DNA from: a virus
Taxonomy: Duplodnaviria; Heunggongvirae; Uroviricota; Caudoviricetes
Length of the DNA: 18,852 nt
Direction: 5' to 3' (one strand)
Virus record (IMG/VR): IMGVR_UViG_2671180338_000001
Part shown: positions 1-18,852 of the stretch, piece by piece
Numbering within the stretch: position 1 is the stretch's first letter
How the letters are laid out: each line of letters opens with the position of its first letter
Position numbers and translations under genes: made by a program
Notes under the pieces: model-generated
What the model was told of the DNA's origin: nothing
The model's database searches: none
What the model saw: only the letters and a program-made list of their open reading frames with translations

Positions 1-200
1 AACAGATGTCTGGAAATATAGGGGCAAATCCAATCGTCGCCGTATTCCCGTATTAACAGAGACCGTAGCCCGACGGGGAACTCCTTCTGCGCGAGTGTGC
101 GGGAATAATCAAAAACGATGCACACCGGGGTTACCGGGTACACATATTTCATCATGCCAGCGAGTCCGGTTCTGGCACGGAAGAAACCGGACGTTATGAT

Positions 201-642
201 TTAGTGCGGAAATATTTGTGTAGTGTTCTGTATGTTCTCAGTAAAGAGTAATGAATTATCAAAGGTATAGTAATACCTTTTGTTTTCGTGGATATTTGTA
301 ATCCATCTGAAAACCCCTGCTGTAGCAAGATTTTTCCTGTATTCGTAAAATGATAACTCTCCTGATTTGAATCCTTTTAAGGTGGCTTCTATAAGGCATT
401 TATTTTTTGAAAATCTTACATTTACAACCTTACCCTGTCCTTTTATTAAAACCGTATTATCGTTTTCAAGAACAAGATGAATATTCTCTGTGGCTAAATA
501 GTAAATGTAATGTGAGACATTGTGACGTTTTAGTTCAGAATANNNNNNNNNNNNNNNNNNNNNNNNNNNNNNNAAACCAGTGATAGTTTAAATTATTTCG
601 CACTTTATCGAATATTTGTTTAAAAATGGCAACCTGAGCCAT
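201..642 (-). CDS. hypothetical prophage accessory protein, possibly DUF1398/YbcV-like; interrupted by N-run 543-573
   Basis: Minus strand: ATG at 642-640 preceded by GGAAGG Shine-Dalgarno, 23 codons ([23 protein letters not shown]) up to the N-run. On the other side an open frame of 113 codons with no Met and no stop ([113 protein letters not shown]) ends at stop 203-201. Such a long open frame in AT-rich DNA is unlikely by chance. Family assignment is from memory of a small gene found between bor and cos in E. coli lambdoid prophages and is unverified. The two parts are in phase only if the true gap is a multiple of 3, not 31. Confidence 0.45.
543..573. other. assembly gap (run of 31 N)
   Basis: Literal N characters; true length and content unknown. 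Confidence 0.95.
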
Positions 643-722
643 TGTAGTACCTTCCATGTGATATGAGGGGGCGTAGTCTGCACGATTATCTAAATTGCTT
701 CAATCTGGTCTAACCTGTTTTC

Positions 723-770
723 NNNNNNNNNNNNNNNNNNNNNNNNNNNNNNNNNNNNNNNNNNNNNNNN
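723..770. other. assembly gap (run of 48 N)
   Basis: Literal N characters; true length and content unknown. Confidence 0.95.
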
Positions 771-965
771 GTCACTCTTTTCTTTGTTTGCTTCAGGCGA
801 AACTCTTTTTTCTGAGCACAGTCTCCGGCGGCAGGCTTCAATGACCCAGGCTGAGAAATTCCCGGACCCTTTTTGAACAAGAGCGATGTTAATTTGTTCA
901 ATCATTTGGTTAGGAAAGCGGATGTTGCGGGTTGTTGTTCTGCGGGTTCTGTTCTTCGTTGACAT
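771..965 (-). CDS. small ribbon-helix-helix-like putative DNA-binding protein (YlcI/DUF3950-like); 3-prime end lost in N-run
   Basis: Minus-strand ATG at 965-963; 65 codons before the gap: MSTKNRTRRTTTRNIRFPNQMIEQINIALVQKGSGNFSAWVIEACRRRLCSEKRVSPEANKEKSD. A basic N-terminal tail, then a short beta-strand-like segment (RNIRFPNQM) and two helices fit an Arc/MetJ/CopG-type fold. Resemblance to the small prophage protein YlcI is from memory. The stop codon is probably inside the gap; the in-frame residues after the gap (690-722) are not trustworthy. Confidence 0.5.
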
Positions 966-1164
966 GAGGTTGCCCTGTATTCAGTGTCGCTGATTTGTAT
1001 TGTCTGAAGTTGTTTTTACGTTAAGTTGATGCAGATCAATTAATACGATACCTGCGTCATAATTGATTATTTGACGTGGTTTGATGGCGTAGATGCACGT
1101 TGTGACATGTAGATGATAATTATTATCATTTTGCGGGTCCTTTCCGGCGATCCGACAGGTTACG

Positions 1165-1176
1165 GGGCGGAAGGCG
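1165..1176. other. cosN cohesive-end segment (terminase nicking region), variant sequence
   Basis: Flanks match the lambda right-end/left-end junction (...ccgacaggttacg | gggcgg...cgcgggttttcgctatttatga). The 12 nt where lambda has GGGCGGCGACCT read gggcggaaggcg here. Confidence 0.6.
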
Positions 1177-1216
1177 CGCGGGTTTTCGCTATTTATGACA
1201 ATTTTCCGGTTTAAGG

Positions 1217-1333
1217 CGTTTCCGTTCTTCTTCGCCGTAACCTAATGTTTTTATTTAAAACACCCCCTGAAAAGAAAGGAAACGACAGGTGCTGAAAACG
1301 GGCTTTTTGGCCTCTGTCGTTTCCTTTCTCTGT
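1217..1333 (+). promoter_or_regulatory. cosB: gpNu1 binding sites R3 (~1217-1234), R2 (~1274-1289, inverted) and R1 (~1316-1333), with an IHF I1-like AT-rich site (~1240-1262)
   Basis: R3 cgtttccgttcttcttcg; R2 aaaggaaacgacag and R1 ctgtcgtttccttt form a perfect 14-bp inverted repeat; the AT-rich taacctaatgtttttatttaaaa lies between R3 and R2. Layout matches lambda cosB immediately upstream of Nu1. Confidence 0.75.
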
Positions 1334-1353
1334 TTTTGTCCGTGGAATGAACA

Positions 1354-1873
1354 ATGGAAGTCAACAAAAAGCAGCTGGCTGACATTTTCGGTGCGAGTAT
1401 CCGTACCATTCAGAACTGGCAGGAACAGGGAATGCCCGTTCTGCGAGGCGGTGGCAAGGGTAATGAGGTGCTTTATGACTCTGCCGCCGTTATAAGATGG
1501 TATGCCGAAAGGGATGCTGAAATTGAGAACGAAAAGCTGCGCCGGGAAGTTGAAGAACTGCGGCAGGCCAGCGAGACAGATCTCCAGCCAGGGACTATTG
1601 AGTACGAACGCCATCGACTTACGCGTGCGCAGGCCGACGCACAGGAGCTGAAAAATGCCAGAGACTCCGCTGAAGTGGTGGAAACCGCATTCTGTACTTT
1701 CGTGCTGTCGCGGATCGCAGGTGAAATTGCCAGTATTCTCGACGGGATCCCCCTGTCGGTGCAGCGGCGTTTTCCGGAACTGGAAAACCGACATGTTGAT
1801 TTCCTGAAACGGGATATCATCAAAGCCATGAACAAAGCAGCCGCGCTGGATGAACTGATACCGGGGTTGCTGA

Positions 1874-1899
<26 letters not shown>
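1354..1899 (+). CDS. nu1: terminase small subunit gpNu1
   Basis: 181 aa; ATG at 1354 just downstream of cosB. N-terminal helix-turn-helix region (KKQLADIFGASIRTIQNWQEQG). Near-identical to lambda Nu1 from memory, with a few substitutions. 3-prime end overlaps the start of A. Confidence 0.97.
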
Positions 1900-5580
<3,681 letters not shown>

Positions 5581-5600
<20 letters not shown>

Positions 5601-6900
5601 TCTCCCGCATATTGCCAGCATGGCTTTTAATGAGCCGCTGATGCTTGAACCCGCCTATGCGCGGGTTTTCTTTTGTGCGCTTGCAGGCCAGCTTGGGATC
5701 AGCTGCCTGACGGATGCAGTATCCGGCGACAGCCTGACTGCCGGAGAGGCACCCGCGGCGCTGGCGTTATCCGGTGATGATGACGGACCACGACAGGCCC
5801 GCAGTTATCAGGTAATGAACGGCATCGCCGTGCTGCCGGTGTCCGGCACGCTGGTCAGCCGGACGCGGGCGCTGCAGCCGTACTCGGGGATGACCGGTTA
5901 CAACGGCATTATCGCCCGTCTGCAACAGGCTGCCAGCGACCCGATGGTGGACGGCATTCTGCTCGATATGGACACACCGGGCGGAATGGTGGCGGGAGCA
6001 TTTGACTGCGCTGACATCATCGCCCGTGTGCGTGACATAAAGCCGGTATGGGCGCTGGCCAATGACATGAACTGCAGCGCAGGTCAGCTGCTTGCCAGTG
6101 CCGCCTCCCGGCGTCTGGTCACGCAGACCGCCCGGACAGGCTCCATCGGCGTCATGATGGCTCACAGTAATTACGGCGCTGCACTGGAGAAACAGGGCGT
6201 GGAAATCACGCTGATTTACAGCGGCAGCCATAAGGTGGATGGCAACCCCTACAGCCATCTACCGGATGATGTCCGGGAAACATTGCAGTCCCGGATGGAT
6301 GCAACCCGCCGGATGTTTGCACAGAAGGTGTCGGCATATACCGGCCTGTCCGTGCAGGCTGTGCTGGATACCGAGGCTGCAGTGTACAGCGGTCAGGAGG
6401 CCATTGATGCCGGACTGGCTGATGAACTTGTTAACAGTACCGATGCGATCACCGTCATGCGTGATGCACTGGATGCACGTAAATCCCGTCTCTCAGGAGG
6501 GCGAATGACCAAAGAGACTCAATCAACAACTGTTTCAGCCACTGCTTCGCAGGCTGACGTTACTGGCGTGGTGCAAGCGACGGAGGGCGAGAACGCCAGC
6601 GCGGCGCAGCCGGACGTGAACGCGCAGATCACCGCAGCGGTTGCGGCAGAAAACAGTCGCATTATGGGGATCCTCAACTGTGAGGAGGCTCACGGACGCG
6701 AAGAACAGGCACGCGTGCTGGCCGAAACCCCCGGTATGACCGTGGAAACGGCCCGCCGTATTCTGGCCGCAGCACCACAGAGTGCACAGACGCGCAGTGA
6801 CACTGCGCTGGATCGTCTGATGCAGGGGGCACCGGCACCGCTGGCTGCAGGTAACCCGGCATCTGATGCCGTTAACGATTTGCTGAACACACCAGTGTAA
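5581..6900 (+). CDS. C: head maturation protease / minor capsid protein gpC
   Basis: GTG at 5581 preceded by GGAGGAG Shine-Dalgarno; gives 439 aa (MTAELRNLPHIASMAFNEPLML...) matching lambda gpC. The track ORF from 5446 is a longer upstream extension overlapping B that I rejected. ClpP/S49-like serine protease region in the N-terminal half. Confidence 0.93.
6295..6900 (+). CDS. nu3: scaffolding protein gpNu3 (in-frame internal start within C)
   Basis: ATG at 6295 in the C reading frame, sharing the C stop at 6900; same nested position as lambda Nu3. 201 aa product (MDATRRMFAQKV...). Confidence 0.8.
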   Translation: MDATRRMFAQKVSAYTGLSVQAVLDTEAAVYSGQEAIDAGLADELVNSTDAITVMRDALDARKSRLSGGRMTKETQSTTVSATASQADVTGVVQATEGENASAAQPDVNAQITAAVAAENSRIMGILNCEEAHGREEQARVLAETPGMTVETARRILAAAPQSAQTRSDTALDRLMQGAPAPLAAGNPASDAVNDLLNTPV

Positions 6901-6909
6901 GGGATGTTT

Positions 6910-7242
6910 ATGACGAGCAAAGAAACCTTTACCCATTACCAGCCGCTGGGCAATAGTGACCCGGCTCATACCGCAACCGCGCCCGGCGGATTGAGTGCGA
7001 AAGCGCCTGCAATGACCCCGCTGATGCTGGACACCTCCACCCGTAAGCTGGTTGCGTGGGATGGCACCACCGACGGTGCTGCCGTTGGCATTCTTGCGGT
7101 TGCTGCTGACCAGACCAGCACCACACTGACGTTCTACAAGTCCGGCACGTTCCGTTATGAGGATGTGCTCTGGCCGGAGGCTGCCAGCGACGAGACGAAA
7201 AAACGGACCGTGTTTGCCGGAACGGCAATCAGCATCGTTTAA
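6910..7242 (+). CDS. D: head decoration protein gpD
   Basis: ATG at 6910 with AGGGA Shine-Dalgarno-like upstream; 110 aa [21 protein letters not shown]... matches lambda gpD. The track start at 6904 adds 2 residues and is less likely. Confidence 0.95.
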
Positions 7243-7261
7243 CTTTACCCTTCATCACTAA

Positions 7262-7285
7262 AGGCCGCCTGTGCGGCTTTTTTTA
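7262..7285 (+). terminator. terminator-like GC hairpin plus T-tract between D and E (possible attenuator / mRNA stability element)
   Basis: gccgc(7264-7268) ctgt gcggc(7273-7277) followed by ttttttt (7278-7284), 13 nt before the E start codon. Confidence 0.4.
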
Positions 7286-7297
7286 CGGGATTTTTTT

Positions 7298-8323
7298 ATG
7301 TCGATGTACACAACCGCCCAGCTGCTGGCGGCAAATGAGCAGAAATTTAAGTTTGATCCGCTGTTTCTGCGTCTCTTTTTCCGTGAGAGCTATCCCTTCA
7401 CTACGGAGAAAGTCTATCTCTCACAAATTCCGGGACTGGTAAACATGGCGCTGTACGTTTCGCCGATTGTTTCCGGTGAGGTTATCCGTTCCCGTGGCGG
7501 CTCCACCTCTGAATTTACGCCGGGATATGTCAAACCCAAGCATGAGGTGAATCCGCAGATGACCCTGCGTCGCCTGCCGGATGAAGATCCGCAGAATCTG
7601 GCGGACCCGGCTTACCGCCGCCGTCGCATCATCATGCAGAACATGCGTGACGAAGAGCTGGCCATTGCTCAGGTCGAAGAGATGCAGGCAGTTTCTGCCG
7701 TGCTCAAGGGCAAATACACCATGACCGGTGAAGCCTTCGATCCGGTTGAGGTGGATATGGGCCGCAGTGCGGCGAACAACATCACACAGTCCGGCGTCAC
7801 GGAGTGGAGCAAGCGTGACAAGTCCACGTATGACCCGACCGACGATATCGAAGCCTACGCGCTGAACGCCAGCGGTGTGGTGAATATCATCGTGTTTGAC
7901 CCGAAAGGCTGGGCGCTGTTCCGTTCCTTCAAAGCCGTCAAGGAGAAGCTGGATACCCGTCGCGGCTCTCATTCCGAGCTGGAGACAGCGGTAAAAGACC
8001 TGGGCAAAGCGGTGTCCTATAAGGGAATGTATGGCGATGTGGCCATCGTCGTGTATTCCGGACAGTACGTGGAAAACGGCGTCAAAAAGAACTTCCTGCC
8101 GGACAACACGATGGTGCTGGGGAACACTCAGGCTCGCGGTCTGCGCACCTATGGCTGCATTCAGGATGCGGACGCACAGCGCGAAGGCATTAACGCCTCT
8201 GCCCGTTACCCGAAAAACTGGGTGACCACCGGCGATCCGGCGCGTGAGTTCACCATGATTCAGTCAGCACCGCTGATGCTGCTGGCTGATCCTGATGAGT
8301 TCGTGTCCGTTCAACTGGCGTAA
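7298..8323 (+). CDS. E: major capsid protein gpE
   Basis: ATG at 7298; 341 aa MSMYTTAQLLAANEQKFKFDPLFL... matches lambda gpE. The track ORF from 7271 adds 9 residues upstream and overlaps the hairpin; rejected. Confidence 0.96.
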   Translation: MSMYTTAQLLAANEQKFKFDPLFLRLFFRESYPFTTEKVYLSQIPGLVNMALYVSPIVSGEVIRSRGGSTSEFTPGYVKPKHEVNPQMTLRRLPDEDPQNLADPAYRRRRIIMQNMRDEELAIAQVEEMQAVSAVLKGKYTMTGEAFDPVEVDMGRSAANNITQSGVTEWSKRDKSTYDPTDDIEAYALNASGVVNIIVFDPKGWALFRSFKAVKEKLDTRRGSHSELETAVKDLGKAVSYKGMYGDVAIVVYSGQYVENGVKKNFLPDNTMVLGNTQARGLRTYGCIQDADAQREGINASARYPKNWVTTGDPAREFTMIQSAPLMLLADPDEFVSVQLA

Positions 8324-8325
8324 TC

Positions 8326-8343
8326 ATGGCCCTTCGGGGCCAT
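8326..8343 (+). other. stem-loop in E-FI intergenic region (7-bp stem, TTCG loop)
   Basis: atggccc(8326-8332) ttcg gggccat(8337-8343), perfect inverted repeat starting 3 nt after the E stop, followed by tttctctc. Confidence 0.45.
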
Positions 8344-8364
8344 TTTCTCTCTGTGGAGGAGTTC

Positions 8365-8763
8365 ATGACGAAAGATGAACTGATTGCCCGTCTTCAGGAG
8401 CTGGGTGAGCAATTGAACCGCGATGTCAGTTTGACGGGAACGAAAGAAGAACTGGCGCTTCGTGTGGCAGAGCTGGAAGAAGAGCTTGATGACACGGATG
8501 AAACTGCCGGTCAGGACACCCCTCTCAGCCGGGAAAATGTGCTGACCGGGCATGAAAATGAGGTGGTATCAGCGCAGCCGGATACCGTGATTCAGGATAC
8601 GGCTGAACTGGTCACGGTCGTGGCACTGGTGACGCTGCATACTGATGCACTTCACGCCACGCGGGATAAACCTGTGGCATTTGTGCTGCCGGGAACGGCG
8701 TTTCGTGTCTCTGCCGGTGTGGCAGCCGAAATGACAGAGCGCGGCCTGGCCAGAATGCAATAA
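8365..8763 (+). CDS. FI: DNA packaging / head assembly protein gpFI
   Basis: ATG at 8365 with GGAGGA Shine-Dalgarno at 8355-8360; 132 aa MTKDELIARLQELGEQL...; size and position of lambda FI. Confidence 0.92.
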   Translation: MTKDELIARLQELGEQLNRDVSLTGTKEELALRVAELEEELDDTDETAGQDTPLSRENVLTGHENEVVSAQPDTVIQDTAELVTVVALVTLHTDALHATRDKPVAFVLPGTAFRVSAGVAAEMTERGLARMQ

Positions 8764-8774
8764 CGGGAGGCGCT

Positions 8775-9128
8775 GTGGCTGATTTCGATAACCTGTTCGA
8801 TGCTGCCATTGCCCGCGCCGATGAAACGATACGCGGGTACATGGGAACGTCAGCCACCATGACATCCGGTGAGCAGTCAGGTGCGGTGATACGTGGTGTT
8901 TTTGATGACCCTGAAAATATCAGCTATGCCGGACAGGGCGTGCGCGTTGAAGGCTCCAGCCCGTCCCTGTTTGTCCGGACTGATGAGGTGCGGCAGCTGC
9001 GGCGTGGAGACACGCTGACCATCGGTGAGGAAAATTTCTGGGTAGATCGGGTTTCGCCGGATGATGGCGGAAGTTGTCATCTCTGGCTTGGACGGGGCGT
9101 ACCGCCTGCCGTTAACCGTCGCCGCTGA
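8775..9128 (+). CDS. FII: head-tail connector (head completion) protein gpFII
   Basis: GTG start at 8775 with GGGAGG Shine-Dalgarno at 8765-8770; 117 aa MADFDNLFDAAIARADE...; matches lambda FII. Confidence 0.93.
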   Translation: MADFDNLFDAAIARADETIRGYMGTSATMTSGEQSGAVIRGVFDDPENISYAGQGVRVEGSSPSLFVRTDEVRQLRRGDTLTIGEENFWVDRVSPDDGGSCHLWLGRGVPPAVNRRR

Positions 9129-9139
9129 AAGGGGGATGT

Positions 9140-9718
9140 ATGGCCATAAAAGGTCTTGAGCAGGCCGTTGAAAACCTCAGCCGTATCAGCAAAACGGCGG
9201 TGCCCGGTGCCGCCGCAATGGCCATTAACCGCGTTGCTTCATCCGCGATATCGCAGTCTGCGTCACAGGTTGCCCGTGAGACAAAGGTACGCCGGAAACT
9301 GGTAAAGGAAAGGGCCAGGCTGAAAAGGGCCACGGTCAAAAATCCGCAGGCCAGAATCAAAGTTAACCGGGGGGATTTGCCCGTAATCAAGCTGGGTAAT
9401 GCGCGGGTTGTCCTGTCCCGCCGCAGGCGTCATAAAAAGGGGCAGCGTTCATCCCTGAAAGGTGGCGGCAGCGTGCTTGTGGTGGGTAACCGTCGTATTC
9501 CCGGCGCGTTTATTCAGCAACTGAAAAACGGCCGGTGGCATGTTATGCAGCGTGTGGCCGGGAAAAACCGTTACCCCATTGATGTGGTGAAAATCCCGAT
9601 GGCGGTGCCGCTGACCACGGCGTTTAAACAGAATATTGAACGGATACGGCGTGAACGTCTTCCGAAAGAGCTGGGCTATGCGCTGCAGCATCAACTGAGA
9701 ATGGTAATAAAGCGATGA
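9140..9718 (+). CDS. Z: tail completion protein gpZ
   Basis: 192 aa MAIKGLEQAVENLSRISK...; size and position of lambda Z; ATGA overlap with U at 9715-9718. Confidence 0.93.
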   Translation: MAIKGLEQAVENLSRISKTAVPGAAAMAINRVASSAISQSASQVARETKVRRKLVKERARLKRATVKNPQARIKVNRGDLPVIKLGNARVVLSRRRRHKKGQRSSLKGGGSVLVVGNRRIPGAFIQQLKNGRWHVMQRVAGKNRYPIDVVKIPMAVPLTTAFKQNIERIRRERLPKELGYALQHQLRMVIKR

Positions 9719-10110
9719 AACATACTGAACTCCGTGCAGCCGTACTGGATGCACTGGAGAAGCATGACACCGGGGCGACGCTTTTTGATGGTCGCCCCGC
9801 TGTTTTTGATGAGGAAGATTTTCCGGCAATTGCCGTTTATCTCACCGGCGCTGAATACACGGGCGAAGAGCTGGACAGCGATACCTGGCAGGCGGAGCTG
9901 CATATTGAAGTTTTCCTGCCTGCTCAGGTGCCGGATTCAGAGCTGGATTCGTGGATGGAGTCCCGGATTTATCCGGTGATGAGCGATATCCCGGCACTGT
10001 CAGATTTGATCACCAGTATGGTGGCCAGCGGCTATGACTACCGGCGCGACGATGATGCGGGCCTGTGGAGTTCAGCCGATCTGACTTATGTCATTATCTA
10101 TGAAATGTGA
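9715..10110 (+). CDS. U: tail terminator protein gpU
   Basis: 131 aa [18 protein letters not shown]...; matches lambda U. Confidence 0.93.
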
Positions 10111-10117
10111 GGACGCT

Positions 10118-10858
10118 ATGCCTGTACCAAATCCTACAATGCCGGTGAAAGGTGCCGGGACCACCCTGTGGGTTTATAAGGGGAGCGGTGACCCTTATGC
10201 GAACCCGCTTTCAGACGTTGACTGGTCGCGTCTGGCAAAAGTTAAAGACCTGACGCCCGGCGAACTGACCGCTGAGTCCTATGACGACAGCTATCTCGAT
10301 GATGAAGATGCAGACTGGACTGCGACCGGGCAGGGGCAGAAATCTGCCGGAGATACCAGCTTCACGCTGGCGTGGATGCCCGGAGAGCAGGGGCAGCAGG
10401 CGCTGCTGGCGTGGTTTAATGAAGGTGATACCCGTGCCTATAAAATCCGCTTCCCGAACGGCACGGTCGATGTGTTCCGTGGCTGGGTCAGCAGTATCGG
10501 TAAGGCGGTGACGGCGAAGGAGGTGATTACCCGCACGGTGAAGGTCACCAATGTGGGACGTCCGTCGATGGCAGAAGATCGCAGCACGGTGACGGCGACG
10601 ACCGGCATGACGGTGACACCCGCCAGTGCTTCCGTAGTGAAAGGGCAGAGCACCACGCTGACCGTGGCATTCCAGCCGGATGGCGCAACCGACAAGAGCT
10701 TCCGTGCGGTGTCTGCGGATAAAACAAAAGCCACCGTGTCGGTCAGTGGTATGACCATCACCGTGAAAGGTGTTGCTGCAGGCAAGGTCAACATTCCGGT
10801 CGTATCTGGTAATGGTGAGTTTGCTGCGGTTGCAGAAATCAACGTCACCGCCAGTTAA
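10118..10858 (+). CDS. V: major tail tube protein gpV
   Basis: ATG at 10118; 246 aa [22 protein letters not shown]... matches lambda gpV, including the C-terminal Ig-like region. The track start at 10088 adds 10 residues; rejected. Confidence 0.95.
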
Positions 10859-10873
10859 TCCGGAGAGTCAGCG

Positions 10874-11296
10874 ATGTTCCTGAAAACCGAATCATTTGAA
10901 CATAACGGTGTGACCGTCACGCTTTCTGAACTGTCAGCCCTGCAGCGTATTGAGCATCTCGACCTGATGAAACGGCAGGCAGAACAGGCGGAGTCAGACA
11001 GCAACCGGAAGTTTACTGTGGAAGACGCCATCAGAACCGGCGCTTTTGTGGTTGCGATGTCCCTGTGGCATAACCATCCGAAGAAGACGCAGATGCCGTC
11101 CATGAATGAAGCCGTTAAACAGATTGAGCAGGAAGTGCTTACCACCTGGCCCACAGAGGCAATTTCTCATGCTGAAAACGTGGTGTACCGGCTGTCCGGT
11201 ATGTATGAGTTTGTGGTGAATGATGCTCCTGAACAGGCAGAGGACGCCGGGCCTGCAGAGCCTGTTTCTGCGGGAAAGTGTTCGACGGTGAGCTGA
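10874..11296 (+). CDS. G: tail assembly chaperone gpG
   Basis: 140 aa MFLKTESFEHNGVTVTLSELSALQR...; GGAGAG Shine-Dalgarno at 10862-10867; matches lambda G. Confidence 0.94.
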   Translation: MFLKTESFEHNGVTVTLSELSALQRIEHLDLMKRQAEQAESDSNRKFTVEDAIRTGAFVVAMSLWHNHPKKTQMPSMNEAVKQIEQEVLTTWPTEAISHAENVVYRLSGMYEFVVNDAPEQAEDAGPAEPVSAGKCSTVS

Positions 11297-11712
11297 GTTT
11301 TGCCCTGAAACTGGCGCGTGAGATGGGGCGACCCGACTGGCGCGCCATGCTTGCCGGGATGTCATCCACGGAGTATGCCGACTGGCACCGCTTTTACAGT
11401 ACCCATTATTTTCATGATGTTCTGCTGGATATGCACTTTTCCGGGCTGACGTACACCGTGCTCAGCCTGTTTTTCAGCGATCCGGAGATGCATCCGCTGG
11501 ATTTCAGTCTGCTGAACCGGCGCGAGGCTGACGAAGAGCCTGAAGATGATGTGCTGATGCAGAAAGCGGCAGGGCTTGCCGGAGGTGTCCGCTTTGGCCC
11601 GGACGGGAATGAAGTTATCCCCGCTTCCCCGGATGTGGCGGACATGACGGAGGATGACGTAATGCTGATGACAGTATCAGAAGGGATCGCAGGAGGAGTC
11701 CGGTATGGCTGA
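10874..11712 (+). CDS. G-T: tail assembly chaperone gpG-T fusion made by programmed -1 ribosomal frameshift
   Basis: The T frame (11278-11712, ...FDGELSFALKLAREMGRPDWRAM...) is -1 relative to G and has no own initiation context. Slippery heptamer G GGA AAG at 11272-11278 sits in the G/T overlap with GGA and AAG as zero-frame codons. Known mechanism in lambda and most long-tailed phages. Confidence 0.85.
11272..11278 (+). other. -1 programmed frameshift slippery site GGGAAAG
   Basis: Sequence cggGGGAAAGtg: G at 11272 is a third codon position in the G frame, then GGA and AAG; fits the X XXY YYZ pattern. Confidence 0.8.
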
Positions 11713-14266
11713 ACCGGTAGGCGATCTGGTCGTTGATTTGAGTCTGGATGCGGCCAGATTTGACGAGCAGATGGCCAGAGTCAGGCGTCATTTTTCCGGT
11801 ACGGAAAGTGATGCGAAAAAAACAGCGGCAGTCGTTGAACAGTCGCTGAGCCGACAGGCGCTGGCTGCACAGAAAGCGGGGATTTCCGTCGGGCAGTATA
11901 AAGCCGCCATGCGTATGCTGCCTGCACAGTTCAACGACGTGGCCACGCAGCTTGCAGGGGGGCAGAATCCCTGGCTGATCCTGCTGCAACAGGGTGGTCA
12001 GGTTAAGGACTCCTTCGGCGGGATGATCCCCATGTTCAGGGGGCTTGCCGGCGCGATCACCCTGCCGATGGTGGGGGCCACCTCGCTGGCGGTGGCGACC
12101 GGTGCGCTGGCGTATGCCTGGTATCAGGGCAACTCAACCCTGTCCGATTTCAACAAAACGCTGGTCCTTTCCGGTAATCAGGCGGGACTGACGGCAGATC
12201 GTATGCTGGTCCTGTCCAGAGCCGGGCAGGCGGCAGGGCTGACGTTTAACCAGACCAGCGAGTCACTCAGCGCACTGGTTAAGGCGGGGGTAAGCGGTGA
12301 GGCTCAGATTGCGTCCATCAGCCAGAGTGTGGCGCGTTTCTCCTCTGCATCCGGCGTGGAGGTGGACAAGGTCGCTGAAGCCTTCGGGAAGCTGACCACA
12401 GACCCGACGTCGGGGCTGACGGCGATGGCACGCCAGTTCCATAACGTGACGGCGGAGCAGATTGCGTATGTTGCTCAGTTGCAGCGTTCCGGCGATGAAG
12501 CCGGGGCATTGCAGGCGGCGAACGAGGCCGCAACGAAAGGGTTTGATGACCAGACCCGCCGCCTGAAAGAGAACATGGGCACGCTGGAGACCTGGGCAGA
12601 CAGGACTGCACGTGCATTCAAATCCATGTGGGATGCGGTGCTGGATATTGGTCGTCCTGATACCGCGCAGGAGATGCTGATTAAGGCAGAGGCTGCGTTT
12701 AAGAAAGCAGACGACATCTGGAATCTGCGCAAGGATGATTATTTCGTTAACGATGAAGCACGGGCGCGTTACTGGGATGATCGTGAAAAAAAACGCCTGG
12801 AGCGGGATGCAGCCCAAAAGAGGGTAGATCAACAGCGTCAACAGGACAAAAATGCGCAGCAGCAGAGCGATACCGAAGCGTCACGGCTGAAATATACCGA
12901 AGAGGCGCAGAAGGCTTACGAACGGCTGCAGACGCCGCTGGAGAAATATACCGCCCGTCAGGAAGAACTGAACAAGGCACTGAAAGACGGAAAAATCCTG
13001 CAGGCAGATTACAACACGCTGATGGCGGCGGCGAAAAAGGATTATGAAGCGACGCTGAAAAAGCCGAAACAGTCCGGCGTGAAGGTGTATGCGGGCGATC
13101 GTCAGGAAGACAGTGCTCATGCGGCCCTGCTGACGCTTCAGGCAGAACTCCGGACGCTGGAGAAGCATGCCGGAGCGAATGAGAAAATCAGCCAGCAGCG
13201 CCGGGATTTGTGGAAGGCAGAAAGTCAGTTCGCGGTACTGGAGGAGGCGGCACAACGTCGCCAGCTGTCCGCACAGGAGAAATCCCTGCTGGCGCATAAA
13301 GACGAGACGCTGGAGTACAAACGCCAGCTGGCTGCACTTGGTGACAAGGTTACGTATCAGGAGCACCTGAATGCGCTGGCGCAGCAGGCGGATAAATTCG
13401 CACAGCAGCAACGGGCAAAACGGGCAGCCATTGATGCGAAAAACCGGGGGCTGACTGACCGGCAGGCAGCGCGGGAAGCCACGGAACAGCGCCTGAAGGA
13501 ACAGTATGGCGATAATCCTCTGGCGCTGAATAACGTCATGTCAGAGCAGAAAAAGACCTGGGCGGCTGAAGACCAGCTTCGCGGGAGCTGGATGGCAGGC
13601 CTGAAGTCCGGCTGGAGTGAGTGGGAAGAGAGCGCCACGGACAGTATGTCACAGGTTAAAAGTGCAGCCACGCAGACCTTTGATGGTATTGCACAGAATA
13701 TGGCGGCGATGCTGACCGGCAGTGAACAGAACTGGCGCAGCTTCACCCGCTCCGTGCTGTCCATGATGACAGAAATTCTGCTTAAGCAGGCAATGGTGGG
13801 GATTGTCGGGAGTATCGGCAGCGCCATTGGCGGGGCTGTTGGTGGCGGCGCATCCGCGTCAGGTGGTACAGCCATTCAGGCCGCTGCGGCGAAATTCCAT
13901 TTTGCAACCGGGGGATTTACGGGAACCGGCGGCAAATATGAGCCAGCGGGGATTGTTCACCGTGGTGAATTTGTCTTCACGAAGGAGGCAACCAGCCGGA
14001 TTGGCGTGGGGAATCTCTACCGGCTGATGCGCGGCTATGCGGAAGGTGGTTATGTGGGCGGTGCCGGAAGTCCGGCGCAGATGCGGCGGGCTGAAGGCAT
14101 TAATTTTAATCAGAACAATCACGTGGTGATTCAGAACGACGGTACGAATGGTCTGCCAGGTCCACAGATGATGAAGGCCGTGTATGACATGGCCCGCAAG
14201 GGTGCCCGTGATGAAATTCAGACACAGATGCGTGATGGTGGCCAGTTCTCCGGAGGTGGACGATGA
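11705..14266 (+). CDS. H: tail tape measure protein gpH
   Basis: 853 aa, same length as lambda gpH; ATG at 11705 overlaps the T stop; long helical region and Gly-rich C-terminal segment (GSIGSAIGGAVGGGASASGG). Confidence 0.96.
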   Translation: MAEPVGDLVVDLSLDAARFDEQMARVRRHFSGTESDAKKTAAVVEQSLSRQALAAQKAGISVGQYKAAMRMLPAQFNDVATQLAGGQNPWLILLQQGGQVKDSFGGMIPMFRGLAGAITLPMVGATSLAVATGALAYAWYQGNSTLSDFNKTLVLSGNQAGLTADRMLVLSRAGQAAGLTFNQTSESLSALVKAGVSGEAQIASISQSVARFSSASGVEVDKVAEAFGKLTTDPTSGLTAMARQFHNVTAEQIAYVAQLQRSGDEAGALQAANEAATKGFDDQTRRLKENMGTLETWADRTARAFKSMWDAVLDIGRPDTAQEMLIKAEAAFKKADDIWNLRKDDYFVNDEARARYWDDREKKRLERDAAQKRVDQQRQQDKNAQQQSDTEASRLKYTEEAQKAYERLQTPLEKYTARQEELNKALKDGKILQADYNTLMAAAKKDYEATLKKPKQSGVKVYAGDRQEDSAHAALLTLQAELRTLEKHAGANEKISQQRRDLWKAESQFAVLEEAAQRRQLSAQEKSLLAHKDETLEYKRQLAALGDKVTYQEHLNALAQQADKFAQQQRAKRAAIDAKNRGLTDRQAAREATEQRLKEQYGDNPLALNNVMSEQKKTWAAEDQLRGSWMAGLKSGWSEWEESATDSMSQVKSAATQTFDGIAQNMAAMLTGSEQNWRSFTRSVLSMMTEILLKQAMVGIVGSIGSAIGGAVGGGASASGGTAIQAAAAKFHFATGGFTGTGGKYEPAGIVHRGEFVFTKEATSRIGVGNLYRLMRGYAEGGYVGGAGSPAQMRRAEGINFNQNNHVVIQNDGTNGLPGPQMMKAVYDMARKGARDEIQTQMRDGGQFSGGGR

Positions 14267-14592
14267 AAACCTTCCGCTGGAAAGTGAAACCCGGTATGGA
14301 TGTGGCTTCGGCCCCTTCTGTAAGAAAGGTGCGCTTTGGTGATGGCTATTCCCAGCGAGCGCCTGCCGGGCTGAATGCCAACCTGAAAACGTACAGCGTG
14401 ACGCTTTCTGTCCCCCGTGAGGAGGCCATGGTACTGGAGTCGTTTCTGGAAGAGCACGGGGGCTGGAAAGCCTTTCTGTGGACGCCGCCTTATGAGTGGC
14501 GGCAGATAAAGGTGACCTGCGCAAAATGGTCGTCGCGGGTCAGTATGCTGCGTGTTGAGTTCAGCGCAGAGTTTGAACAGGTGGTGAACTGA
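14263..14592 (+). CDS. M: tail tip assembly protein gpM
   Basis: 109 aa MKTFRWKVKPGMDVASAPSVRKVRFGDGYSQRAP...; ATGA overlap with H stop; matches lambda M. Confidence 0.94.
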   Translation: MKTFRWKVKPGMDVASAPSVRKVRFGDGYSQRAPAGLNANLKTYSVTLSVPREEAMVLESFLEEHGGWKAFLWTPPYEWRQIKVTCAKWSSRVSMLRVEFSAEFEQVVN

Positions 14593-15290
14593 TGCAGGAT
14601 ATCCGGCAGGAAACACTGAATGAATGCACCCGTGCGGAGCAGTCGGCCAGCGTGGTGCTCTGGGAAATCGATCTGACAGAGGTCGGTGGAGAACGTTATT
14701 TTTTCTGTAATGAGCAGAACGAAAAAGGTGAGCCGGTCACCTGGCAGGGGCGACAGTATCAGCCGTATCCCATTCAGGGGAGTGGTTTTGAACTGAATGG
14801 CAAAGGCACCAGTACGCGCCCCACGCTGATGGTTTCTAACCTGTACGGTATGGTCACCGGGATGGCGGAAGATCTACAGAGTCTGGTCGGCGGAACGGTG
14901 GTCCGGCGTAAGGTTTACGCCCGTTTTCTGGATGCGGTGAACTTCGTCAACGGAAACAGTGACGCCGATCCGGAGCAGGAGGTGATCAGCCGCTGGCGCA
15001 TTGAGCAGTGCAGCGAACTGAGCGCGGTGAGTGCCTCTTTTGTACTGTCCACGCCGACGGAAACAGATGGCGCTGTTTTTCCGGGACGTATCATGCTGGC
15101 CAACACCTGCACCTGGACCTATCGCGGCGATGAGTGCGGTTATCACGGTCCGGCGGTCGCGGATGAATATGACCAGCCAACGTCCGACATCACGAAGGAT
15201 AAATGCAGCAAATGCCTGAGTGGCTGTAAGTTTCGCAATAACGTCGGCAACTTTGGCGGCTTCCTTTCCATTAACAAACTTTCGCAGTAA
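14592..15290 (+). CDS. L: tail tip protein gpL
   Basis: 232 aa MQDIRQETLNECTRAEQSASVVLWEIDL...; ATGA overlap with M stop at 14590-14592; C-terminal Cys cluster (CTWTYRGDECGYHG...CSKCLSGC) consistent with the metal-cluster region of lambda gpL. Confidence 0.95.
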   Translation: MQDIRQETLNECTRAEQSASVVLWEIDLTEVGGERYFFCNEQNEKGEPVTWQGRQYQPYPIQGSGFELNGKGTSTRPTLMVSNLYGMVTGMAEDLQSLVGGTVVRRKVYARFLDAVNFVNGNSDADPEQEVISRWRIEQCSELSAVSASFVLSTPTETDGAVFPGRIMLANTCTWTYRGDECGYHGPAVADEYDQPTSDITKDKCSKCLSGCKFRNNVGNFGGFLSINKLSQ

Positions 15291-15295
15291 ATCCC

Positions 15296-16039
15296 ATGAC
15301 AGAGACAGAATCAGCGATTCTGGCGCACGCCCGGCGATGTGCTCCAGCGGAGTCGTGCGGCTTCGTGGTAAGAACGCCGGAGGGGGAAAGATATTTCCCC
15401 TGCGTGAATATCTCCGGTGAGCCGGAGGCGTATTTCCGTATGTCGCCGGAAGACTGGCTGCAGGCAGAGATGCAGGGTGAGATTGTGGCACTGGTCCACA
15501 GCCACCCCGGTGGTCTGCCCTGGCTGAGTGAGGCCGACCGGCGGCTGCAGGTGCAGAGTGATTTGCCGTGGTGGCTGGTCTGCCGGGGGGCGATTCACAA
15601 GTTCCGCTGTGTGCCACATCTTACCGGGCGGCGCTTTGAGCACGGGGTGACGGACTGTTACACGCTGTTCCGGGATGCTTACCATCTGGCGGGGATTGAG
15701 ATGCCGGATTTTCATCGTGAGGATGACTGGTGGCGTCACGGTCAGAATCTCTATCTGGATAATCTGGAGGCCACAGGGCTGTATCAGGTGCCGTTGTCAG
15801 CGGCGCAGCCGGGCGATGTGCTGCTGTGCTGTTTTGGTTCATCGGTGCCGAATCATGCCGCCATTTACTGTGGTGACGGCGAGCTGCTGCACCATATTCC
15901 TGAACAACTGAGCAAACGAGAGAGGTATACCGACAAATGGCAGCGACGCACACACTCCCTCTGGCGTCACCGGGCATGGCACGCATCTGCCTTTACGGGG
16001 ATTTGCAACGATTTGGCCGCCGCATCGACCTTCGTGTGA
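15296..16039 (+). CDS. K: tail tip assembly protein gpK (JAMM/MPN metalloprotease-like N-terminal domain plus NlpC/P60-like C-terminal domain); canonical lambda-equivalent start is the internal ATG at 15440
   Basis: Open frame of 247 codons from ATG 15296, 6 nt after the L stop. The last 199 codons (from ATG 15440, MSPEDWLQAEMQGEIVALVHSHPGG...) correspond to lambda K as classically annotated. HSHPGGLPWLSEAD gives HxHx7Sx2D, and the only suitable upstream Glu (E19 in APAESCGF) lies in the 48-codon extension. C-terminal part has Cys (TDCYTLF) and His (NHAAIY, LHH) typical of NlpC/P60. Start assignment is uncertain: a GGAGG lies 11 nt upstream of 15440, none before 15296. Confidence 0.85.
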   Translation: MTETESAILAHARRCAPAESCGFVVRTPEGERYFPCVNISGEPEAYFRMSPEDWLQAEMQGEIVALVHSHPGGLPWLSEADRRLQVQSDLPWWLVCRGAIHKFRCVPHLTGRRFEHGVTDCYTLFRDAYHLAGIEMPDFHREDDWWRHGQNLYLDNLEATGLYQVPLSAAQPGDVLLCCFGSSVPNHAAIYCGDGELLHHIPEQLSKRERYTDKWQRRTHSLWRHRAWHASAFTGICNDLAAASTFV

Positions 16040-16608
16040 AAACGGGTGCCGAAGCCATCCGGGCGATGGCCACACAGCTCCCTGCGTTTCGTCAGAAGCT
16101 GAGCGACGGCTGGTATCAGGTGCGTATTGCCGGGCAGGATGTTAGCACGTCCGGATTAACGGCGCAGTTACATGAGGCTCTGCCTGACGGCGCTGTGATT
16201 CATATTGTTCCCAGAGTCGCCGGGGCCAAGTCAGGTGGTGTATTCCAGATTGTCCTGGGAGCAGCCGCCATTGCCGGATCATTCTTTACCGCCGGAGCCA
16301 CCCTTGCAGCATGGGGGGCTGCCATTGGTGCCGGTGGTATGACCGGCATTCTGTTTTCTCTCGGTGCCAGTATGGTGCTCGGCGGTGTGGCTCAGATGCT
16401 GGCACCGAAAGCCAGAACTCCCCGCACACAGACAACGGATAACGGTAAGCAGAACATCTATTTCTCCTCACTGGATAACATGGTTGCCCAGGGCAATGTT
16501 ATGCCTGTTCTGTATGGTGAAATGCGCGTGGGGTCACGTGTGGTATCTCAGGAGATCAGCACGGCAGACGAAGGGGACGGTGGTCAGGTTGTGGTGATTG
16601 GTCGCTGA
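15937..16608 (+). CDS. I: tail tip assembly protein gpI
   Basis: 223 aa MAATHTLPLASPGMARICLYGDLQRFGRRIDLRVKTGAEAIRAM...; starts inside the 3-prime end of K in another frame, as in lambda; Gly/Ala-rich hydrophobic central segment. Confidence 0.94.
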   Translation: MAATHTLPLASPGMARICLYGDLQRFGRRIDLRVKTGAEAIRAMATQLPAFRQKLSDGWYQVRIAGQDVSTSGLTAQLHEALPDGAVIHIVPRVAGAKSGGVFQIVLGAAAIAGSFFTAGATLAAWGAAIGAGGMTGILFSLGASMVLGGVAQMLAPKARTPRTQTTDNGKQNIYFSSLDNMVAQGNVMPVLYGEMRVGSRVVSQEISTADEGDGGQVVVIGR

Positions 16609-16668
16609 TGCAAAATGTTTTATGTGAAATCGCCTCCGGGCGGTTTTATCGTTTATGGAGCATGACGA

Positions 16669-18852
16669 ATGGGTAAAGGCAGCAGTAAGGGGCATACCCC
16701 GCGCGAAGCGAAGGACAACCTGAAGTCCACGCAGCTGCTGAGTGTGATCGATGCCATCAGCGAAGGGCCGGTTGAAGGTCCGGTGGATGGATTAAAAAGC
16801 GTGCTGCTGAACAGTACGCCGGTGCTGGACAGTGAGGGGAATACCAACATCTCCGGCGTCACGGTGGTGTTCCGGGCAGGTGAGCAGGAGCAGTCACCGC
16901 CGGAGGGATTTGAATCCTCCGGCTCCGAGACGGTGCTGGGTACGGAAGTGAAATATGACACGCCGATCACCCGGACCATCACGTCGGCAAACATTGACCG
17001 ACTGCGTTTTACCTTCGGTGTACAGGCACTGGTGGAAACCACCTCAAAGGGAGACAGGAATCCGTCTGAAGTTCGCCTGCTGGTTCAGATACAGCGTAAC
17101 GGTGGCTGGGTGACGGAAAAAGACATCACCATTAAGGGCAAAACCACCTCGCAGTATCTGGCCTCGGTGGTGGTGGATAACCTGCCGCCGCGCCCGTTTA
17201 ATATCCGGATGCGCAGAATGACGCCGGACAGCACCACAGACCAGCTGCAGAACAAAACGCTCTGGTCGTCATACACCGAAATCATCGATGTGAAACAGTG
17301 CTACCCGAACACGGCACTGGTCGGCGTACAGGTGGATTCGGAGCAGTTCGGCAGCCAGCAGGTGAGCCGTAATTATCATCTTCGCGGGCGCATTCTGCAG
17401 GTGCCGTCGAACTATAATCCGCAGACGCGGCAATACAGCGGTATCTGGGACGGAACGTTAAAACCGGCATACAGCAACAACATGGCCTGGTGTCTGTGGG
17501 ATATGCTGACCCATCCGCGCTATGGCATGGGGAAACGTCTTGGTGCGGCAGATGTGGATAAATGGGCGCTGTATGTCATCGGCCAGTACTGTGACCAGTC
17601 GGTGCCGGACGGCTTTGGCAGCACGGAGCCGCGCATCACCTGTAATGCCTGGCTGACCACACAGCGCAAGGCGTGGGATGTGCTCAGTGATTTCTGCTCG
17701 GCGATGCGCTGTATGCCGGTATGGAACGGGCAGACGCTGACGTTCGTGCAGGACCGACAGTCGGATAAGGTGTGGGCCTATAACCGCAGTAATGTGGTGA
17801 TGCCGGATGATGGCGCGCCGTTCCGCTACAGTTTCAGCGCCCTGAAAGACCGCCATAATGCCGTTGAGGTGAACTGGATTGACCCGGATAACGGCTGGGA
17901 GACGGCGACAGAGCTTGTGGAGGATACGCAGGCCATTGTCCGTTACGGTCGTAACGTCACGAAGATGGATGCCTTTGGCTGTACCAGCCGGGGGCAGGCA
18001 CACCGCGCCGGGCTGTGGCTGATTAAAACGGAACTGCTGGAGACGCAGACCGTGGATTTCAGCGTGGGTGCTGAAGGGCTTCGTCATGTACCGGGCGATG
18101 TCATTGAAATCTGCGATGATGACTATGCCGGTATCCGCACCGGCGGGCGCGTGCTGGCGGTGAACAGCCAGACCCGGACGCTGACGCTCGACCGTGAAAT
18201 CACGCTGCCATCCTCCGGCACCACGCTGATAAGCCTGGTTGACGGGCAGGGGAATCCGGTCAGCGTGGAGGTCCAGTCCGTCACCGACGGCGTGAAGGTA
18301 AAAGTGAGCCGTGTTCCTGACGGTGTTGCTGAATACAGCGTGTGGGGGCTGAAGCTGCCGACGCTGCACCAGCGATTGTTCCGCTGCGTGAGTATCCGTG
18401 AGAACGACGACGGCACGTATGCCATCACCGCCGTGCAGCATGTGCCGGAAAAAGAAGCCATCGTGGATAACGGGGCGCACTTTGACGGCGACCAGAGCGG
18501 CACGGTGAATGGTGTCACGCCGCCAGCGGTGCAGCACCTGACTGCCGAAGTCACCGCAGACAGCGGGGAATATCAGGTGCTGGCGCGCTGGGACACGCCG
18601 AAGGTGGTGAAGGGCGTGAGCTTCCTGCTCCGTCTGACCGTAACAGCGGATGACGGCAGTGAGCGGCTGGTCAGCACGGCCCGGACGACGGAAACCACTT
18701 ACCGCTTCACACAACTGGCGCTGGGGAACTACAGGCTGACAGTCCGGGCAGTAAATGCGTGGGGGCAGCAGGGCGATCCGGCGTCGGTATCGTTCCGGAT
18801 TGCCGCACCGGCAGCGCTGTCGCGGATTGAGCTGACGCCGGGCTATTTTCAG
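16669..18852 (+). CDS. J: central tail fiber / host specificity protein gpJ, N-terminal ~728 codons; continues past the window end
   Basis: ATG at 16669 preceded by GGAG; translation MGKGSSKGHTPREAKDNLKSTQLLSVIDAISEGPVEGPVDGLKS... matches the lambda J N-terminus; no stop in frame before position 18852. Confidence 0.93.
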   Translation, partial: MGKGSSKGHTPREAKDNLKSTQLLSVIDAISEGPVEGPVDGLKSVLLNSTPVLDSEGNTNISGVTVVFRAGEQEQSPPEGFESSGSETVLGTEVKYDTPITRTITSANIDRLRFTFGVQALVETTSKGDRNPSEVRLLVQIQRNGGWVTEKDITIKGKTTSQYLASVVVDNLPPRPFNIRMRRMTPDSTTDQLQNKTLWSSYTEIIDVKQCYPNTALVGVQVDSEQFGSQQVSRNYHLRGRILQVPSNYNPQTRQYSGIWDGTLKPAYSNNMAWCLWDMLTHPRYGMGKRLGAADVDKWALYVIGQYCDQSVPDGFGSTEPRITCNAWLTTQRKAWDVLSDFCSAMRCMPVWNGQTLTFVQDRQSDKVWAYNRSNVVMPDDGAPFRYSFSALKDRHNAVEVNWIDPDNGWETATELVEDTQAIVRYGRNVTKMDAFGCTSRGQAHRAGLWLIKTELLETQTVDFSVGAEGLRHVPGDVIEICDDDYAGIRTGGRVLAVNSQTRTLTLDREITLPSSGTTLISLVDGQGNPVSVEVQSVTDGVKVKVSRVPDGVAEYSVWGLKLPTLHQRLFRCVSIRENDDGTYAITAVQHVPEKEAIVDNGAHFDGDQSGTVNGVTPPAVQHLTAEVTADSGEYQVLARWDTPKVVKGVSFLLRLTVTADDGSERLVSTARTTETTYRFTQLALGNYRLTVRAVNAWGQQGDPASVSFRIAAPAALSRIELTPGYFQ

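Follow-up and report, generated by a model that had tools for sequence, protein, structure and literature searches.

Work from the Feiss laboratory on the closest described systems, lambda and its relatives, has established that cosN is functionally asymmetric, with cosQ, bp 1 to 6 and the flanking CG dinucleotides conserved (PMC4669245). The left half (bp 1 to 6) is functionally critical, whereas mutations in bp 7 to 12 have a minimal effect on cos cleavage; C11G gave no phenotype, whereas the symmetric change, G2C, lowered the yield about tenfold (PMC4669245). The cause given for this asymmetry is that the bottom strand is nicked by cosB-anchored terminase with little dependence on sequence (PMC4669245). 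Natural variants within bp 7 to 12 are also on record: N15 and phiD326 differ from lambda at positions 9 and 12, Gifsy-1 at 8, 9 and 11, and lambda- and N15-specific terminases gave equal yields on cosN-lambda and cosN-N15 (PMC4669245). When dilysogens were packaged by a helper, the 2-bp mismatch with N15 was accompanied by a 4-fold loss of yield (PMC4669245). For mEp213 and LLS the reported sequence, itself deduced, is GGGCGGCGCGCT (PMC12315714).

We analyzed a cos site located within 18,852 nucleotides of the IMG/VR virus record IMGVR_UViG_2671180338_000001, a stretch that we refer to as the window. As reference we used the lambda record J02459.1, which starts with GGGCGGCGACCT and ends with CCGACAGGTTACG. 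The 12-mer at window 1165 to 1176 is GGGCGGAAGGCG, and its counterpart in lambda is GGGCGGCGACCT. In the alignment the two differ at bp 7, 8, 9, 10 and 12 only (window 1171 to 1174 and 1176); bp 1 to 6 and bp 11 agree with lambda, and the CG dinucleotides on both sides of cosN are kept. The 13 bases to the left (window 1152 to 1164, CCGACAGGTTACG) are the final 13 bases of lambda without a mismatch, and the sequence from window 1177 on (CGCGGGTTTTCGCTATTTATGA) matches lambda from bp 13 on. The window holds a single copy of the 12-mer, where 0.01 would be expected by chance. A preliminary description of this DNA had reported a joined, uncut cos at 1154 to 1187, flanks nearly identical to those of lambda, and a cohesive-end segment in which five of the last six positions differ and the first six are conserved. 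Each of these statements was borne out against the reference record: the right-end bases of lambda abut the 12-mer directly, with cosQ on its 5′ side and cosB, Nu1 and A downstream. Prophage DNA and replicating DNA are both expected to carry cos in this form. The features of the region are collected in Table 1.

Table 1. Features of the cos region and the terminase genes in the window
Feature	Position	Strand	Remarks
cosQ heptamer GGGTCCT, packaging-termination signal	1135..1141	+	exact match; lambda 48473-48479
cosN core, CG + 12-bp cohesive-end segment + CG	1163..1178	.	reads CG GGGCGG AAGGCG CG; homology
cosN left half (bp 1-6), GGGCGG	1165..1170	+	conserved relative to lambda
cosN right half (bp 7-12), AAGGCG, variant allele	1171..1176	+	lambda has CGACCT
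Predicted nicks	top strand 1164/1165, bottom strand 1176/1177		basis: homology with lambda
cosB R3, AGGCGTTTCCGTTCTT, small-terminase binding site	1214..1229	+	exact match
R3-R2 spacer, corresponding to the lambda segment with IHF site I1	1230..1272	+	placed by alignment
cosB R2, AGAAAGGAAACGACAG on the + strand, inverted relative to R1	1273..1288	-	exact match
cosB R1, CTGTCGTTTCCTTTCT	1314..1329	+	exact match
Nu1, terminase small subunit, 181 aa	1354..1899	+	Pfam Phage_Nu1 over its full length, E = 2.4e-101
A, terminase large subunit, 641 aa, cosN-nicking nuclease	1874..3799	+	homology to lambda gpA

The rotational symmetry of cosN is lower than in lambda (8 of 16 positions versus 10 of 16) but still present, with the pairs G3:C10 and G6:C7 gone and C4:G9 new. 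The overhang has the same G+C content as that of lambda, 10 of 12, and a predicted Tm of 46.3°C versus 47.8°C. We note that the variant creates a GCGCGC palindrome (a BssHII site, within a CGCGCG run) at window 1174 to 1179. Its centre falls on the predicted bottom-strand nick at 1176/1177, where lambda reads CCT/CGC. No contig or record with a physical end at the variant cosN was found, and cos is internal in both of the deposited phage records that carry the allele.

Outside cosN the site is organized as in lambda. R3 lies at bp 50 to 65 from the nick in both, and the alignment has no indel from cosQ to lambda bp 137, so that the distances from cosQ to cosN and from cosN to R3 are those of lambda. 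The R3-R2 spacer differs from lambda by a few substitutions only, and the R2-R1 spacer has a 1-bp deletion (window ~1300, lambda bp 137) that is common to PhiR46_1 and YDC107_1. Compared with the cos of lambda (J02459), the window therefore shares cosQ, the flanking CG, bp 1 to 6 and 11, all three R sites, the cosN-R3 spacing and the start of Nu1, whereas it departs from lambda in cosN (AAGG.G against CGAC.T), in the R2-R1 deletion and in the few spacer substitutions. In the other AAGGCG loci in cos context that we examined, cosQ was kept, with single-base variants in two. The hexamer AAGGCG appears a second time at window 1213 to 1218, at the start of R3 (TTTAAGGCGTTTCC). This coincidence is probably due to chance, as the allele is also found with cosB types that lack that R3.

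Several observations concern the DNA upstream of cos. Forced MAFFT alignment of the window upstream of ~1000 with the last 1.2 kb of lambda was poor. BLAST against lambda records in prophage order gave two segments that together cover the window from position 32 on, so the poor match of the upstream ~1000 bp may reflect no more than an offset caused by an indel. In related E. coli prophages, the counterpart of window 1 to 1000 is annotated with a DUF1398 protein and a YlcI/YnfO-family protein; the open reading frame at 690 to 965 on the minus strand would fit the latter.

The window matches the lambda left arm at 96.6% identity across 98% of its length. Nu1 differs from its lambda counterpart at 3 of 181 residues (K48R, A75T and L132I; 98.3% identity) and gpA at 3 of 641 (T151S, D185E and T466I; 99.5% identity). 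The 20 lambda genes Nu1 through I all have full-length counterparts that align without gaps at 94 to 100% amino acid identity, and J continues past the end of the window. The lowest identities among the morphogenesis proteins were seen for FI (93.9%, window 8365 to 8760) and H (95.4%, window 11705 to 14263); the others lie at 96 to 100%. Nothing in the window suggests prophage decay.

We compared gpA among 58 loci that encode a complete 641-residue protein (32 with CGACCT, 24 with AAGGCG and 2 with other alleles). No position covaried with the cosN allele across this set. At least one AAGGCG locus encodes a gpA identical to that of lambda, and the positions substituted in the window (151, 185 and 466) are polymorphic in both the CGACCT and the AAGGCG groups. 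A terminase adapted to the allele was considered and rejected, because no gpA position follows the allele. Among loci with complete sequence, gpA was full length in 24 of 26 with AAGGCG versus 32 of 40 with the canonical segment.

The preliminary description had proposed alignment to the lambda ends and to other lambdoid cos sites. We searched with 48 bases across the site and required an exact 28-base word, so that every match must span the variant positions. In a set of 5,426 complete E. coli genomes, the 48-mer containing GGGCGGAAGGCG had 170 matches distributed over 159 genomes, and the canonical 48-mer had 8,403 in 4,481 genomes. By these counts, the AAGGCG allele makes up ~2% of the lambda-flanked cos sites in complete E. 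coli genomes. Sixteen of the 170 places are on plasmids, several of them records of ~46 kb, and these ~46-kb plasmid-borne elements come from chickens, humans, wild birds, a cat and a dog. The phage collection gave two matches to the 48-mer, PhiR46_1 (PV340565) and YDC107_1 (CP025712), both of which carry exactly GGGCGGAAGGCG.

A scan of IMG/VR for any allele between strict lambda flanks returned, among the matches listed, 116 sites with CGACCT, 3 with AAGGCG and 1 with CGACCG. When the scan was restricted to sites without C at bp 7, 57 AAGGCG loci were found, and the other alleles in true cos context were few (GAGCGG, GAGCGT, AGACCT and TGACCT). Intermediates between CGACCT and AAGGCG were absent from the IMG/VR scans, in the strict-flank scan among the matches listed. 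In GTDB species representatives, the variant 21-mer had nine matches, and the sole plausible host of lambdoid phages among them is Escherichia sp. E1V33. The other eight, in GC-rich, unrelated taxa, were judged by organism to be chance matches, so the GTDB scan tells little beyond "Escherichia." A text search of the literature for the 12-mer or its complement returned only unrelated plant and Streptomyces primers; the survey by Vahanian et al. 2017 (Virology 509:140) was outside its scope.

The two phage records bear on the viability of phages with this allele. The database entry for PhiR46_1 describes a complete phage genome and names ECOR13 as its host. Lambda-related temperate phages of the PhiR series, credited to Brenes and Laub 2025, have served as a panel in efficiency-of-plaquing assays (PMC13190303). 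From its name and accession series we infer that PhiR46_1 belongs to this panel, and the record metadata together with membership in the series suggest that it forms plaques. YDC107_1 was submitted as a complete phage chromosome of 46.7 kb, and its classification is Ravinvirus (N15-like). Both YDC107_1 and several of the ~46-kb E. coli plasmids have a lambda-type cosB, Nu1 and A together with AAGGCG. These elements do not have a simple N15-type cos, and their packaging module is thus mosaic.

The allele was found in three downstream contexts. In 41 loci it is followed by a lambda-type cosB. In others, the gene after cosB encodes a TerS with a phage-21-like DNA-binding domain (85% identity to gp1 of phage 21 over the first 80 aa), while the C-terminal part of TerS and gpA are lambda-like. 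The third context consists of satellite-like elements with a decoration-protein gene, an AlpA-like gene and a Nu1-like protein that lacks the N-terminal domain of Nu1; no TerL was present within the ~3.4 kb downstream that we examined. The left flanks of the AAGGCG loci are of at least six kinds, and the combinations of left flank and downstream context are mixed. Published PICI cos sites have a cosQ and a cosN almost identical to those of their helpers (PMC9026076). Phage-21-type phages and PICI-type satellites share the cosQ/cosN module with the window, some of them with AAGGCG, but have another cosB and other small-terminase or Rpp-like DNA-binding parts.

From window ~990 to 1198, nothing but the five substitutions separates this DNA from that of the canonical-allele phages Chlobot and 2H10, which indicates that the allele acts as a swapped patch rather than as accumulated point mutations. 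Given this clean five-change patch, and the fact that the scans held no intermediates, an origin by stepwise point mutation was rejected. Judged from these sequence comparisons, the allele behaves as an exchanged unit that moves among lambdoid backgrounds. A plausible route for its spread is exchange at cos itself: packaging from one cos to a downstream cos that differs from it would give a heteroduplex 12-mer, and replication would then fix either allele. For lambda and N15, replication has been demonstrated to resolve such a heteroduplex to either allele (PMC4669245). The same outcome would follow from ordinary recombination within the conserved flanks.

We also came across cos sites, with AAGGCG or with other alleles, in arrangements that involve inserted elements. 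In APEC E14033 (NZ_CP126948), AAGGCG is present in a lambda-like prophage that lies at the ybhC-side attachment site and has a full early region. The major capsid gene E of this prophage (region L242 26151-38452) is interrupted by an insert of ~11 kb with genes for an integrase, an Icd-like protein, a primase, and a major capsid protein and decoration protein of its own; the insert resembles a satellite that forms its own capsids and has integrated into a head gene of the phage. IMGVR_UViG_2623620496_000002 (L170, reverse-complement coordinates 2312-14700) has two cos sites that differ in allele and are separated by 12 kb. There, cos with AAGGCG is followed by Nu1, A and W and then by the portal gene B, which breaks off at residue 279; past this point lies foreign DNA with an E-like (42% identity) and a D-like (38%) protein and a cos with CGACCT and a satellite-type right flank. 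This arrangement looks like a satellite in the prophage gene B. Finally, IMGVR_UViG_2574179916_000005 (L125) has three cos-like sites, each consisting of cosQ and cosN, at 67, 8202 and 10738 on one strand within 12 kb, with the alleles GAGCGT, GAGCGT and GAGCGG, respectively. These may represent tandem satellites or a repeated cos module.

Taken together, these comparisons make it highly likely that window 1135 to 1329 is a complete, working lambda-type cos in its joined form, with a natural right-half allele and with the ends 5′-GGGCGGAAGGCG and 5′-CGCCTTCCGCCC. The cleavage positions and the ends are predicted from homology with lambda. Since the changes are confined to the tolerant half of the site, GGGCGGAAGGCG is very probably an ordinary, working variant, a minority natural allele and not damage. 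A lambda-type terminase would bind R3, R2 and R1 through Nu1, which would place gpA on cosN; gpA would then nick 5′ of G1165 in the top strand and, in the bottom strand, opposite 1176/1177. Nicking at these positions would generate 12-nt 5′ overhangs, GGGCGGAAGGCG at the left end and CGCCTTCCGCCC at the right end. As the bottom-strand nick would be directed by the cosB-anchored terminase, the sequence of the right half would be only weakly constrained, and as both ends of a chromosome derive from copies of one site, the new ends would still be mutually complementary. The allele fits the published pattern of bp 7 to 12 variation exactly, with more positions altered. Like N15, phiD326, Gifsy-1 and mEp213/LLS, the window varies within bp 7 to 12 and conserves the left half, the flanking CG and cosQ. 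It differs from N15, phiD326 and Gifsy-1, in which two or three positions are changed and function is documented, in having five changes, and it differs from the other right-half variants in that its cos is otherwise identical to that of lambda and is paired with a lambda terminase.

The preliminary description had left a choice between different sticky ends and a damaged cosN. The former is well supported at the sequence level by the wide recurrence of the allele, its presence in propagated phages, the intact packaging and morphogenesis genes, and the location of the changes in the tolerant half. The alternative, that cosN is damaged and the prophage, unable to cut its own DNA, is packaging-defective (cryptic), could draw on the clustering of five substitutions within the cleavage site and on the drop in symmetry from 10 to 8 of 16 positions. 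We consider it very unlikely, because the allele has been kept in 159 genomes and 57 IMG/VR contigs whose flanks have diverged, and because it occurs in a phage from a plaquing-assay panel, in the Ravinvirus record and at 16 plasmid-borne places that include the ~46-kb records, in strains from many hosts. Moreover, the terminase and every head and tail gene in the window are intact, gpA is full length at least as often in variant as in canonical loci, and the altered positions are experimentally tolerant (PMC4669245). A damaged cosN is not supported, and the unusualness implied by the preliminary description was overstated, since variation at bp 7 to 12 is documented (PMC4669245) and the allele accounts for ~2% of lambda-flanked cos sites in E. 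coli.

It is also conceivable that the site is cut at shifted positions or with altered efficiency, so that the ends differ from those of lambda in length or position, or that a co-adapted terminase is needed. The alteration of the right half beside the bottom-strand nick, bp 12 included, and the new palindrome centred on that nick would agree with this, but neither the CG dinucleotides at the two nicks nor the cosN-R3 spacing by which the nuclease is positioned has changed. N15 also differs at bp 12 and retains function with lambda terminase (PMC4669245), and gpA lacks allele-specific residues and can equal that of lambda. We regard shifted or altered cutting as unlikely on this evidence. A sequencing or assembly error in the window, which had been raised as a possibility, has a negligible probability: more than 200 public sequences, obtained independently on different platforms and in different laboratories, share the very same 12-mer, which in effect excludes such an error.

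If the 12-mer is a working allele, phages and cosmids with AAGGCG would have ends that anneal improperly with those of lambda. It is conceivable, if unlikely, that the dimorphism of lambda-type cos, whose two main cohesive-end alleles (CGACCT and AAGGCG) are five substitutions apart, is not neutral and acts as a barrier of cohesive-end compatibility. If so, a chromosome packaged across alleles, from tandem, recombinant or satellite-bearing DNA, would have ends that match at only 7 of 12 positions and would circularize poorly, and productive cross-packaging among lambdoid prophages and satellites that share a host would thereby be limited. In practical terms, annotation tools and probes keyed to GGGCGGCGACCT miss ~2% of the lambda-flanked cos sites of E. 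coli, including those of linear-plasmid prophages and satellites. As far as its sequence can tell, the site in the window is a normal, probably working lambda-type cos and not a lesion, which settles the question raised by the altered cosN; the variation is of a known type, with more positions changed than in N15 or Gifsy-1. The allele lends natural support to the published asymmetry of cosN, as five of the six right-half positions have changed together in a lambda-identical background and with a lambda terminase.

What the first reader, a model, noticed from the sequence alone, without database searches (positions are those of the whole stretch)
15296..15442. Tail gene K has a 48-codon in-frame N-terminal extension that completes a JAMM/MPN metalloprotease motif
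The classically annotated lambda K (199 aa) corresponds here to the ORF from ATG 15440. In this window the frame is open a further 48 codons upstream to ATG 15296, 6 nt after the L stop. The motif HSHPGGLPWLSEAD (HxHx7Sx2D) is in the canonical part, but the Glu that JAMM enzymes need about 45-50 residues upstream is only present in the extension (E19, codon 15350-15352, in HARRCAPAESCGFVV). The 247-aa protein would be a complete JAMM domain fused to an NlpC/P60-like domain; the 199-aa form would lack the catalytic Glu. From memory of lambda coordinates, this window appears to carry 1 extra nucleotide relative to lambda somewhere between the L stop and the canonical K start (L maps at offset 1163 while K, I and J map at 1164), which could explain why the extension is open here but not annotated in the reference.
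Basis: partly seen in the sequence, partly recalled or inferred. Interest (0 to 1): 0.5.

Follow-up and report, generated by a model that had tools for sequence, protein, structure and literature searches.

The report
Full-length lambda tail protease gene K
Tail-assembly gene K of this lambda-like phage does start 48 codons earlier than the classic lambda annotation, giving a complete two-protease protein; this is normal for the family and already known, and the short 199-aa version comes from one G missing in the 1982 lambda reference sequence.

Summary

- **The ORF.** ORF 15296..16039 (+, 247 aa) starts 5 nt after the stop of gene L.
- **Domains.** The full protein matches Pfam Prok-JAB over profile positions 4-103 of 114 (52.6 bits, cutoff 25), plus NlpC/P60. 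The 199-aa form keeps only JAB positions 63-103 and scores below the cutoff.
- **Motif.** E19, H68-S-H70, S78 and D81 form the canonical JAMM motif. E19 and the surrounding PxExCG are among the best-conserved positions in relatives down to 33% identity.
- **The indel.** The lambda reference (J02459/NC_001416) lacks one G after nt 14266 (window 15430), which splits the gene. Every independently sequenced lambda derivative carries the G, as do 87 of 87 other loci examined. The no-G junction has no exact match in three large collections.
- **The 199-aa calls.** These come either from copying the reference or from gene callers choosing the internal ATG, which follows a GGAGG. That ATG and GGAGG are not conserved in relatives.
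- **Prior knowledge.** The JAB + NlpC/P60 architecture was published in 2006. RefSeq annotates 247 aa in prophages. [quoted passage not shown]

The useful message is that the RefSeq and UniProt lambda K entries are truncated.

The parts
14592..15290 (+). Gene L (minor tail/tail tip protein, 232 aa). Its TAA stop at 15288-15290 lies 5 nt before the K start.
   Evidence: ORF list; Pfam Phage_tail_L, E = 1e-100.
15296..16039 (+). Full-length gene K: 247 aa, a JAB/JAMM domain plus an NlpC/P60 domain.
   Evidence: ORF. Pfam PF14464 at 52.6 bits and PF00877 at 49.2 bits, both above their cutoffs. Intact in 87 of 87 non-reference loci. The exact protein is already in public databases on at least 1000 contigs.
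15296..15439 (+). The 48-codon N-terminal 'extension'. It forms helix alpha1 (residues 3-15) and strands beta1-beta2 (21-27, 30-36) of the JAB domain.
   Evidence: AlphaFold2 model, mean pLDDT 96.7. Alone it hits Prok-JAB profile positions 3-41. Codon-position variation 8/3/23. P17, E19, C21, G22, N38 and F47 are at least 90% conserved in 48 diverse relatives.
15350..15352 (+). Codon for E19, the JAMM catalytic Glu within PAESCG.
   Evidence: Invariant in 88 of 88 close sequences and 167 of 170 wider relatives. Aligned with the Glu of PNEACG (2KKS), PEEGCG (2KCQ) and VEVCG (PfJAMM1, 5LDA).
15430..15430 (+). The G that is absent from the lambda reference J02459/NC_001416 (after reference nt 14266).
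   Evidence: Alignments. The no-G 31-mer has 0 hits in the viral, genome and metagenome collections. With the G it has at least 120 hits in the viral and metagenome collections. The MutaMouse lambda-gt10 transgene shows '14266 C>CG' (PMC6760142).
15424..15442 (+). GGAGG (15424-15428) followed 11 nt later by the internal ATG (15440-15442, Met49). This is the classical 199-aa K start.
   Evidence: Sequence. Gene callers pick it even when the upstream frame is open. It is not conserved: at 70-90% identity residue 49 is Ile in 22 proteins against Met in 17, and residues 43-45 are mostly PTM.
15497..15538 (+). Zinc-site motif H68-S-H70-x7-S78-x2-D81.
   Evidence: Sequence. H68, H70 and D81 are invariant, S69 and S78 at least 90% conserved, in 48 diverse relatives. 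The motif definition is in PMC300881 (abstract shown).
15626..15967 (+). NlpC/P60 papain-like peptidase domain (residues 111-224), with C121 (15656-15658), H187 (15854-15856) and H199/H200.
   Evidence: Pfam PF00877, profile positions 1-105 of 105. H187 is invariant; C121, H199 and H200 are at least 90% conserved. Fold and profile matches to MepS/Spr, CwlO, 4HPE and 9UBF.
15937..16608 (+). Gene I (223 aa), the probable substrate. Its N-terminal Lambda_tail_I (ubiquitin-like) domain spans residues 14-97 (15976-16227). The gene overlaps the 3' end of K by 103 nt in another frame.
   Evidence: ORF. Pfam PF06805, E = 3.4e-27. The ubiquitin-like assignment and predicted processing by K are from PMC1779556. 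Cleavage was reported in PMC12908700.

Best explanation
Gene K encodes one 247-aa, two-domain assembly protease translated from ATG 15296. That start sits 5 nt after the stop of L and has no Shine-Dalgarno of its own, so it is probably reached by termination-reinitiation coupling (inferred).

Residues 1-105 or so form a minimal JAMM/JAB zinc isopeptidase. E19 is the catalytic Glu, H68, H70 and D81 are zinc ligands, and S78 completes the motif. Residues 111-224 or so form an NlpC/P60 papain-like cysteine peptidase (C121, H187, H199/H200), followed by a C-terminal helix.

The first 48 residues supply helix alpha1, strands beta1-beta2 and the catalytic Glu. The classical 199-aa product would therefore carry only a dead fragment of the JAB domain.

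By the family's published model, the JAB domain removes the ubiquitin-like N-terminal domain of the neighbouring tail-tip protein gpI during tail-tip assembly. K itself does not stay in the virion.

The 199-aa 'lambda K' in RefSeq and UniProt is an annotation artefact. The 1982 reference sequence lacks one G after nt 14266, which breaks the frame 10 nt upstream of an internal ATG that happens to follow a GGAGG.
For: Shown here:
- Pfam Prok-JAB covers profile positions 4-103 of 114 at 52.6 bits in the 247-aa form, against 63-103 at 22.9 bits (below the cutoff of 25) in the 199-aa form.
- The JAMM motif can be read directly from the sequence.
- E19 aligns with the Glu of solved JAB proteins.
- The AlphaFold2 model (pLDDT 96.7) places residues 3-36 as alpha1, beta1 and beta2 of the domain.
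- The best fold match is PfJAMM1 (5LD9/5LDA, the latter solved with the ubiquitin-like SAMP2; rmsd 2.6 A over 109 columns). 2KKS, AMSH, CSN5 and Rpn11 follow, with NlpC/P60 enzymes matching the C-terminal half.
- The representative search found 2776 relatives. Full-length ones at 34-60% identity start within about 3-15 residues of the position aligned to query residues 2-10.
- P17, E19, C21, G22, N38 and F47 are at least 90% conserved.
- Substitutions in the extension are dominated by the third codon position.
- The ORF is intact in 87 of 87 non-reference loci.
- The G is present in lambda imm434, PV340536, KT232076, LC730321 and DE3.
- The no-G junction is absent from all three large collections and from 5,426 E. 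coli genomes.

From the literature:
- The lambda-gt10 transgene in MutaMouse has '14266 C>CG' relative to the reference.
- TAPK was described as JAB + NlpC/P60 and predicted to process the ubiquitin-like TAPI.
- gpK was not detected in virions by mass spectrometry or cryo-EM.
Against: - The lambda ribosome-profiling paper and the Casjens-Hendrix review were not held in the library.
- ATG 15296 has no recognisable Shine-Dalgarno sequence, whereas ATG 15440 has GGAGG 11 nt upstream.
- Automated callers and several curated GenBank records still use 199 aa, or 211 aa from a GTG.
- The cleavage of gpI by gpK is known to me only from a conference summary, not a full paper.
- Two GenBank records match the reference version. 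One is an UNVERIFIED engineered strain and the other has reference-identical coordinates, so they are weak counter-evidence.
Confidence: 0.92

Rival explanations
1. Both products are made. In addition to full-length K, internal initiation at ATG 15440 behind GGAGG yields a 199-aa NlpC/P60-only isoform with its own role.
For: GGAGG lies 11 nt upstream of ATG 15440. Met49 is present in 22 of 25 proteins at 90% identity or more. Gene callers prefer this start.
Against: The GGAGG is made of the codons for P43-E44 plus the first base of codon 45, so coding alone explains it. At 70-90% identity residue 49 is Ile in 22 of 43 proteins and residues 43-45 are mostly PTM, which carries no GGAGG. Below 50% identity residue 49 is Ile in 61 of 95. 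The feature is therefore not conserved in the family. No expression data are available.
Confidence: 0.1
2. The classical annotation is right. K is the 199-aa protein, and the upstream 144 nt are non-coding or a separate small ORF.
For: The RefSeq and UniProt lambda entries (TIPK_LAMBD, 199 aa). A good Shine-Dalgarno sequence precedes the internal ATG.
Against: The extension alone matches the JAB profile. It carries the most conserved residues of the family. It shows a coding substitution pattern in the K frame. It is contiguous with K in every sequence except the reference. Without it the JAB domain lacks alpha1, beta1, beta2 and the catalytic Glu.
Confidence: 0.02
3. The sequenced laboratory lambda really lacks the G, as a genuine frameshift. 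In that strain K would be expressed as two pieces or by ribosomal frameshifting.
For: J02459/NC_001416 and two later GenBank records show the no-G version.
Against: Lambda imm434, lambda imm21 and h434 imm21 (302-base span), DE3, KT232076, PV340536, LC730321 (48,503 bp) and the lambda-gt10 transgene all have the G. The no-G junction has 0 exact matches in 2.9 million viral contigs, 32 million genome contigs and 241 million metagenome records. None of the 4,332 E. coli genomes with a match shows it. The two concordant records are an UNVERIFIED engineered strain and an assembly with reference-identical coordinates. K is required for tail assembly.
Confidence: 0.03

Closest known systems
Lambda gpK / TAPK family (tail tip assembly protein K; 'C40 family peptidase' in RefSeq)
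   Same: About 96-97% DNA identity to lambda across the region. Same L-K-I-J gene order. Same JAB + NlpC/P60 architecture as described by Iyer et al. 2006. The exact protein is already in databases.
   Different: Nothing biological. It differs only from the truncated 199-aa reference annotation, which results from the missing G after nt 14266.
Minimal prokaryotic and archaeal JAMM/JAB isopeptidases (PfJAMM1 5LD9/5LDA, a desampylase acting on the ubiquitin-like SAMP2; 2KKS; 2KCQ)
   Same: Same fold (Foldseek E = 3e-5, rmsd 2.6 A, TM 0.66 normalised to the target). Same E...HxH...S..D motif with the Glu aligned. Both are paired with a beta-grasp, ubiquitin-like partner.
   Different: The NCBIfam desampylase equivalog scores only 29.2 bits against a cutoff of 130, so K is not a member of that orthologous group. 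Here the domain is fused to an NlpC/P60 domain. The presumed substrate is a ubiquitin-like domain fused within gpI, not a conjugated modifier.
Eukaryotic JAMM deubiquitinases (Rpn11, CSN5, AMSH)
   Same: MPN fold and catalytic motif.
   Different: Identity is low (12-23%). The eukaryotic enzymes are larger and carry insertions (TM normalised to the target 0.25-0.49). They act within large complexes on isopeptide-linked ubiquitin or Nedd8.
NlpC/P60 (C40) peptidases such as MepS/Spr and CwlO
   Same: The Pfam domain is matched over its full length. The Cys and His positions are conserved (H187 invariant; C121, H199 and H200 at least 90%). The fold matches.
   Different: Those enzymes cut peptidoglycan cross-links in the envelope. 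K is a cytoplasmic assembly factor that is absent from virions. The substrate of its C40 domain is unknown.

Membership tests
JAMM/MPN+ metalloprotease (Pfam Prok-JAB PF14464) | Profile match above the curated cutoff over the whole domain | tested here: met
   52.6 bits against a cutoff of 25, profile positions 4-103 of 114, for the 247-aa form. The 199-aa form scores 22.9 bits over positions 63-103 only.
JAMM/MPN+ metalloprotease (Pfam Prok-JAB PF14464) | Motif E-x(n)-H-S/T-H-x7-S-x2-D | tested here: met
   E19, H68-S69-H70, S78 and D81 read from the sequence. Conserved in relatives. The motif definition is in PMC300881.
JAMM/MPN+ metalloprotease (Pfam Prok-JAB PF14464) | MPN fold | tested here: met
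   AlphaFold2 pLDDT 96.7. Foldseek top hits are PfJAMM1, 2KKS, AMSH, CSN5 and Rpn11. This rests on a prediction, not a solved structure.
JAMM/MPN+ metalloprotease (Pfam Prok-JAB PF14464) | Zinc binding and (iso)peptidase activity | not testable with these tools
   Only a conference summary reports gpK cleaving gpI (PMC12908700).
JAMM/MPN+ metalloprotease (Pfam Prok-JAB PF14464) | Genomic association with a ubiquitin-like (beta-grasp) partner | tested here: met
   Gene I, directly downstream, matches Lambda_tail_I PF06805 at residues 14-97. The beta-grasp assignment comes from PMC1779556. I did not model its fold here.
NlpC/P60 (C40) peptidase, PF00877 | Profile match above the cutoff | tested here: met
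   49.2 bits against a cutoff of 23, profile positions 1-105 of 105.
NlpC/P60 (C40) peptidase, PF00877 | Catalytic Cys and His residues conserved | tested here: met
   H187 is invariant; C121, H199 and H200 are at least 90% conserved in 48 diverse relatives. C121, H187 and H200 are invariant in 88 close sequences.
NlpC/P60 (C40) peptidase, PF00877 | Peptidase activity and substrate | not testable with these tools
   No data. The substrate of this domain in K is unknown.
Lambda gpK (tail tip assembly protein K) | Position between L and I in a lambda-type tail module, and high identity to lambda K | tested here: met
   Gene order M-L-K-I-J with the matching Pfam families. The window is 96.6% identical to lambda over about 18.8 kb.
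NCBIfam desampylase NF041370 (equivalog) | Score above the curated cutoff | tested here: not met
   29.2 bits against a cutoff of 130. It is related, but not a member of that orthologous group.

The most novel reading that the evidence does not exclude
In the lambda-proper clade only, the GGAGG plus Met49 inside K might drive internal initiation. One reading frame would then yield both the full JAB + NlpC/P60 protease and a 199-aa NlpC/P60-only isoform with a separate role. One purely speculative possibility for that role is processing of another tail protein, such as the tape measure gpH to gpH*, whose protease is not named in the papers I read.
Probability: 0.08. Interest if true: 0.4.

Novelty: already known. 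Interest (0 to 1): 0.25.

Why it matters
The biology is established, so the value here is corrective. The most widely used phage reference entries (NC_001416 NP_040598.1; UniProt TIPK_LAMBD) describe a K protein that lacks the first 48 residues and the catalytic Glu of its deubiquitinase-like domain.

The truncated model is still being used:
- A 2020 tail-device review analysed '199 residues' and saw only one peptidase domain.
- A 2025 expression library lists NP_040598.1 as gpK.
- Some gene callers reproduce the 199-aa start on DNA where the frame is open.

Anyone who clones, models or mutates lambda K from the reference will be working with an inactive JAB fragment.

Tried and rejected
- **Papers not held.** Casjens & Hendrix 2015 and the Liu et al. 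2013 lambda ribosome-profiling paper could not be fetched. There is therefore no direct translation evidence, and I found no explicit published statement linking the +G to the K start.
- **Literature searches for the coordinate.** These turned up only the MutaMouse variant table, which does not interpret the change.
- **A 2025 lambda mutation-rate preprint.** It mentions 8 ancestral differences from NC_001416 but does not list them in the main text.
- **Promoter and terminator scan of 15100-15600.** No promoter-like site, and one weak terminator-like hairpin inside L that I regard as chance.
- **NCBIfam.** Only sub-threshold hits.
- **Real lambda polymorphism or programmed frameshift.** Rejected because the no-G version is absent from all collections and from all independently sequenced derivatives.
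- **A conserved internal-start isoform.** Rejected as a family feature because Met49 and GGAGG disappear at 70-90% identity. It cannot be excluded for lambda itself.
- **Other ORFs across the region.** The minus-strand ORFs (for example 14874..15617) and the +2-frame ORF 15220..15420 are mechanical listings. The third-position substitution pattern supports the K frame.

Full report
**1. What is in the sequence**

The window holds the left arm of a lambda-type phage or prophage. It is 96.6% identical to lambda and up to 97.5% identical to other Lambdavirus records.

Gene L occupies 14592..15290. Five nucleotides later, ATG 15296 opens a 247-codon frame that ends at 16039. The ATG used for K in the classical lambda annotation is codon 49 of this frame, at 15440. 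The protein reads E19-x48-H68-S-H70-x7-S78-x2-D81. That is the JAMM motif E-x(n)-H-S/T-H-x7-S-x2-D as defined in PMC300881 (abstract shown).

**2. Does the extension complete the domain?**

Yes.
- The 247-aa protein matches Pfam Prok-JAB (PF14464) over profile positions 4-103 of 114 at 52.6 bits (cutoff 25). It also matches NlpC/P60 (PF00877) over that whole profile.
- The 199-aa form retains only JAB profile positions 63-103 at 22.9 bits, below the cutoff.
- The 48 residues alone hit JAB profile positions 3-41.
- PDB 2KKS aligns its PNEACG with the window's PAESCG.
- A profile built from 48 diverse relatives also hits 2KCQ ('Mov34/MPN/PAD-1 family') and Pyrococcus JAMM1, with the Glu aligned in each.
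- An AlphaFold2 model built on that alignment is very confident (mean pLDDT 96.7, pTM 0.91). Residues 3-15 form helix alpha1 and residues 21-27 and 30-36 form strands beta1-beta2 of the domain.
- The best fold match is PfJAMM1 (5LD9/5LDA, the latter solved with the ubiquitin-like SAMP2; rmsd 2.6 A). 2KKS, AMSH, CSN5 and Rpn11 follow. The C-terminal half matches NlpC/P60 enzymes.

**3. Is the extension coding, and is ATG 15296 the start?**

- All 87 non-reference loci I could examine have the 247-codon frame intact. These comprise 80 IMG/VR loci, resequenced lambdas, an E. coli prophage and a Logan contig.
- Across 77 distinct sequences, variable sites in codons 2-48 fall 8/3/23 by codon position. 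This resembles 12/5/27 and 18/14/47 in the rest of the gene. E19, H68, H70, S78, D81, C121, H187 and H200 never vary.
- An exhaustive search of 1.84 billion cluster representatives found 2776 relatives. Full-length ones at 34-60% identity (about 230-260 aa) align from query residues 2-10 to their own residues 3-15. The family N-terminus therefore coincides with the upstream ATG.
- In an alignment of 48 such proteins (33-59% identity), P17, E19, C21, G22, N38 and F47 are at least 90% conserved. All lie in the extension. Met49 is mostly Ile.

What remains inferred is the initiation mechanism. ATG 15296 has no Shine-Dalgarno sequence and lies 5 nt after the stop of L, which suggests translational coupling.

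**4. The indel**

The window has G at 15430. NC_001416 and J02459 lack it: GAGGC-TATTTCC, i.e. after reference nt 14266, 10 nt before the annotated K ATG. In the reference, an ORF from ATG 14133 encodes MTQTESAIL...GEPEA and then drifts out of frame.

Independently sequenced lambda derivatives all carry the G:
- lambda imm434 (OM418626), shown in the alignment;
- lambda imm21 and lambda h434 imm21, inferred from their 302-base span against the reference 301-mer;
- PV340536, KT232076, LC730321 (48,503 bp) and DE3;
- the lambda-gt10 transgene of MutaMouse, listed as '14266 C>CG' (PMC6760142, Table 5).

The exact 31-mer without the G has no match in 2.9 million viral contigs, 32 million genome contigs or 241 million metagenome records. 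Among 5,426 complete E. coli genomes, the best match to the reference stretch is 99.7% over 302 bases, which means the G is present.

The only other records that match the reference are an 'UNVERIFIED' engineered strain and an isolate with reference-identical coordinates. The most economical reading is an error in, or a private change of, the 1982 sequence.

**5. Why 199 aa keeps reappearing**

- Some curated records with the G still copy the 199-aa annotation (OM418626, EU078592). KT232076 uses a GTG start that gives 211 aa. PV340536 and RefSeq prophage annotations use 247 aa.
- Large 199-aa clusters exist in the protein collection. In 4 of the 5 underlying contigs the upstream frame is open and encodes the JAB N-terminus, so the gene caller simply chose the ATG behind GGAGG. 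The fifth contig has a TAT>TAG change at Tyr46.
- The GGAGG is built from the P43-E44 codons plus the first base of codon 45. At 70-90% identity, residue 49 is Ile in 22 of 43 proteins and residues 43-45 are mostly PTM. E19 is kept in 167 of 170 proteins.

An internally initiated isoform is therefore not a conserved feature of the family, although it cannot be excluded for lambda itself.

**6. Function and prior knowledge**

- Iyer, Burroughs and Aravind (2006) described TAPK as JAB + NlpC/P60. They identified the ubiquitin-like beta-grasp domain at the N-terminus of TAPI (gpI). They predicted that the JAB domain releases it by cutting after its C-terminal glycine (PMC1779556).
[quoted passage not shown] Cleavage occurred only after gpI had joined other tail-tip proteins (PMC12908700).
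- gpK was not found in virions by mass spectrometry or cryo-EM.
- In the window, gene I (15937..16608) follows K and matches Lambda_tail_I at residues 14-97.
- The exact window protein, and the corrected 247-aa lambda K, are each already on at least 1000 public contigs. One source names the latter 'Predicted metal-dependent protease of the PAD1/JAB1 superfamily'. The 199-aa form is UniProt TIPK_LAMBD.

**7. Verdict**

Interest is low to moderate.

The practical point is that the canonical lambda K entries are truncated and are still being used that way. A 2020 review analysed '199 residues' and found a single peptidase domain. A 2025 expression library lists NP_040598.1 as gpK.

Noticed in passing
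window 15937-16608 (gene I); alternative GTG start at 16036: The start of gene I is also annotated inconsistently. The reference and PGAP use the ATG that gives 223 aa. PV340536, KT232076 and metagenome gene callers use a GTG overlapping the K stop, which gives 190 aa. Pfam Lambda_tail_I, the ubiquitin-like domain, matches residues 14-97 of the 223-aa form. The 190-aa call therefore removes about 20 residues of that domain. Met14 (15976) is another possible start.
   Followed up: partly
window about 1300 (lambda nt 137/138, between cos and nu1): There is a second one-base discrepancy with the lambda reference. The reference reads AGCGAGGC where the window reads AACG-GGC. The MutaMouse lambda-gt10 table lists '137 AG>A'. 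This explains the window-to-lambda offset pattern of 1164, then 1163, then 1164. The site is non-coding.
   Followed up: partly
window 15937-16039: K and I overlap by 103 nt in different frames. The overlapped part of K encodes a confidently predicted C-terminal helix (residues 230-243). It carries an F.AI.ND-like motif shared by some distant relatives, so both frames appear to be constrained.
   Followed up: no
L334 (ENA ERZ28660271 scaffold, 1.2 kb), about 9 nt upstream of the called 199-aa start: This is the one contig with a real interruption of the extension, TAT>TAG at Tyr46. It could be a decaying prophage or an assembly error in a short scaffold.
   Followed up: no
proteins P0024, P0031, P0039, P0042, P0047 (L-K) and P0015, P0032, P0086, P0116 (K-I): The database contains fused L-K proteins (PF05100 + PF14464 + PF00877) and K-I proteins (+ PF06805), mostly as singletons. 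They may be frameshift or assembly artefacts. Some may be real fusions of the kind Iyer et al. mention for some prophages.
   Followed up: no
E. coli genome collection: K-like DNA at 80% identity or more is present in 4375 of 5426 complete E. coli genomes. The median is 3 copies per genome and the maximum is 14, so this tail module is very widespread among E. coli prophages.
   Followed up: no
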